Shown: one piece after another, positions 1 to 64,000 of the stretch
How positions within the stretch are numbered: the first letter of the stretch is position 1
Layout of the letters: each line of letters starts with the position of its first letter
IMG/VR virus record: IMGVR_UViG_3300032073_000008
Span: 46,318 to 110,317 of that record
Length of the DNA: 64,000 nucleotides
Source: a virus
Strand: one strand, 5' to 3'
The notes under the pieces: generated by a model
What the model saw: the letters and a program-made list of their open reading frames with translations, nothing else
Databases searched by the model: none
What the model was told of the DNA's origin: nothing
Made by a program: the position numbers and the translations under genes

Positions 1-148
1 TTAGTTTGATAAGAGCTACACGCTCACCCATATAGATTTTGAGATACTTGTTATGGACAACAGATATTTTGGCACTTTCCGCACCAAGCTCAGTTTCATC
101 TAGTTTACAGTCTTTATCCCATTCAATAACAATTTGTTCTATATTCAA
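1..148 (-). CDS. uvsY: UvsY recombination mediator, 5' part (runs off the left edge)
   Basis: Manual translation from TTG at 148 (SD GAGGTG upstream): MNIEQIVIEWDKDCKLDETELGAESAKISVVHNKYLKIY, typical UvsY N-terminus; follows gp3 as in marine T4-like phages. Not in the ORF track. Confidence 0.8.
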   Translation of the reverse strand, partial: MNIEQIVIEWDKDCKLDETELGAESAKISVVHNKYLKIYMGERVALIKL

Positions 149-181
149 TTTTCACCTCATAAAATAGTTACATGCTTCAAT

Positions 182-210
182 ATTATATCGTATTACTGAA
201 TTGTAGTCAA
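182..210 (-). promoter_or_regulatory. sigma70-type early promoter for uvsY
   Basis: Minus strand TTGACT-17 nt-TATAAT. Confidence 0.7.
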
Positions 211-714
211 CTCATATTTCCTATAATTAAAACTGACTTGGGCTGAAAGATAATCAACATCAGAGTTCTCTATACTAAACTCTAATGATGAAAGATTAGT
301 TGGGTACATATCAACAAATTTAACTTCAATATTTGGTGTCATGGCTGCAGTCGTGATAATCATTGAACCATCAGAATATATATTACCAGTGTTGTCTTTA
401 GTTCTTCCAAGAGCCTTTGATTGATCAAAACTGTCTGGATAACCAAGACCAATCAACCAATCGTATATTTCAGAAAAGTTTTTCATATCTTCATCAACGC
501 GGAATGTTAATTGCAACGCACCAAAGTCTAGCTTGTCACCTGGAATTGGAAGTTTCGCGAATGGATTTTGAACTTCAGTTGGTGCACTAAGAGAGATATC
601 AGGTATCGCTGCAGCAGTACAAAAATAATTTACATGTGGCAATCTTTGTACGCTGAATCTAAACCCTATTGGAGAAAGAAAACTTTTATTTGTTGGTTGT
701 GATGGAACAGTCAT
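193..714 (-). CDS. gp3: Tail completion / sheath stabilizer gp3 (tail-tube fold)
   Basis: N-terminal FLSPIGFRF...PHVNYFC...IP motif, FRVDEDMKN, SDGSMII; position between gp23 and uvsY. Confidence 0.8.
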   Translation of the reverse strand: MTVPSQPTNKSFLSPIGFRFSVQRLPHVNYFCTAAAIPDISLSAPTEVQNPFAKLPIPGDKLDFGALQLTFRVDEDMKNFSEIYDWLIGLGYPDSFDQSKALGRTKDNTGNIYSDGSMIITTAAMTPNIEVKFVDMYPTNLSSLEFSIENSDVDYLSAQVSFNYRKYELTTIQ

Positions 715-740
715 TTGCTTTTCCTATGATTAATATTATC

Positions 741-748
741 TATTTATA
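741..748 (-). promoter_or_regulatory. T4-type late promoter for gp3
   Basis: TATAAATA on the minus strand ~27 nt upstream of the start. Confidence 0.7.
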
Positions 749-754
749 ATCAAT

Positions 755-783
755 AAAAAAAGGGGAATATTAAACTCCCCTTT
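755..783 (-). terminator. Intrinsic terminator after the YRGV peptide gene
   Basis: AGGGGAG...TTCCCCT stem followed by a T run on the minus strand. Confidence 0.75.
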
Positions 784-800
784 CTTCCACGCACTAACAA

Positions 801-899
801 TTAACTGACCTTAACACCTCTGTAAACACGCTCAGATCTAGTTTTATTTTTGGCAGATTTTTTAGGTGCAACTCGCACACCACGATATATAATAGTCAT
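801..899 (-). CDS. 32-aa basic peptide with two YRGV motifs (DUF4278-like)
   Basis: MTIIYRGVRVAPKKSAKNKTRSERVYRGVKVS*, SD AGGAGA; directly downstream of a glnA-type riboswitch, the usual context for YRG peptides. Not in the ORF track. Confidence 0.8.
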   Translation of the reverse strand: MTIIYRGVRVAPKKSAKNKTRSERVYRGVKVS

Positions 900-927
900 A
901 GCTATCTCCTATAGTTAAATAAAAGAT

Positions 928-980
928 GCGTTCCTTCGACACAATTGTCTACTTCCGTTCACTTATAGTGAATGAACGAT
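928..980 (-). ncRNA. Glutamine riboswitch (glnA RNA motif, glutamine-I class)
   Basis: Minus strand ATCGTTCA-TTCACT ATA AGTGAA-CGGAAGTA-GACA ATTG TGTC-GAAGGAACGC: P1 CGTTC/GAACG, P2 and P3 hairpins, conserved GGAAGTA/GAAG junction. Confidence 0.85.
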
Positions 981-1033
981 GTAGTCTTTTGACCGATGAC
1001 TTATCGGAGCATATCAGAATAGATATACACCAT

Positions 1034-1041
1034 TATTTATA
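1034..1041 (-). promoter_or_regulatory. Late promoter upstream of the riboswitch
   Basis: TATAAATA immediately after the gp23 terminator. Confidence 0.65.
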
Positions 1042-1046
1042 AGAAT

Positions 1047-1074
1047 AAAAAAAGAGGCTCCGAAGAGCCTCTTA
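1047..1074 (-). terminator. Intrinsic terminator of the major capsid gene
   Basis: AAGAGGCTC-TTCG-GAGCCTCTT followed by a T run; cUUCGg tetraloop typical of T4-like phages. Confidence 0.9.
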
Positions 1075-1106
1075 TAAAGTTGTCTGTTAAGACAGATCTT
1101 TTTATC

Positions 1107-2474
1107 TTATACCAAGTTAGCAACTTTAACGCGACGGTAGTAAGAGTTTTTACTAGCAAAGTTAACAGCACTTGCAGCAAATGGGTTCGCAACCATGCCG
1201 TAGCGAGTTTTGAAACCGATTTTTGGTTGGAAGGTATTCTCACCAACCGCACGAACCATTTGTAGAGGCACATATGGGCAGTAGAATAAACCAGCATCAA
1301 AGGCACTATCACCTTTGTAACCAATAGTGAAGTAGTTGTTAGTTGTATCAGAGAAGTATGGATCAATGTATACTTTGATACGACCATTTAATACACCAGC
1401 GAAAGTGTTACCAGTGTCATCTACTTGCAAGTTGTTGCTAAGTGCAGGAGCATAGTCAAGAACACCAGCCATTTGAAGAGCAGAAGCTACATCAGATGAA
1501 GTGATCAAAACATTACCTTTACCGCGACGAGTTGCTTTACCGATTGCGTTAGCTTCACGCTCGATTTGGAACATTAAGCCTTTGAACTTCTCAACAGACC
1601 AGCGACCGTTTGAGTCAGTGTCTAGATCGAAAACACCATTATTAGTTACAAGACCTTGTGCACCGATAGTAGCAGTGTAGTTGATAGTACGAACAACTTC
1701 ACGGTTAATTTCAGCAAGGATCTCAGTAGATAAGATGTTGCTTAACTCTTGCTCAGCATCTAAACCATGGACAGCTTTAAGATCTTGAGCTAATTCCATA
1801 GTGTATTCTGCTTTTAACGCACGAGATACAGCTGTTACACTGATTTTCTCGATAGAGAACGCCATTTCAGCAAAAGAGTTACCAGCTGCATCGCCAAGAG
1901 CTTCAGCAGTAGCAGTTGACATACCAGTGTGAACAGTATAGCCAGAACCAGAAGCAGCTTCAGTTGCATCTTGACCAGCTTGAGTAGTACCAGCAGCACC
2001 ATCGATTACACCACCGAAGTTTGCTGTGTTAGCAGTCTCACTACCGATTGCAGAGAATGAAGTGTCAGCTTCGTTAAATAAGGCTTCAGTACCAGCTTGA
2101 GTATTGAGGCGTGATTTCATCGCAAAGATAAGACCAGTTGGACCAGTCATTGGCTGTACGCCACAAATATCATAAGCGATAAGGTTAGGCATTGAGCGAC
2201 GCACTAAGCTGATTAGGACAGGATCGAAAGTATCGACACTACCGTCACCAGCAGTAGAGCTAGATGCACCCATTGCGTTTACTGGTGCTGCTTCGCCTAA
2301 AAGCGAAGGAGCGTGAGCACCGCCAGACTGAGCAGATTGCTCAGCTGCAGCTCGTTCTTGGTTTTCTAAAAGAGTTGCAACAGTTGAACGCTTGTGAGCG
2401 TCAGTGATCGAAGGAAGATCAGCGTGCTCAAGAACAGGTTGCCACTTCTTTTGTAGACTATCAGATTGAATCAT
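1107..2474 (-). CDS. gp23: Major capsid protein
   Basis: KWQPVLEH, LVRRSMPNLIAYDICGVQPMTGPTGLIFAM, SRALKAEYTMELAQDLKAVHGLDAE, FQPKIGFKTRYG. Confidence 0.99.
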   Translation of the reverse strand: MIQSDSLQKKWQPVLEHADLPSITDAHKRSTVATLLENQERAAAEQSAQSGGAHAPSLLGEAAPVNAMGASSSTAGDGSVDTFDPVLISLVRRSMPNLIAYDICGVQPMTGPTGLIFAMKSRLNTQAGTEALFNEADTSFSAIGSETANTANFGGVIDGAAGTTQAGQDATEAASGSGYTVHTGMSTATAEALGDAAGNSFAEMAFSIEKISVTAVSRALKAEYTMELAQDLKAVHGLDAEQELSNILSTEILAEINREVVRTINYTATIGAQGLVTNNGVFDLDTDSNGRWSVEKFKGLMFQIEREANAIGKATRRGKGNVLITSSDVASALQMAGVLDYAPALSNNLQVDDTGNTFAGVLNGRIKVYIDPYFSDTTNNYFTIGYKGDSAFDAGLFYCPYVPLQMVRAVGENTFQPKIGFKTRYGMVANPFAASAVNFASKNSYYRRVKVANLV

Positions 2475-2518
2475 TATAGGTTCTCCTTAAAATAAGACCT
2501 TTTATTAAATTACTTGAT

Positions 2519-2526
2519 TATTTATA
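2519..2526 (-). promoter_or_regulatory. Late promoter for gp23
   Basis: TATAAATA upstream of SD AAGGAG. Confidence 0.75.
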
Positions 2527-2531
2527 AAAAA

Positions 2532-3608
2532 TTACTTTTTAATGCTTTTTGAAATGGCATTCAAGTACGCACTCATGCTAGGATCAGCATGATTTGTCTC
2601 TTCAGTTAATTCATCTAACTCAAGAGGCTCTTCATCGACAACCACTTGCTCAGCGACAACTTCTTCTTTAGGGAAGTAGCTCTCTTTGAGTGTCTCTAAC
2701 TTTTCAGCATATGAATCTTCATCTTCAAACTCTACGCCTTCAGACAAAGAAGCCAGCTTAACGGCTTGAGACTCTGTGATATCTTCGCAAGCAGAAGCTA
2801 AGATCGCAGATTTCTTTGACTCAACTAATTCTTTGCGAAGAACGATGTTTCTTTCCATTTCTTCATTGATTGAAGATTCGAGCTCAGTAACCTTAGATGC
2901 TAATTCATCAACAAGGTCAACTTTCTCTTCTGGAATATCGATGTAGTTTTCAGTGAACAGACTGCGTAAACCAGTCATGAAGTTCTCAACGATTTCTGCT
3001 CGAACTCCTTGCTCAACTGCTAACTCATTTTCTTGCATCCACTCTTCAGCGACATACTCTAAGTAGTCATCTAAGCGTGATGAAAGAGATTCATTAATGG
3101 TAGATTTTTCTGCTTCAAGTTCTGCTTCAAAATCAACAGTAACAGATTCTAAAACTTCGTTGACTTTTGAAACTACTGCAGCTTCAAAGATAGTTGTAGC
3201 TTTTGATACAAAATCTTCTGAAAGATCTTGACCACCAAACATTGCTTCAACATCTTCAGCGATAGATACATCTTCAGCACTAATCTGACGGATTTCTTTG
3301 ATAGATTGTGTATCAGCTTCTTCTGAAACTTCTTCAGCTTCAAAACCTTCAACCTTCAAAGATGCCATAACCTTACCATAGTTTGCTGCGATGTCGTCTT
3401 TCTTCATGCCTTTAACAGCATCCATCATAGCATTGATCATACCAACTTTTGTTTTGGGAGCAGGCACTTGTTTAGGAGCACCCTTCTTAATTTCTGCAGC
3501 ATTGTCGTCAGCGATTTTTTCGCCATCAACTTCTGGTGCAGCATTCGCTTCTTCGAGAGCGTCATCAGTTTGCTCAACTTCTACACCCTCTAGTTCTAAA
3601 TCAGACAT
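2532..3608 (-). CDS. gp22: Prohead core scaffolding protein
   Basis: Acidic coiled coil, LSEDFVSKATTIFEAAV, YLEYVAEEWMQENELAVE, LETLKESYF; synteny. Confidence 0.95.
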   Translation of the reverse strand: MSDLELEGVEVEQTDDALEEANAAPEVDGEKIADDNAAEIKKGAPKQVPAPKTKVGMINAMMDAVKGMKKDDIAANYGKVMASLKVEGFEAEEVSEEADTQSIKEIRQISAEDVSIAEDVEAMFGGQDLSEDFVSKATTIFEAAVVSKVNEVLESVTVDFEAELEAEKSTINESLSSRLDDYLEYVAEEWMQENELAVEQGVRAEIVENFMTGLRSLFTENYIDIPEEKVDLVDELASKVTELESSINEEMERNIVLRKELVESKKSAILASACEDITESQAVKLASLSEGVEFEDEDSYAEKLETLKESYFPKEEVVAEQVVVDEEPLELDELTEETNHADPSMSAYLNAISKSIKK

Positions 3609-3640
3609 GGATTTCTCCTTTAAATTAATTGAATACAGTC

Positions 3641-3648
3641 TATTTATA
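3641..3648 (-). promoter_or_regulatory. Late promoter for gp22
   Basis: TATAAATA. Confidence 0.7.
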
Positions 3649-3653
3649 AAAAT

Positions 3654-4310
3654 TTATAATTTGGAAATAAAGTCCTTAAAAACAGCCAACTTTGTCTCTT
3701 CGAGCTCTTGAGAACTGGCTTTTTGAACTTCATTCTTATAATCAGCAATATTGGCTTCGCGGATAACACCGTTTTCCCAAACCCACTCTTTGCCTTCCAT
3801 GATACCTTGCACGAAAGCATCTGGTGCTGATGGGTCTGCAACAATATCAGCTGCAGTTGCGAGATAGAAGTCATTTTGAACTTCACCAACACCAGCTTTT
3901 GTTTGTTTGACTGAACCCATACCACGAGATGAAACACCTAGTTGAGCACCCTCGTCCATCAAAGATTTGACGATAGCACCATAAGGAGTTTCTGTCATGA
4001 TTTTAGCTTTACCAAGAAAGTTAGAACCATCACGCTTCAACTCAGTGATCATATGCGAAACACGCTCAAGATTTATAGTTGGACCTTGTGGATGTCCAAG
4101 CTCACCATAAGCACGATTCTTTTCAACATACTCTTCAGAGTATCGTTTGATTTCTTTATCTAAAACCTCAGCAGGATATAATCGACCGTTGCGGTTTTGT
4201 ATATCACCTTGCAAGAAAACACCTTCAATAAAATATGACTTCTTACCATCTTTATCTTTGGCTTCTGTAAGGTAATTAATATCTTCGTTTACTTCGCATA
4301 TTAGCTTCAT
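3654..4310 (-). CDS. gp21: Prohead protease
   Basis: IEGVFLQGDIQNRNGRLYP, GELGHP, GVSSRGMGS, DIVADPSAPDAFV. Confidence 0.97.
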   Translation of the reverse strand: MKLICEVNEDINYLTEAKDKDGKKSYFIEGVFLQGDIQNRNGRLYPAEVLDKEIKRYSEEYVEKNRAYGELGHPQGPTINLERVSHMITELKRDGSNFLGKAKIMTETPYGAIVKSLMDEGAQLGVSSRGMGSVKQTKAGVGEVQNDFYLATAADIVADPSAPDAFVQGIMEGKEWVWENGVIREANIADYKNEVQKASSQELEETKLAVFKDFISKL

Positions 4311-4311
4311 A

Positions 4312-4569
4312 TTAGTAACCTGAGTTTGCTATAGCTGTGCCATAAAAGGTTGTAGCACCACGCAATCCTTGACTATCTGCTAAGTGGACTACAATACCAG
4401 AACCTGCAGCAACATATATTGTTCCTAAATCACCGCCATCTGCAGCATTACGAACAGTTGCAACCGCAGCAGAAGTATGAGTGTTAAACAGATAAACTGC
4501 GTGTTGACCTGTTGTTTTAAATTTTGTTGTTCCTGTGGCTAGTGCCGTTGCTGTTCCTAATACCTTCAT
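4312..4569 (-). CDS. Small hypothetical head-cluster protein
   Basis: 85-aa beta-rich ORF abutting its neighbours in the head operon. Confidence 0.6.
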   Translation of the reverse strand: MKVLGTATALATGTTKFKTTGQHAVYLFNTHTSAAVATVRNAADGGDLGTIYVAAGSGIVVHLADSQGLRGATTFYGTAIANSGY

Positions 4570-5033
4570 TATTTACCCCCGAATGCGATGTCAACCAACT
4601 GAAACATTCCTTCAGGCGATTTTTCTAACATCTTTTCAGCCTTTTTTGCATTAGCAGGCTTTAGTTTATTTAGCATGTTAACAAGAGCAGAAGCAGTAGT
4701 CATGTCTATTGTCTCAGACTTACCATCACCGAACTTAACCTTCTTTGCTGCTTTTTTCTTAACAATATCGTTTAACTGATCTACAACTTTTCCCTCAGAT
4801 AAGTCACTTTCCTCATCTTGTTCAGTTTCAGTTTCTTCAGTGATCTCAGCACGATCACCATCGAATTGATGATCTCCAGCAACTGGATGTTTTGTTACAG
4901 TCATCTTGTGCTTGGCTTTAAAATCTTTTTCGCCTTTTGGTTTTGGTTCTAATTGATCCTTTTCAGTATTATCATTAGGACGACCGCCTGATGCAGCTTC
5001 AGATACAAATGTCTTAAATCTTTTGATAGGCAT
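4569..5033 (-). CDS. Putative prohead core protein (gp68 position)
   Basis: Synteny between gp20 and gp21; charged N-terminus, VKFGDGKSETIDMTTA motif. Confidence 0.55.
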   Translation of the reverse strand: MPIKRFKTFVSEAASGGRPNDNTEKDQLEPKPKGEKDFKAKHKMTVTKHPVAGDHQFDGDRAEITEETETEQDEESDLSEGKVVDQLNDIVKKKAAKKVKFGDGKSETIDMTTASALVNMLNKLKPANAKKAEKMLEKSPEGMFQLVDIAFGGK

Positions 5034-5035
5034 TA

Positions 5036-5227
5036 CTAATCCTCTGGTTCTTGATTATCTTGTTGTGACATAAAGTTTGTTGAAACCTCATGTTTTTTAA
5101 TTTCTACAGCATCTTTAATTTTGTCCATCAACAAGTCGTTGACGACATCTTTAAACCCTGATACATCGCCTTCTGCAGCTTTATTTATTGCGTCTAAAGA
5201 TGTTACAGTTTCTTGTTCTTCGCTCAT
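5036..5227 (-). CDS. Small acidic prohead core protein (gp67 position)
   Basis: Acidic helical ORF after the portal; likely start ATG 5227 (SD GGAG), tandem TATAAATA at 5240-5255. Confidence 0.55.
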   Translation of the reverse strand: MSEEQETVTSLDAINKAAEGDVSGFKDVVNDLLMDKIKDAVEIKKHEVSTNFMSQQDNQEPED

Positions 5228-5272
5228 AATAATCTCCAATATTTATATATTTATAAGATAAATCTCTTACAA

Positions 5273-6754
5273 TTAAAATTCGTTATCGTCACCATCACCT
5301 TCATCAGCGATATCTTTATCCATCTGTTCAATATCTTCTTCTGTCTGCATAAGAACATTTTTACGGATCCATGCTGTGGAGAAATATTTACCAGTATATT
5401 GGTCAACATCTTGAAGTAGTGATAATCTTTCTCTCATAACTTCAGATGTTTTCAATTCAGAAAAATGGTTGTCTTCAGCGAAATTAAACCGCAATTCTTT
5501 CTTTATTTCAGACCACTCTTCTTTTGTTATAACGCCTTTCAAAAGTAGTTGCTTTTCAAGAAGAATCATAAACAATTCTGAAAAACGACTTCTTAATCTT
5601 TTAACAAACTTAGAAAACTTTAACTCGTCACGAGTTATCTCGGATGCTCTTCCAAGATTAAATTGTCCATCTGACTGTAATCTTGATGAAGGAACATTAA
5701 GAGATTCATAAAGTTTTCTGCGAAAATATTCTACATCATCCATCTCTCCAAGATTTTGCCCACCTGGAAGTGTGGTGATTTCTGTTCCGCTACTACCTTC
5801 TCTTCTTGGTAGCCAATAATCTTCAAGCATAGTAAGAAATTTACGATCATCTCTAACTTCACCAGTGTTAGCATCATAGACTAATTTATTCTTATGCTTA
5901 ACCATCATATCTCGTAGATATTGTTCAGCTTTTGCTTTGGGCAAATTACCTACATCGATATAAAATATTCTTCTTTCTGGTGCACGAGCTAGACGATAAA
6001 TAATTGTCGCATCTTCTAACATACGCAACTGATTCAAGGGCTTAACAGCTTTGTGTAAATGCCCAAGAACCATTGAATTCTTTTGATCCATAACACCGCT
6101 ATGGATATATGCGATAGCATCAGGAGCAATCTTAACACCCGAATTACCAGCACTTACTCCTTTGCCAGAGTAAATAAAATATTCATTATATTGTTTACCA
6201 ATAACACCTTGTCTGTCAGCACCGCCATTTTTTGGTTTCTTTTCAGTCCTGACTTTTTTGATCTTTCTTGGATCAATATATCTGAGTTCTTGTATTCCTT
6301 TTCTGGGATTAGCAGTATCAATCATCAGATGATAATACAACCTTCCATCAACATACCAATTACGGAATATGTCATATCCGCTGTTCTCAAAATGCATTAA
6401 ATTAAGAATTCCGTCAAACTCTTCACGGATCCTTTCTTTGATTGCATCTGGTTGCTCGACTTCGTCAACAACAACCTCAACAGCAGCACTACTATCTTCA
6501 AACACAACAGCTTCATTAATAATATCATCTACAGCCTTGTCACATTCACCTTGATATGACATTTCTCTGTATTTTGTTATCAATGTAACTTCAGTTTTAG
6601 CAGATCCTTCAAGATCAACTGTAGTGCCGAAAGCACCACCTGCATTCACATCTATCGTACCATCTATGTTAGGTGGTGGTGCGAATGACTGTACTGTTGG
6701 TGGTGCTTCTTGTTCTTTGCGTCCGATCTGAAAACCGAAAAGTTCTATTGCCAT
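5273..6754 (-). CDS. gp20: Portal vertex protein
   Basis: LFGF start, WYVDGRL, YRLARAPERRIFYIDVGNLPK, LEDYWLPRREG, EITRDELKF. Confidence 0.98.
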   Translation of the reverse strand: MAIELFGFQIGRKEQEAPPTVQSFAPPPNIDGTIDVNAGGAFGTTVDLEGSAKTEVTLITKYREMSYQGECDKAVDDIINEAVVFEDSSAAVEVVVDEVEQPDAIKERIREEFDGILNLMHFENSGYDIFRNWYVDGRLYYHLMIDTANPRKGIQELRYIDPRKIKKVRTEKKPKNGGADRQGVIGKQYNEYFIYSGKGVSAGNSGVKIAPDAIAYIHSGVMDQKNSMVLGHLHKAVKPLNQLRMLEDATIIYRLARAPERRIFYIDVGNLPKAKAEQYLRDMMVKHKNKLVYDANTGEVRDDRKFLTMLEDYWLPRREGSSGTEITTLPGGQNLGEMDDVEYFRRKLYESLNVPSSRLQSDGQFNLGRASEITRDELKFSKFVKRLRSRFSELFMILLEKQLLLKGVITKEEWSEIKKELRFNFAEDNHFSELKTSEVMRERLSLLQDVDQYTGKYFSTAWIRKNVLMQTEEDIEQMDKDIADEGDGDDNEF

Positions 6755-6823
6755 TATGGTCAATCCTCATCATTAATAGGGGCATCATACTATTTATGCC
6801 TGCCCCTAGATCACTTTTTTGGA

Positions 6824-7369
6824 CTAAATTCCGCCAGCGTTTCCAGTAACACCGCCAGATACTTCCCAATAATCATATTGGAATGTCACAGTGTACTCTT
6901 GGATTGCATCACTATCCCATGCTAAGTCGATGGTGCCAACTTCAGATGGATACAAGCCAACAAAGTTATAAACACGGAGTATAGCACCGTCTTTACCAAA
7001 CTGTGTTACTTGTGCATTAGCTTTATATAGGCTTGGAGCAGAGCCAGACTGATTAACATTACCTTGAGCAGTGTTAATTGAGTTTGACCATGCTTCCATA
7101 GCATTTCGGACTGCGAAGTCTTCGTCATTAATAATAGTTGGTGCCCATTCAGCATAAGTACGATTACCAGCCAACTTAATTTGACGACCGAAGTATGGAA
7201 CTTCAACCGTACCAAGCGTAGAGGCAGGTATTTGTGCAGCCTTTGTCATAAAAGGCACTTGTGCATCAGCAACACCGTTAATTGGATTTGTAATCTGGAC
7301 TTGGAAGAGTGATGCTCTTGCACCACCCCCAGTTAAAGCTCCAGCAAAATCATTTACATTAAACGCCAT
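6824..7369 (-). CDS. gp19: Tail tube protein
   Basis: GGARASLFQV, VPYFGRQIKLAGNRTYAEW, INDEDF, FQYDYW. Confidence 0.95.
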   Translation of the reverse strand: MAFNVNDFAGALTGGGARASLFQVQITNPINGVADAQVPFMTKAAQIPASTLGTVEVPYFGRQIKLAGNRTYAEWAPTIINDEDFAVRNAMEAWSNSINTAQGNVNQSGSAPSLYKANAQVTQFGKDGAILRVYNFVGLYPSEVGTIDLAWDSDAIQEYTVTFQYDYWEVSGGVTGNAGGI

Positions 7370-7399
7370 TTTTTTTATCTCCCGATTCTTATTTTATAT

Positions 7400-9346
7400 T
7401 TATGCACGACCAACAATTTCAGAAAACTCAACGCCAGTTCGTACAGCAACAAAGTTCAACTGAATAAAGTTGATTGATCGGGCTGGTTTGATATAGATGT
7501 CGCCTATGAATTCATTACGATCTATAACTTCGCCAGTGTTATTTGTTCCGTCACATACTACAACGAAATCATTAATACCACGACGACCTTGAACATCTCT
7601 TAAGAAAGGTTCAACTAAGTTCTTAAATTGACTTCTAGTGAATTCATCATTGAATTCGAATAAAGTAAATTGTGAAGCTGTAGAAATAGCCTTTTCTAGT
7701 ACGATGAACAGTCTACGAACATTAATACGATCAAATGCAGACGGTTTAGCTAACAGCGTCTTGTCTCCAAACAGTACAGTACCTTGTCCTGGAAATGTGA
7801 CAACTGGATTAATGCCTTTCTTATAAAGGGCATCACGATCGCCTTTAGTTGGATTATATGCTAATTTGACAACGCTCTTAACATTACCGCGATTGAATCC
7901 AGCAGGTGAGTACCAAGGATCACGAGTAGTGTCAGTTTGTACCATCAAACCAGCTGTATCGGCATTTAAAGGAATGTAACGGTAAACATCATTGTACTTA
8001 TCATACATGTACTTCCAGCCACCATCCATAACTGCGTATGAAGATGAAGGTAATGAGTCGCGGAATGCAATTACATCAGCAACCTCTTTACCAGCATATG
8101 AGTTGTTGTTAACAACATCAGCATACTCTGGTGAGATTACAGCGATACAATCTTTACGACTTTCAGCAATGTTTGTAATTAGGTATGTTGCTAATGTTTG
8201 GTCAGCATTACCACCCAACAAGAATGATACATCAACATCTTCAGAGGATTTGAATAAATCATATCCAACTATTTTTTGTGCTCCAGTCAGATCATTACCA
8301 TCAGTACCACCAGAAAGCGAGATGTTTTTAACACCTGATTTTATAGTCGCTTGATCAACAGTAAATGATTCGTCGGCTTCTGATGTTGTAGTTCCATCTA
8401 AAAATGTTTTATCAGAAACTTTAATAAATTGAGATTGTTGGTTTATAACTTCTCGGAAATTATTTCCTGCACCTTCTGCTGTTTTTGCATCAATTGCTTT
8501 GGAAACAGAGCTATATGTTTCTAAGATAGCATTTTTGGTTCCTGTAATAAGACCATCTTCATCTATGACTGCTATATGAAGCTCATCAGTCGTACCACCA
8601 CGATTAGTAGCAGTTGCTGAAGTTCCAGGTGCAGTATCAAAACTGTTGAAGTATTCCCAATTTCGTATTACACCATATTGCGCATTTGATGTTGTTCCAT
8701 TATAGGTATCATCAATGAGCAATGTTACAAAAGCAGTGCTATTTGCGGATGGACCAGTACCAGTGGTTGTCACACTCAAAACTTTACTATCATGAGCGTT
8801 GTTTTCACCTACAGATACTATATCACCCACGCTAAACTGTTCAGCTAAAGCGGTTGCTTGTGAATCGCCAGCAGCATCTATTACAACAGATTTTGTTCCA
8901 TTAGCAATTGTGTGTTTATCAGCTAATGTTTTTTGATATCCATTTGCACTAGCACAAACTGAAATTTTTATAGAGTTTCCTAATTTTCCAGGATACTTAG
9001 CATAAAAATTATCAGTTGTTGGTACAGTTGAATCATCATTTTTAATCATAACCTCAAAATTAGATTCTGATGCATTATTTGCTCCAGGACCAGCAACACG
9101 CACAACATTAAGTGCATTGCCGTATGCTAAAAAGTTTGCAGCCGTGAAAAAATCAACTGCATTATTTGAGTTCGGTTTTTGGAAAGTGCTCACAAGTCGA
9201 TCTTCAGAGTCAACTAAAACTCTGTCCTCTACTGGACCCCACCTAAACTGACCAGCAATTGCACCTTCTGTGGTGGAAACTGCAGGAACAACTGTGGTAA
9301 GGTCGATCTCGCTTACATTAACTCCAGGACTTACTTGGAATGGCAT
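7400..9346 (-). CDS. gp18: Tail sheath protein
   Basis: SPGVNVSEIDLT, WYSPAGFNRG, FDRINVRRLF, FEFNDEFTR, IKPARSINFIQLNFVA. Confidence 0.98.
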   Translation of the reverse strand: MPFQVSPGVNVSEIDLTTVVPAVSTTEGAIAGQFRWGPVEDRVLVDSEDRLVSTFQKPNSNNAVDFFTAANFLAYGNALNVVRVAGPGANNASESNFEVMIKNDDSTVPTTDNFYAKYPGKLGNSIKISVCASANGYQKTLADKHTIANGTKSVVIDAAGDSQATALAEQFSVGDIVSVGENNAHDSKVLSVTTTGTGPSANSTAFVTLLIDDTYNGTTSNAQYGVIRNWEYFNSFDTAPGTSATATNRGGTTDELHIAVIDEDGLITGTKNAILETYSSVSKAIDAKTAEGAGNNFREVINQQSQFIKVSDKTFLDGTTTSEADESFTVDQATIKSGVKNISLSGGTDGNDLTGAQKIVGYDLFKSSEDVDVSFLLGGNADQTLATYLITNIAESRKDCIAVISPEYADVVNNNSYAGKEVADVIAFRDSLPSSSYAVMDGGWKYMYDKYNDVYRYIPLNADTAGLMVQTDTTRDPWYSPAGFNRGNVKSVVKLAYNPTKGDRDALYKKGINPVVTFPGQGTVLFGDKTLLAKPSAFDRINVRRLFIVLEKAISTASQFTLFEFNDEFTRSQFKNLVEPFLRDVQGRRGINDFVVVCDGTNNTGEVIDRNEFIGDIYIKPARSINFIQLNFVAVRTGVEFSEIVGRA

Positions 9347-9390
9347 TGTTATTCTCCTTTGGAAGAGTTTTTATTTCAATTCAGACTTGA

Positions 9391-9398
9391 TATTTATA
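9391..9398 (-). promoter_or_regulatory. Late promoter for gp18
   Basis: TATAAATA upstream of SD AAGGAG. Confidence 0.75.
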
Positions 9399-9410
9399 AA
9401 AACTCAATGT

Positions 9411-11051
9411 TTAGTAATTTTCAAAGTTCCCATGAGTGATGTAATCTTGCGTGTCAAATGGGTCAGATGGTGTGTAATCTACAACATTATCATCAGGTAT
9501 GCCATCATCATGGAACCCAAATGGTAACATACTCTCCATCATTTCTTGATCTGTTTTTTCTCTTAATTGGATTAGTGTATTTATGTCTGTCATATCTTTA
9601 AAATATGACTGGTCTGTCAGCCATGCAAATAAAACAAGACACATCACTAGATCATCATGAGCACCAGACTCTGCTTCATACGAGTTTCTTTTTCTCGAGA
9701 AAGTTGATAGCTCTTTTATAGTATTAAAATCGTTAATTATAAGTTGATCTTGTTCAATCAACAGCTTTAGTATAGAACATCCTACAGCCTTCACGCTTTT
9801 AGTTGTTCTAATTCCTTTATCACACCTTTTGCTGAACCCAGTTGATATTCTTTTACCTGATCTTCCAGCACTTTCGGTGAATAATATGTTTTCATATTCA
9901 AATTCATAATGAAGAAGCTCTGCGACTTGTTCACCAATATCATTTATTTCAACTAATACAGTCGCTTCATTAAAGCTCTTGCATGTTCTATATATTACTT
10001 CTGAGTATTCAGCAGGAGTGATAAAGTTATCTCTGTAAACACAGACTTGTTTATATGGCATTTCTGTTATGTCTATTATCTGAAATGCTGAATAGTCTAA
10101 ACCCTTTCCTCTTGATACATCAACGACACAAGCATAGGTATGATCTGGCTGTCCTTGATCATACATTGATATGCCACTACCCTCAACTAATGGTCTTTTA
10201 TCCACTAATGTTTTTAGTTTACTACCATCAATCAATGTTCCAGAACTGCCAAGAAACTCACACTCATATTCTTGAGCAAACTTCTCAAGATCATAATCCA
10301 TAGACTGCAATGTTTCTTCTTTCCAAGCATCATCTCTTCCAGGAACATCAGTCCAATTTACCCTGACATACTCATATCCATTTTTACCATCTCTAGCACC
10401 TTCGCAAGTTTTATAAAAATGATTCAAACCATTTGGTGTGGATGTCAATAATATTTTAGTTGTGTTACCAGAAGATATTGTGGGGAATACAGAAGCAAAA
10501 AATTCATCCCAATTATCTACGAATGCAGTTTCATCAATGTATAGGAATGATACAGACTTACCACGAATAGCAGATGAGGATGTTGCAGCAGCAATAATTT
10601 TACAACCATTCTCAAACTGAACTGAACCTTTGTTCCACTCAACGACACCTTGTTGCATCCATTGCGGTAGTGCTTCATATGCAATCTTAATTCTGTCAAG
10701 AATCTCACGAGCTGAGTCGCCCTTGTTCGCAAGCAACGCAACAGTCTTATGCTCATTGAATAGAATGAAGTGTAATATAACAGCAACTGCGGTTGTAGTT
10801 TTACCTGCCTGCCGAGATGTGACCACAGTTACTCTACGATTATCAGTTATCTTCTCAATAATATCTCGTTGATAATCATACAGACGCATTGGTATTAGAC
10901 CGTGATCTACATGAACAATTTGTATGTAGTTCTCAGCAAAATAGAGTGGATCTTTAGCACACTTCACATATTCTGTGACTTGCTCTTGAGTCCAGCTGAT
11001 CTGAACACCCTTCTTTTTGAGAAGAGCATTTCCATTATATGTATCAGCCAA
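9411..11051 (-). CDS. gp17: Terminase large subunit
   Basis: Walker A SRQAGKTT, Walker B YIDETAF, TSTPNG, nuclease DVSRGKGLDYS and HDDLVM. Confidence 0.98.
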   Translation of the reverse strand: MADTYNGNALLKKKGVQISWTQEQVTEYVKCAKDPLYFAENYIQIVHVDHGLIPMRLYDYQRDIIEKITDNRRVTVVTSRQAGKTTTAVAVILHFILFNEHKTVALLANKGDSAREILDRIKIAYEALPQWMQQGVVEWNKGSVQFENGCKIIAAATSSSAIRGKSVSFLYIDETAFVDNWDEFFASVFPTISSGNTTKILLTSTPNGLNHFYKTCEGARDGKNGYEYVRVNWTDVPGRDDAWKEETLQSMDYDLEKFAQEYECEFLGSSGTLIDGSKLKTLVDKRPLVEGSGISMYDQGQPDHTYACVVDVSRGKGLDYSAFQIIDITEMPYKQVCVYRDNFITPAEYSEVIYRTCKSFNEATVLVEINDIGEQVAELLHYEFEYENILFTESAGRSGKRISTGFSKRCDKGIRTTKSVKAVGCSILKLLIEQDQLIINDFNTIKELSTFSRKRNSYEAESGAHDDLVMCLVLFAWLTDQSYFKDMTDINTLIQLREKTDQEMMESMLPFGFHDDGIPDDNVVDYTPSDPFDTQDYITHGNFENY

Positions 11052-11490
11052 TTACGACAATGCCTTCTTTTATTAATCGCTCACGATTTTTTAAATGAGC
11101 TTCAGCAATATCATCTTTGTTTTGTCCGTGATAAGCGACAGCAAAACCTTCATCGATCATGATCTGAGTGGCTGGACGCCATGAATCAGTAGTTGCATCG
11201 TAGACATCAAAGTCACCAAGTATACGACCGAACTTACCTTTCATATCTTCGCCTTTTTTACTCACTTGAGTTTTAAGGACAGACTGTTTACCGAGTAATG
11301 ATTTTAGCTTTTCTTTGGCAGCAAGACCAAACTTTTTTTCAACCTTATCGCGAGTACGAGATTCAGGAGTATCAATACCCATAACACGAACACGCTCGCC
11401 TTTAAGCCATATACCAAACCCCAGATCAATATCTACATCTACAGTATCGCCATCTACGACACGAACAATCTTACATCTATAATCATACAT
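11044..11490 (-). CDS. Thermonuclease (SNase-like) family nuclease
   Basis: VVDGDTVDVDIDLGF, RVMGIDTPESRT, GKFGRILG; likely start MYDYR at 11490. Confidence 0.85.
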   Translation of the reverse strand: MYDYRCKIVRVVDGDTVDVDIDLGFGIWLKGERVRVMGIDTPESRTRDKVEKKFGLAAKEKLKSLLGKQSVLKTQVSKKGEDMKGKFGRILGDFDVYDATTDSWRPATQIMIDEGFAVAYHGQNKDDIAEAHLKNRERLIKEGIVVIG

Positions 11491-11917
11491 CTTTTTCTTC
11501 ACCTTTAATTAATTTTTGTAAATCTGCTGTGCTACCAACAAACAGAGCATTATTAGTCACATTTGCTGGTTGATTATTTTCTTCTTCGCGCAGAAGTTTA
11601 ACTTTCTTTTGAATGTCTAACAAATCTTTATTTGCATCAACAAGAGTTTTTGTTAGTTGTGAAACAACTTCGAATGCTCTTGGATGTTCACTTGCTTTGG
11701 CTAACTCAAGCAAATTATCAAGAGCATATGAACCTTTCTCTATAACATCATAGAGATTATCTCTGGCATAGGTGTAGTCTTTAGAGACATCATCTGGCAG
11801 ATTTTTTGTTTTCTCTTCAAAGTTTGAACGAACTAATGATTGTTTTGGTTCATCATCTACAAGCTCTGCTTCAACTTCAAAAATTTCATTCAAATTATCT
11901 GTGACATTGTTTTTCAT
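11483..11917 (-). CDS. gp16: Terminase small subunit
   Basis: DYTYARDNL, EHPRAFEV, NNALFVGSTADLQK. Confidence 0.93.
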   Translation of the reverse strand: MKNNVTDNLNEIFEVEAELVDDEPKQSLVRSNFEEKTKNLPDDVSKDYTYARDNLYDVIEKGSYALDNLLELAKASEHPRAFEVVSQLTKTLVDANKDLLDIQKKVKLLREEENNQPANVTNNALFVGSTADLQKLIKGEEKDV

Positions 11918-11929
11918 AATTTTTCATAC

Positions 11930-12763
11930 CTAATCATCAATACCATCAAAGAAATCAAACTTATCAAAGGCTAATCCATATGTGCTGTTTGCACTCACCG
12001 ATGAATATGCTACACTTGCTGACGAGTTTGTTGTTGGTGAACCATTTGCCAATAATCCTGGACTCAGTTTAATTCTACTGCTCGGTGCTTCATTTGTAGC
12101 TAGTGGCGACAATGTAGACGGCATGTTAAAATCGACCGTTGATCTTTTGATCACACCTCTATTGCTAGTTGGTCCAAAAATATAACCCTTGACTGTGAAG
12201 TTAAAAGTGTATATAATAGCTCTGCGAGTTTGAAAGTCTGCTTCATATGCATCTTCAATCGACATACCTTGCATGACTGTTGGTATGTCATAATAATGAC
12301 CAGTCTCTTTAACCAACTTCAAACTGTGAGTAAACTCAGGTCTAAAGTAAGGCAGAATCTGTTCTGTAACCTGAACAGCATCTTCATTGTTAGCAAACAT
12401 ACCATATAAAGAAATATTTATATCATATGGCACAGGTGTAAACTGAGAAACAGAAGCATTGTTGTTAGAAGAAATAGCTGTATTTTTCTGTAACTTATTT
12501 AATCCTCTGTTTGGAGAATATGACATATCAGTAATTTCAAACGAAAGTCTCGGGAGCTGAGTAGCAACTTGTCTATTCAAGTTTGGATCTTGATTTAATC
12601 TCGCCAAGAACTTTTCTTTTGGTCCATATGCTATCGGTACACGAATTGATTGAACAGCTACACCGCTTGTGTTAAAGCGAACAACATCAATATCGTTGAA
12701 CATTGAGCCAAACATAATGATATATTTTCGAATCGCACCGTGATTATAATAGTTACCAAACAT
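11930..12763 (-). CDS. gp15: Tail sheath stabilizer / terminator
   Basis: IRKYIIMFGSMFNDI, VPIAYGPKEKFLAR, LPRLSFE, EQILPYFRP. Confidence 0.93.
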   Translation of the reverse strand: MFGNYYNHGAIRKYIIMFGSMFNDIDVVRFNTSGVAVQSIRVPIAYGPKEKFLARLNQDPNLNRQVATQLPRLSFEITDMSYSPNRGLNKLQKNTAISSNNNASVSQFTPVPYDINISLYGMFANNEDAVQVTEQILPYFRPEFTHSLKLVKETGHYYDIPTVMQGMSIEDAYEADFQTRRAIIYTFNFTVKGYIFGPTSNRGVIKRSTVDFNMPSTLSPLATNEAPSSRIKLSPGLLANGSPTTNSSASVAYSSVSANSTYGLAFDKFDFFDGIDD

Positions 12764-13528
12764 TTAGAAACCCTCACTAAATGGATTCATCTCACTGAAG
12801 TCAACAAAGTCTGCTGCTTTTAAGTCAAATGTGCTATTTCTTGCTGCTGAATCAGTTGATTCAATGCTATATTCTTCATTCAATACATTCTCTCCACTCT
12901 CCATGACAAGATTATCGCCAGACTCATCAAGTATCTGGTTGTCCATTCTATCGCCAGAGTATAATGTCTCGATCTCATCAATGGTATTGATACCAGTGTT
13001 AAGCCTTTCATGGCTGTATTCAAACAACTCACAACGGAGATCATATGTTTGTAGTGAGCCAAGCTGGTAGAAAACAGATTCATGCTCAACAAACTTAACT
13101 TCAAACAACTTATTATTGAGCGGAAAATAAATTAGATCACCCTCAACTGGACGACCTGCAGCTTTTGTTGTGTTTTCGTCTTGAATTTCTTCGCTGAATC
13201 TTCTGCGTGAAACAGTTAATGTCATTTCGTCTCTTATCTCAACATTAAACTTAGATAAGAAATCACCATCACCATCAAACCCATCTACTGACTTAATATA
13301 CATCTCAATAGAATAAGCTGATAATGATTCACCATCACCATCACCATTTGTAACTGCGTCAAACTTAGACAGGGTATCTTCGCCAAAGACACCGTCTTCA
13401 GCAACTAATGTTCTGGGCATGTAATAACAATCTACACCATAAACCTTAATTGCCTCAGTTACGAGATCTTCTATAAGGTTTTGTTCTTCTGTAAATTGAT
13501 AATTATTAAAATATAAATTTGTAGCCAT
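12764..13528 (-). CDS. gp14: Neck protein
   Basis: EQNLIEDLVTEAIKVYG, YYMPR, RPVEGDLIYFP, FYQLG, CELFEYS. Confidence 0.93.
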   Translation of the reverse strand: MATNLYFNNYQFTEEQNLIEDLVTEAIKVYGVDCYYMPRTLVAEDGVFGEDTLSKFDAVTNGDGDGESLSAYSIEMYIKSVDGFDGDGDFLSKFNVEIRDEMTLTVSRRRFSEEIQDENTTKAAGRPVEGDLIYFPLNNKLFEVKFVEHESVFYQLGSLQTYDLRCELFEYSHERLNTGINTIDEIETLYSGDRMDNQILDESGDNLVMESGENVLNEEYSIESTDSAARNSTFDLKAADFVDFSEMNPFSEGF

Positions 13529-13532
13529 TTAA

Positions 13533-14273
13533 TTAGCCTATCATATCCATAGCTGGCATAGAGAATCGTTTCTGTACTTCTTCTTCTAACTTTTGGATTT
13601 CTTCATTGGCTTCATTCCAAATATTTTGACCATTAAATGTTACTCCACCTGGAAGTTGTAAACCCTCAAACTTTTTAAGGTTTTCACCCCATTGTTTTTT
13701 GATTAAAGCAGTCGCATATTGACGCAACCACCAATCGCCCCAGACTTGCGTATTTGAGTCTGGATCAATAACTTGATAACACTCAACGATAATATACTCA
13801 CCGACATTTACTCTAGACCAGTCCATATCAATATGTAACTTGTCAGTGTGACGACTAAATCTTAATGGTTGCTTCCCTACAAATAACTCTTGTAGGAGAG
13901 CGATTCTTTCCATAGAAGAAGCATAATTCTGAAATTGTGCGTGTGACCAATCATAAACATCATTAAGTGTTATTTGATATCTAAGATTGAACATATTATT
14001 TGTATTAAGTCCAGCACCAATTGGAAAAATGTTTATCACACCATTAATAGTTTCGGGTATAGTTAAATACCCATTATTAATATCTGCTTGTGTTACTTGT
14101 GCTTTTAGAAAAGTTCTTTCGGTGCCATCATAATGATAATCTCTATAAAAATCTAATGCGTCATCTATACGATCATCTACTTGATCGTCATCAACATTAA
14201 TTTCAACAACTGGTGCACCGAGCCTGCGTAGGCAATATGTTTTGAATGTGCTTTTACTTGTAGGTACTGACAT
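13533..14273 (-). CDS. gp13: Neck protein
   Basis: YCLRRLGAPVVEINVDDDQ, WLRQYATALIKKQWGENL, LPGGVTFNG. Confidence 0.94.
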   Translation of the reverse strand: MSVPTSKSTFKTYCLRRLGAPVVEINVDDDQVDDRIDDALDFYRDYHYDGTERTFLKAQVTQADINNGYLTIPETINGVINIFPIGAGLNTNNMFNLRYQITLNDVYDWSHAQFQNYASSMERIALLQELFVGKQPLRFSRHTDKLHIDMDWSRVNVGEYIIVECYQVIDPDSNTQVWGDWWLRQYATALIKKQWGENLKKFEGLQLPGGVTFNGQNIWNEANEEIQKLEEEVQKRFSMPAMDMIG

Positions 14274-14306
14274 ATGTATAGTCTCGAAGTCTGGATTAAT
14301 CTAGAC

Positions 14307-14314
14307 TATTTATA
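14307..14314 (-). promoter_or_regulatory. Late promoter for gp13
   Basis: TATAAATA. Confidence 0.7.
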
Positions 14315-14355
14315 AGAACAATAAACAGTTATAATCTATCAACTACACCATAAAT

Positions 14356-14904
14356 TCATGAAGGTATGCCTTTAAACTTCCCATCTTCAAAATCATCCTC
14401 ACCGAACACAAAATCTTCATATGCATTTTTCAAATCATCATCCCAATATTTTTTTTCATGTTTTTCAATAGCAGCAAATGTGACCTCACAACCATCAAGT
14501 TCTGGAGTATCAGGTTCCCAATCAATTAACACAGTAGTTGAAACCAACATCATATTCCTCACTGCTTCTGCTAAATTATCGCCATGAGATTCTTCGGTTT
14601 TAGATGTAGTTGCTAGAGGATAAAAAATTAATCCATTTTGTATTCTTTCTTTCTTTAATAAGCCGTGTGTTGTTGTCATCTTTTTTGACAAGAATAATGG
14701 TTTAAACTTCAAATATTTCTGAGGAACACCATCTTTTTTTCTGGCGATACGGCTCTCAGTTATTTCAACAACAGGAACTTGAGATTGAATTTTCGGAGAT
14801 GGATCAAAATCTTCATATCTTTCACCCAGTTCTTTCCTTATATGTTCCAATTCTTCTTCTGTCATGTGGTAATTTTTATTTGATCTACTCATGTGTCTAC
14901 GCAC
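14356..14904 (-). CDS. Hypothetical protein
   Basis: ORF overlapping the stop of the 949-aa gene; no recognised motif. Confidence 0.5.
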   Translation of the reverse strand: MRRHMSRSNKNYHMTEEELEHIRKELGERYEDFDPSPKIQSQVPVVEITESRIARKKDGVPQKYLKFKPLFLSKKMTTTHGLLKKERIQNGLIFYPLATTSKTEESHGDNLAEAVRNMMLVSTTVLIDWEPDTPELDGCEVTFAAIEKHEKKYWDDDLKNAYEDFVFGEDDFEDGKFKGIPS

Positions 14905-17738
14905 CTCATAACAAATGATTGTGCTATAACGGAATGCATTTTTTTCTGTACCGCATTTCCAGGTGGATAGCTATCATAATGAACTGTTCCAGGACGCTGT
15001 AGCACTTCAAGTGCCAAGTTTCCAGCAGAGCTTGTTTTAGTGGGGTCATCAGGATCCATAATCATCGAAAGTGTGGTTCTAGCACCGCCAGCATAGGATT
15101 GATATGTCCTGTATTCCTGTTCATGAATATGATTGTAGTCGACATTTGTGTGCGATATATCAAGAGTAGGTCTCTGAGGACCAAACGCAAAATCATCAAA
15201 TACTGTATGAATCATAAGATCACCATAATTAACAGCTTGTTGAGTCTCTGGACCTAGAACATCACTCGAACCAAAAGTGAAAGATTGAAGACCAGTTCTC
15301 TCTGGTGATTTGAAAGAGTTTGTCACACATTCCCATTTTCCTGGAAACATAAAAACATCTTGTACAGCAAAACGCTTGCTTGCATGCTGACCGACAAATC
15401 TGACTTTTAATCTCCCTATCTCGCTAAGTGGAAGAGGGATATGATAGACATACCATAATGAGTGTGGGTGGTCTGCTTCATTGGATATGCCAGCTGTTTG
15501 ACCTAGAGCTTCTAAATGTCCTTGCGGATAATCACCTTCTCCGTCGTTATCTTCTCCACCAAAAGAATATGCACCCCTCAATGGGAAACAGTCTACAGTA
15601 GATAAATCAGCATCACCAGTTCCTTCAGTAACATTTAAACAAGTGGGTTGAAATTTTGAAGAAGCATCATTAACAAAGTCATCCGAGTTGCCTCCCAAGT
15701 TCCCACCTTCATAAGAAAAATAACCTTTGGTGTCAGTTCCATCCATAACCTCTGCACCTAGCTGTGCGTGATTTATAAGGACGGTTGTGAAGGTATAGTC
15801 CCTATAATCTAATCTCTGGGAATAATTTTTTCTAGTTCCTTCTGAACCACCCCAAAATAAACCAAATAGATTAGTATCTTCTGTCACAGCAGATGTTGTG
15901 TCATGTTGAGGCATAGAACCAAAAAAACCGTCACCAGTGCCACCTGATATATATTGTTCAAACATAGCATCAGTGTCATATTTGAAAGAATAATAAGTCA
16001 TTACTCTATCTTCTTCATGCTGAGGGCTTAAATATGTGTACTGTCTGCTAACTTCGGTTGGACCCCTGCTCCATGCTCTAGTATTGTAAAAGTGTAACCT
16101 TGCTTCCCAAAGCTCTGGTTTTTTCTGAGCAGATTGAAAATCAGAAAATTTTAATAGGTTTCCTTCAACTGAGTGATCTCCGATTGTTAATAACTCGCTA
16201 TCATTGTAACGCGGTATTCCTCTTGTACCCCACCTTCCTGGTGTCGATGTTTGAAGCATTCTTCGCAATGCTTGTAACTCTAACGCATCTGCATTAGAAG
16301 TATCACCTGCAGCACGAGTTTTTTTTGCTGCCGATATAAATGTGTTTACTATACCATCTGTTCTCGGAACATCAGCTAAAGGCAAGATTTTGTCTGAATG
16401 CCATAAAAAATCAGCAAAAGAAGTGTCATTATTCAAATCGCCATAGTAACCAACACTCGGAAGATTTAAAATACCATTATTGTCGCCTCTATCAGCATAA
16501 TTGAGATAATATAATAACCTCACCACTCCAGCACTATCTGGACCCTCGACTGAGATGAGAGAACCACTTATAAAATATGGACCAATATCACTGCCAGTGT
16601 TATTTCTTAAGAACATGTTTTTTAGGTTGCCATTATATTCAATTTGACTAGCCCCAGTCGCAGTAAATTCACTACCAAAACGGTTTGATTCTATTATTGT
16701 TGTGAATTTAGTATCTCGCCCATCATTCAGGTTGTCAGTATCATAGGTTCCACCACTATCGCTTGGATTAAAACTGACTTGGAAAAAAGCACCGTCATTT
16801 CCTGACACAGTTCCTGAAGCGTCGGTAAAACCAGATGTGTCATATGCAGCATAAGTACCTGTGACATCTCGTGTTAAACCACGATAATATCCGCTCAAGT
16901 ATGACTCACTAAAAAATCTAACTCCTCCTTCCCATGAATGTGTTGACTCTGGTTTATAAACATCTGGCAGGTGACCAAATTCATCCATGATACCACCTTC
17001 AAGTAAACTTAGATAAGTAATATCATTATTAACTTTTATACTGGGTGTTGATTCAGCACCAGTTTGGGAAATTTGAACAACCTTTCCTGCACCAATTTCT
17101 ATCGAAGTATCATCGATTGTTGTACTCCATACACCATTTTCTTGGAGGCTTTGATCAAAATTCAAAATACCAAATATAGTATAAGTGGCAAAGGTTGGGT
17201 CGTTTGATGCTAATATTCTCGTATAATCTGCATGATGAAAACTGCTAGTATCAGTGCCTCTAATTTTAATTGTAAATTTGGAAATGTTTCTTGGTTGAAG
17301 CATATCAATTTGCAGATAATTTAAACTTGCATCAGTGATGCCTAATGTCCACCACCAGTGAGATCCACCAAAAGCAGAATCTGGGCTATAGGTAGACGAA
17401 TGAGAATAGCCAGCACTTACTGATATATCGCCTTGAGAGTATGGACCAAGTAGTTCGTCTGCACCACCATCAAGGTCGCTGCCATCTACTGCGAATGTGG
17501 CGGTTGGATAGACTGTATTAGTCACAGCTTCCGTTATCTGACATGATGATATCGCCTGACGATCTGTGCTGTTATTAAAAGTTCTGAGAGCAGTTTCGTT
17601 TGCAGTTAATACAGCATCTGTGCCATCTGTAGCAATGATCCTATAATACCTATATGGACCGCCATGTGGACCACCGTTTCCAGCCACAGTAGAAGATCGA
17701 AATGAGATATCTCCTGTAGTTGATGATTTTACAGCCAT
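14889..17738 (-). CDS. Large putative virion/fibre-associated protein with discoidin (F5/8C)-like segment
   Basis: 949 aa, G/S/T/D-rich; YRYYRI and YLQIDMLQPRNISKFTI...ILASND segments resemble galactose-binding-like domains; downstream of a late promoter. Confidence 0.5.
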   Translation of the reverse strand: MAVKSSTTGDISFRSSTVAGNGGPHGGPYRYYRIIATDGTDAVLTANETALRTFNNSTDRQAISSCQITEAVTNTVYPTATFAVDGSDLDGGADELLGPYSQGDISVSAGYSHSSTYSPDSAFGGSHWWWTLGITDASLNYLQIDMLQPRNISKFTIKIRGTDTSSFHHADYTRILASNDPTFATYTIFGILNFDQSLQENGVWSTTIDDTSIEIGAGKVVQISQTGAESTPSIKVNNDITYLSLLEGGIMDEFGHLPDVYKPESTHSWEGGVRFFSESYLSGYYRGLTRDVTGTYAAYDTSGFTDASGTVSGNDGAFFQVSFNPSDSGGTYDTDNLNDGRDTKFTTIIESNRFGSEFTATGASQIEYNGNLKNMFLRNNTGSDIGPYFISGSLISVEGPDSAGVVRLLYYLNYADRGDNNGILNLPSVGYYGDLNNDTSFADFLWHSDKILPLADVPRTDGIVNTFISAAKKTRAAGDTSNADALELQALRRMLQTSTPGRWGTRGIPRYNDSELLTIGDHSVEGNLLKFSDFQSAQKKPELWEARLHFYNTRAWSRGPTEVSRQYTYLSPQHEEDRVMTYYSFKYDTDAMFEQYISGGTGDGFFGSMPQHDTTSAVTEDTNLFGLFWGGSEGTRKNYSQRLDYRDYTFTTVLINHAQLGAEVMDGTDTKGYFSYEGGNLGGNSDDFVNDASSKFQPTCLNVTEGTGDADLSTVDCFPLRGAYSFGGEDNDGEGDYPQGHLEALGQTAGISNEADHPHSLWYVYHIPLPLSEIGRLKVRFVGQHASKRFAVQDVFMFPGKWECVTNSFKSPERTGLQSFTFGSSDVLGPETQQAVNYGDLMIHTVFDDFAFGPQRPTLDISHTNVDYNHIHEQEYRTYQSYAGGARTTLSMIMDPDDPTKTSSAGNLALEVLQRPGTVHYDSYPPGNAVQKKMHSVIAQSFVMRCVDT

Positions 17739-17763
17739 TCTATTCTACCTTATTATGTTATTC

Positions 17764-18093
17764 TCAGACCCACGGAAGATCGCGTGGTTGAGTAGAGTTT
17801 CTTTTTTCTTCTATGGCTTGATCACAAGCGTTTTTACATTTGTTAAGATATTCATCAGAAATATTTGACTCGATCCAAGAAACGACTGTATTTGCTTGTA
17901 AGTTGCCAAACTCTACAAATTCGGATCCTGATTCTGGTTCTGGTATAACAGTGTTTCCTTCAAATCTAACAACAGTGCCATCATCGTGGGTTCCAACTAA
18001 ATGAAATGCCACATTCACTACAGCTTTTTCATGACCATGTGATGTTGTTTTAGTATCTAGATAAACAATGTCGTAGTAATATTGGTTTGCCAT
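17764..18093 (-). CDS. Small fibre-associated protein (tail fibre assembly-like)
   Basis: FVEFGNLQANTVVSWIE...LPW C-terminus, a pattern common next to phage fibre genes; late promoter at 18133-18140. Confidence 0.5.
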   Translation of the reverse strand: MANQYYYDIVYLDTKTTSHGHEKAVVNVAFHLVGTHDDGTVVRFEGNTVIPEPESGSEFVEFGNLQANTVVSWIESNISDEYLNKCKNACDQAIEEKRNSTQPRDLPWV

Positions 18094-18132
18094 TTATTGA
18101 CCTGCTTGTTGTTGATGTTTACATTAATGTTC

Positions 18133-18140
18133 TATTTATA
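18133..18140 (-). promoter_or_regulatory. Late promoter
   Basis: TATAAATA. Confidence 0.65.
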
Positions 18141-18156
18141 ATAGTTTTTTGTTCCA

Positions 18157-19305
18157 TTATTTATTTTTGATCATATTATATTTTTCTTCTAAGCTCTTAG
18201 CTGAACAATTGGCTGGATGTTCTATTTGACAAACAACCTCACCATCAACCTCAATATCCCACAAATAATTTAATGTTGTCTCAAACACTTCAGGAACATA
18301 ATCTGGAGGATAATCAACCTCAAGCTCAGGTAATGAATAATCTTCATGCAACAACATTTGCTTTTCCATATTGCATATCTCTTGGTTAAAAGGAAATAAC
18401 CATTTGTTATTATTCTCACCAAATTCACCAACTTGACAAACAACTCCAGGATTGCTAGTATCATAGATATATGTTGGCGGTTTTTCCACATTGCAAAACA
18501 TTTCTAATCTTCCATGATAAGATTCATTTTTAAGAATAAAATATTGTGCTGTATCTTCTCCTACAAGAAGAAATTCTTTAAATTTATGTACTGCTGCTTT
18601 TCTAGAATACCATGTTACTCTGCAGTGAGCTTCAAATGTTTCGCAATATTTTTGTTGTTTAGCATAATATATTAACATCTCTAATCTATCGCCTTTAGAT
18701 ATTTTCCTATCACTTGATAGTCCAGCGATGACTTTATTCCATAATTCTTTCTTTCTTACTTTACCATCAGCAGAATCTAATAGGTTAAGTGTTTCAGGTT
18801 CACCATTTACAGTAAAAATTAAATTTGGTTTAACCTTGATATATTCTTCTGGTATATCACCAAGTTTCAATTCATTTTGATCAACATTATTTTCTTTTAT
18901 CCATGTGTCAACAAGATTTCTATCCCAGACAAGAGCCATTTGATTTTTCATGCAAATAACATCTGGTGGAGAGTCTTGCTCAGCTATTCTTTTATACATC
19001 CAAACGCCATGTTGTGTCAAATAATCATCACCGTCAATCATAACAAAATAATCTTGATCACTCTCTAAAAATAAATCAAGCACACTGTTCTTTCCACGCG
19101 ATGCAGTTCCGTTAGAATCTGTGACATAATGTTCTATATCTCTAGAGGAACACCACTCTTTCGCTTCAGCTTCATACTCTTTATCTAAAGTATTGATTAC
19201 AACAATAAGATCTTCCTTTGGTATTGCACTATAATCTGGGTGAATGTGTCTTTCAAGGCAATTAATTGATCTAGTAGTTAATACATAAAATTTCATTTTA
19301 TTCAT
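18157..19305 (-). CDS. Putative GT-A fold glycosyltransferase
   Basis: SNGTASRGKNSVL...DYFVMIDGDDYL (DxD motif) and a later VGEDT motif. Confidence 0.65.
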   Translation of the reverse strand: MNKMKFYVLTTRSINCLERHIHPDYSAIPKEDLIVVINTLDKEYEAEAKEWCSSRDIEHYVTDSNGTASRGKNSVLDLFLESDQDYFVMIDGDDYLTQHGVWMYKRIAEQDSPPDVICMKNQMALVWDRNLVDTWIKENNVDQNELKLGDIPEEYIKVKPNLIFTVNGEPETLNLLDSADGKVRKKELWNKVIAGLSSDRKISKGDRLEMLIYYAKQQKYCETFEAHCRVTWYSRKAAVHKFKEFLLVGEDTAQYFILKNESYHGRLEMFCNVEKPPTYIYDTSNPGVVCQVGEFGENNNKWLFPFNQEICNMEKQMLLHEDYSLPELEVDYPPDYVPEVFETTLNYLWDIEVDGEVVCQIEHPANCSAKSLEEKYNMIKNK

Positions 19306-19925
19306 CTATCAATCCTTTTTATCCAACTGCTGTCTTGAAATACTTTTGTTGGTCTTTTGATAATTTCATCTATAGCCTGCACGCATCCAGGAAATGCTGG
19401 CTCATCTGTTTTGGGGAATTGAGGAAATCTGTAATCATGCCCACCTATAAAACCCCCAGTTTTAACTTTTGGTATGTAATTAATCAAATCAGATTTAACT
19501 GCTTCATAGCTATGGTTAGCATCAATGTAAATGAAATCAAAATATTCGTCTTGAAATACTTCGTGGATATTTTGGCTGAAATCTCTATGATGCACAATAT
19601 TATGATAATGTCTGGTATTTAAAAGAAACTGATTTTCAACAAACTCCCAGTCATAAAAATTCTCATCATTAAATTGTTCTTCTCCAGTGAATGGCTCTAT
19701 ACAATGTATTTCTTTAAATAAATTTGCCATACCAAACATAGCTGTTGATTCGCCCATGTAACTACCAATCTCGAGCATTTTTGCTTCCTTCACACCTCTT
19801 TTTTGCAGATCTTGTATTAATCTAAAAAGACCAGTCACAAAAACATTACCTTTGAACTCACTAAAAAATTGTGGTGGTGTGAATCTAAGTGAGTATAAAA
19901 CTTTGTCATCTCTTGTGTATGTCAT
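19302..19925 (-). CDS. Class I SAM-dependent methyltransferase (Methyltransf_24-like)
   Basis: MLEIGSYMGES, FDFIYIDANHSYEAVKSD, GGFIGGHDY; ATG 19925 overlaps the upstream TGA (ATGA). Confidence 0.88.
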   Translation of the reverse strand: MTYTRDDKVLYSLRFTPPQFFSEFKGNVFVTGLFRLIQDLQKRGVKEAKMLEIGSYMGESTAMFGMANLFKEIHCIEPFTGEEQFNDENFYDWEFVENQFLLNTRHYHNIVHHRDFSQNIHEVFQDEYFDFIYIDANHSYEAVKSDLINYIPKVKTGGFIGGHDYRFPQFPKTDEPAFPGCVQAIDEIIKRPTKVFQDSSWIKRIDR

Positions 19926-21796
19926 AAAGTATCTCCTGTGTACCTCGAAGTCCACATTGTCAGACTATATTTAACGCCACTCGTCAACTCTTCACACAAG
20001 TGACCGTGTGTTACCATTCCTGGAAATAGTATACACTTACCAACTTCTATATTTTTATTGGTGATATTTTGTCTTGGAAAAACTAAATCAGCACCCTCAT
20101 ACTCATCATTTAATTTTACTGATCCAGTAATCATGCTTGCGTCACAGTGATGGTTTAGGCTCTTTTGTGTTTCTAGACAATACCTCATAACAAACGCATC
20201 GCGTAATCCATACATTAATGTTGGTTTCCAGAATGCTTCTGTTATAGGATAAATGTTTTTCTGCCAATGGTTTTCTAATGCTTCAAAAGCACCAAACTCT
20301 GACATTCGTATTTCATAAGCTGGGAACTTATCTCCTTCCAATGGCTCCCACCCACCATGATTGTCTGCCATCGCAATCAAGTCTTCGCATTGTGATTGTG
20401 TCATGAAGTCTATGACTAACATATCATCGGATATAACATCAACCCCTTTGTAGTTTGGTATATACAACATTGGTGTTGACATCTTAACAGAGTTTCTTGC
20501 AGCATTAAATTTTTTCTTTGCTTCGTCACCACCGTTTCCATGATAGATACACCCAAATGTATTAGTGACAGGATTTAAAAATTTATTTTGGTCAACATCA
20601 TATTTCACTTGTGGCTCGTGACATTGGAATATGTAACCCTCATAGTCCAGCTTCATGTCATAATCACCAGACAAGAATGCTTTCTGATAAAATAGTTGAT
20701 CATCTGAAGAGTTTTCAATAGTGGCAGAGCTGAGTATCTTTTTCAGCTCACTTACAACCCCAATAAATGTACCGCTGTTTAGGTATCTATACTTTGTGCC
20801 ACCATCTGGGAACTTTTCAGCAAGGGATTTATCTGGCCAAATCTCTGTCTCGGATGAGAATAAAACTTTTGTTCGGAAGCTGAGATATCTTCTAGTTATC
20901 TCCTCAAGGTCAGAGAAATACATCACATCATATGCATCAGTAAAAAGAACAACATCGTTGTCTGGGAGTTCATTCACATAGTCTCTGAGGATATTAATCT
21001 TATGACCACCCCCAGTTGATTGCATAGTGCCACCTTGCCACTCAACACCTTTACCGAGATTTTTAGGATAAACACCATACAACGCAGCAGTGTCATTTAG
21101 AGGAGCACATTTTTTTATGTCAGTGCCAATTGTTACAGCGTGTGTATTGAAGTCAATGAAGAAGTCAGCTTCATTATTATTTTCTATATCTGATGACAAC
21201 AAAGATCTGGGTGTTTGCTTTATAACATCATCTTTAAATGCAACAACATTCATATTGTCTATCATTATAGGAAGATATTCGTCTACTGGTATTATTGCTT
21301 GATCAACATTCCCATCAATAAGCTGTTGTGCTGTTTTTGGCGTTATAGCATAAGCATGGGCGTTATATGGATATGATGGAACTTCAAGCTCATCATCTAT
21401 TGAAACAACCTCGTCAGGTCTATTTTCGTTCCTGCCAAAATAGACCATATCATATTTTTTTATTAGTTTATTTGCTTTCTTGTCGGTGTAATTATCTCCA
21501 ACAATCGCATCATCTTCTAATATGAGAACTGGTTCATTTAATTCGATGCATTTCAACCACGCTTCTCGATGAGATAAAGTGCATCCAACCTCTGATTTTT
21601 TAAGTTTTCTATTTAAGAAAGGATCACGCCAAGACAAATGCGATGAAAACCCAATGCCCTTCAATGCTTTGAAATCTAATCCAGAAGCATCTATGGCATT
21701 GAGCCATTCATAATTTGTTATTTTTGAATTTACTTTTAAAAAGTGTTCCTTGCGATCTGTTCTTCTCGCAAGATTTATAACCAACTTTTTCATCAA
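19922..21796 (-). CDS. Three-domain GT25 / PLOD-type glycosyltransferase / 2OG-Fe(II) lysyl hydroxylase-like fusion
   Basis: GT25: VINLARRTDR, EVGCTLSH, ILEDD, PVDEYLP. PLOD GT: GGGHK, FTDAYDV, WPD, YLNSGTFIG, DDQLFY, IFQ, HGNG. Hydroxylase: FVMRY...SLNHHCDAS, LNDEYEG, FPGMVTHGH. Confidence 0.88.
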   Translation of the reverse strand: MMKKLVINLARRTDRKEHFLKVNSKITNYEWLNAIDASGLDFKALKGIGFSSHLSWRDPFLNRKLKKSEVGCTLSHREAWLKCIELNEPVLILEDDAIVGDNYTDKKANKLIKKYDMVYFGRNENRPDEVVSIDDELEVPSYPYNAHAYAITPKTAQQLIDGNVDQAIIPVDEYLPIMIDNMNVVAFKDDVIKQTPRSLLSSDIENNNEADFFIDFNTHAVTIGTDIKKCAPLNDTAALYGVYPKNLGKGVEWQGGTMQSTGGGHKINILRDYVNELPDNDVVLFTDAYDVMYFSDLEEITRRYLSFRTKVLFSSETEIWPDKSLAEKFPDGGTKYRYLNSGTFIGVVSELKKILSSATIENSSDDQLFYQKAFLSGDYDMKLDYEGYIFQCHEPQVKYDVDQNKFLNPVTNTFGCIYHGNGGDEAKKKFNAARNSVKMSTPMLYIPNYKGVDVISDDMLVIDFMTQSQCEDLIAMADNHGGWEPLEGDKFPAYEIRMSEFGAFEALENHWQKNIYPITEAFWKPTLMYGLRDAFVMRYCLETQKSLNHHCDASMITGSVKLNDEYEGADLVFPRQNITNKNIEVGKCILFPGMVTHGHLCEELTSGVKYSLTMWTSRYTGDTL

Positions 21797-21854
21797 CCAC
21801 TCCGCAACATAATCAAATTTATGCTACTATATAGGAGTTGTAAAAAAGATGATT

Positions 21855-22019
21855 TTATCCTTTCTTCTGTTCCATCCTACCAATAGCATCTAAAGAAGCA
21901 AATGTACCAATAGCAACAACAACAATACCCATTGTCAATGACATTTGCTCATTGTCCATACCTCCAACAGCACCGAAAATTAAAAAGAAACCTAACAATA
22001 ATTGAATTGCATTTAACAT
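21855..22019 (-). CDS. 54-aa two-helix membrane protein
   Basis: MLNAIQLLLGFFLIFGAVGGMDNEQMSLTMGIVVVAIGTFASLDAIGRMEQKKG*; manual translation, not in the ORF track. Confidence 0.6.
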   Translation of the reverse strand: MLNAIQLLLGFFLIFGAVGGMDNEQMSLTMGIVVVAIGTFASLDAIGRMEQKKG

Positions 22020-22027
22020 AATATTTC

Positions 22028-22447
22028 TCACTTTAATGGTAGTTCAAAAGGGAAGCATTCAGCAAACAAAACTTTTTCGAGTTTATATGCCTCCTTTTCC
22101 CATGGTTGGTTTTCATACTGATATCCGTCAGCACTCCTTTTCTTCCATGCCCATCCACCGTTCTTTGTATAACCAAGTTCATTGCGCAGATATTGTCTTG
22201 CATGAACCATCTCATGAGCAAGTGTTATCATTTGCTGAAGGAATGTTGTAGGTTGAGTGGCAATAGTCAGCGTCAAATCATCATCATCATACCAACATTC
22301 ACCAATACATCCGTATGGAAGAACCCTCTGAAACTTAACAGTCAAAACTCTCTGAAATCTGTTTATCTTCAGTTCTTTGATTAAAGATTCAACATACAAC
22401 ATGACGGAGTCGCGATTTTTCACGCGACCTTTTATATTAACCAACAC
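22028..22447 (-). CDS. HEXXH zinc metallopeptidase-like protein
   Basis: TLAHEMVHARQY and YENQPWEKEAY motifs. Confidence 0.75.
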   Translation of the reverse strand: MLVNIKGRVKNRDSVMLYVESLIKELKINRFQRVLTVKFQRVLPYGCIGECWYDDDDLTLTIATQPTTFLQQMITLAHEMVHARQYLRNELGYTKNGGWAWKKRSADGYQYENQPWEKEAYKLEKVLFAECFPFELPLK

Positions 22448-22704
22448 TATGATGCAAACCTTGCGTCAAGCTCATCTTTTCTTTTGGATTCAATTTGAAG
22501 TTTGATCATATCAGCATGACCGACTATACGCTCCATGACTTCAGGATTTTCGTCAGCAAGAACATTCAAGAAACCTGTTAGATAACCAACAACATAATTA
22601 TCATTGTTAGCATTATTAAGCAAGTAGTCAGGATAGTTAGCTCTAATAGACGAAACGAAATCCTTAACAGCAAGCTCAGAAGTTTTAACATTATCATTAC
22701 TCAT
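22447..22704 (-). CDS. Hypothetical early protein
   Basis: SD GAGG; lies in an island of small early-type genes. Confidence 0.55.
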   Translation of the reverse strand: MSNDNVKTSELAVKDFVSSIRANYPDYLLNNANNDNYVVGYLTGFLNVLADENPEVMERIVGHADMIKLQIESKRKDELDARFAS

Positions 22705-22800
22705 AAAATTACCTCATAAAAAAAGAAGTGTTGCGTCATTTGGTTCCGACACCAAATTGTTACGCTAGACTCGGGACACGCAACACTATTAAAACAATGT

Positions 22801-23076
22801 CTACGCTACAGAGAGCATAGACAAGGGAACATTCCAACGAGAACCAGCATCGGTCTCTACAATCGCTTTGGTTCTTTTGATTTTAAGAACAACAGCATTC
22901 ATGTTCTCACTAGGGATAAAAACTTTTGAACCCTCGCGGAGATTAGACTTAACAGCAGTGGCTAGTCCTTTGCGAAGAGCTTTTTGTTTTAACTTAACAG
23001 CATCAATAACAGCATTTAAGTCAGTAGTGTTATCAATTTTCATGATAGAAGCGATAGCAGAATTAACATTACTCAT
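22801..23076 (-). CDS. Hypothetical early protein with SH3/KOW-like C-terminus
   Basis: Helical N-terminus then GSKVF...VLKIKRTKAIVETDAGSRWNVPLSML. Confidence 0.6.
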   Translation of the reverse strand: MSNVNSAIASIMKIDNTTDLNAVIDAVKLKQKALRKGLATAVKSNLREGSKVFIPSENMNAVVLKIKRTKAIVETDAGSRWNVPLSMLSVA

Positions 23077-23104
23077 AAAATATCTCTCTCAAAGTTAAAA
23101 ATTT

Positions 23105-23133
23105 ATTATATAAAAATGGAAAGGGGAAGGCAA
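23105..23133 (-). promoter_or_regulatory. sigma70-type early promoter
   Basis: TTGCCT-17 nt-TATAAT. Confidence 0.65.
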
Positions 23134-23149
23134 CAACTATTTTAGCCAA

Positions 23150-23362
23150 CTATTTACTAAACAGCGAAGCCATAATTTCTTTCTGCTTTTTCCAAGCAGA
23201 GAATGATGTGGTTTTAATACCGTTCGCTCTACGCTCAAACATCTCTTCATCATACTGTTCTTCAAGCATGATCTGTTCAGCATCTTCTTCACTCACAGGA
23301 GTATTAAGAGCTTCAAGGTATTCTTCATGGGTTAGTTCTTTATCATCATATAGTGGGTGCAT
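23150..23362 (-). CDS. Small acidic hypothetical early protein
   Basis: 70-aa ORF directly behind a sigma70 promoter. Confidence 0.55.
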   Translation of the reverse strand: MHPLYDDKELTHEEYLEALNTPVSEEDAEQIMLEEQYDEEMFERRANGIKTTSFSAWKKQKEIMASLFSK

Positions 23363-23393
23363 ATTTCTCTCTCTTTTTTTAGTTTACAAGAGA

Positions 23394-23422
23394 ATTCTAG
23401 CACAATTTTAAGGAATTCGCAA
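23394..23422 (-). promoter_or_regulatory. sigma70-type early promoter with extended -10 and A-tract UP-like element
   Basis: TTGCGA-17 nt-(TGc)TAGAAT with upstream A tracts. Confidence 0.6.
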
Positions 23423-23508
23423 GGTTTTTTTGAAGTTTTTTTATACCGAGTTTGAATATGGGGAAGGTTTTTTATAACTTTTTTGTATATGCTTGTAAAA
23501 TCAACAAC

Positions 23509-24588
23509 TTAGCCCAAAGGCTTACTGAGTTCATCCCAGCTTATTTCATAGTCGTTGTTGGAGTCTGCATATTTCATTATGCCGAGTTTCTCATATTCAG
23601 GGATAAATTCTGTCCTGAGCAGTCCTATCCTTTTCAGATTAGGCATTATCCGAGTGAATAATGTACTCTGGAACTTTCGTTGAATCCAATGGGGTGGATC
23701 CATTTGATAATCTTCGGTGTATTCAACATCCATACCATAATGCTCCCACAGAGCAAATGGCTTTAGATTTTTGCGACTAATCGTGCATGCTTCGAGAGCA
23801 AACTTCGCTCTATCATATTTTTCTTCTTCACTCAATGTTTCAATATACTCTTTAAGGTATGTCACACCAAAAGCAACATGCCTTGCTTCGTCTCTTAATA
23901 TCAGCTCTATCATTCTTTTATATACTGGATCGTCTGCTGCTTCTTTTGCTACACTGAATGCAGCCAATGCAAATCCTTCTAGGATTACTTGCATGCCAAG
24001 AAATTTAAGATCCCATCTTGGATCTGTGAGTATTTTATCTAACAACCCTTTGAAGTGTCTATTGACTGGCCAAAGTTTATTGAGTCTTGTTTGGATATAT
24101 TTGTTAAATGCTTCTACATGTCTTGCTTCATCAAATGCTTGACTTGCAGCATATAGTTTTGCGTTGTATGTGGGTGCACAACTACATAACTGACTAGCCA
24201 CTAATAATGAACATTGCTCTCCATGTAAGAACTGGCTGTTGTACCAAGAGAACATATCAGATAAGAATTGTACTCTTTTCTCTTTACTCCAACGCTTGTA
24301 TACTTTATGATTTTCCCATTGAGCATTCTCAAACTCAAACATGAAACTTGTGATTCCTGGATATTCAATAGACCAATCTATATCAAGCTCAACATTCCAG
24401 TTTAGCTTTTTACCAAGCTCATAAAGTCTTTTAATACGATCATCGTGCAGAGAGTAATCCCAGTTGTAACTTCCAACTAGAGGTGTTTCAAAAGTTTCTA
24501 TTATATCAGATGGCTCGAGGTCGGGGATAATGTCTTCACCGCAAAGTTTTATTTCTTTCGGTGGTGTCTTTCTTTTGTCAATCTGCAT
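23509..24588 (-). CDS. Ferritin-like diiron protein (AurF/N-oxygenase-like family)
   Basis: SQFLHGEQ, QAFDEARHVEAF, ILEGFAL, LRDEARHVAFG: two EXXH motifs plus two Glu ligands. Confidence 0.85.
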   Translation of the reverse strand: MQIDKRKTPPKEIKLCGEDIIPDLEPSDIIETFETPLVGSYNWDYSLHDDRIKRLYELGKKLNWNVELDIDWSIEYPGITSFMFEFENAQWENHKVYKRWSKEKRVQFLSDMFSWYNSQFLHGEQCSLLVASQLCSCAPTYNAKLYAASQAFDEARHVEAFNKYIQTRLNKLWPVNRHFKGLLDKILTDPRWDLKFLGMQVILEGFALAAFSVAKEAADDPVYKRMIELILRDEARHVAFGVTYLKEYIETLSEEEKYDRAKFALEACTISRKNLKPFALWEHYGMDVEYTEDYQMDPPHWIQRKFQSTLFTRIMPNLKRIGLLRTEFIPEYEKLGIMKYADSNNDYEISWDELSKPLG

Positions 24589-24589
24589 A

Positions 24590-25006
24590 CTATTCTCTGA
24601 AGTCTAGTATGATTGTTTCTTTCCAATTATCTTCTATTTGTTTTTTGGCAGCATTATCTTCAGCAAGGCTGATTTGTGCGTGAAATGGTCGGACTAGATC
24701 CATCTTCAAATCACCAGTATCTTCATAATGCTCTGGTGCACATTTTTGAGCAATGCCACGAAGTCTAGCAGGAGAGTCCTCTCTTGTGATTAGATCAACC
24801 AATCCATTTAATGTTGAGTCAACTGGAAAGTTATCTATCATTTCAGCAATAGTAATCTTTTCGTCTAGATCTCTTCCTTCATAAAACACAAGACCAGCAG
24901 TGCATGGATTAATTTCTAAAAACTGTCTATATGTTGTACCAATCTCATCCTTTCCATCAGAAGGGAGATCTCTAGCTGGTTTTTTATTTGGAAATTCGCT
25001 CATCAA
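24590..25006 (-). CDS. Hypothetical protein
   Basis: ORF coupled to its neighbours. Confidence 0.5.
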   Translation of the reverse strand: MMSEFPNKKPARDLPSDGKDEIGTTYRQFLEINPCTAGLVFYEGRDLDEKITIAEMIDNFPVDSTLNGLVDLITREDSPARLRGIAQKCAPEHYEDTGDLKMDLVRPFHAQISLAEDNAAKKQIEDNWKETIILDFRE

Positions 25007-25311
25007 TTATACCCCAATTTTTGACCAAAAAATGTGTTGTCCTCATCAGTATAATCATACTCATATGGTAAACTTTTTGCTCTAAATGTCACACTTGTGT
25101 TATTAATTATATTATCCATTTCACTAGAATATTGGCTAAATCTATTTCTTGGATCTTCAAAAACCCAAAAGTTGTAATCAACTTTATCAGGCTGCCTGAT
25201 ATCAGTGAAGATTAAATCAGACACACCTGTCAACTCCACCAATTTATTATTTATAGTGGCGTGCAAACTTACAGCATCAGCTTTTGTATCAAACTCAAAT
25301 ATATTAGACAT
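25003..25311 (-). CDS. Hypothetical protein
   Basis: Likely start ATG 25311 overlapping the upstream TAA. Confidence 0.5.
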   Translation of the reverse strand: MSNIFEFDTKADAVSLHATINNKLVELTGVSDLIFTDIRQPDKVDYNFWVFEDPRNRFSQYSSEMDNIINNTSVTFRAKSLPYEYDYTDEDNTFFGQKLGYN

Positions 25312-26219
25312 TATTGTGGTATTCTCCACTTGCCCATTAAATGACCCATAACTTGGTTTCTTTCACCATCAGAGAGCAATCTATTATAATTTATAATTTC
25401 CATTATATGACCACTAAACATTGCAAAGGTTGAATTATTCTGGGCGGTGCTGTTGCCTAAGGTATTAAATCCTGATCCTCCAACCATCCACCTTGTTCCT
25501 ATGTTACCAATTTTTGTTTTTGTTTGACTATCTGCAGCATCTGTCCCAGTGTTTGTTAATGTCATGCGACTACTACCAATTCCTGGATCACTATAAACAA
25601 CTCTTGTACCTGCATTCAATTGTCCATTATGTCCATTTGTTGAGTGGCTGTCAGTATAGTTTGTTTGATGCTGTATCAAAGCATCAACACCATCAGCTAA
25701 ATTAGTGGCAATTTCTATTTGAGCATCTGATGTACCAGTAGCTGTAGCAGAAGAACCGCCCATAGCAAATACATGGTCTTCATCATCACCAAATTGGGCA
25801 TCTGTCCCATCACCGCCCAACAATATACCATTTCCAGACTCTAACGCTTTAAGTCTAAAATAATTTGTCGCATAAGGTGAAGTTCTTAAAGATGTTGCTG
25901 TTTTATTTAAAACTATAAAGACAGTGTATTGAAACTCATTCCACTGCGGAGCAGTAGTATGCATTATTTCGTTAAATTGGAATCCATCTGGTCCAAAAAC
26001 TACTGATGGCAACCCATTTGAAGGAGAAGTTGAGGTTGATGGTTTTTTGTTATCTGCACTTTGTGTTGCATGATATCCATTACCAGACTTATCATTCCAT
26101 TGACTAATCAGTCCACTGCTTGAAGTGATACTACTACTGTCCGATGCATCTAACCATTGGTATAGATTTGGAATATCACTTGGAACAAATGATTGAGCAA
26201 CAACTGCAGCACTAAACAT
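25311..26219 (-). CDS. LamG/concanavalin-like lectin-domain virion protein
   Basis: WLDASD...WNDKSGNGYHATQ...FSGHIMEIINYNRLLS...KW. Confidence 0.7.
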   Translation of the reverse strand: MFSAAVVAQSFVPSDIPNLYQWLDASDSSSITSSSGLISQWNDKSGNGYHATQSADNKKPSTSTSPSNGLPSVVFGPDGFQFNEIMHTTAPQWNEFQYTVFIVLNKTATSLRTSPYATNYFRLKALESGNGILLGGDGTDAQFGDDEDHVFAMGGSSATATGTSDAQIEIATNLADGVDALIQHQTNYTDSHSTNGHNGQLNAGTRVVYSDPGIGSSRMTLTNTGTDAADSQTKTKIGNIGTRWMVGGSGFNTLGNSTAQNNSTFAMFSGHIMEIINYNRLLSDGERNQVMGHLMGKWRIPQ

Positions 26220-29200
26220 TAACTGATACCACCACCGAATATGGTGAGAGTATCTGAGCCAGTAACAACAAGCTCAGCAACACCACCTGAAGCAATAGTG
26301 CTGTTTGCACTTAATGCAGTAAATGAACCGCCTGAAGCAAAGTTTAATGTTATACTGTTAGTTGTTTTATCTAGTGTTAATGCTTGTGTTGTAGAGTTTA
26401 CAACTGTAAATATCTGACCAACAGTGCTAACAGAAGGAATCTTAAATATATTCACACCGCCAGTATGTGTGTTTATAACTTTCTTGTTTGCTTCCATTGT
26501 GTATGTTGTATTTGCAGCACTGATAACAACAGTTGTTGGATTTGCGGTTATACCACCAGATACATTTAATGACCCACTTAGTTCTAAATCAGAATAAAAT
26601 GTTGAACCAGCACCTTCTAAGCTCAACACTTCAGCATTAGTTCCTGCTGTTATAGCATCGAACCGTATACGACCATCTTCTGTTCCATCAGATACATCAG
26701 CAATCTCAGCATAAATTGATCCATACTGAATCTTTTCTGCGGGTGATGATGGTGGATTTGCTGTATCATTAATCCCAAAAAATCTTATAGCTCCTAATTC
26801 ATCATTATCTGACGCACTGTGCAAACCAGTTCCTGATTTACGATATAACTCTAAAACAGGATTTTCAGTCTGTCCTTCTGTAGTATCAAAACTTATTAGC
26901 GATAATGATCCAGAATTTAAAAACCCAGTTGAAGGATTATAAGTTAGACCGTACTCTCCAGTATGATCTCTAAGACCATTTGATTCATCATGAAATACAA
27001 CTGGTAAATTTGAATCCGTTAGCGTTGAGTCAGCAGTTACAGTAACCGTTGTCGCAAGAGTGGCTGTTGCCGCAGTCCCAGTAGTATCTTGGTTAAGAGT
27101 TGCTACCCTTGCTGCAGCAATTGTACCAGAGTTTATCTGTTCACCACTAATAGATTTATTTGTTAGCGTGTCACTACTTGAGGCAGTAATAAATGAACTT
27201 AACTCTGAGTCTCTAGCTATGCCACTTGGAATCCTTGCATCAGCTATTGTCCCAGTTAATTGACCAGCATCAATAGATTTATTTGTTAGTGTATCACTAC
27301 TAGATGCTGTGATAAACGAGCTCAAATCTGAAGTAAGAGCCATTGTACCAGCAGCATTAGGGAATGTAATATCTAATGTACCAAATGAACCTGCACCATC
27401 TACTTGAGCAGGAGCTTGCAATTTAATTGCATTTGTTCCATTATCAGTGCCTTCTCTAAATACAACAGCACCGCCAGTTGTAGTGCCTAATGCTGACATT
27501 GTCAAACCACCTAATGTGCTGGTGGTTAATGCAGTCTGTACTGCACTTGTTACAACATCAGGTATTCTCGCATCATCTATTGTTCCAGTTAATTGACTAG
27601 CATCAATAGATTTATTAGTTAATGTGTCAGTGCTATCTTTTAAAACGACTGTGCCAGATGCATTAGGTAATATGATTTCTCTATTAGTATTTGGATCATC
27701 GCAGTACAAAGTTGTTCTTATTGATGAACCTGTTGTATTACCTTCAAATTGTATATTGCCATTTTGTCCTAATATTAAATCATTATCTGATCCAAGCAAT
27801 ATTCCTGCAGGTGCTAATGTCATAACTGGATCTTCAACAGTACCATTATTTAAGATACCAAAATCTAATCTTCCATATTCAGCATCAGATGTTGGATCAG
27901 CTATCTCAGCATGAATGGTAGCATATTCTGTTTTGTTTCCTGCAGAGTCTTCACCATTGAATTTTATAATACCCAATTTATCATTTGTTGCAGGAGATGA
28001 AGAGTTACGATGTAATGAAATAATAGGATCAACAGCAGTTCCAGTATCAGGAGCAATAACTTCAAAAATATTACCACTAATTTGGTTTTGAACAAGTGGT
28101 CCAGTAACAGTTAATGAGCCCAATGTGCCGACACTTGTTAATGATGAAGATAATACAGTAGAGCCTAATTGCGTTTGACTCAGGATATCATTACCGTTGA
28201 TTCTAAATTGTTTAGTAGATGCAAGTTCGAAGTTTTCAGATGATGTCCAAGAATCAGTTGAGTTGATCCAATTGATTGTTTTGTCAGTTGAGCCTTTTAA
28301 TGTAATACCACCACCATCAGCAGTAGTGTCAGAAGGTGATGTGACAGAGCCAAGCTCTATGTTTTTATCATCTACAGTTAATGTAGTAGAGTTTACTGTC
28401 GTTGTAGTGCCATTAACAGTCATGTCACCATGAACAGTTAAATTGCCAGAAACATCACCATTACCATTAATATCTAATCCGCCAGCTGTAACTGTGTTGG
28501 CACCAACATCAATATTACCAAACCCTGATGAAATAGAACCAGAGTTTAAAGCACCAGTACCAACTACATGTGATAAGTTTGTGTTAACTGAAAAAACATT
28601 ATTAGAAAATACTGATGTGTTTGCAGTTAATGTTAAACCAGTACCTGCGTCAATAATAGGTTTAGGTCTTAAGAATGAACCATTCGCAGAAAGGAACAAA
28701 TAACTGCTTTGATTATTAGCAAATGCTCCACCCAAATTGTTTAAAGCTGCATTAGTCTCTAATGAAATTACATTATTGCCAGTTTGATCACTAATAACAA
28801 TTCCTGTTCCACCATAATACAGCGTGTCGGTATCTATTGGGGCAGTAAATTGACCTCGTGCGTTTAAGAAAGCAACAGTATTTCCTGAAGAATTGTCACC
28901 GCCTAAATTGGTTAATGCTGCACCAGCACTTAATGAAATTGCGTCTTTGCCTTCTTGGAAATCAGTATTTGAGTTTAGTGTTACTGTTATCCCAGTACCG
29001 CCATAATATTGTTCTGTAGCAGACCAGATACCATCATGTCTTAGGAATCTGGCTTGATCACTAGGATCATATCCAAGATTTATTATTGCAGCATTGGAAG
29101 AAAGAGAAAATTGATTATCAACATTTAAGTCGAGACCAGTCCCAGCTGTAAAGTTTTTAATGAATGTGCCATCTTTTCTCAGAATGGCTGTGGTATTTGC

Positions 29201-30118
29201 TCCATCACCGCCTAAATTAACTAGAGCAGAGTTTGCAGTAAGAGAAAGTGTATTGCCAGATAATGTAATTCCAGTACCACCAACCAAAGCTGTTTTAGAA
29301 ATTTCTATACCAGCTGAAGCATTTACATCTGCATTTACGATCGATCCTGCAGTTATAGAAGCAACACCTTGATTCGTGATTGCAATGTCACCGCTTATAC
29401 TCTTGTTATCAAAACTATCAGTTCCATCATGTATTATAAACTGACCAGAACTTGGACTTGTTATAGTTGTATCAACTAATTCAGCAAGAGCATCTTTGCC
29501 AGCTGATGTCGCATCAACATACGCTTTAATTGATTCTGATGTGGGAACATTTGTATTATTAGCTGAACCAAAACTATCATCATCAATAAAATTTGTTATG
29601 GTTACTGAACCTGTTCCACTGAATCCGTCAGCTTCAAGAGTTCCTGTAACATCAAGAACAGTATTGCTAGTTGCTCTTATCTGCGTTGTGTCAACCCAAT
29701 TAGTATTTGCTGACTCATAAACTAAAAATGCACCATCTTGCGGATCAGTTATCTTTACTTCTGTAACAAAATCAACAGCACCTTCTCTTGTAACTTCTTG
29801 TGTTACTGTTACTTGCCCCTCAGCAAGACGCGACCGTTTGTTTGCATCAGTTGTCAACTCAATATCATATACATAACGACCAGCAGGAAGCGAAGAAGTT
29901 TGTGCTCTAGCCAAAGAGATAGTAACTTCACCTTTCGTTCTATCACCAAATGTCACAGTAAAGTTTGTTGCTGTGTCTGATGTAAATGACTTACGAATTT
30001 GACCAGCAGCACTAAACCCAGTTACATTTTGTACTGTTCCGTCTGTGTTTTTAGCGATAAGTGTTTCAGAAAAATCAGTACCCTGATCTACTGTAAGATT
30101 TAGCTTTTGAGATGCCAT
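26219..30118 (-). CDS. Tail fibre protein (1299 aa)
   Basis: N-terminal baseplate-attachment-like domain (DQGTDF, GQIRKS, GRYVYDIEL), GTTTTVNSTTLTVDDKNIELG, repeated DTLTNKSI motifs. Confidence 0.8.
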   Translation of the reverse strand: MASQKLNLTVDQGTDFSETLIAKNTDGTVQNVTGFSAAGQIRKSFTSDTATNFTVTFGDRTKGEVTISLARAQTSSLPAGRYVYDIELTTDANKRSRLAEGQVTVTQEVTREGAVDFVTEVKITDPQDGAFLVYESANTNWVDTTQIRATSNTVLDVTGTLEADGFSGTGSVTITNFIDDDSFGSANNTNVPTSESIKAYVDATSAGKDALAELVDTTITSPSSGQFIIHDGTDSFDNKSISGDIAITNQGVASITAGSIVNADVNASAGIEISKTALVGGTGITLSGNTLSLTANSALVNLGGDGANTTAILRKDGTFIKNFTAGTGLDLNVDNQFSLSSNAAIINLGYDPSDQARFLRHDGIWSATEQYYGGTGITVTLNSNTDFQEGKDAISLSAGAALTNLGGDNSSGNTVAFLNARGQFTAPIDTDTLYYGGTGIVISDQTGNNVISLETNAALNNLGGAFANNQSSYLFLSANGSFLRPKPIIDAGTGLTLTANTSVFSNNVFSVNTNLSHVVGTGALNSGSISSGFGNIDVGANTVTAGGLDINGNGDVSGNLTVHGDMTVNGTTTTVNSTTLTVDDKNIELGSVTSPSDTTADGGGITLKGSTDKTINWINSTDSWTSSENFELASTKQFRINGNDILSQTQLGSTVLSSSLTSVGTLGSLTVTGPLVQNQISGNIFEVIAPDTGTAVDPIISLHRNSSSPATNDKLGIIKFNGEDSAGNKTEYATIHAEIADPTSDAEYGRLDFGILNNGTVEDPVMTLAPAGILLGSDNDLILGQNGNIQFEGNTTGSSIRTTLYCDDPNTNREIILPNASGTVVLKDSTDTLTNKSIDASQLTGTIDDARIPDVVTSAVQTALTTSTLGGLTMSALGTTTGGAVVFREGTDNGTNAIKLQAPAQVDGAGSFGTLDITFPNAAGTMALTSDLSSFITASSSDTLTNKSIDAGQLTGTIADARIPSGIARDSELSSFITASSSDTLTNKSISGEQINSGTIAAARVATLNQDTTGTAATATLATTVTVTADSTLTDSNLPVVFHDESNGLRDHTGEYGLTYNPSTGFLNSGSLSLISFDTTEGQTENPVLELYRKSGTGLHSASDNDELGAIRFFGINDTANPPSSPAEKIQYGSIYAEIADVSDGTEDGRIRFDAITAGTNAEVLSLEGAGSTFYSDLELSGSLNVSGGITANPTTVVISAANTTYTMEANKKVINTHTGGVNIFKIPSVSTVGQIFTVVNSTTQALTLDKTTNSITLNFASGGSFTALSANSTIASGGVAELVVTGSDTLTIFGGGIS

Positions 30119-35233
<5,115 letters not shown>

Positions 35234-35261
35234 TTATCTCTATTTCTTAAAGTTGGTAAGA

Positions 35262-35480
35262 TTAGCTATCTCTATTTATTAGAATTGATAACATGTTTTT
35301 CATTTCATCCATCTGTTTTTTCATATCATCAATTTCTTTTTTTGTTTTTTCTCGAATATCATTATCAAGAACCCTTTGTTGATGCCTATTGTGTTCCCCA
35401 ATATCATTACAAAATATCGCACCAGTCTCTGGGTCGACTGTTAATTCAGGTCGACCCTCTACAGTATAGACTTCTTTCAT
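35262..35480 (-). CDS. Small conserved hypothetical protein with coiled-coil C-terminus
   Basis: VEGRPELTVDPETGAI..., typical gene following the large structural protein in marine T4-like phages. Confidence 0.65.
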   Translation of the reverse strand: MKEVYTVEGRPELTVDPETGAIFCNDIGEHNRHQQRVLDNDIREKTKKEIDDMKKQMDEMKNMLSILINRDS

Positions 35481-38400
35481 CAGGACACTGGAGTCTTAGA
35501 TGTAAATGTTGTCATATGCTTGATCTCAGGCGTATAATCACGACCAGATCCATCTGGTCTAGTCATTACAATCTTAAATTGCATCCGATCAATACCGCTA
35601 TGAGTAGAATCATCACCAGATCGATATTTAATTTTTCTTGTTGTGAGTAATTCTTTAATAGCATTCGCACCAGCATCAGCAGTATCACCAATAGTAAGGT
35701 AATTGTCATTCGTAGATTTGGGGAATCTATATAATCTCTTTACTACATCATTCTTATCACCAAGTGCCGAGTTTTTCTTGGGAACCGAAGCATAGTTGAC
35801 AAGCTCTGTAAATACCTTATCTTCTAACTCCTCAGAATCATTATTATTTTTGGCACGAACATATACTTTCACTGTACTCTCAGAAGGACAATATAGATTT
35901 AAAACCGCTGTTAGCCTTTCAGCAGCACCACCATCTGGACGGCTTGCTGGTACTACTTTGGAAACATATCTTGCAGTTGCATCACCAGCAGCAAACTGTT
36001 CATTACCAAACGAATTGTTTATTCTCTGAAGCTCAACTCGTGCCGAAATATCATTCAAGGTGAATATGGGTGCTATTCGTTTATCCTCAGATGTGATAGT
36101 TCCTTTAACAATTAGTGACTTAGCAGTTCTGTTTGACTTACTATAAATTTTCTTCTGATATTGAGAAAGCTCAATTTCATTATCACCAACAACTGGCAAG
36201 AAAGAAGAAGCAGTAACACCAGCAGTAGATGTAGTCTTAACACCCCACTCAACCTTTGTATTTTTAGGAGAGAAGTATGGTGTGATCAACTCAATGGAGT
36301 CAAGGTTGACATCAGCAACAGATTGTATAAATGCACTTGTTGCACTATCTTGTGACCTTACCCAGTCACGAGTGTTATCTCCGCCACGGAAACCTAAACC
36401 TGAACCAGCAACAACACCTGTTGATTCATTCAGTCTCAGTCTTCCATAATCATGATTAAAGAAACTCACTATACCAGTCACAGTGTTTGCAGCAAAACCA
36501 CTCGTTGTTCCCAACTCTGTTGTCCCACGATAAACTTTTTGTTCATTATTAGCATTGGCATCTGTCGGGAAATCGCCAAAAGCATCAATACTTAATATGA
36601 CTGGACTTGTGCTCACTATTTTCCTGACTACACCATTTGCATATCCAGTTGGATGTGCATCGAAGGTTTCATCTTTAGCTATTTTACTCTGGAGTATATC
36701 ACCAACAGCAAATGAGTCTGTATTAGCACCTAATGTAAGCAAAGACTGACCACGAACTTTCTCATCCATTTGGAAACCAGTAGTAGCACTTGGCTCACCA
36801 AAAGGTGATACGAAGTTTACATTTAAGAATTCAGTATCAGCATTTGTTAAAACAAATGAAGATGCTGCACCGATGTTATAATCAGCACGCTTAATTTGAA
36901 ACTTCAATGTTTCATTTTTCAACTCAGCCCATTTTTTCCCAGTCGCAGAGCCATATAATTTACCTATACCAGTTGGAGCATATGCAGTCTTATTTGATCT
37001 AAAGTCTTTTTTGCCTTTGACCATAGAAAGCAACTCATAATCACTGCCTTGTTCAGTAGGAATTACAGTAAATGCATATTTCTTACCTGACTGTAAGAAA
37101 GGTCTCTTTGTGAACTTGAATGTTGTAGCTGTATGACCTGTTGTAGAAGATAAGTTTATATTTGCATTCAGTATCTCATCTGATTCATCAATAAGTTTTT
37201 CAGTTGGACCAGCTGGACCACATTCGCGTATTTGTAATTCAACACCAGCACTCGCATCATTTGGTTTCTTAATAAAGAATAAATCTATCTCAGAAAGATA
37301 AATACCATCAATTTTTGTGGCAGGAATTGTGAATACCTGTGACATAAAATCAGGCAATTCTTCTTTTACCTGAGTGGTTGTTACAGATGTTTGAGTATTA
37401 TCAGCAGAGAGTTCTTGTAACCATATACCAGACATCTTTCCGCGAGATTTGTATGAAAATCCATTCTTATTTGTAGAAGCAAAATAGTATTGACCACATC
37501 GTGTTGTTGCTCCATCTTTACCAGAACTTATTCCATTCTTGACTGGTGGTCTAACATCACTCACTTCTAATAAGTGTTTATATCCACGGAACTTCATTGT
37601 TGAATCATTTGGTATTGTAAACCTAAATGATAATCTTCCACCACCATCTGTAACCAGTGTTCGCTTTCCAGGTGAGTTGATATAATGGGTAACATCCCGC
37701 CCATCAAAACGAGCATATACCCTTGTATTTGGTTTTAAACCAGTACAAGTTGCTCTAATCCCAGCGTGTCTTCCGAGATAGTAATCATTTGTTCCGCCTT
37801 TATATTTTGAAACATCAGATGCTTCAGCTAGACCACTGTAATCTTTACCAGCTTTCTTATATGATTCTATCATTTTAGTTACGACTGGATTTTCTACTTT
37901 TACATTAGAATAAACAGCTACATTCTTCTTCAACCCAAATGCTTTTCCGATCTTGCCACCATAACTAACTTTTTTAGTTCCAGTCTGAACTTTTTTCTGC
38001 GTATACTTAGCGGTCAGTCCAGGAATTACAGTCTGTCTTAGAGAACAGTTATTATGATTCAGTTTCATACGACCATTAAATGTTCTAACTGGAGAAGTTG
38101 TCTTTTTGTTAACAAGTGTTCTCTTAGTCGCCATTGGCTGATCGATGAGTGATTTTGCTGTATTACCTAATGTTATCCTTGTACTGTCATCACTCTTATG
38201 TAAGTTTACAGACTGACTATCATCAATTATTAGATCAACATCGTCTAATGTAGCTATTGGTCGAATTGTCTGATTATCGTCAACAAAGTCGCTTGACTGC
38301 ATACTATTAATGTATGTTTGTATAGGTGGTGGGTTTGAGATCACAACCTCTTTTGGTGGCTCTGGTGCAGCAACAGGATCGTCTTCCCTCAACAAAGTGG

Positions 38401-41400
38401 TTTTAAGTGCCTCAATTTCAACACGGTTCAATTCAACTTGAATTTTCGTAGATTCTAAATCAGCGTCTAATTCACGAATGTCTTCCATCGTGTATCGTCT
38501 ATTATTTTCGCCAATGTGATTAACTTGATAATCAAATCTGTCATAATGAATTGCAGCAGTTTGTGACAATGATGGATAAGGTGGAATAACAACTGCACCT
38601 AATGTCATGGAAACTTCATCGTCTTCAGTTGGAACTGCTGGGTTTTCAGATGGTGTTCCAGTTAAAACATCAAAATCGCCATTAGGTCTTAATGTTACTG
38701 TATCTATTCTTGGGAGATAGAATTGGACATCACATTGGAAATTTTCATCTGGTGTGGGCACATAAGAGCCTAAAGAACCATCTACATCAAATGCTGATGG
38801 TTGTGTTGGGTTTGTCGGTGCAGCTGTTGATGTTCCAGTTGATTTTGGTTCACATGTATTTGCTTTTGCTGGTCTGAAATCAATACTGTCTCTTAAATCA
38901 AAATCTATTCCATCAAAAGAAGTGAACACTGGTATTTCTGCAGTCGCCATTTTTCCTGCTGCAGTTGGATCTGAATCATCTATTGGGTATGAATCAACTG
39001 ACATATAACCTATACCAGCAGATCTATTTCTTTTGAACCAGCTGAACTGAACCAGTAAGTCATTACCAGCAACCGTTAAACTGCTATCAGATCTTTTTAT
39101 TAACCTTGAACCATCATAGAAACTTTCTCTCTGACCATTATCCAATTCAAAGTGTGTTGTAACATCAGTAGAAGAAGTTGTAACTTCACTTCCTTCAGCA
39201 CCCATATAAACTTTTTCTAATTTAAATGCGTCTGATACACCAAGAGACCATGGACCAGTGTTTCCTGAAGAGTTTGTTGGATAGTTTGCAGCTGCAGGAT
39301 TAGTGCCACTAGGTTGTGCACTTGTGTCTATATGAATATATTTTGTTTTGTTTAAGTCTTTATTTTCTTGAACTGCACTATCACGCAACATATCATAATA
39401 AACTCTAGCTGCAAATGTTCCAGTGAATGACCCACTGATGTCTAAATCTATTGCATGCTGTGTTGCTGTTGATGTGAATGATCCAATTTGTTGAGTATCA
39501 ATTATAGAACCAGCTTTAAAGACTTTAGTAAGGGCTGTTGAATCACTAATCGTGCCAGTAGAAGGAGTACCACTTGAATGAACTGTTATTACATTAGCAC
39601 TAATTTCAGTTACACGCATTGGTTCTGTAAGACCTGATGCAGCTTGAACATAATCGCCAACAGCAACTTTGCCAACAAATGTACTTTTTCCAGTAATAGC
39701 AAATGTATTACTGCTACTGCTTTTTGTGGCTGTTCCATGTGTTTGGAACAAGTTTATTGTAGCATCAGCTTTAGGTATGATAATTATATTTCTTTCATCA
39801 ACAGATGATAAAGGAGAACCAGTATCATTCATTTTGTTTGAACCGCCAGTCGCTTCACTGGTAGGAGCATTGACTGTAGCTGTTCCGTCAGCAGCAAATG
39901 TCACATCAGTAAAATGTCTAACAACATATTGCGTTTGTACTGTGTTGTCTTCATCTTTCAGAGTTTTTGTACCTATACTCTGGACAGGAAATATCATTTT
40001 ATTTAATGATGGATCATGAACCTTTGCTTCACCATTTTCAAGAACAATATCAGCATATGCATCATCATTACCACCAGTACTAATATAGAGTGCTTTAACA
40101 TCACCTTCAAATGATTTACCAGCATTCATTTTAGCATCAAATCCATAAATTCTAAATTGTGCTGATTGATCACCTGATGTCCCTGAATGCCATTGGAATC
40201 CACGCAGTTTAGCAGTACCTATTTTGTTTCCTAAGCGAGCGTCATTTCCACTACTGAATTTGCGTCTTGCTATACGAGTCTGAGCAGTATCATAAAGATC
40301 TACTTCTACTAATCCTTTATGATTCCATGTACCCACAACATTATTACAAATAACATATTGACCAAATGCTTGACCAATAGTTACAGCACTTCGTGTATCA
40401 AAAGTTGTTGCTTTGTCAATTGTTCTTCGAACTTTGTCTGTGTTTTCAATCCTATAGCCACCAACATAACCTACAGATGGATCTATCTCGACAACTAATT
40501 TATTCGCATCACCGTTTTCTGTAGATCGATAAACACCATTATTAAAATCAGTTCGTAAATGTTCTTCGGTAGATATTTTGAATGGTTCTAGTGCATAGTT
40601 GCCAGATTCTTCATATGTCCTTTTGGCAAGCTCATCGCCAAGACCAGAATATCTTGTATCCATATAATCACGGATAACAAACCCATCTTGCATATCAAGA
40701 AGTGGTATAAATCCAACAGTATTTGCTGTTCCAGTATCAGATAAAGGTCTTGAGGCGATAGTGGGTGATAATTTTAATCTTGATGCACCTGGAGCTGAGA
40801 AGTTTGTTGCTCCTGATGCATTATCCAATAATGATGAATCTTGGTTTGAATCAATGATTACTTCGTTTGTTTCTAAACCAATTCGTGTGTTTGCTGTTGT
40901 GCTGTATTTGATAACAGCCTTACTTTGCTGGTCAACTCTAATAAAATGACCTTTGTGGTAAACAATACCTTCTTGAACATTAGCACCAACACCCTCACCG
41001 CACGCACCACCTTGTGCTTGTGTGATTGTGTTTGCAGCGACAATAAAGGAGCTTGAACTAGAGTTTCTAAAAATTAGCGTTTCATTATTAGCGAATGTTT
41101 TTGTAGTATTATTTGCACCAGAGTTCGTGTAAGATACAAATGCTGTTAAGAAGTTTGGCGTAGCCGATTCAGAACCATCAGCCACATCTAAGAGTTTAGC
41201 AGTAACGCCAGTTGTCTCACCTGTGATAGTGGAGTTAGCTATAACGCCACCTGAGAAAAAGTCTGTTAAGATAAGTGTTCTGTTGTTTGCGTCTTTGTCA
41301 CGAAGTTTTACATATTTCCATGTCTCGGCTGTAGTATCACAACCATTAATAACAGTTCCTTCAACATAAACTGCACTAGCAAATCGTTCAATTTGATTTT

Positions 41401-41536
41401 GCAGTATTGTTTGAATTTGTGTTAATTCTCGTGCTTGTACCGCATATCCTGGACGGAATAAAACACGGTGGAAATTTTTAGTCTCGTCAAAGTCATCAAA
41501 AAACGGACTTTCATTGAGGTTTGTTTCGATTGACAT
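35480..41536 (-). CDS. Very large virion structural protein (DUF4815 / VrlC-like)
   Basis: PFFDDFDETKNFHRVLFRPGYAVQARELTQIQTILQNQI, APGASRLK, LAKRTYEESGNY, DFRP, RRYTMEDI. Confidence 0.85.
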   Translation of the reverse strand: MSIETNLNESPFFDDFDETKNFHRVLFRPGYAVQARELTQIQTILQNQIERFASAVYVEGTVINGCDTTAETWKYVKLRDKDANNRTLILTDFFSGGVIANSTITGETTGVTAKLLDVADGSESATPNFLTAFVSYTNSGANNTTKTFANNETLIFRNSSSSSFIVAANTITQAQGGACGEGVGANVQEGIVYHKGHFIRVDQQSKAVIKYSTTANTRIGLETNEVIIDSNQDSSLLDNASGATNFSAPGASRLKLSPTIASRPLSDTGTANTVGFIPLLDMQDGFVIRDYMDTRYSGLGDELAKRTYEESGNYALEPFKISTEEHLRTDFNNGVYRSTENGDANKLVVEIDPSVGYVGGYRIENTDKVRRTIDKATTFDTRSAVTIGQAFGQYVICNNVVGTWNHKGLVEVDLYDTAQTRIARRKFSSGNDARLGNKIGTAKLRGFQWHSGTSGDQSAQFRIYGFDAKMNAGKSFEGDVKALYISTGGNDDAYADIVLENGEAKVHDPSLNKMIFPVQSIGTKTLKDEDNTVQTQYVVRHFTDVTFAADGTATVNAPTSEATGGSNKMNDTGSPLSSVDERNIIIIPKADATINLFQTHGTATKSSSSNTFAITGKSTFVGKVAVGDYVQAASGLTEPMRVTEISANVITVHSSGTPSTGTISDSTALTKVFKAGSIIDTQQIGSFTSTATQHAIDLDISGSFTGTFAARVYYDMLRDSAVQENKDLNKTKYIHIDTSAQPSGTNPAAANYPTNSSGNTGPWSLGVSDAFKLEKVYMGAEGSEVTTSSTDVTTHFELDNGQRESFYDGSRLIKRSDSSLTVAGNDLLVQFSWFKRNRSAGIGYMSVDSYPIDDSDPTAAGKMATAEIPVFTSFDGIDFDLRDSIDFRPAKANTCEPKSTGTSTAAPTNPTQPSAFDVDGSLGSYVPTPDENFQCDVQFYLPRIDTVTLRPNGDFDVLTGTPSENPAVPTEDDEVSMTLGAVVIPPYPSLSQTAAIHYDRFDYQVNHIGENNRRYTMEDIRELDADLESTKIQVELNRVEIEALKTTLLREDDPVAAPEPPKEVVISNPPPIQTYINSMQSSDFVDDNQTIRPIATLDDVDLIIDDSQSVNLHKSDDSTRITLGNTAKSLIDQPMATKRTLVNKKTTSPVRTFNGRMKLNHNNCSLRQTVIPGLTAKYTQKKVQTGTKKVSYGGKIGKAFGLKKNVAVYSNVKVENPVVTKMIESYKKAGKDYSGLAEASDVSKYKGGTNDYYLGRHAGIRATCTGLKPNTRVYARFDGRDVTHYINSPGKRTLVTDGGGRLSFRFTIPNDSTMKFRGYKHLLEVSDVRPPVKNGISSGKDGATTRCGQYYFASTNKNGFSYKSRGKMSGIWLQELSADNTQTSVTTTQVKEELPDFMSQVFTIPATKIDGIYLSEIDLFFIKKPNDASAGVELQIRECGPAGPTEKLIDESDEILNANINLSSTTGHTATTFKFTKRPFLQSGKKYAFTVIPTEQGSDYELLSMVKGKKDFRSNKTAYAPTGIGKLYGSATGKKWAELKNETLKFQIKRADYNIGAASSFVLTNADTEFLNVNFVSPFGEPSATTGFQMDEKVRGQSLLTLGANTDSFAVGDILQSKIAKDETFDAHPTGYANGVVRKIVSTSPVILSIDAFGDFPTDANANNEQKVYRGTTELGTTSGFAANTVTGIVSFFNHDYGRLRLNESTGVVAGSGLGFRGGDNTRDWVRSQDSATSAFIQSVADVNLDSIELITPYFSPKNTKVEWGVKTTSTAGVTASSFLPVVGDNEIELSQYQKKIYSKSNRTAKSLIVKGTITSEDKRIAPIFTLNDISARVELQRINNSFGNEQFAAGDATARYVSKVVPASRPDGGAAERLTAVLNLYCPSESTVKVYVRAKNNNDSEELEDKVFTELVNYASVPKKNSALGDKNDVVKRLYRFPKSTNDNYLTIGDTADAGANAIKELLTTRKIKYRSGDDSTHSGIDRMQFKIVMTRPDGSGRDYTPEIKHMTTFTSKTPVS

Positions 41537-41547
41537 TTATAATACCC

Positions 41548-43335
41548 TTAGAAATCTAAAATGATTTTAATATCTTCTATTTGATCCAGTGATTTAGTTG
41601 CTGCTGTTATGTTCTCAGTATATAGTATTTTTCCAGACATTGTATTTGCCTCTGGAACCTTAACTTGTTGAACAGTTGCGATTGCTGTATCACTACCAGC
41701 CTTCAATATAACATCGTCTGTAGTAAACGGAATAAAATTACTGTAACTAGAGACATTATTTAGGTATGTTGTAAAGAAGGATGTATCAGCTTGAACTTCA
41801 TCTTCTCTTATAAAAACTATTTGTGCATTTGCAGCTTGCAATGCATTTGCTAGTGCCTCATTCTTTCTTGCAGCTGCACCTAATGTTGTGACGAACTCTA
41901 AAGCACCTAATTCTGCTCTGAGTCTATTTCTTTCATTTGTTATAACATCGCGGACAACTAATTCATTTTGTGGCACATCGCCTTGCATACTATTATATGA
42001 GATTGTCGCTCTAGTTGTTAATCTTAATGTTGATGGACTGTTAGATGTATTTGCTACTGATTCCGTTGTGACAAAATTATTATTTGAATCACATCTTAAT
42101 TTTGGATCTTGAAGAATGCTTATTGTTCTGAATTCAGTATTAGATGGTATGTATCCATTACCATTAGCAGAGATACCTTCAGTTCCTTGAAATTGAACAT
42201 TGAGTGCGATCTTATCACCGCCAAGCTCAGATACTGCATCTGAACCATGTCCACCTTGTGGTGAGATAATAACATTTGCAGTGGCACCAGAGCCATGAAC
42301 ACTATTTGCTGTAATAAGAGCAACAGCTTCAGTGTATTTTGAACCAACACTTATCATTGAAATGTTAGCGACCGCACCTGCTGCATTTAATCTAGTATAT
42401 GCTTGCGCACCAAATCCATCTCCAATTATTGTAACTGTGGGAGAAATTATTGCTTTGGATGTTGTGTCTGGTACTACAGAAAATGCAGTATTAACACTCA
42501 ATCTTCTTGTAGACCCAATATAATCTGTAACTCTTCTTAATTGTCCAGCACCAGTTCCTGACACAATATATACGCTTGATCCATTATAGATATTATCAGA
42601 TGAAGACATATCAATATCAACCGCTCTAGATATTGTCACTGAATCTGATGTGGCACTTGCCACTGTCGCATCTATAACTTCCTCATAGCCAACACCAATT
42701 GTATTCGTTTCTATTACTTGTATTGCACCATCTACTGCTGCGTTTTGAACGGCTAACAACCTATCTGATTCTATCGAGTTATCTGTCGCACTGATTGTTT
42801 TGACTGGCATATGGACAGATGTCATGAACTTATCAGCTTCACCTAATGAAATTGAATACATATATTTCCATGTATATCCATCAGAAGTGGTGAATGGGAT
42901 TATTGAGAATCCCGAAGGCTTTACGGTCGACTGAGCACCTTTATTATTAAATAGACATTTGTAAACATTTAACTGGTCGGTAACAACATAAAATGCAGGT
43001 GTATCTTCATCATACAATGTTGTATTTGTATCTCTATACATAGTATAGACTGTGCCTGAAGCCCAGTCTTTTCTAGGTATAACATGTGAAACACTGCCAG
43101 TATCTATTTTTTTACCACCAATAAAATCTTTTTTAATATTATAATGTTCATGCTCAACATTTTTGGGTGGTGATGGTGGATTAGATTCATCTTGCCATGG
43201 AGTATTTTTTCCAATGCATGCATAAAGTATGATGGATTTTTTATCGGTAGAACCATCACTTGCATTCATAGATGAGATAAACGCTTTTGCGTTTGTTATT
43301 GACATCTCTTTTGTTGGGTGTCTATATGTTGGCAT
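41548..43335 (-). CDS. gp8: Baseplate wedge subunit
   Basis: VIPRKDWASGTVYTMY, VYKCLFN, DGYTWKYMYSI, QIEDIKIILDF. Confidence 0.88.
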   Translation of the reverse strand: MPTYRHPTKEMSITNAKAFISSMNASDGSTDKKSIILYACIGKNTPWQDESNPPSPPKNVEHEHYNIKKDFIGGKKIDTGSVSHVIPRKDWASGTVYTMYRDTNTTLYDEDTPAFYVVTDQLNVYKCLFNNKGAQSTVKPSGFSIIPFTTSDGYTWKYMYSISLGEADKFMTSVHMPVKTISATDNSIESDRLLAVQNAAVDGAIQVIETNTIGVGYEEVIDATVASATSDSVTISRAVDIDMSSSDNIYNGSSVYIVSGTGAGQLRRVTDYIGSTRRLSVNTAFSVVPDTTSKAIISPTVTIIGDGFGAQAYTRLNAAGAVANISMISVGSKYTEAVALITANSVHGSGATANVIISPQGGHGSDAVSELGGDKIALNVQFQGTEGISANGNGYIPSNTEFRTISILQDPKLRCDSNNNFVTTESVANTSNSPSTLRLTTRATISYNSMQGDVPQNELVVRDVITNERNRLRAELGALEFVTTLGAAARKNEALANALQAANAQIVFIREDEVQADTSFFTTYLNNVSSYSNFIPFTTDDVILKAGSDTAIATVQQVKVPEANTMSGKILYTENITAATKSLDQIEDIKIILDF

Positions 43336-46300
43336 TAACCTATCGATCCTGTAGTATATAAAGCTGTGGTTGTAAATGTACCGTTAGACCACGCTATAGT
43401 TGTATTTGCGACTGTGTCACTAGACACTATATTTAGCGGAACTTTATAGTAAACTCCTGCACTTTTTTGTATTATTATCACACCACCATTAGCAAATTGA
43501 GACTCCATAGCTGAACCAGTACCAGTAATATTGAATGATCCATTTGTAAAGGTGAATGTTCCAGTCGCATTTTTTCTAAATGTATTGTTTGCTGATAATA
43601 TCACATTCAAATTAGTATTTGAGTGAGACTTAAACTTACCGAACATTTTTTGACCTGCTGGATGAGCAAGTTTCATTGCAACTTCTTTATACCTTTTCAA
43701 ACTTAGAGGAACAGCTAGTTGATATGAAAACTCTTGATAAAAGTCACTATCTTGTATAAAGCCACGCTTGGTTGAAATGTGACTTCTTGATGTGGCATAA
43801 TATCCTTCTGAGTTTGCAGCATTTTGTAGTTTAAGTCTAACAACAGCTTGTGTTGAATCAACTCTTCCTGTGCTTTCAACTTTTACTTCTTCATTCTGAT
43901 CATGTGAAAATCCAGAGTCAGCAACTCTTAATCCAGTTATTGTACCGTTTGCACCAACATCTGCACGGATGTTTGCGTTCTGTCCTAATATTCCTCTGTC
44001 AACAACCTTGACAATTTTAACTGTAGTGGTGCTATCAACAGATCTTGTGTCAGTAGTTCCAGGAACATATGAAGAACTAAACTTCTTAATTGTTGCGTTG
44101 GTATTGTTAGCAAATGTTTTTCCATTCGGGAATCTTTGCAGTGGTGGTTGCCAAACTCTTATTACTGTTTCAAACTGACCATTAGAATAAGAAGTTACAG
44201 TGGGTGCACCATAAGTCGATCCTGCTTTAATATCACCAGAAGCACCTGAAGAAGATTGTAATATTCCATCATTTGTATCGACAGTAACATTTGATTCTGT
44301 GCCAGATTGTATTGTGAGGAATTGTTCACCTATACCCAAAGAAGCAATACCAGATTCAGTAACATCAACTTTGGGTGCTACTGTGAAACCACTACCACCC
44401 ACACGCCCAGATAATTGATCAATAGTTCCAAATGTTTGTGTTTTAAATACTAATGAATCTTCTAGTTTACTGTATACTGTTTCAAGTTCTGTATTTGAAG
44501 TTGAAAAGTGGACATTACCTACAATTGTAGATGAACCAACCTTTCTTACACCATCGCGTTCGACAAATCCTTGTAATGGACCAAAATCAAATTGATTAGA
44601 TAGATTAGCACTATTGTTGGCACTAACACGGCATTTTACAACATGTCTAAACACACCACCCTTACCATATGCTGCACCACTTAAAGCTGGGCTAAATGCT
44701 GGAGTAACAACTATGGTATTGTCATCAGTAACACTAACAACTCTACGCGAAGGAGCTTGACCACCAGCCTTAATCACATCGCCACGCCCAAATACTGTGC
44801 CTATATTAGTGCTAGTTACATTGTTAGATGAACTGTTTACAGTATTAGATTGAACAACATTTGCTGTAGTGTTGTGCTCATAAAGATATGGAGTAGTGCT
44901 TATAACTTTTTTAACAACACCATAACTGTAAACTTCTTCACCAGTTAATGTTGTATCAGCAGTATTTGCGTAAAAGTTTGTTGTGCTGACAATTTCATCA
45001 CCTAAAGCTACAGTCTGTCCACCAGTATTCGCCACATCTAATATGTGATACCCAATGGTATTTCCAGCAAATGATGTTACTTTACCTGCCGAAGAACCAG
45101 ATGTGTTGACTATAAGTAATGTTTCGCCAGTCCCAAATGCATCTGTAACAACCTTTTGGTACTCAGTTGCTGTAGCTGCAGTTTCAACTTGAAACCCCCA
45201 AGCAAAGATATGTTTAGTAATATCGCCTTGATAACTGATAACATTCGATCCATCAGTCATGTTCAATTGCACATTATGCGATCCACTACCAGATGTGGTT
45301 CCAGTCATAGTGACACGATACCAACCATTACCAACATCCTTAATCGAGCTTGTTAGATCACCATGAGTTGAAACAATTGTTCCGTTTTGTAAATTAAATT
45401 TTACAGCAGGAAATGCACCGCCAGTGCTTAATCTTAGTGCAGCATTTCGATCACTTGAACCAGCTTTTAAAAATACAGAAGTTGTATACTGTGTACTGTT
45501 TTGTAGAAATGATGAAGCGAGAGTAATAAGGTGTGAATTATCTGACGCATCTTCTACAATCTTTTCAGCAGTTAAAGTACCATTTGGTGCTAATGTTTGG
45601 TTTGCAATAGCACCACACCTTAAATCATTCCAATAATTATTATCTAATTCTTCTGAATAATTCACACGATTGCGTATACTTGTGATAAATTTTCTGTATC
45701 CATCTGTAGTAAATTTGCCAGCACCATCAGTAGCATCTGTTATTGCTGTGACGGTAGCATTTGCTCCACTAGACACACCATATAATGAAGCACCAACACC
45801 TATTGTCAATGTGTTCGCTACATGCAAAGATGATTCTACATTATCTCTGAATAGACCGTTGTTTGTAACTTCATTTGATTCTCTAAATCCAAGAGTTGGT
45901 GAACCAATAATAGTGTTAGCAAATGTTGCCATTTTGCGTGTTGAATAATCAGCATTAAGTATATCTGGAGCATTGAAACCAAAGATAGTATTAGAACCTA
46001 ACAATGTGACATTTGTTGAAATAGCAAATGTCTCATCTATATCTGATCCTGTTATTGTAAACGATGCAGCTGTATCTCCATCACCGCCACTGATTGTGAC
46101 AACTGAGCCACCTTGATTTGGGTCTGACGAAACTTCTGTGTAACCAGAACCACCGTCTATAAGAGTAAATGTCAATGAACCATTAAGATCTACAGTATCA
46201 GTAACAACAACTTTACCAAAGTCACCTATTTTGTCTGACTCTAATTTAACAATATCTCCTGCTTGGTATTTTGCTCCAGGTGAAACAATTTCAATTCTGT

Positions 46301-46946
46301 GTATACCAGCATCAACAATTGCAGAATGACCAGAACCATCAGTATCTGACAATAATCTAATTGGCTCTAAGTGATTGAATGAACCTTTAATATTTGATAC
46401 ATTAATTTGCATCAAATCCCTGCCTTTAACAATGCGACCTACCACATCTTCAACAAGAGCTTGGGCATTCGATTCAGTGCCAACAATTGTTTTTCCTATA
46501 AAGTCATAATTATTTTGATTGTAGTTTGTTACTAGGTAGCGATCAAGTTGCCAATCGCCATCAGATATTTTCAACATCTGATCAGCAGGAAAATTAACCT
46601 CAACATCTTCATTGTAAATTGCCCTGAACATTAACTTATAAGAAGCTAATGAGCCACGAGTTTCGTTATAATATTTTACATACTTTGCCATTAACCGCTT
46701 ATCAGATAACACATCATGCGGTACTGATGGGAGGAGTGTTTCTTGGAAATGAGTTAAATACTGATCTAAAGTTGTGTTTATATCTTTGTAATCTTCTAGA
46801 TTTTGTATGGCTTCGGTCAACTTTCCATTCTGCTCAAGGTACTCATAATATCCTTCAATAAAAGCAAGGAAATTTTGCCCTTCTTCCTTATAGAAGTCTG
46901 GAAATTGATTCGCGACCTGCGTAGATAACTTTGATTTTATTGTCAT
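43335..46946 (-). CDS. gp7: Baseplate wedge initiator (gp7-like)
   Basis: QFPDFYKEEGQNFLAFIEGYYEYLE, SYKLMFRAIYNE, IQDSDFYQEFSY, HPAGQKMFG; between gp6 and gp8. Confidence 0.78.
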   Translation of the reverse strand: MTIKSKLSTQVANQFPDFYKEEGQNFLAFIEGYYEYLEQNGKLTEAIQNLEDYKDINTTLDQYLTHFQETLLPSVPHDVLSDKRLMAKYVKYYNETRGSLASYKLMFRAIYNEDVEVNFPADQMLKISDGDWQLDRYLVTNYNQNNYDFIGKTIVGTESNAQALVEDVVGRIVKGRDLMQINVSNIKGSFNHLEPIRLLSDTDGSGHSAIVDAGIHRIEIVSPGAKYQAGDIVKLESDKIGDFGKVVVTDTVDLNGSLTFTLIDGGSGYTEVSSDPNQGGSVVTISGGDGDTAASFTITGSDIDETFAISTNVTLLGSNTIFGFNAPDILNADYSTRKMATFANTIIGSPTLGFRESNEVTNNGLFRDNVESSLHVANTLTIGVGASLYGVSSGANATVTAITDATDGAGKFTTDGYRKFITSIRNRVNYSEELDNNYWNDLRCGAIANQTLAPNGTLTAEKIVEDASDNSHLITLASSFLQNSTQYTTSVFLKAGSSDRNAALRLSTGGAFPAVKFNLQNGTIVSTHGDLTSSIKDVGNGWYRVTMTGTTSGSGSHNVQLNMTDGSNVISYQGDITKHIFAWGFQVETAATATEYQKVVTDAFGTGETLLIVNTSGSSAGKVTSFAGNTIGYHILDVANTGGQTVALGDEIVSTTNFYANTADTTLTGEEVYSYGVVKKVISTTPYLYEHNTTANVVQSNTVNSSSNNVTSTNIGTVFGRGDVIKAGGQAPSRRVVSVTDDNTIVVTPAFSPALSGAAYGKGGVFRHVVKCRVSANNSANLSNQFDFGPLQGFVERDGVRKVGSSTIVGNVHFSTSNTELETVYSKLEDSLVFKTQTFGTIDQLSGRVGGSGFTVAPKVDVTESGIASLGIGEQFLTIQSGTESNVTVDTNDGILQSSSGASGDIKAGSTYGAPTVTSYSNGQFETVIRVWQPPLQRFPNGKTFANNTNATIKKFSSSYVPGTTDTRSVDSTTTVKIVKVVDRGILGQNANIRADVGANGTITGLRVADSGFSHDQNEEVKVESTGRVDSTQAVVRLKLQNAANSEGYYATSRSHISTKRGFIQDSDFYQEFSYQLAVPLSLKRYKEVAMKLAHPAGQKMFGKFKSHSNTNLNVILSANNTFRKNATGTFTFTNGSFNITGTGSAMESQFANGGVIIIQKSAGVYYKVPLNIVSSDTVANTTIAWSNGTFTTTALYTTGSIG

Positions 46947-48718
46947 TAAACTTGCTCACCAAATACATTAATGATAGCTTCATTTGAGTTCATTACCAAA
47001 ATTTGCTCTCTTACAGCTACAATATCAAAGTTCTCAGGAGACGCAGATACCTTCACTTGTATGTCTGAAAATGCTGTTGGTTCAAAATTTTGAAGTTCAA
47101 CAATACCGTTTGTGTAGTCAATTGTTCCAGCAGAAGCGACAATATTTACTTTTTCTTTCTGTTCACTAAAACGGAATATTGTTACTGTACCAGCTCCATC
47201 ATCACCGAGTTGTGCTGGAAACCCATTGTATGTAAACTGAGTAGAATTTAGTGATGATGGTCTGATCTCGTTATTGAACTTCAATTTAACATTAGTTGCA
47301 TTATTGATATCAGGAACAAATCTTTTCTCAATAGAAATTGCTGCATCTGTATTTAAAACTGAACCTTCTGAAGTGTTATCTAAAGCTCTAACAAACCTTG
47401 AATATCTTAATCTGTTTCCAAACCTTTCTAAATTTGATTCAGAAAAAGTTTTTATTGCGTCTCTAATATTTGATGCAATACCATCATCAGTCAAAACTGT
47501 TCTTGTCAAATCATAATTAACTGTTACTGTAGGGACAAGATATGTATAGTCTGCGTCTATAATAACAGGATCTATAGCCAATGGTGTTCTATCTTTGATA
47601 GAATCCTTCAACTTTTGTTTTCTTGTTATTGTAGCAAACTCTTCATTAAATGGTTTAATAGCAATATAAACTTTACCAAATGTGGGTGGATCAAAATCCT
47701 CTCCACCAAAAGCAATAACTGATTGCAAGTCTGAATTCTCGCTTAATATAATACGATCATAATCGTTCGATACTACAGCTCTGTTTTGAGTTTGGAAATT
47801 TCTAGGTGCATTAAATTTGATTGAATCAACGCTTTCTTGGAACCTACCACCTGACGACTTTCTTTCGACAGAAGTGATAGTTATAGTCGGTGCAGGAGTT
47901 AGACCAGTAAAAACACTTTCTACAGAAAATGTAGAAGCACCATCTGTTTCATTACCATTACAAACCAAATAATCTGCGGTTATAATATTTCCACCAACCA
48001 CAGACTTGCCCAGACTGCCCTGACCAAAAATTATTTCATATTTCCCATCTGCTGACTCTTCTAGGAAAAATACTGGTGATGTTTTAAAAACTTGATTTAC
48101 ATTGGTAGCTCTTGTGTATTCAGTCACAGCAGTATCTGTTGAAGAGTTTTGCACCTTAACTGAAATACTAGATGTGTCTACACCAGTGTTTGGTATAATA
48201 TAACGAACAGGATTAGTTGTGCTAACAGTCCAAGAATGTGATAATGGTTCGCCTTCTTTTATTGTTATCAGTTTTGTGAATGTGTTAGCAGATGATCTAT
48301 CTACTTTGATTGCTTGTGGAGCAACATATGTGTATGTAACATCATCGACTGTTGTTGTAAACTTAGAATTTTTTGGTATTGTTACTTGTGGAACATCGCC
48401 AGCCACACCTGTGAATTGTATGTTTACATCTGCTTGTGAACCGATAGATGAAGCAGGAACATAACCAAGTTCTTTTGCACGAGAAACAACTGAGTCTCTT
48501 TGCTGTGCAGTATCTAAGAACATCTCATTTGCGACCATGTTTAGATAATATGCATTATAATGAGTGTTGTATGCCAGAACATCAAGTAAGACTGACATAG
48601 CAGAACCTTCAAAATTATAATCTGCGAATTTATCTTGTGATGAGAGATATGATTTCAGATTTGTTCTGATCTCTTCAAAATCTAATTCTGTAACTTTTAA
48701 ATATGTATTTGCTGACAT
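46946..48718 (-). CDS. gp6: Baseplate wedge subunit
   Basis: ELDFEEIRTNLKSYL, YNFEGS, LAYNTHY, ESVDSIKFNAP, QNRAV. Confidence 0.95.
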   Translation of the reverse strand: MSANTYLKVTELDFEEIRTNLKSYLSSQDKFADYNFEGSAMSVLLDVLAYNTHYNAYYLNMVANEMFLDTAQQRDSVVSRAKELGYVPASSIGSQADVNIQFTGVAGDVPQVTIPKNSKFTTTVDDVTYTYVAPQAIKVDRSSANTFTKLITIKEGEPLSHSWTVSTTNPVRYIIPNTGVDTSSISVKVQNSSTDTAVTEYTRATNVNQVFKTSPVFFLEESADGKYEIIFGQGSLGKSVVGGNIITADYLVCNGNETDGASTFSVESVFTGLTPAPTITITSVERKSSGGRFQESVDSIKFNAPRNFQTQNRAVVSNDYDRIILSENSDLQSVIAFGGEDFDPPTFGKVYIAIKPFNEEFATITRKQKLKDSIKDRTPLAIDPVIIDADYTYLVPTVTVNYDLTRTVLTDDGIASNIRDAIKTFSESNLERFGNRLRYSRFVRALDNTSEGSVLNTDAAISIEKRFVPDINNATNVKLKFNNEIRPSSLNSTQFTYNGFPAQLGDDGAGTVTIFRFSEQKEKVNIVASAGTIDYTNGIVELQNFEPTAFSDIQVKVSASPENFDIVAVREQILVMNSNEAIINVFGEQV

Positions 48719-49110
48719 TACCTGACTCTTTCTAGTATGATGTCCAGTACAACTGGGTTAGGATCATTAATTATCATAAAAGCTACTGATAAAATTAATG
48801 AATGCGACTCTCTATTTTCTTCAACTAATACTTCAACAACATCAGCTCTTGGTTCAAAGTTTTTAATTACTTCTCGTATTGATGCTTCCATTTGTTGTTT
48901 TACAGCTGGGGAAAATAACTCAAATAACTGATAGCGTATGCTACACCCAATGTTTGATTTGAATGGTCGATCATAGTAATCTGTAAGAATAAGTGATTTC
49001 ACAGATTGACGAACAGCTTCTCTGTTTGTCTTCCGTGTCAGCTCTCCTGTCGCTGGATGGGGTATAAACCCCAACGAAATATCACTAAACAATTCTTTCT
49101 TTTTAAGCAT
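48718..49110 (-). CDS. gp25: Baseplate wedge subunit
   Basis: FSDISLGFIPHP, AVRQSVKSLILT, IKNFEPRA, LERVR. Confidence 0.92.
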   Translation of the reverse strand: MLKKKELFSDISLGFIPHPATGELTRKTNREAVRQSVKSLILTDYYDRPFKSNIGCSIRYQLFELFSPAVKQQMEASIREVIKNFEPRADVVEVLVEENRESHSLILSVAFMIINDPNPVVLDIILERVR

Positions 49111-49122
49111 ACTGCCAACTTA

Positions 49123-49290
49123 TTAGGTGTTTTTAGATTCTTGTATTTCTTTCCGTCTATCTTTACACAGCTTTGATATTTCTGCTAAAGCCTTTCTTGC
49201 TCTTGTTCCAGCAGACTTATTGCCTTGACTGAATTTTTCATTCTCAGCATTATACAGCTCAAATAAACTAATTAAATTATCATGTATCAT
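49123..49290 (-). CDS. Histone H1-like Hc1-family small protein (55 aa)
   Basis: MIHDNLISLFELYNAENEKFSQGNKSAGTRARKALAEISKLCKDRRKEIQESKNT*; GNKxAGTRARK signature. Not in the ORF track. Confidence 0.75.
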   Translation of the reverse strand: MIHDNLISLFELYNAENEKFSQGNKSAGTRARKALAEISKLCKDRRKEIQESKNT

Positions 49291-49300
49291 AAAATAAACC

Positions 49301-49329
49301 TTGACTTATAATTAAAACTCATGTATACT
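49301..49329 (+). promoter_or_regulatory. Orphan sigma70-type promoter, antisense to the late operon
   Basis: TTGACT-17 nt-TATACT. Confidence 0.55.
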
Positions 49330-49360
49330 AGAGATGTTGCTTTCTAAGTATTAGATCATC

Positions 49361-49368
49361 TATTTATA
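49361..49368 (-). promoter_or_regulatory. Late promoter for Hc1-like gene and baseplate wedge genes
   Basis: TATAAATA. Confidence 0.7.
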
Positions 49369-49374
49369 ACGCCA

Positions 49375-49758
49375 CTAATCAATATTTTTACTCTTATAAT
49401 CTTCAATTGCAGCTTTAATTGCATCTTCAGCTAAAACAGAGCAGTGGATCTTTACTGGTGGAAGTGCAAGCTCTTCTGCGATATCGCTGTTTTTGATTGT
49501 TGTTGCATATTCGAGACTTTTACCTTTGACATATTCTGTAAGGAGACTACTAGAAGCGATAGCAGAACCACAACCATAAGTTTTAAAACGAGCGTCTTCA
49601 ATTATTCCTTCTCCATTAACATCTATTTGTAATTGCATTACATCACCGCATGCTGGTGCACCAACCATACCAGTGCCAACACTTTTCTTATTTCTATCTA
49701 GCTTACCTACATTTCTTGGATTCTCATAATGATCCATAACTTTATCACTGTATGGCAT
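49375..49758 (-). CDS. iscU: Fe-S cluster scaffold IscU
   Basis: YSDKVMDHYENPRNVG, GAPACGDVM, FKTYGCGSAIASSS, LPPVKIHCSVLAEDAI; three Cys and the LPPVK HscA-binding motif present. Confidence 0.96.
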   Translation of the reverse strand: MPYSDKVMDHYENPRNVGKLDRNKKSVGTGMVGAPACGDVMQLQIDVNGEGIIEDARFKTYGCGSAIASSSLLTEYVKGKSLEYATTIKNSDIAEELALPPVKIHCSVLAEDAIKAAIEDYKSKNID

Positions 49759-49761
49759 ATT

Positions 49762-50046
49762 TTATCCTCCAGCAAAAACATTAGATGAGCCTGCTGCGAC
49801 AGAAGTGCATGTTGGATCACCCACTCTACCACATGCTTTTCCATTCACAAAAACACTACCAGATCCAGATCCAATTGGAGCAGCATGTCCAGGACAAGGA
49901 GATCCAGGAAGCAGATGACCAGTATTACTGTCGCCTACTCTTGACACAGCAATACCATTAGCAAATACATTACCGCTTCCTGCAGCTTGAACCATTCCTG
50001 AGCAATGTACTGCATTAGCATCACCTATTCTTGCAACTGCTGGCAT
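49762..50046 (-). CDS. PAAR spike-tip protein (gp5.4-like)
   Basis: PAVARIGD, GSGNVFANG, RVGD, GSSNVF with His/Cys metal ligands. Confidence 0.92.
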   Translation of the reverse strand: MPAVARIGDANAVHCSGMVQAAGSGNVFANGIAVSRVGDSNTGHLLPGSPCPGHAAPIGSGSGSVFVNGKACGRVGDPTCTSVAAGSSNVFAGG

Positions 50047-50240
50047 TATTTTGTCTCCCTATTCATAAGTTGCTTTAGCTTACCTTCCCATTGAGCATTT
50101 AATCTATGTTCTTCCTCAGTATGTGGGGGTGGTATTATCTCTGGACTAAACTCTATCAAATTATCAAATGACCATGGTATATCTTCAAATATACTATATG
50201 TCTCGACTATCCCTTTGTTTAAAATCACAAACTTATGCAT
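50046..50240 (-). CDS. Small conserved protein preceding PAAR
   Basis: FDNLIEFSPEIIPPPHTEEEH...W motif. Confidence 0.6.
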   Translation of the reverse strand: MHKFVILNKGIVETYSIFEDIPWSFDNLIEFSPEIIPPPHTEEEHRLNAQWEGKLKQLMNRETK

Positions 50241-50685
50241 TTAAATAACCAGTCAACCAACTTACAAAGCCATTCATATCATTATTTACTTGTTGAGTCA
50301 GTGTAAATGTTTGCGTCTGGCTAGTATTATATGTCACAGTTACAGTATATGATTTTGTTTTAAATGCGCTGTTATCAGTTACAAATTTTATAATGTCTTT
50401 GTTCGGTGGAACATTTCCAGTACCGTTTACAATTGTTGGCGTTTCTAATAAATCACTTGATCCCTTTGTCACATAATACACTTGTTCATTAAATGCTGCA
50501 TTGTATTGTCCGCTAATCGTTGCGCCATTTAAAGTGATGCCAGAGTCTACACCAGTTCCGCTTATGACAACAGAATTAACTGTTTCTCCTAAACCACCTG
50601 TTGCGGTGACTGTTTGTGTAAAATTTGTATCTCGTGTTACCGCAGTCAAACCAGTAGCAGGCAAAGGCGATAATGTAATAGCCAT
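50233..50685 (-). CDS. Hypothetical baseplate-associated protein
   Basis: Thr-rich beta ORF coupled to gp5. Confidence 0.55.
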   Translation of the reverse strand: MAITLSPLPATGLTAVTRDTNFTQTVTATGGLGETVNSVVISGTGVDSGITLNGATISGQYNAAFNEQVYYVTKGSSDLLETPTIVNGTGNVPPNKDIIKFVTDNSAFKTKSYTVTVTYNTSQTQTFTLTQQVNNDMNGFVSWLTGYLNA

Positions 50686-51626
50686 TAGTTTAGATCAATC
50701 CTTCCTGCATCCATATCAATAGCAGAGCCACCATTTATATCCATAGAAGCAGCAGATGTTTTCTGCTTTCCAGTATAATCTTCAGTCACACTACCACCAA
50801 CTTCTTCAACTATATTGTCAGTGATCTTTGTTGTTTTACTTTTACTGTATGTTTCTACAACCTCACCGCCAATAGTTTCGTTCTTATCGCCTGTCACATT
50901 AATGTTCCAATTACCACCAATAGTTGTATTGCAGTCTTGGTCAATAAACAGATTACAAACACCTTTAATATGAACATCATTATTTGAAGCAACAACAGTG
51001 TAATTGTTATTAATAATGTGTGTTACCTTGTCACCGTTTGGATGTATTTCGTAGAATGTTCCGCTTCTATGCCTTTCTCGAATTCGCTCTGCATCAACAG
51101 TATCATCATATTCTTTGATATGACCAGACTCTGATTCATAAACATGATTATATGGATACACTGCAGCATAAGGAACAGCAGGCTCAGGTATGGTTGTGTC
51201 AGGTGTATGTGGTTTAGTATTTTCACCACGAGCTAATTTATTGACATCAGGTATGTTAGCTTCTAGTGGATATTTTCCATTCGGATCATTAAATCCAAGA
51301 TTTGGATCAGAGAGATTTGTCGGAATACCTGATAATGTTCCAAGTATCATTGGCTCTTGAGCACGATCACCATCGGCAAAGAATCCTACTACCCATGTTC
51401 CTTCAAGCATTCCAGTCGGTGACTTACCGAAGCCACTCATTGCAGCAGAGTCTATATTATTGACAGGAATAGCCCATGGCAATTCACTTGTTGGTATTGC
51501 GTCTAATGACTCTGTGTGCCACCCATACGCACGCACGCGAACACGACCCAGCTGTACTGGATCGTTTCTGTCCTCAACAACTCCAAAGAACCATGTAAAA
51601 TCTTCTCTACCAATGTAATCTCTCAT
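50685..51626 (-). CDS. gp5: Baseplate hub / central spike, without lysozyme domain
   Basis: OB-fold WFFGVVEDRNDPVQLGRVRVR, LPWA, YPYNHVYESESGH, beta-helix C-terminus; only 313 aa. Confidence 0.92.
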   Translation of the reverse strand: MRDYIGREDFTWFFGVVEDRNDPVQLGRVRVRAYGWHTESLDAIPTSELPWAIPVNNIDSAAMSGFGKSPTGMLEGTWVVGFFADGDRAQEPMILGTLSGIPTNLSDPNLGFNDPNGKYPLEANIPDVNKLARGENTKPHTPDTTIPEPAVPYAAVYPYNHVYESESGHIKEYDDTVDAERIRERHRSGTFYEIHPNGDKVTHIINNNYTVVASNNDVHIKGVCNLFIDQDCNTTIGGNWNINVTGDKNETIGGEVVETYSKSKTTKITDNIVEEVGGSVTEDYTGKQKTSAASMDINGGSAIDMDAGRIDLN

Positions 51627-51702
51627 TAATCACCTTTGATTTTATTTTTAACCCAACCCATTGCCTTTGTCCATGATGCTTGTGAATTGGATTTTTTTGG
51701 AG

Positions 51703-51879
51703 CTAACTTTTTTTTCTTCCGCGTTTTGCTTTTGACTTTTTTGCTTTGGGTTGCTCGTCTAGTTGCTCAACATCATGAGTTGGCGTTTTGATTTCTTGTA
51801 GAAACTCAGGTTGCGGTTTTTTCGCAGGAGCTACTTCAGAAAGAAATTGTTTTTCTCGATCAGATCCAGGTATTGGCAT
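51703..51879 (-). CDS. Small basic protein (58 aa; 84 aa if a -1 shift extends it to 51626)
   Basis: MPIPGSDREKQFLSEVAPAKKPQPEFLQEIK..., SD GAGGA; manual translation. Confidence 0.55.
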   Translation of the reverse strand: MPIPGSDREKQFLSEVAPAKKPQPEFLQEIKTPTHDVEQLDEQPKAKKSKAKRGRKKS

Positions 51880-51911
51880 TGTTTAATCCTCGTTTGTTGT
51901 GTTTAATTTGT

Positions 51912-53285
51912 TTATGCTTTAAATCCTGTGTCTCTTGAACATTCAAGAGTTGTTGTAAAATTATCACCATTCACGCCTAACATTTTATGACGCAATTTTG
52001 TTATCAGATAATTACCGCTCAAGTATTTATCCGCTTGTCCATCCTGATCTTTTGAGATGGCAGAAGCAGGTATCTTTAACAGTATAACATCACCAACATC
52101 CAATTCACTATCACCTGGAAGCACAACTTCAACTACACTATTGAAAATATGTTTTTCGTACGCTTCACTGTCTGCTGCAGTCTCAGTAATTGTTTTTGGA
52201 AATGGGTTTTCAGGTTGAAAGTTTGTATCAGTATCTCTACCGAAGTCTGATGTTTTTAATCGAACAATTGCTGGAGAGTCAGACTGTCCTGGAATTTGGA
52301 AATCATGGAATGTCTTAAACCGCTTATATGATTTATCATAATTATAATCAACAACTCTTTTATTTTTCTTTAACAAATCGATGTATATTGATTGTGTATT
52401 ATATAAACCACCTTCAAGGTTTTCTAAAAAATCAGTTTGTTTTTTAACAAAGAATGATTTTATTTTTGTTCTATCGTCATTCGCATTTGTTGAACCGATT
52501 TCTGATGTGTTGTTTGATGGTGCATATGTAAACATTTCTTTAGGCATCATATTGACAAGATTACTTATATTTTTGTAATGAAAACCTTTACTGTTTTCAA
52601 AAAAAGTATATAAAGGAACATGATCATCTGAATCAGATTCATCAGCAAAAAAATCAATTGTATCATCTACAGATAAATTAGGAACAATAAATTTATGCAT
52701 ACCAACAGTTGCATCACAGTCAAATGTTTTACTTACTTGAAGACCTGCTATCTGACTGATATTTCTATATAGACCTGTAATTTGAATACTATTAAAAAAC
52801 TCATTATAAACACTTGTTACCATATTAGAGATTTGATTACCATTCCCTATACCATATGCTCTGTTTATTTTTCTTGAGGATGTAGAATATGCTTCTGTAC
52901 TGATACCAGAAATTACATAAACTTCATTTCTTTCTTCCGTGCGTTGTCTATCAGAAAGTTTATATAATGAGAAAACATGATTTTTATATTTTATCTCATC
53001 ACTATTTGATCTAAATGAGACTAGAAGGAATTCATTACCATTAAATCCGCCAATCTCTGATGTATTTGGATTACCCACAAGTGTATTGATAAGACCAACA
53101 GAATCACTTATGACGATTTCGCACGACATGTAGTGTGATTCAATATCTTGATATATGCTAAAGTCTACAACCAGACCTTCAATATCTATTATTTGACCAG
53201 AGCCAGATATAAGAGAAAATGCACGGACATCAATGTCCCCAGCCTTTCTATATCCTCGCTGAGATGGGATTGTTACTGTTGACAT
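51912..53285 (-). CDS. Putative baseplate hub protein (gp27-like position)
   Basis: Between gp53 and gp5; PGDSELDVGDVI and LSGNYLITKLRH C-terminal motifs. Confidence 0.6.
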   Translation of the reverse strand: MSTVTIPSQRGYRKAGDIDVRAFSLISGSGQIIDIEGLVVDFSIYQDIESHYMSCEIVISDSVGLINTLVGNPNTSEIGGFNGNEFLLVSFRSNSDEIKYKNHVFSLYKLSDRQRTEERNEVYVISGISTEAYSTSSRKINRAYGIGNGNQISNMVTSVYNEFFNSIQITGLYRNISQIAGLQVSKTFDCDATVGMHKFIVPNLSVDDTIDFFADESDSDDHVPLYTFFENSKGFHYKNISNLVNMMPKEMFTYAPSNNTSEIGSTNANDDRTKIKSFFVKKQTDFLENLEGGLYNTQSIYIDLLKKNKRVVDYNYDKSYKRFKTFHDFQIPGQSDSPAIVRLKTSDFGRDTDTNFQPENPFPKTITETAADSEAYEKHIFNSVVEVVLPGDSELDVGDVILLKIPASAISKDQDGQADKYLSGNYLITKLRHKMLGVNGDNFTTTLECSRDTGFKA

Positions 53286-53902
53286 TACACTCCATTCCTA
53301 AGAATTGTCTCAACTTCATCACGAATCGTTTCTAAATGTTTAACATCTAATAAAGAGATATCTCTTTTCTTTTCATTTAAATCTATTTCATAATCATATT
53401 TTGTTATACCAGTAGCATTATATTTATATGCTGTTTCAGTAGCATCAAATGTTGTTTTATCAACCACAACACTTCTTTCCTCAATTATTGTTCCGTCAAA
53501 CTTAATTCTTTTCTTGGCTGGGATCTTAACGCCAGATTCATCTACAGCTGTTAAAAAGATTCTGTATTCATGTATTGCACTTTGAGCTGCAGAAATTGAT
53601 CCATATTTTCCAATTATGTAACTTTCAAAATTATCACCAAACAATGGCCAATCAAATACAGCATCCTCTATCTCATTGAAATGCAGAACTAACCACGCAT
53701 AATTTGAATTGCCATAATATTTTTCAGCAATAGTATCTGGTCTGTCTCCGTCTTGTATTCTATAGTCGTAGAAAACTTCAGTTCTGCTTTTTAATTCAGA
53801 ATCGATTTTAAATCTACGCAAAATATTTGTGAGTTCAACAGTATTGCCTTGATTTTTTATATCATGCTTTGTAGTTGGAAAATATGAAAAATAATTTGAC
53901 AT
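53285..53902 (-). CDS. gp53: Baseplate wedge component
   Basis: YFSYFP, IQDGDRPDTIAEKYYG, WLVLHFN, YEIDLNEKKRDI. Confidence 0.92.
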   Translation of the reverse strand: MSNYFSYFPTTKHDIKNQGNTVELTNILRRFKIDSELKSRTEVFYDYRIQDGDRPDTIAEKYYGNSNYAWLVLHFNEIEDAVFDWPLFGDNFESYIIGKYGSISAAQSAIHEYRIFLTAVDESGVKIPAKKRIKFDGTIIEERSVVVDKTTFDATETAYKYNATGITKYDYEIDLNEKKRDISLLDVKHLETIRDEVETILRNGV

Positions 53903-55008
53903 TATTGAGAACCTGATGGAGCTATAGAAATACCTGTTGCATTAGGGTCATCCATATCGCTCTTAGTAATAATTTTTATTTCTTGGAAGTTTAGTGTTAT
54001 TTCTATTGACACTGGTGCACCAGTATCTTCAAAGAACAACGGTAAACCTTGTGCGTTGTAATTAACTTCCATCCCTTTTAAAACAGATTTACCAATACTG
54101 TAAAGATTTGATGAGATAGCATCAGCAAAATTTATTTGAAACTCATCAGGATAACTGAACGCAATGTTTCCAGCAAAGTAATCTGGATGCATATGATATT
54201 TAAATGTATTAATAATTGTTTTTATCTGATCAGACTCTTGAGGATTTCTGGCAACAAATTTATAAGAGAATGAATGCTCTCTAAATCCAACACCCTTAAA
54301 TAATACAGCCATATGTGGATTTAATGCCAGCCCTTCTTTCTTGCCTATTGCTTGGGCAGTAGCAGCACCAGTTATGCCTGCAGCCAATGCACCAGCAGCA
54401 CCGCCAAGACTTCCAGCTGCAGCAGTTGCAGCTGCAGCTGCACCTATGCCTGCTGCTTCTTTCAATGAATCGCCTTCACCCCCAGTCAATTCACTTTTCA
54501 GTCCTTGTATTTTTTGTGATATTAAAGCACCAATATCTTTTCCTGCACCTTCAGTATCTAAACCACCAGTTATGAATGCACCAAATTGACCAAGATCAGC
54601 ATTCTCATAATCAGCACCATATGAAACACCAAGATTAGATGGGACTGGCAATATAATATTTCTTGTTACTGTTGTTGTTGGTGCGACAGAACGATCAGCA
54701 CGGTCAGTTTCTACAACACTGAATATCATATAATGATCATTGTCAAGAGTAGATGGAAAAATTAATTGATCTTTTATTTTTGGATTATTGAATAGTGGTG
54801 CTAATGGACTCTTAACTAAATTGCCAGAAATTTTCTTTTGAATAATCTCATTAAAATTAGCATTAATAGATATACCATTCTTTCCAATTGATATACCAAA
54901 TGAACCTTTACCTGCAGCACCAGCAAAATCTTCTAGTGCACCTTGTGCTTGTGCTACAACATCTTTGCCTGCTGAAGTTATGACTTGTTTTAGATTAATC
55001 TTTGGCAT
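53902..55008 (-). CDS. gp48: Baseplate tail-tube cap
   Basis: ILPVP, NPHMAVLFKGVGFREHSFSYKF, YPDEF, LNFQEI; likely start MPKINL at 55008. Confidence 0.82.
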   Translation of the reverse strand: MPKINLKQVITSAGKDVVAQAQGALEDFAGAAGKGSFGISIGKNGISINANFNEIIQKKISGNLVKSPLAPLFNNPKIKDQLIFPSTLDNDHYMIFSVVETDRADRSVAPTTTVTRNIILPVPSNLGVSYGADYENADLGQFGAFITGGLDTEGAGKDIGALISQKIQGLKSELTGGEGDSLKEAAGIGAAAAATAAAGSLGGAAGALAAGITGAATAQAIGKKEGLALNPHMAVLFKGVGFREHSFSYKFVARNPQESDQIKTIINTFKYHMHPDYFAGNIAFSYPDEFQINFADAISSNLYSIGKSVLKGMEVNYNAQGLPLFFEDTGAPVSIEITLNFQEIKIITKSDMDDPNATGISIAPSGSQ

Positions 55009-55020
55009 TCTATCTACCTT

Positions 55021-55058
55021 TATAAATATGCGCAAGTGTAGTGATAACTCTATTTATA
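55021..55058. promoter_or_regulatory. Pair of face-to-face late promoters
   Basis: TATAAATA on + at 55021-55028 (for gp4) and on - at 55051-55058 (for gp48). Confidence 0.75.
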
Positions 55059-55067
55059 AGGCAAAAT

Positions 55068-55502
55068 ATGGCTCAATTTTATAAAGGTAAGTATCAATGC
55101 AAATTTCCTGAGAAATATAAAGGTGATTCAAGTGACATTACCTATAGATCTTCTTGGGAATTAAATTGCATGTCATACTTTGACAAAAATCCAGATATAA
55201 TATGGTGGGCTTCAGAGCCTTTTCCTATTGGATATCGTTCTCCGATTGATGGAAGGAAACACAGATACTTCGTTGACTTTGTGATAAAAACAAAAAACAA
55301 TGAAACAATAATGATTGAAGTCAAACCTCACGCTCAAACCCATGCACCAAAGTCTCAAAAAAGAATGACAAAAAAATATTTAAATGAAGTTAAGACTTGG
55401 GGTGTCAATCAAGCTAAGTGGGAAGCAGCAATAGAATACTGTAAAGATAGAAATTGGAAATTTCAGATATTAACTGAAAAAGAATTGTATAAGAAGTCCT
55501 AA
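55068..55502 (+). CDS. gp4: Head completion nuclease
   Basis: PEKYKGD, YRSSWE, WASE, RYFVDF, IEVKP, VNQAKWEAA. Confidence 0.93.
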   Translation: MAQFYKGKYQCKFPEKYKGDSSDITYRSSWELNCMSYFDKNPDIIWWASEPFPIGYRSPIDGRKHRYFVDFVIKTKNNETIMIEVKPHAQTHAPKSQKRMTKKYLNEVKTWGVNQAKWEAAIEYCKDRNWKFQILTEKELYKKS

Positions 55503-55546
55503 ATAGATATTGTTATAAAGGTCACACAACAAAAAAGGATTAAATC

Positions 55547-56137
55547 ATCGCTTCAATATTTGACGACATGTTACTTCGTGGTGTTCGTTTAGGGCAGATA
55601 CCTGCACGCACACAAGCTGCAAGAGAATGGTATCGAGACAAAGCACGAAATGTTAGGAGTGCTGCAGCATATCCAGCAAACATACTTTCTGATATGGATA
55701 AATCAAAGCGTGTCCTTACTGGTCGTATGTATCATTTCAGATATGATCCAAAAGGAGCAAAGACTCTCCCATACTATGACGCATTTCCATTAATCTTTAT
55801 GGTTGGACCAGCATCTGGTGGATTTTATGGTATTAATCTACATTACCTTCCACCGCAATTGCGTGCAAAGTTAATGGATGCATTGTATGATATAACAAAT
55901 AATAAGAGATATGATCAGAGTACAAAGTTGAGAATCTCTTATGATGTACTAAATAGTGCTTCTAAATTTAAGTTTTTTAAACCGACTTTCAAGCATTATC
56001 TTTCAAGTCAAGTGAAGTCTGATTTTGTTCAAATAAATTCTACTGAATGGGATACAGCATTATTTTTACCAACTGAAAGATTTAAGAAAGCTAAGAAGTC
56101 GAAAGTATTCGCAGATAGCCGAAGGATGTTAAAATAA
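55547..56137 (+). CDS. gp2: DNA end protector protein
   Basis: YDPKGAKTLPYYDAFPL, GINLHYLP, FKHYL, ALFLPTERF; first ATG at 55568, possible ATC start at 55547. Confidence 0.88.
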   Translation: MASIFDDMLLRGVRLGQIPARTQAAREWYRDKARNVRSAAAYPANILSDMDKSKRVLTGRMYHFRYDPKGAKTLPYYDAFPLIFMVGPASGGFYGINLHYLPPQLRAKLMDALYDITNNKRYDQSTKLRISYDVLNSASKFKFFKPTFKHYLSSQVKSDFVQINSTEWDTALFLPTERFKKAKKSKVFADSRRMLK

Positions 56138-56895
56138 TGGGTTTTAATGTTAATGACATTTCCTCTAGTTTCAGTAAGGCAGGTGTCGCCAAAGCATCAC
56201 ATTTTGACATTTATATTCATGGTAATGGTGAACAAGATGTTGAAAGAGACATGCAATATAGAGCAGATGCTACTGAACTTCCTGGACGGAGCATAACAAC
56301 TGTAGAACATTCTTTTAACAATTATGGACCAATTAACAAAGTGGCATATGGACAAGCATATGCAGATATTGCTATTTCTTTTGTTTTAAGCGAAGACTTG
56401 AGAGAAAAGGAATATTTTGAGATATGGCAAGATTCTATGGTCAACACTGGTGCGTTTAATCCAAGTGGTGTTGCTCGAGAAAGATCTGCTATGAACAGTT
56501 ACAATGTAAGATATTTTGACAACTATACGAAAACAATAGTTATAAGACAATACGGATCTGCTGGCAATTTAAGATCAATACACACATTGAATGAAGCATA
56601 CCCAATAATTATAAATCCAATTGCTATGGCTTGGGGTGAAGAATCAATTATGCGCATGAATGTGACATTCGCATATAGAAACTATCAGTGTATATTTAAT
56701 AAGTCTGATCAGCCAACAAAAGGATTCGGTGGAAGTCTCAGAATAGACCGTGATGGAATTTCAGGTAGTTTGTCACTTCCAGGACTTGGTAATATTAATG
56801 CATCAATTAAAAAAGGCAAAGCAAAAATTGACAGTATTAATGCGCAGGTTCGTGGAGTTAAAAACAAAGTTGCAGTGATAAGAAGTTTATTTTAA
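56137..56895 (+). CDS. Tail tube initiator / gp54-like protein
   Basis: ELPGRSI, YFEIWQD, LNEAYP, VTFAYR: tube-fold motifs; between gp2 and gp26. Confidence 0.7.
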   Translation: MGFNVNDISSSFSKAGVAKASHFDIYIHGNGEQDVERDMQYRADATELPGRSITTVEHSFNNYGPINKVAYGQAYADIAISFVLSEDLREKEYFEIWQDSMVNTGAFNPSGVARERSAMNSYNVRYFDNYTKTIVIRQYGSAGNLRSIHTLNEAYPIIINPIAMAWGEESIMRMNVTFAYRNYQCIFNKSDQPTKGFGGSLRIDRDGISGSLSLPGLGNINASIKKGKAKIDSINAQVRGVKNKVAVIRSLF

Positions 56896-56919
56896 ATTAT
56901 TCTATATTAGGAGAATATA

Positions 56920-57621
56920 ATGAATTTACCCCAGTTAACATCGCCAGAGTTTGTTACGGAAATACCGTCAACTGGTAAAGAAATAAAATATAGACCTTTT
57001 TTGGTCAAAGAAGAAAAGATTCTTCTTATGGCTTTGGAAGGTGGTGATGATAAAGAAATATCAAGAGCTATAATGAATATCCTCTCATCATGTATCATTG
57101 ATGATGTAGACTTAAATTCTCTAGCAACATTTGATATAGAATATCTTTTTTTGAAACTGAGAGCGAAGTCTGTCGGTGAAGTTATTGAGTTAGTGTTATC
57201 ACACCCTAAAAAAGACACAGAGTGTGATCATAAAACTGAAGTTCATATCAATATAGATGACATTAAGGTTATTGGTGACATAAGTGATGGTAAGATACAA
57301 ATAAATGACAGCATAGGTTTAAAATTAAGATATGCTGGGTTGAAAGATATTGATGATGTAAATGGAACAGACACAGATCAATTATACGATGTTGTTGTCA
57401 ACTGCGTTGAATACATTTATGATACTGAAAATGTATATGATGATTTCACCAAAGACGAGATGTCTGAATGGCTTGGTCAATTGAGCACATCACAATTTAA
57501 AAAGATAACTGATTTCTTTGAGAACGCACCAAAATTATCACATGTTGTTGAATGGACATGTCCAAAGTGCGGTAAGAAAGAAAGAATAGTGTTGGAGGGT
57601 CTCCAAAGTTTTTTTACATAA
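56920..57621 (+). CDS. gp26: Baseplate hub assembly protein
   Basis: IKYRPFLVKEEKILLMA, FDIEYLFLKLRAKSVGE, CPKC, LEGLQSFF. Confidence 0.92.
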   Translation: MNLPQLTSPEFVTEIPSTGKEIKYRPFLVKEEKILLMALEGGDDKEISRAIMNILSSCIIDDVDLNSLATFDIEYLFLKLRAKSVGEVIELVLSHPKKDTECDHKTEVHINIDDIKVIGDISDGKIQINDSIGLKLRYAGLKDIDDVNGTDTDQLYDVVVNCVEYIYDTENVYDDFTKDEMSEWLGQLSTSQFKKITDFFENAPKLSHVVEWTCPKCGKKERIVLEGLQSFFT

Positions 57622-57623
57622 GC

Positions 57624-57800
57624 ATGGTACATGACTCATTAGCAAATATGTACCAGCTGAACTTTGCTTTGATACAACATCACAAGTATAGTTTAACTGA
57701 ACTTGATAATATGATTCCATTTGAAAGAGAAATATATGTAACACTATTGAAGAACCATCTTGATGAAGAGGAAGAAAGAATAAGAAACCAAAAACAATAA
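57624..57800 (+). CDS. gp51: Baseplate hub assembly catalyst
   Basis: MVHDSLANMYQLNFALIQHHKYSLTELDNMIPFEREIYVTLL...; manual translation, missing from the ORF track. Confidence 0.85.
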   Translation: MVHDSLANMYQLNFALIQHHKYSLTELDNMIPFEREIYVTLLKNHLDEEEERIRNQKQ

Positions 57801-57812
57801 TAAGAGGTTATA

Positions 57813-58142
57813 ATGTCAGAAGAAGAAAAGGGTCAAGTATTCCATCCAGCAGATACAAATGGTGATGGCAAAGTCAGTGCAGAAGAAGAAGCAATGTACT
57901 TAGAGTTTAAACGAAAAGAACTTGAAGATGCAGATGCTATGCGTGATGCACAGCGTAACATGACATGGTTCGCACTTGGTGGATTATTATTATATCCATT
58001 CGCTGTAGTAGTTGCTTCTCTTGTCGGTTTGGATCAAGCTCAAAAAACATTAGGTGACATGGCTCCAACATACTTTGTAGCTGTTGCTGGTATTGTAGCT
58101 GCATTCTTTGGATCACAAGCACTAGGAACTAAGAAGAAATAG
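57813..58142 (+). CDS. Small membrane protein with EF-hand-like loop
   Basis: DTNGDGKVSAEE followed by two hydrophobic helices; SD GAGG. Confidence 0.65.
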   Translation: MSEEEKGQVFHPADTNGDGKVSAEEEAMYLEFKRKELEDADAMRDAQRNMTWFALGGLLLYPFAVVVASLVGLDQAQKTLGDMAPTYFVAVAGIVAAFFGSQALGTKKK

Positions 58143-58150
58143 GTTAAATC

Positions 58151-60157
58151 ATGGCTGAAGAAACTAATCTACCAACAATTGCAGGTGATACTCTAAAATC
58201 TACGACTGCTGCGAATAGAGCTGCAGCGAAACAATCTAAAGCATTAACCAAACAAATAGCATTTATGAATATAGGTGCTGGGATGTTGAACAATGCAAGC
58301 ATATCGTTAGACAAATATGCTAAAGGTGAGCAGAGAATGAATCCTTTGAGAAAAATCAAGGATATTTTTCACACATCAGATATGAGACAACAAGCTCTCC
58401 AGAAGAAACAACAACAGCAAATTGCAGAAAGATTAGGAATATCACGAGAAGAACTTCTTCACTTACAGAAGAAAAAAGAGCTGACCGAAGCTGAACAAAA
58501 AGTTGCTGATGAGTTTAGAGAAAATGCAGCAAAGTATGGGATAAATCTGGAAGGTGTTAAGACCAGCTTTAATGAAATGGGTCAGTTGATTATTACTGAT
58601 AGCAATAATAAAGCTCTGTCCCTTGAAGAAACTCTCGGTAAAACAAATGCTGCATCACTAAGAGAAATGAAAAGAAATGCAGATGCTGCTGAGGAACAAG
58701 CAGGAGATGATAGAGCAAACTCTTTCTTAGCAAAAATTGCTGATGGATTAACTGGCGGTAGACTGAGTGAAATAGAAAACAACAGAGAAAGATCTAGAGC
58801 AGAGCAAAAAACAGCAGAAATTTTCAATTCAATGGTTGATGGGTTAGTTGGTATAGAAACAGCATTGAAAGATGGGTTTGGCGATTTACTTGATAAAGCA
58901 GCAGAGAAAGGTGGCAAGGGAATTGGCATAGGACTTGGATTACTTGCTGCACCGATTGCATTGAGCGTTGGATTATTACAGGGATTGGCTGAGTCACTTA
59001 GTAAGTTAGCTAAGATAGTGAAAACAATGGTTGTCAAACCATTCCAACTACTAGGTCAATTAATACTGAAGATTGGACGGTTTATTGATCCAGTAAACAT
59101 GGAAAAAGCAGGCAGAGCTATCGGTCGATTTACAACTAAGACCGCTGATATATTTAAGAAATTAACCGCTCCTCTTAAAAATGCTTCAGCTGCATTTAAA
59201 GCAGGCTTTGCTGGTTTGAGTGTTTTTAGAACAACGACTGGACAGTTCGGAAGACTTGGATTTTTTGGTAAGGTTGGTTCTGTTCTTGCTACTGCTATTG
59301 ATAAATTGAAAGGTATTGGTGCAAAAATAAAAGGCTTCTTCCAACCAGTTGGAAGGTTGGGCACATTCTTTCAATCTATCGGCAAAGCATTCACACCGAT
59401 TGTTAAAACAGTTTCATTTCTCGGAAGAACTATTGGTAAAGCATTCTTACCACTAACGATAATCCTTACTGCATTTGATGGCATAAAGGGAGCAATAGAA
59501 GGTTTTAACACTGGTGGAATTATTGGCGGTATCGTGGGTGCTTTCAAAGGAATTGTAGATGGATTGATATATAAACCACTCGATCTCCTCAAAGATTTTG
59601 TTAGTTGGATTGCTGGAAAACTTGGGTTTGAACAGTTTTCTGAATTCTTAGATAGTTTTGATATTAGTTTTGATTCGGTTTTTGGTAAAATTGGAGAGAT
59701 CATCGATAGTATAAAAGAGGGAATATCTGGATTTGTCAGTAGAGCAAAAGATGGATTCTTGAACTTCTTTGGATTTGGTGGTGATGATGATGTTGATGTT
59801 GAACCACCTACACTTGATAATGTTAACACTGGTCCAAAGATAACTAGCTCTGCTGATCTACAAGCATTTCTTGACAACATGTCAGAGGGAGATCAAGAGT
59901 TTGATGAGAATAATCCTGAGATTGCTGCAGCAAGAGAACAAATGTTTAAGAATCTGGATGCGATGGATGGTGCTGAGATTAATGCTAGATCACAAACAGC
60001 TGCATCATCACAAAACATTGTTACAGTAGTTGCACCACAAACATCTAATGTAGTGCAAACATCACAAAACATGAACCAGACTGTAGCTGTCCCAGTTTCT
60101 CCAACTCCTAGTGTATCCACTAGAAACTCTGGAAGATCTCGAAGAAGAAACAGATAG
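58151..60157 (+). CDS. Putative tape-measure / gp29-like protein
   Basis: 668 aa, helical coiled N-terminus, long G/A/F-rich amphipathic region, located after gp26 and gp51. Confidence 0.6.
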   Translation: MAEETNLPTIAGDTLKSTTAANRAAAKQSKALTKQIAFMNIGAGMLNNASISLDKYAKGEQRMNPLRKIKDIFHTSDMRQQALQKKQQQQIAERLGISREELLHLQKKKELTEAEQKVADEFRENAAKYGINLEGVKTSFNEMGQLIITDSNNKALSLEETLGKTNAASLREMKRNADAAEEQAGDDRANSFLAKIADGLTGGRLSEIENNRERSRAEQKTAEIFNSMVDGLVGIETALKDGFGDLLDKAAEKGGKGIGIGLGLLAAPIALSVGLLQGLAESLSKLAKIVKTMVVKPFQLLGQLILKIGRFIDPVNMEKAGRAIGRFTTKTADIFKKLTAPLKNASAAFKAGFAGLSVFRTTTGQFGRLGFFGKVGSVLATAIDKLKGIGAKIKGFFQPVGRLGTFFQSIGKAFTPIVKTVSFLGRTIGKAFLPLTIILTAFDGIKGAIEGFNTGGIIGGIVGAFKGIVDGLIYKPLDLLKDFVSWIAGKLGFEQFSEFLDSFDISFDSVFGKIGEIIDSIKEGISGFVSRAKDGFLNFFGFGGDDDVDVEPPTLDNVNTGPKITSSADLQAFLDNMSEGDQEFDENNPEIAAAREQMFKNLDAMDGAEINARSQTAASSQNIVTVVAPQTSNVVQTSQNMNQTVAVPVSPTPSVSTRNSGRSRRRNR

Positions 60158-60161
60158 ATAT

Positions 60162-60187
60162 AAAAAAGGGGACTTTGCAAGTCCCCT
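60162..60187 (-). terminator. Intrinsic terminator downstream of gp32
   Basis: AGGGGACTT-GCA-AAGTCCCCT then a T run on the minus strand, at the convergence with the + operon. Confidence 0.8.
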
Positions 60188-60312
60188 GAAAACTTATCCT
60201 CTCCACATTCATAGTAGCTATCTCTACAAACGCTTCCCAGTTAGCACGCTGACATTCGTGTTAGGAATGATATATCGCGAGTATACCATTTTAAGTTTTT
60301 ACTCCTTAGTTA

Positions 60313-61215
60313 TTAGTCTTCTTCAGCTAATTTTTCAAAGAAAGATAAAGAGTCATCTTCATCCGCAGATGCTACAGCTGTCGGCTCTTGTGGAGCTTCC
60401 ATGACTGGTGCAGCTTTGGGTGCTTCAAACGGTGTGTCATCCATAGCACTTGCTGTTGGAGCAGGTGCACCAGTTAGACCTAACACACGCTTCATCTTTG
60501 CTTCTAATTCAGCATAAGACTTGAAGTTCTTGCGATCAAGAAATGCTTGTAAAGAGTATAAACCTTCATACACTTTTTCAAGAGCATCATCATCGCCATC
60601 AAGCAATTCACTGGCTGAATCAAACTCAGATTTATCATAGTTGCGATATCCTTCAACTTGACGAATCTTTAATTTAAAGTCAGCACCTTCCCAGAAATCA
60701 AATGGGTTGATTGCTTGCTCATCTTCAAAAGCTGGATTCATAGCTTCATTCAGCTTATCAAAGATTTTCTTACCAAACTTATAAAGGAAAACTTTTCCTT
60801 CATTAGCAGGGTTTGCTGGATCCTTAACAACCATGATGTTAGCAGTATAAGACAATCGTCTTTTCTGCTTTCGTGCTTGTTCTTTACCAGCATCAGTGCC
60901 GTTGTTCCAAAGCTGAGAGTTGAACTCACCAACTGGATCTTTTTCACCGATAGTTGTTAAAGAGTTTTCGATGTACCAACCGCCAGTACCTTGAAAGCCA
61001 TGATCAAAGATACGAACCCATGGAAGATCTTCGCCTTTTGGCTCTGGTAAAAAACGGATAACAGCATAACCATTACCAGCTTTGTCGACTTCTGGTTTCC
61101 AGAAACGATCATCACCTTTAGATTGAGTATTGCTGTTTAGTTTAGAAGACTCGCTGATCAGTTTATCAAGTGAACCGCTACGAGATTTTTTGAGTGTTGC
61201 AAATGAACTAGCCAT
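60313..61215 (-). CDS. gp32: Single-stranded DNA-binding protein
   Basis: DDRFWKP, GNGYAVIRFLP, WYIENSLTT, FGKKIFDK, NYDKSEF, acidic tail. Confidence 0.97.
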   Translation of the reverse strand: MASSFATLKKSRSGSLDKLISESSKLNSNTQSKGDDRFWKPEVDKAGNGYAVIRFLPEPKGEDLPWVRIFDHGFQGTGGWYIENSLTTIGEKDPVGEFNSQLWNNGTDAGKEQARKQKRRLSYTANIMVVKDPANPANEGKVFLYKFGKKIFDKLNEAMNPAFEDEQAINPFDFWEGADFKLKIRQVEGYRNYDKSEFDSASELLDGDDDALEKVYEGLYSLQAFLDRKNFKSYAELEAKMKRVLGLTGAPAPTASAMDDTPFEAPKAAPVMEAPQEPTAVASADEDDSLSFFEKLAEED

Positions 61216-61293
61216 ATATTTTTCCTTTGTATTTACGATGTATTTTAATATTGCGTTTTATCCAAGCAATCATAATCTTCCTGATTGTTTAAC

Positions 61294-61322
61294 ATTATAT
61301 AATATAAAGAGGATAATGTCAA
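61294..61322 (-). promoter_or_regulatory. Consensus sigma70 promoter for gp32 (late TATAAATA also at 61337-61344)
   Basis: TTGACA-17 nt-TATAAT. Confidence 0.8.
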
Positions 61323-61353
61323 CCCCTTTATCAGTTTATTTATAAGAAACAAA

Positions 61354-61989
61354 CTAATATATTTTCAGCACAATAGACTTTAATTTCTTATTGTCTATTG
61401 GTGAAAATTCTCTTATGAATGGAGTATAATTTTTGATAAGTTTTATTGTCTCATTTAAAACAATATCATCATACTTCTTCCATTGTTGTGTATAGTTAAG
61501 TAACTGGTCTAATAGAACCAATGTTTCTAAACTAATTTTATTCTGTGCATAATGGCGATAGAGTATTGGGTGTGATCCGTCTTTCATTACAAACAACTCA
61601 TCAAATGATTCTTCGACATTATAAAGATAATCTATTTCTTCAGAGAACATGTATGAGAGTGTTTCTATTTTCCTATTCCATTCACCTATCATTCCATAAT
61701 AGTCAGCACCAAACATATTTCCAATCCATGGCTTAGAGCCAGATGTATAGTGTGCGACCAAAAACTTTAAAAACTTTTTCTGCGAAAACTTCCTAGATGC
61801 TTTCTCAAAGAAATACTTATCTTTGCGAGAGATGTATGAAGTTTCATTTGCTCTTACTTGACCATTGTATTTAAAATAATCATAAGAGTCTCTTGTAAAA
61901 TGTTGCTGTACTGCTAAGTAAGTTTTGTAACAATCAAATCCAGACATATTCGGTTTATCATCTTCCATATTAAAGTGGTAATCTTGCAC
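61354..61989 (-). CDS. gp59: Helicase loader
   Basis: YKTYLAVQQHFT, YDYFKYNG, RKDKYFFEK, ISLETLVLLD; upstream of gp32. Confidence 0.88.
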   Translation of the reverse strand: MQDYHFNMEDDKPNMSGFDCYKTYLAVQQHFTRDSYDYFKYNGQVRANETSYISRKDKYFFEKASRKFSQKKFLKFLVAHYTSGSKPWIGNMFGADYYGMIGEWNRKIETLSYMFSEEIDYLYNVEESFDELFVMKDGSHPILYRHYAQNKISLETLVLLDQLLNYTQQWKKYDDIVLNETIKLIKNYTPFIREFSPIDNKKLKSIVLKIY

Positions 61990-62203
61990 CTTTTGCTAAG
62001 AAGTTTAGATCTTGAGCTTCAACCTCTAACTTACCTTTAATTGTTGTATTGACCAACTTTGCTGCAATCTCAATCTCTAACCCATTTTTCTCACAATACC
62101 ATATAATAGCATCAAGATATGATATTCTTTTTTCAATAACAGTTTTCTCTATGATAGCTGAAAACTTTGATGTTGACATAACTTCAACCATTATTTCTCC
62201 CAC
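61970..62203 (-). CDS. gp33: Late transcription coactivator
   Basis: FSAIIE...YLDAIIWYCEKN...IKGKLEVEAQDLNFL. Confidence 0.88.
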   Translation of the reverse strand: MGEIMVEVMSTSKFSAIIEKTVIEKRISYLDAIIWYCEKNGLEIEIAAKLVNTTIKGKLEVEAQDLNFLAKGARLPL

Positions 62204-62736
62204 CTATAAAAAATGTGATCCTCGATCTCAATCGTTTTAGTTTTAGTTGCAGCCCAATCAGGTAAAACATAATCTGCATGATAGTGGGTAGCTCCCTCTG
62301 TGATATCTATTATACTACTATTTGACACATATGTCAACATTAATGTTTTTATTTTGTTAAATGTTTTCCAATCAAAAATGGTATCTGTCTTGCCATCACA
62401 CCACCAAGAAAACTGACATTTGTTTCTTATGGGGACATTAGAACCATCTCTCCAACTTTTTTTATAAAGGCTCTGTGTAACAACTTCCTTTATTGTATTT
62501 GGGAAACGATGATCACCCACTCTATTCAATGTTACTTGAGCAACAGCAATCTGTCCTGCTATACCTTGATTCCTCGCCTCAAAATAAACATTCTTTGCGA
62601 GCCATGTAACTTCATGGTCATCAACCTCTTCAGCAGTTACTGATTCTGGATATATTAAAATAAAAAGAAGAATTAAATTCATTAAAAATAAAATAAGAAA
62701 CATCACAAAATTTTTCATAATTAAACTCACCACCAT
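62191..62736 (-). CDS. Cell wall hydrolase, SleB / Hydrolase_2 family, with N-terminal membrane anchor
   Basis: LAKNVYFEARNQ, VTLNRV, CQFSW, GATHYHADYVLPDW, HIFY. Confidence 0.9.
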   Translation of the reverse strand: MVVSLIMKNFVMFLILFLMNLILLFILIYPESVTAEEVDDHEVTWLAKNVYFEARNQGIAGQIAVAQVTLNRVGDHRFPNTIKEVVTQSLYKKSWRDGSNVPIRNKCQFSWWCDGKTDTIFDWKTFNKIKTLMLTYVSNSSIIDITEGATHYHADYVLPDWAATKTKTIEIEDHIFYRWEK

Positions 62737-62960
62737 TCATCATTAGTAATACATTCAATCCACATATGCGCAGAGTTGAAGTCTGAAAAAAATCTCAACT
62801 CTGTTTCATCTAAGAAAGGGTGTATAGCAAATACCATAACTTGATCTTGTCCGAGTGTTGATATTTTTATACCCCAACCATTGACAATGAGCATATCAAA
62901 AGAGCGAAATGAATCGCTTTCTATTCGTTTTTGATCATCCCATTTACTCAATATTATCAT
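62727..62960 (-). CDS. Hypothetical protein
   Basis: 77-aa ORF coupled to its neighbours. Confidence 0.5.
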   Translation of the reverse strand: MIILSKWDDQKRIESDSFRSFDMLIVNGWGIKISTLGQDQVMVFAIHPFLDETELRFFSDFNSAHMWIECITNDEWW

Positions 62961-63619
62961 ACCTCTATTGATTCTTTATATTTGGCTATTGTCTGAATAC
63001 ACTCACCGATATAGTTGTCTCTCTTTTCGATGAACACTTGCGGTTTTGGTTCATTCTCAACCGCAATGACAATAACAATTTGATCAACAGGTATCTTCGT
63101 TCTTTCTTCAAACATAACACAGTATGCTGAAGCCTGCTGGAAATAATTTCCGATGTATTCTTTTTTCTTTAACTTCGATGCGGTCTTGTAGTCAATGATT
63201 GACAACCGACCATTAAACTCTGCTACACAGTCAACACGACCAGCAATACCCAGATAGTCTGAGTACAAAGGACACTCTTGAGCGTATACTAATCCGATCG
63301 ATTCATCAAGAACCGATTTGACTGATTTGAACATTGCTTTTTCATGTGGAAGAAATTTAGTCATGTCAAGCTCATTGTTGACATAGTCTTCACACATCTG
63401 GTGAACATTAGTTCCTCGTCTTGCTGCTTGTGTGGAGATGCGGTTGGCTTCATCCTCGCCAACACGCTGTCTCCAAGCAGCAATTGCTTCTTTTGACAGA
63501 ACACTTAGGACTGTCGTGATACTTGGATATGAACCTTTTGGTGTCACATAATGACGCTTACCATTAATTGTTTCAGTATCAAGCTCAGTAAAATCTATCT
63601 TTTTATGTTCAAACATCAT
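62957..63619 (-). CDS. PD-(D/E)XK exonuclease
   Basis: YPSITTVL, RGTNVH, AGRVDC, IIDYKTA, YFQQASAY. Confidence 0.88.
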   Translation of the reverse strand: MMFEHKKIDFTELDTETINGKRHYVTPKGSYPSITTVLSVLSKEAIAAWRQRVGEDEANRISTQAARRGTNVHQMCEDYVNNELDMTKFLPHEKAMFKSVKSVLDESIGLVYAQECPLYSDYLGIAGRVDCVAEFNGRLSIIDYKTASKLKKKEYIGNYFQQASAYCVMFEERTKIPVDQIVIVIAVENEPKPQVFIEKRDNYIGECIQTIAKYKESIEV

Positions 63620-63689
63620 GTAAATCTCTCACCGTTAATATCTAATTTTAGCTCATATATCAAAAAAAGCAAAGCAACTATTTGTCTAT

Positions 63690-64000
63690 TTAGCTATATA
63701 CTCCCATTTCATAGCATGTTTCGAGATACTCTCGAACAAAATCGGATCGAACGATATCTTGTGGTCCAAAGTCAATGCTCTGAAAAGACTCCATCTTTGA
63801 TAGTATCTTTGTAAACTTAGAGCAACCTGATTCGGTGCTGTATCGTTCGCTTGTTAAATCGTCTTGCTTGCCATCACCTGAGAATATAATTCTTGAGTTT
63901 TCACCCACTCTAGTGATAACAGTATTTAATTCCCCCCATGAAAGATTCTGGAATTCATCAACAATTACAATCGCATCATCCCATGTTTGACCACGAATAA
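63690..64000 (-). CDS. phoH: PhoH-like protein, 3' part (runs off the right edge)
   Basis: IRGQTWDDAIVIVDEFQNL...ITRVGENSRIIFSGDGKQDDL...DIVRSDFVREY. Confidence 0.9.
   Translation of the reverse strand, partial: IRGQTWDDAIVIVDEFQNLSWGELNTVITRVGENSRIIFSGDGKQDDLTSERYSTESGCSKFTKILSKMESFQSIDFGPQDIVRSDFVREYLETCYEMGVYS

Follow-up and report, generated by a model that had tools for sequence, protein, structure and literature searches.

Between the gp23 major capsid gene and a gp3-like tail gene of a virus in IMG/VR (record IMGVR_UViG_3300032073_000008) lies a short unit that raises three questions: what it senses, what it makes and in whose cells it acts. The window analyzed is a stretch of 64,000 nucleotides (positions 46,318 to 110,317 of the record), and coordinates are counted from its first letter. 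A sequence-only reading of the window had listed a promoter, a hairpin, an aptamer, an SD, a YRGV peptide and a terminator at this locus. Each of these was found on the minus strand, where that reading had placed it or no more than 1-2 nt away. In 5' to 3' order, the locus consists of the gp23 terminator, TATAAATA, hairpins A and B, AAAAGACUAC, the aptamer, a U-rich tract, the SD, the ORF, a terminator and a second copy of TATAAATA. The individual features are as follows.

1107-2474, minus strand: gp23 major capsid gene, the upstream neighbor (Pfam Gp23 PF07068, E = 2.1e-147)
1044-1073, minus strand: gp23 intrinsic terminator, with a 9-bp stem and UUCG loop (1073-1052, followed by a T run; terminator scan; left copy of the composite junction)
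1034-1041, minus strand: late promoter TATAAATA of the cassette (T4-type motif; count enrichment)
1009-1028, minus strand: hairpin A, a 7-bp stem (folds; predicted 5' end of the transcript)
993-1007, minus strand: hairpin B, CCGAU-AAGUC-AUCGG (conserved across 36 homologous leaders; also in chromosomal units of SAR86)
981-990, minus strand: single-stranded A-rich linker AAAAGACUAC (invariant columns in alignment A4)
925-980, minus strand: type 1 glutamine aptamer, the glnA motif with P1, P2 and P3 (RF01739)
901-929, minus strand: predicted expression platform, in which 929-919 pairs with 912-901 (MFE and centroid folds)
909-906, minus strand: SD GGAG, 6 nt before the AUG at 899
801-899, minus strand: ORF of a 32-aa microprotein with two YRGV motifs, stop codon 803-801 (ORF list)
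755-787, minus strand: cassette terminator, a GGGGAG...CCCC stem followed by T7 (terminator scan; right copy of the composite junction)
741-748, minus strand: late promoter TATAAATA of the gp3-like gene (counterpart of the single promoter in relatives that lack the cassette)
193-714, minus strand: gp3-like tail gene with a tail-tube fold, the downstream neighbor (phrog_45 "tail tube", E = 2.3e-34)

Hairpin A (1028-1009), the AAAAGACUAC linker (990-981) and the SD-sequestering helix (929-919/912-901) were not in the earlier list. A plus-strand ORF at 926-1042 was discarded as a by-product of RNA conservation. The surrounding gene order, gp21-gp22-gp23-(gp3-like gene)-UvsY-UvsW, is the same in Mosig, Melnitz and one further contig (L065), and the window contains seven terminator-like sites where 1.5 are expected.

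We consider it likely that the unit, situated in a gp23-gp3 hot spot of an uncultured marine T4-like phage, is a mobile, self-contained late cassette in which glutamine turns on translation of a microprotein. With promoter, leader, aptamer, expression platform, ORF and terminator all mapped, it would serve as an example of a phage metabolite-sensing RNA that gates a microprotein late.

The sequence-only reading had called the sensing element a glnA-type aptamer and had named the Rfam glnA model as the means of checking it. That model (RF01739) aligned to 980-925 over all of its 53 positions (E = 1.3e-10) and scored 59.6 bits, compared with a gathering score of 35. The match was the sole Rfam match in the window, and the aptamer is present as a single copy in the 110-kb contig. 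Every nucleotide conserved in the consensus is matched, including the junction and tail elements ACGGAAGUA and GAAGGAACGCAUC, both of which are invariant in alignment A4. Homologues scored 52 to 61 bits, and stems P1 to P3 are 100% paired in the 36 homologues of A4. Compensatory changes were seen in P2 (UA to CG in 11 sequences) and in P3 (GC to AU in 7 and 15 sequences). For the structure as a whole, 95.1% of cells pair in the 36-sequence alignment of the closest family, compared with 27-49% when the partners are slid, and double-sided changes number 36 versus 14.4 ± 3.0 in shuffled alignments (0 of 500 shuffles). By model score and covariation, the element is a bona fide glnA-type glutamine aptamer.

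Such RNAs have been described in cyanobacteria and marine metagenomes, some of them in tandem and with short ORFs behind them (Weinberg et al. 2010, PMC2864571), and glutamine riboswitches have been reported in Methylophilales phage Melnitz, Pelagibacter phage Mosig and pelagimyophage MAGs (Buchholz et al. 2022, PMC9004378). Phage glutamine riboswitches as such are already known, and the locus adds a further one. The riboswitch itself should not surprise a specialist; it is the biology of the cassette, the link to SAR86 and the microprotein families that merit follow-up.

The claim that the unit is self-contained and has its own late promoter was borne out by comparison with homologous phage cassettes and by the gene content of the contig. 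The motif at 1041-1034 corresponds to the -10 element of a T4-type late transcription unit. Within the window, TATAAATA occurs 16 times (5.7 ± 2.8 expected), and 15 of these copies are on the coding (minus) strand; across the whole contig the ratio is 20 minus to 1 plus. Copies precede gp23, gp22 and the gp3-like gene. The contig also encodes a homologue of gp33, the late-transcription co-activator (E = 1.7e-14). In homologous phage cassettes, TATAAATA (most cases) or a one-base variant of it (the rest) is found 44-52 nt before the conserved linker. We infer from these data that the cassette is expressed late.

To compare the gap between gp23 and gp3, 80 IMG/VR relatives of the gp3-like gene were fetched. 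The gap is 393 nt in the window, 90-120 nt in most of the relatives and 112 nt in the closest of them, whose gp3-like gene is 94% identical. None of the 80 relatives contains the aptamer, and RF01739 has no match anywhere in five long relatives of 56-133 kb. Aligned with cassette-less relatives, the window is identical through the gp23 terminator, which is conserved in those relatives (L127-L133), and through TTATAAATA, after which 281 extra nucleotides follow. The extra segment ends with a second copy of the junction T7-ATT-N(1-2)-TTATAAATA, such that the same junction is found at both ends. The gap also receives other material: in eight further contigs, whose gp23 is 56-70% identical, the gap is occupied by aptamer cassettes that differ in their peptides and have one aptamer or a tandem, and another group (L148-L156) carries a lipoprotein cassette instead. 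A close counterpart of the present unit is found after gp32 in two contigs (L392 and L389), where it is 86% identical at the nucleotide level over 306 nt, and about 95% identical in the leader and aptamer. These contigs are otherwise divergent from this phage, with gp32 being 65% identical in amino acid sequence and other genes 45-48% identical. On these comparisons the unit is an insertion and appears to be a horizontally mobile cassette at a hot-spot gap; strong selection on the cassette, instead of recent transfer, could also account for its conservation.

The arrangement resembles the PeSL modules of T4-type phages, in which composite promoter-terminator motifs mediate modular shuffling (Arbiol et al. 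2010, PMC2839356; Comeau et al. 2014, PMC4122927). Both are small modules with repeated terminator and promoter junctions, polymorphic among close relatives by presence or absence and found at varied sites (PMC2839356, PMC4122927). They differ in that the junction promoter of PeSL is an early sigma70-type promoter within the motif, whereas here it is the late TATAAATA; recombination at the present locus is deduced from sequence. Because its promoter is late and not early, the cassette should be considered to work like a PeSL module without being a member of the class.

A module that moves in this way might be a passenger, selfish or neutral: a moron without a role in infection that terminator-promoter recombination carries along. 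Its sporadic distribution, being missing from the 80 relatives and the five long ones, fits this description, as does the fact that the gp23-gp3 gap takes unrelated cassettes such as the lipoprotein unit. We nevertheless regard the passenger explanation as highly improbable, given that purifying selection acts on the aptamer, the platform and the YRG motifs, all of which are intact, and that equivalent cassettes turn up across many lineages of phage, where they occupy two or more sites and encode peptides of several families.

How the aptamer might control the downstream ORF was examined by folding and by comparison of phage units. In both MFE and centroid folds, the 3' tail of the aptamer together with the U-rich tract (929-919) pairs with the SD region (912-901), which couples the aptamer tail to the RBS. 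A strict-pattern scan of IMG/VR returned at least 120 aptamer-bearing contigs, and the same SD-sequestering hairpin is predicted in most of the 87 unique phage units among the matches listed. Both strands of the helix covary among these listed units (GCACC/GGUGU, GCAUC/GAUGU and GCGCC/GGUGC). The tail/SD duplex energies of the listed units average -7.23 kcal/mol with their own partners and -5.15 ± 0.16 kcal/mol with swapped partners (0 of 1000 permutations); with one representative for each distinct tail (26 in all), 0 of 2000 permutations reached the value for the true pairs. In A4, 89% of cells in the anti-SD helix pair. Note that variation in this helix within the closest family is mostly one-sided, and that its predicted stability is only about -9 kcal/mol. 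No terminator-like hairpin with a U run was found between the aptamer and the ORF, and transcription attenuation was ruled out on this ground.

For the glnA aptamer that precedes gifB, a rise in glutamine leads to more translation, and the published model places the aptamer tail in a long-range G-C pair when ligand is bound and proposes that it is otherwise paired with the RBS (PMC6212724). The phage unit is arranged exactly as the gifB riboswitch, which makes a translational ON switch the best reading. The likeness to the gifB/IF17 unit extends to the aptamer family, to its position in the 5' UTR of a DUF4278-type ORF and to the tail-to-RBS pairing that implies translational ON control. The two differ in that gifB has an NtcA-controlled host promoter, while the present unit is phage-borne, has a T4 late promoter, carries some 48 nt of additional conserved leader (two hairpins and AAAAGACUAC) and encodes a 32-aa ORF without the IF7-like part that binds GS. 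For the known riboswitches, both the association with DUF4278 and the ON polarity have been published (Klahn et al. 2018, PMC6212724). Since the gifB riboswitch is a tested homologue, and given the predicted helix, we infer that the phage switch also has ON polarity.

Alternative pairings are available, between CUAC and an invariant GUAG and between CGUUCA and UGAACG, and would permit a switch that is OFF, or one that acts on transcription or RNA stability instead of translation initiation. Structural work on the related type-2 motif reportedly raised the OFF reading. Such a switch seems very unlikely here, due to the lack of a U-run terminator-like hairpin from aptamer to ORF, to the finding that the only conserved, covarying downstream helix hides the SD and does so using the tail that the bound aptamer needs, and to reporters of both aptamer types being induced by nitrogen or glutamine. 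Hairpin B and the invariant linker could still be part of an alternative fold (CUAC/GUAG or CGUUCA/UGAACG) that alters the switch logic.

For translational ON control we propose the following sequence of events. A gp55/gp33-type late promoter, TATAAATA, would start a short mRNA whose 5' part comprises a terminal hairpin, a second conserved hairpin, the invariant A-rich linker and then the type-1 glutamine aptamer. When glutamine is absent, the aptamer 3' tail and U-rich tract would pair with the Shine-Dalgarno and initiation would be blocked. When glutamine is bound, the tail would be drawn into the long-range G-C contact of the aptamer and the blocking helix would melt. The open RNA would then permit translation of the 32-aa basic microprotein of DUF4278 type, with the intrinsic terminator closing the unit, and the microprotein may act on a host target linked to nitrogen status.

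The peptide contains ten K or R residues and one E, giving a net charge of about +9, in addition to its two YRGV motifs. When compared with Pfam DUF4278 (PF14105), it scored 17.8 bits (E = 0.0045), which is under the gathering cut-off of 25.3, with peptide residues 1-29 aligned to profile positions 1-31 of 57. Other comparisons support a DUF4278-like peptide: the nearest protein Atlas clusters are 89-97% DUF4278, with 187-197 features in common, and of the 17 phage YRG peptides that were aligned, 16 have a PF14105 match at E ≤ 0.01 (best 3e-9). Y5, R6, G7 and G28 are invariant among those aligned peptides. In the comparison with the near-identical unit of L392, codons of the YRG motifs show synonymous changes only, and the linker residues of the peptide vary. 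An AF2 model made with the YRG alignment has four short strands, forming one beta-hairpin for each YRG motif, at a moderate pLDDT of 71.8; a PDB profile search with the same alignment gave chance-level matches only (E > 0.3). Taken at the level of sequence comparison, the peptide is a short DUF4278-type microprotein, and the pattern of changes indicates that its ORF is conserved at the protein level. Some relatives carry GGAGAUG, and their YRG frame begins at the next AUG; the ORF in the window has the single AUG at 899.

The sequence-only reading had further supposed the peptide to be a regulator of nitrogen assimilation or of lysis timing, a proposal for which we found no support. DUF4278 is the N-terminal part of IF17, and it is the IF7-like C-terminus that inactivates glutamine synthetase (PMC6212724). 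The DUF4278 match takes up the whole 32-aa peptide, leaving no room for an IF7-homologous C-terminal region, with its arginines that GS inactivation requires. Since this GS-binding region is missing, a role as a glutamine synthetase inhibitor is conjecture, and the label of nitrogen regulator attaches to the peptide only because of its association with the riboswitch. One alternative is that the microprotein is a functional counterpart of IF7/IF17, the glutamine synthetase inactivating factors of cyanobacteria, by which the phage shuts off host GS at high glutamine and so saves ATP and glutamate for virions. IF7 and IF17 bind GS via arginines; the present peptide is very basic, and the other peptide families found behind the listed phage aptamers are likewise small and basic. 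The relation of DUF4278 to IF17 also counts in favor, as does the fact that cyanobacterial glutamine riboswitches are found almost only before DUF4278 genes (PMC6212724). Arguing the other way, the match is limited to DUF4278 positions 1-31 with no IF7-like C-terminal region (short Prochlorococcus proteins described by Klahn et al. also lack it; PMC6212724), and Melnitz has a riboswitch-peptide unit even though its host is reported to be without glnA (PMC9004378). On balance, we judge GS inhibition to be an unlikely function for the microprotein.

The closest relatives of the leader were sought with a search pattern that joins the linker to the aptamer, which found 25 viral contigs and 50 metagenome contigs. 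The roughly 48 nt from promoter to aptamer are common to the window and to L032 and L065. Hairpin A has a fixed place after the promoter and at least nine different stem sequences among phage leaders. MAFFT does not align stems with differing loop lengths, and hairpin A was scored by comparing the fold of each leader with those of its shuffles; 25 of 32 unique leaders had z < -1.5. Phage copies show almost no variation in hairpin B and the linker, with the hairpin B stem being either CCGAU/AUCGG or CCAU/AUGG, and the ORFs of leader-type phage cassettes contain two or three YRG repeats.

A search of 185,579 species-representative genomes with the linker-aptamer pattern gave five matches, none of them cyanobacterial: two in SAR86, two in MAGs of other Gammaproteobacteria and one in a 335-kb contig binned as Neomarinimicrobiota. 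The last looks phage-like, in that it has TATAAATA after a tRNA. The chromosomal units of SAR86 and other Gammaproteobacteria (L326-L328 and L330) resemble the phage cassette in both leader hairpins (xxGUC loop in hairpin B), in AAAAGACUAC and the aptamer, and in what follows: an anti-SD hairpin, a peptide that is small and basic, and a terminator. They differ from it in having a sigma70-type promoter where the phage has TATAAATA, tandem aptamers (56.8 and 61.4 bits in SAR86) and a 43-aa peptide that is not of the YRG type. As far as these matches go, the closest cellular relatives of the cassette are SAR86-type heterotrophs, not cyanobacteria. The common leader would tie this clade of uncultured phages to bacteria of the SAR86 type, a group with, to our knowledge, few virus-host links.

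A competing reading is that the host is a cyanobacterium and the unit an ordinary cyanophage glnA element. glnA RNAs are listed for T4-like cyanophages (PMC9964418, PMC9602691), DUF4278 is best known from cyanobacteria, and gp23 is 60-62% identical to many cyanophage capsids. However, gp23 is 61-64% identical to DLP_6, pelagimyophages, Melnitz and cyanophages alike, with DLP_6, pelagimyophages and Melnitz being equally near isolates. Photo_RC (psbA/psbD) was found neither in the 110-kb contig nor in five relatives of 56-133 kb (about 527 kb in total). Copies of this specific leader are in SAR86, MAGs of other Gammaproteobacteria and the single contig binned as Neomarinimicrobiota; among the species genomes, no cyanobacterium has one. 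In addition, phages with a leader-type cassette have capsids closest to those of Melnitz and Mosig (70-75%). With these observations, a cyanobacterial host is distinctly unlikely. GC content is 36.9%, a search for tRNA genes in the window and the contig came back empty, and megablast of 20 kb returned no close isolate.

A non-cyanobacterial host, which the sequence-only reading had suspected, is very likely in view of the absence of psbA from six contigs of the clade and of a leader common to SAR86, Gammaproteobacteria and phages like Melnitz and the pelagimyophages; a SAR86-like host is only a lead. The same reading had held the unit to be notable on account of such a host. This part is weakened, because a 2022 paper (PMC9004378) already reported glutamine riboswitches from phages that infect heterotrophs.

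These results allow a broader proposal, which we offer tentatively and to which we give somewhat less than even weight. Marine T4-like phages of heterotrophs may share a class of mobile cassettes, each with a late promoter and a glutamine riboswitch that gates a microprotein, the microproteins being small, basic and of at least five or six unrelated kinds. The cassette described here would be a copy of a SAR86-type chromosomal unit whose promoter has been swapped and which has an undescribed 5' extension (terminal hairpin, hairpin B and AAAAGACUAC), with SAR86-like Gammaproteobacteria being either the source of the cassette or the host, and the "tmRNA" switch of Melnitz would be a microprotein unit of the same kind. 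The phage units compared here indicate that what phage glutamine riboswitches regulate are genes for small basic peptides, and not tmRNA or nitrogen enzymes. The microproteins are short enough for synthesis, which makes their targets, and the gain to the phage from reading the host glutamine pool, directly testable. In the literature searched we did not find the conserved leader, the late-promoter form of the cassette and its mobility, the recurrent gp23-gp3 site, the SAR86 chromosomal homology or the near-constant presence of small basic peptides behind phage aptamers.

Among the matches listed, phage aptamers are almost always followed, 20-35 nt further on, by a small basic peptide belonging to one of several families. 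The Melnitz, Mosig and pelagimyophage units are comparable with the present one, in that they match RF01739 (52.8 and 50 bits) and come from marine T4-like phages of heterotrophs; in Melnitz and Mosig the aptamer likewise has a small basic ORF downstream, with an SD-sequestering hairpin ahead of that ORF. They differ in being located near tmRNA or tRNA genes instead of between gp23 and gp3, and in encoding peptides of other families that have no YRG motif. Buchholz et al. assigned the switch to tmRNA control and did not describe the downstream peptide (PMC9004378). In light of the aptamer-ORF layout of Melnitz and Mosig, the published "tmRNA controlled by a riboswitch" is probably a mis-assignment. 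The tmRNA annotated in Melnitz overlaps the aptamer with its 3' end, and the small plus-strand ORF behind the aptamer is unannotated, an ORF on the opposite strand having been annotated instead. In Mosig, the ORF downstream of the aptamer is Mosig_00116.

Small basic peptides of 16 to 65 aa are encoded after phage aptamers and, among the matches listed for the aptamer-bearing IMG/VR contigs (L007 to L126), represent no fewer than five or six families that are unrelated to one another. These include:

YRG type
W-C-[YF] type
type with C-terminal ...DPRLQxI
GTSGY-bearing type, 64 aa
MTKYQ...NP(F/W)Y type, for which tandem aptamers are usual

Loci L334, L340, L350 and L351 retain the same leader and aptamer, but a 32-aa ORF with many Y, D and P residues stands in place of the YRG ORF, to which it is unrelated. 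The site is still the interval between gp23 and the gp3-like gene. The ORF downstream of the riboswitch can evidently be swapped.

Aptamers with published assignments were located in two cultured phages:

MZ577097.1, 46398-46600: aptamer locus of the Methylophilales phage Melnitz (L005/L207)
MT647606.1, 92025-92250: aptamer locus of the Pelagibacter phage Mosig (L006/L208)

Control of tmRNA by the riboswitch has been reported (PMC9004378). The RF01739 aptamer of Melnitz and the annotated tmRNA overlap at the 3′ end of the latter, and downstream of the aptamer lies an unannotated 32-aa ORF on the plus strand that belongs to the W-C-[YF] basic family. An ORF on the opposite strand was annotated at this site instead. 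In Mosig, Mosig_00116 (51 aa) is located 3′ of the aptamer. The published control of tmRNA is probably a mis-assignment.

One copy of the cassette was recovered from a 335 kb contig binned as Candidatus Neomarinimicrobiota:

PBPT01000016.1, 6886-7144 of locus L329: tRNA-Asp, TATAAATA, leader, aptamer and a peptide of 61 aa that has three YRG repeats, in this order

This stretch looks like T4-like phage DNA that was either mis-binned or integrated.

Two further genes are encoded in the window:

61973-62182, minus strand: homologue of gp33, the late co-activator
60475-61197, minus strand: gp32

Whereas a riboswitch cassette follows gp32 in phage contigs L392 and L389, none follows gp32 in the window's phage.

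Two alternative pairings are possible within positions 925-990 of the window. One could join CUAC, which is invariant in the linker, to GUAG, which is invariant in the aptamer; the other could join CGUUCA (the 5′ strand of P1) to UGAACG on the 3′ side of P2. The two pairings combine into the MFE hairpin of a predicted fold that disregards glutamine-bound tertiary contacts. The opposite strand also contains an ORF:

926-1042, plus strand: 38-aa ORF antisense to the aptamer and leader

A similar ORF is present in L389. The ORF was rejected as a gene; it is a side effect of RNA sequence conservation.

The gp23-gp3 gap of the relatives L148 to L156 and L160 is occupied by another late-promoter cassette:

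~2560-3000 in each locus: TATAAATA, a GC-rich leader of ~130 nt and a lipoprotein of ~70 aa with an L-T-A-C lipobox, in this order

The leader of this lipoprotein cassette may be structured.

Follow-up and report, generated by a model that had tools for sequence, protein, structure and literature searches.

The glycosylation of collagen hydroxylysine (Hyl) is, to our knowledge, considered a feature of animals, mimivirus being the known exception. The closest human enzymes are LH3 (PLOD3; PDB 6fxk and others), built of a glycosyltransferase (GT), an accessory (AC) and a lysyl hydroxylase (LH) domain, and COLGALT1 (GLT25D1; PDB 9evj and 8zgc), built of a GT1 and a GT2 domain; a structure of the human LH3/ColGalT1 complex has already been deposited (8zgc). 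In COLGALT1, the EDD metal motif and residues C412, R351, D522 and W495 are essential (PMC12003778). Mimivirus L230 combines a GT25-like N-terminus and a PLOD1-like C-terminus in one chain of 895 residues, and hydroxylates and glucosylates collagen-like, proline-poor proteins of the virus itself (PMC9614988). Mimivirus R699, in turn, is a glucosyltransferase that acts on galactosyl-hydroxylysine (Gal-Hyl) and not on glucosyl-hydroxylysine (Glc-Hyl) (PMC9546862), while R655 is a GT25-like protein; both are encoded by genes of their own. On phage-encoded lysyl hydroxylases or hydroxylysine glycosylation, we found nothing relevant in the literature searched, whose coverage excludes most subscription journals.

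Here, we describe a marine cyanophage gene whose product carries counterparts of these enzymes in one chain. It lies in a stretch of 64,000 nucleotides, referred to as the window in the following (positions 46,318 to 110,317 of IMG/VR record IMGVR_UViG_3300032073_000008), and encodes, from N- to C-terminus, a GT25 domain, a PLOD/LH3-type GT domain and a lysyl-hydroxylase-like 2OG/Fe(II) dioxygenase domain (Table 1). A frame of 624 codons is present at 19922–21796 on the minus strand; translation probably starts at its second codon, as all homologues begin with MKK and a GGAG motif is found 6 nt upstream of this ATG. The AF2 model of the protein has a mean pLDDT of 87.8 and a pTM of 0.84. Against the nearest relative, L002, dN/dS is 0.06, and the gene is under purifying selection; the metal and catalytic centres of all three domains are invariant across 34 homologues with 49–89% identity. 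The preliminary description of this locus had proposed COLGALT-like and LH3-like domains in a single chain, and Pfam, matches to PDB sequences and Foldseek agree on this point. The best solved relatives are all collagen-lysine enzymes, namely LH3, R699, COLGALT1 and L230.

Table 1. Features of the enzyme locus and the fibre gene (positions in the window)
Feature	Position	Strand	Remarks
Three-domain enzyme gene (probable start)	19922..21793	-	623 aa from ATG 21793; listed TTG 21796 is one codon upstream
GT25 domain (residues 3-174), COLGALT1 catalytic GT2-like	21275..21790	-	PF01755
PLOD/LH3-type GT domain (residues 232-437)	20486..21103	-	PF25342
Lysyl-hydroxylase-like 2OG/Fe(II) dioxygenase domain (residues 445-622)	19931..20464	-	LH3/L230 matches, Foldseek
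Methyltransf_24-type methyltransferase	19302..19925	-	PF13578, 1.3e-17
382-aa GT-A glycosyltransferase (probable)	18157..19305	-	Conserved in a subclade, downstream of the enzyme
1703-aa tail-fibre protein, three collagen-like blocks and C-terminal Peptidase_S74 chaperone	30119..35230	-	Proposed substrate
Collagen-like block 1, 27 triplets (GEK/GQK/GLK)	31742..31984	-	
Collagen-like block 2, 15 triplets	31172..31306	-	
Collagen-like block 3, 15 triplets	30791..30925	-	

From its sequence and its linkage to fibre genes, we consider it likely that this protein is a trifunctional collagen-lysine modifying enzyme, which acts on the phage's own fibre in the cytoplasm of the infected cyanobacterium. 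In this scheme, the C-terminal dioxygenase would make 5-hydroxylysine from the Y-position lysines of Gly-X-Lys triplets, the GT25 domain at the N-terminus would add a hexose to the new hydroxyl group (galactose, by analogy with COLGALT1), and the central PLOD-type GT domain would attach a second one (glucose, by analogy with LH3 and R699). A GT-A-like protein and a methyltransferase encoded downstream may extend or methylate the glycan.

The N-terminal GT25 domain, already recognized in the preliminary description, is matched by Glyco_transf_25 (PF01755) at 7e-24, with 85.2 bits against a Pfam gathering score of 24. Residues 5–188 match the COLGALT1 catalytic domain at 1.6e-16 to 3e-17 as a single sequence and at 1.3e-33 with the family profile. 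Our placement of the domain rests on PDB profile scores, in which COLGALT1 (119 bits) is far ahead of R655 (48 bits) and of the bacterial GT25 8xlz (42 bits), and on Foldseek, which yields the same ranking, with an rmsd of 2.1–2.4 for COLGALT1 and of about 9 for bacterial GT25. Residues R12, C72, E94-D95-D96 and D172, invariant in the 34 homologues, correspond to R351, C412, E435-D436-D437 and D522 of COLGALT1. The position of W495, by contrast, is occupied by Asn in the window protein ('YPYNAHAY') and in most of the family, and by Trp in a minority. The phage enzyme also differs from COLGALT1 in the absence of the C-terminal loop with D570 and of the non-catalytic, AC-like GT1 domain; the GT25 domain begins at residue 3, and PF13704 finds no match. 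We predict that the domain is a hydroxylysine hexosyltransferase, possibly a galactosyltransferase; the first sugar is uncertain, as the GT25-like domain of L230 transfers glucose (PMC9614988).

The central domain is assigned by Pfam to GT_PLOD (PF25342; 3.5e-52, 177.5 bits). Among PDB sequences, R699 is a top match of the domain (1e-32), and residues 239–426 match the GT domain of LH3 at 1e-27; Foldseek superimposes the domain on 6wfv with a TMt of 0.85 and an rmsd of 2.2, and on R699 with an rmsd of 2.3. The DxxD and His Mn site of LH3 (D112/D115/H253) is invariant as D287/D290/H419, as is its poly-Asp motif (D190-D191) as D365-D366. The uridine-stacking aromatics are likewise shared, with W145 of LH3 aligned to W319, which is Tyr in a few relatives. 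The domain is predicted to be a Gal-Hyl glucosyltransferase.

Two genes follow that of the enzyme. The start codon of the methyltransferase gene overlaps the enzyme stop codon (ATGA), and its product is possibly an accessory glycan O-methylase. As a conserved part of the system it was rejected, being present in 0 of 80 related loci, which were searched for with an alignment as query. In the relative P0181, a Methyltransf_24 domain is fused to the compact enzyme, and methyltransferase domains recur in the family as neighbour or fusion. In 11 loci, the gene for the 382-residue protein comes next after that of the enzyme, and the DGDD and GEDT motifs of the protein are invariant. The protein has no match in Pfam or PHROG; its AF2 model (pLDDT 76) retrieves TarP, TarS and RmlT in Foldseek at about 4e-7 with poor rmsd. 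Both the conserved third GT-like gene and the recurrent methyltransferase domains would also suit an enzyme that acts on the same fibre lysines but builds a glycan other than the animal Glc-alpha1,2-Gal-beta pair, for instance the Glc-Hyl that L230 produces, just one hexose, or a chain that is longer and methylated, and the glucose transfer by L230 (PMC9614988) and the Asn at the W495 position point the same way. We regard this as rather unlikely: the PLOD-type GT domain has been retained and R699 accepts Gal-Hyl but not Glc-Hyl (PMC9546862), which argues for a Gal-Hyl intermediate, and the donor and metal residues of COLGALT1 (C412, EDD and D522) are conserved.

The Glc-Gal-Hyl scheme set out above would be carried out by a compact protein. 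The accessory domain appeared to be missing in the preliminary description, and it is indeed absent: the PLOD-GT match and the LH match lie only about 8 residues apart, and PF13704 (AC-type) finds no match. Across the compact family, this gap amounts to 4–50 residues, whereas L230 and the long metagenomic forms have a segment of 220–400 residues of the AC type (PF13704) there. Compared with LH3, to which its identity is about 16–28%, the phage enzyme thus lacks AC, possesses an additional N-terminal GT25 domain and has Lys in place of Arg729; it is also phage-encoded and cytoplasmic, without a signal peptide context. L230 is likewise a viral single chain, but its virus infects eukaryotes and the sugar that it transfers is glucose, and the counterparts of R699 and R655 are fused in the phage enzyme.

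At E<=1e-30, the family comprises 549 cluster representatives; it is found on more than 500 IMG/VR contigs as well as in the cultured phages S-CAM9, S-PRM1, S-8S53/55/56 and CRP-6. Proteins of 830–1160 residues that combine GT25 with a full PLOD (GT-AC-LH) are common in metagenomes; we tentatively assign them to giant viruses, from the architecture of L230 and a lead in the Atlas. Short proteins of the P0132 type were considered as two-domain GT25 and LH forms and rejected, as they consist of GT25 and a degenerate PLOD-GT remnant. The per-domain phylogenies proposed in the preliminary description were obtained for the LH and PLOD-GT domains. In the LH tree, the window protein falls within a compact clade of 53 rows (SH-aLRT 100), apart from the AC-containing forms, and in both trees the phage clade is farther from the animal PLODs than the AC-containing fusions, L230 and the long forms making up a separate LH-tree group closer to animals. 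The 'Rosetta stone' architecture initially claimed is real as a fusion but was overstated, since the L230 fusion, the metagenomic GT25 and PLOD proteins and the LH3/COLGALT1 complex are known; what is new is the AC-less phage form within the already known fusions of GT25 and lysyl hydroxylase. Since the phage clade branches farther from the animal PLODs than the AC-containing fusions do, the phage protein alone says little about how collagen glycosylation arose in animals, on which it had been thought to bear.

The proposed substrate is the tail-fibre protein, the product of the sole GxK-repeat gene in the 110-kb record (Collagen PF01391, 1.5e-29; Peptidase_S74, 6.7e-15; tail-fibre PHROGs). 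Lys occupies the Y position in 48 of its 57 triplets, none of which contains Pro, and there are 25 K-G-E/D pairs. Such an abundance of Lys need not by itself imply hydroxylation, as Lys-Gly-Glu/Asp pairs are able to stabilise triple helices free of proline even when unmodified. The fibres of some relatives include G-P-T triplets. In the window, about 9 kb with other genes lie between fibre and enzyme, further than the family median.

Genomic linkage was followed in both directions. Starting from the enzyme, 32 viral contigs extend 7 kb or more upstream of it; in 31 of these, its strand also bears a collagen run rich in Lys, the median distance being 2 kb. Starting from the fibre, 14 contigs were found only by a DNA pattern for G-x-K-G-Q-K-G-E and have 3 or more copies of it and 5 kb or more of downstream sequence; 11 of them carry the enzyme, always downstream and on the same strand; among pattern contigs with less than 3 kb downstream, it was 0 of 22. 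In this survey, only about 500–600 of the 2.9 million IMG/VR contigs matched. The same arrangement recurs in the cultured S-CAM9 and Roseobacter phage CRP-6, in the latter with gp60 as the fibre and gp58 as the enzyme. The linkage of the enzyme gene to Gly-X-Lys fibres spans myo- and podovirus backgrounds and is near-obligate. It would be hard to explain if the enzyme modified host envelope glycans, in the manner of the stand-alone, LPS-type GT25 enzymes of about 250 residues, or host proteins and its proximity to the fibre were incidental. Such a role is suggested by the label 'GR25 family glycosyltransferase involved in LPS biosynthesis' on homologues and by the classification of PHROG 61 under moron and auxiliary metabolic genes; these LPS-biosynthesis names are automatic, however, the GT25 domain is much nearer to COLGALT1 than to bacterial GT25, and cellular genomes hardly contain the gene (5 MAG contigs in a set of 185,579 species). 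We give this reading almost no credence and retain the fibre as the probable substrate.

The modification of this fibre would begin with the dioxygenase domain. Residues 458–613 match the LH domain of LH3 at 2e-6 to 2e-7 among PDB sequences. L230 is matched at 2e-5 with the single sequence and at 1.4e-13 with the family profile, which gives L230-LH 53 bits and also finds LH3. In Foldseek, the LH domain of L230 (PDB 6ax6) is the best structural match (TMt 0.73, rmsd 2.2–2.5). The Fe ligands HxD...H are intact, as initially described: H550/D552/H599 align with H667/D669/H719 of LH3 and are invariant in the 34 homologues, and their spacing to the basic 2OG-binding residue equals that in LH3. This residue, R729 in the LH3 motif 'GTRY', aligns with K609 in 'GVKY', confirming the substitution noted previously, and K609 is invariant in the same alignment. 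More broadly, Lys is found in 36 of 43 compact forms and Arg in the other 7, while the AC-containing long forms mostly have Arg (36 of 39; Lys in 3). Judged from these alignments, the compact family characteristically has Lys where PLODs have Arg, and since either residue occurs in both groups, the replacement looks conservative and interchangeable.

Lys at this position nevertheless raises the question of whether the domain hydroxylates proline or some other substrate, or is catalytically dead and merely structural. In the collagen prolyl hydroxylases C-P4H and Cr-P4H, a Lys ten residues past the distal His binds the C5 carboxylate of 2OG, and the H599–K609 spacing is the same; the G-P-T triplets in some relatives' fibres also speak for this reading. 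These enzymes, together with PBCV-1 vCPH and the B. anthracis P4H, share the DSBH fold and a Lys ligand for the 2OG C5 carboxylate with the phage domain, but rank in Foldseek at about 1e-6, below L230-LH at 1e-10. Lysyl hydroxylases are the only significant sequence matches: the family profile finds no prolyl hydroxylase at E<1, nor does the window protein match PF13640 at E<=1. Moreover, the proposed substrate triplets of the window are free of proline, the Fe ligands and K609 are invariant under purifying selection, and the occurrence of Arg in compact and Lys in long forms suggests equivalence of the two. We therefore hold a prolyl or other hydroxylase, or an inactive domain, to be highly improbable. 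As profile scores and Foldseek favour COLGALT1, L230-LH and LH3 throughout, the enzyme as a whole is, by sequence and predicted fold, COLGALT/PLOD-like, and neither LPS-GT25-like nor generic-P4H-like. From these relationships, we infer its chemistry, the identity of the sugars and a role of the glycan in the stability, solubility, host recognition or protection of the fibre.

By extension, many marine phages, among them T4-like cyanophages and roseophage-type podoviruses, could display glucosyl-galactosyl-hydroxylysine on proline-free Gly-X-Lys fibres, made by a single cytoplasmic, AC-less polypeptide and needed for fibre stability or host recognition, a generalization that we put forward with considerable reservation. 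It is directly testable in the cultured carriers S-CAM9, S-PRM1, S-8S53/55/56 and CRP-6. If it is true, collagen hydroxylysine glycosylation would be widespread in ocean viruses, and a one-gene tool for glycosylated recombinant collagen in bacteria would become available. Bacteria cannot yet be used to make human collagen in its glycosylated form, because the human glycosyltransferases express poorly in them (PMC9546862); a phage enzyme that evolved for bacteria would be an obvious candidate, and the single-enzyme application first suggested for this protein seems reasonable. The interchange of Lys and Arg and the loss of AC also bear on the roles of the 2OG-site residue and of AC in LH3. The compact family, which keeps only the three catalytic modules, would bring animal-type collagen chemistry into phage virion assembly and into the bacterial cytoplasm.

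The enzyme joins a GT25 glycosyltransferase, a PLOD/LH3-type glycosyltransferase (PLOD-GT) and a lysyl-hydroxylase-like (LH) 2OG/Fe dioxygenase. A comparison with PDB sequences pairs its N-terminal part with the COLGALT1 catalytic domain (1.6e-16), its central part with the GT domain of human LH3 (1e-27) and mimivirus R699 (1e-32), and its C-terminal part with the lysyl-hydroxylase domain of LH3 (2e-6) as well as the LH domain of mimivirus L230. PHROG 61 ('2OG-Fe(II) oxygenase', 689 positions) spans it from end to end (3e-130). Translation probably begins with the ATG at 21793 rather than with the listed first codon, because a GGAG lies 6 nt upstream and all homologues share an MKK N-terminus. 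The preliminary description had recognized an N-terminal GT25 domain on an LH3-like chain apparently devoid of the accessory domain (AC), and both points hold: a Pfam search finds no match to the AC-type family PF13704, and the PLOD-GT and LH matches lie only a few residues apart, so the accessory domain is truly missing.

Features of the enzyme and its surroundings (window positions, unless residues are stated)
Feature	Position	Strand	Description
382-aa protein	18157-19305	-	Next gene after the methyltransferase; comes straight after the enzyme gene at 11 related loci
Methyltransf_24 gene	19302-19925	-	Translationally coupled (ATGA) to the enzyme
Enzyme frame	19922-21796	-	624 open codons
Glyco_transf_25	enzyme residues 3-174		Pfam, 7e-24
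GT_PLOD	enzyme residues 232-437		Pfam, 3.5e-52
CATAAATT motif	~21816-21823		Just 5' of the enzyme gene; resembles the T4-type late promoter TATAAATA
Small hydrophobic ORF	21854-22018	-	Just 5' of the enzyme gene
AurF-like/ferritin-like di-iron oxygenase, 359 aa	23509-24588	-	PF11583, 1.8e-11; between enzyme and fibre genes
Virion protein, 1299 aa	26219-30118	-	Between enzyme and collagen fibre; N-terminus resembles L-shaped tail-fibre assembly protein (phrog_3304); 9 of the loci with the enzyme have a homologue
Tail fibre, 1703 aa	30119-35230	-	PHROG tail-fibre families; C-terminal Peptidase_S74 chaperone

All three active sites are intact. In an alignment of 34 full-length homologues (49-89% identity), the GT25 residues E94-D95-D96, C72, R12 and D172 are invariant and align with E435-D436-D437, C412, R351 and D522 of COLGALT1, each of which is required for activity (PMC12003778). 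Also invariant are D287, D290 and H419 of the PLOD-GT domain, which correspond to the LH3 Mn site (D112/D115/H253), its D365-D366 (LH3 D190-D191), and the Fe site (H550, D552, H599) and K609 of the LH domain. Alignment with LH3 also bears out the earlier reading of an intact HxD...H and of Lys in place of Arg ('GTRY' in PLODs, 'GVKY' here). This lysine lies ten residues past the distal histidine, at the same spacing as LH3 Arg729 and where collagen prolyl 4-hydroxylases have their 2OG-binding lysine, so the change looks conservative rather than inactivating. In LH domains excised from 95 cluster representatives, HxD...H was universal; AC-less forms (GT25+PLOD-GT+LH, 'compact') carry Lys in 36 of 43 cases and Arg in seven, and AC-containing forms Arg in 36 of 39 and Lys in three. 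An inactive dioxygenase, the eventuality allowed for at the outset, finds no sign in these invariant residues, nor in the dN/dS of the enzyme, which is 0.06 in comparison with the nearest relative, whose protein is 91% identical.

AlphaFold2 models the protein with confidence (pLDDT 87.8, pTM 0.84), and in Foldseek every domain pairs with its expected counterpart: the LH3 GT domain (TMt 0.85, rmsd 2.2), COLGALT1 GT2 (rmsd 2.1-2.4) and the L230 LH domain (TMt 0.73, rmsd 2.2-2.5). Bacterial GT25 proteins (rmsd ~9) and prolyl hydroxylases (E ~1e-6) were poorer matches than these.

The proposed substrate is the tail fibre, the sole gene with Gly-X-Lys (GxK) repeats in the record portion examined. 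Its three collagen-like blocks (Pfam Collagen, 1.5e-29) comprise 57 triplets, with Lys at Y in 48, Pro in none and K-G-E/D in 25. Collagen-like runs lie within 10 kb in 49 of 80 enzyme-bearing IMG/VR loci; Lys is their commonest Y residue and G-x-K-G-Q-K-G-E-[VIT] a recurrent motif. Where at least 7 kb upstream of the enzyme is available, a Lys-rich run stands on the same strand in 31 of 32 loci, with a median separation of 2 kb. Conversely, a DNA pattern for G-x-K-G-Q-K-G-E retrieved 80 loci, of which 22 contain the enzyme, in every case on the same strand and downstream of the pattern. It is found in 11 of the 14 that have three or more pattern copies and 5 kb or more of downstream sequence, and in none of the 22 with less than 3 kb there. 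Likewise, the cultured myovirus S-CAM9 and the 45-kb Roseobacter phage CRP-6 encode a GxKGQKGE fibre followed 0.7-2.3 kb downstream by the enzyme, annotated only as 'hypothetical' or '2OG-Fe(II) oxygenase'. In S-CAM9, two extra small 2OG-Fe(II) oxygenase genes (locus L001 6839-8004, gp029-030) lie between fibre and enzyme, so its fibre may undergo more than one kind of hydroxylation.

The source record is 110 kb long (estimated completeness ~61%), and its major capsid gene shares ~70% DNA identity with gp23 of T4-like Synechococcus phages. Nearly all window genes are on the minus strand, and the enzyme lies in a tail-fibre/baseplate block; the candidate late-promoter-like motif would fit late expression alongside the structural genes. 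The di-iron oxygenase has no counterpart among the 80 related loci. Outside the window, a separate 208-aa frame (G000:C1:8236-8475 of the full record) has a weak 2OG-FeII_Oxy_3 match (21.9 bits, under the cut-off).

Downstream, the enzyme stop overlaps the methyltransferase start (ATGA, 19922-19925). This gene was found in none of the 80 related loci and is unique to this phage among them. The 382-aa protein matches nothing in Pfam or PHROG, and its DGDD and GEDT motifs are invariant; its model (pLDDT 76) resembles GT-A transferases such as TarP, TarS and RmlT (E ~4e-7, poor rmsd), making a third glycosyltransferase of the pathway plausible.

When 1.84 billion representatives were searched with a profile, 549 proteins matched at E<=1e-30. 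The best 150 of these include ~45 compact forms (600-700 aa) and ~39 long forms (830-1160 aa) with a PF13704 segment of 220-400 residues between PLOD-GT and LH. Further architectures comprise GT25+PLOD-GT(+AC) without LH, methyltransferase-ended versions and split forms. In one representative (P0181), Methyltransf_24 is fused ahead of the compact enzyme, and in ~920-aa proteins (P0426-P0442) a methyltransferase domain replaces LH on the GT25+PLOD-GT scaffold; together with the coupling in our phage, these fusions hint at recurrent product methylation. PLOD-GT+LH proteins without GT25 (P0201, P0202, P0207, P0213, P0214; 417-434 aa) and GT25+PLOD-GT proteins without LH (P0198, P0199, P0209, P0211; 425-464 aa) indicate that some viruses also carry the three modules as separate genes; truncation of the gene call may account for some of these proteins. 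The three-domain family is a virus family, its gene occurring in only five of 185,579 species genomes, each time on a MAG contig.

The preliminary description saw a 'Rosetta stone' bearing on the origin of collagen glycosylation, which overstates the case. In mimivirus L230 (895 aa), the N-terminus is GT25-like and bears an EDD motif, and the C-terminus is PLOD1-like; experiments have demonstrated the two activities (PMC9614988). The fusion of GT25 and lysyl hydroxylase has thus been known since 2011. The proposed per-domain phylogenies, run for LH and PLOD-GT with 17 named animal PLODs, place our enzyme in a 53-member compact clade (SH-aLRT 100), apart from the animal clade (99), whose neighbours are long forms. 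Mean path lengths to the animals are 1.91 (long) versus 4.19 (compact) for LH and 2.07 versus 2.66 for PLOD-GT, in unrooted quick searches, which reveal neither the direction of transfer nor the order in which AC was gained and lost. The enzyme is also in a separate clade from the L230-type AC-containing architecture, as represented by metagenomic long forms in the LH tree. It is a full member of neither animal family: it has no AC and no GT1, Lys in place of LH3 Arg729 and, like most members of its own compact family, Asn at the position of COLGALT1 W495.

Homology, active-site integrity, selection and fibre linkage are demonstrated above, and we infer the chemistry, the identity of the sugars and the role in the phage. 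The LH domain would hydroxylate Y-position lysines on nascent fibre chains, before or during trimerization; the GT25 domain would then add one hexose to the hydroxylated lysine and the PLOD-GT domain a second, and our phage may go on to lengthen or methylate the sugar chain. This predicted mode of action resembles that of LH3 with COLGALT1 and of L230 with R699. We consider it quite probable that the enzyme hydroxylates and glycosylates fibre lysines; that the product is exactly the Glc-Gal pair has an even chance at best. Neither a lysyl hydroxylase of bacteriophages nor phage hydroxylysine glycosylation is the subject of any paper found in the literature searched. The functional reading is supported, and what is new here is the AC-less phage version of an otherwise known fusion.
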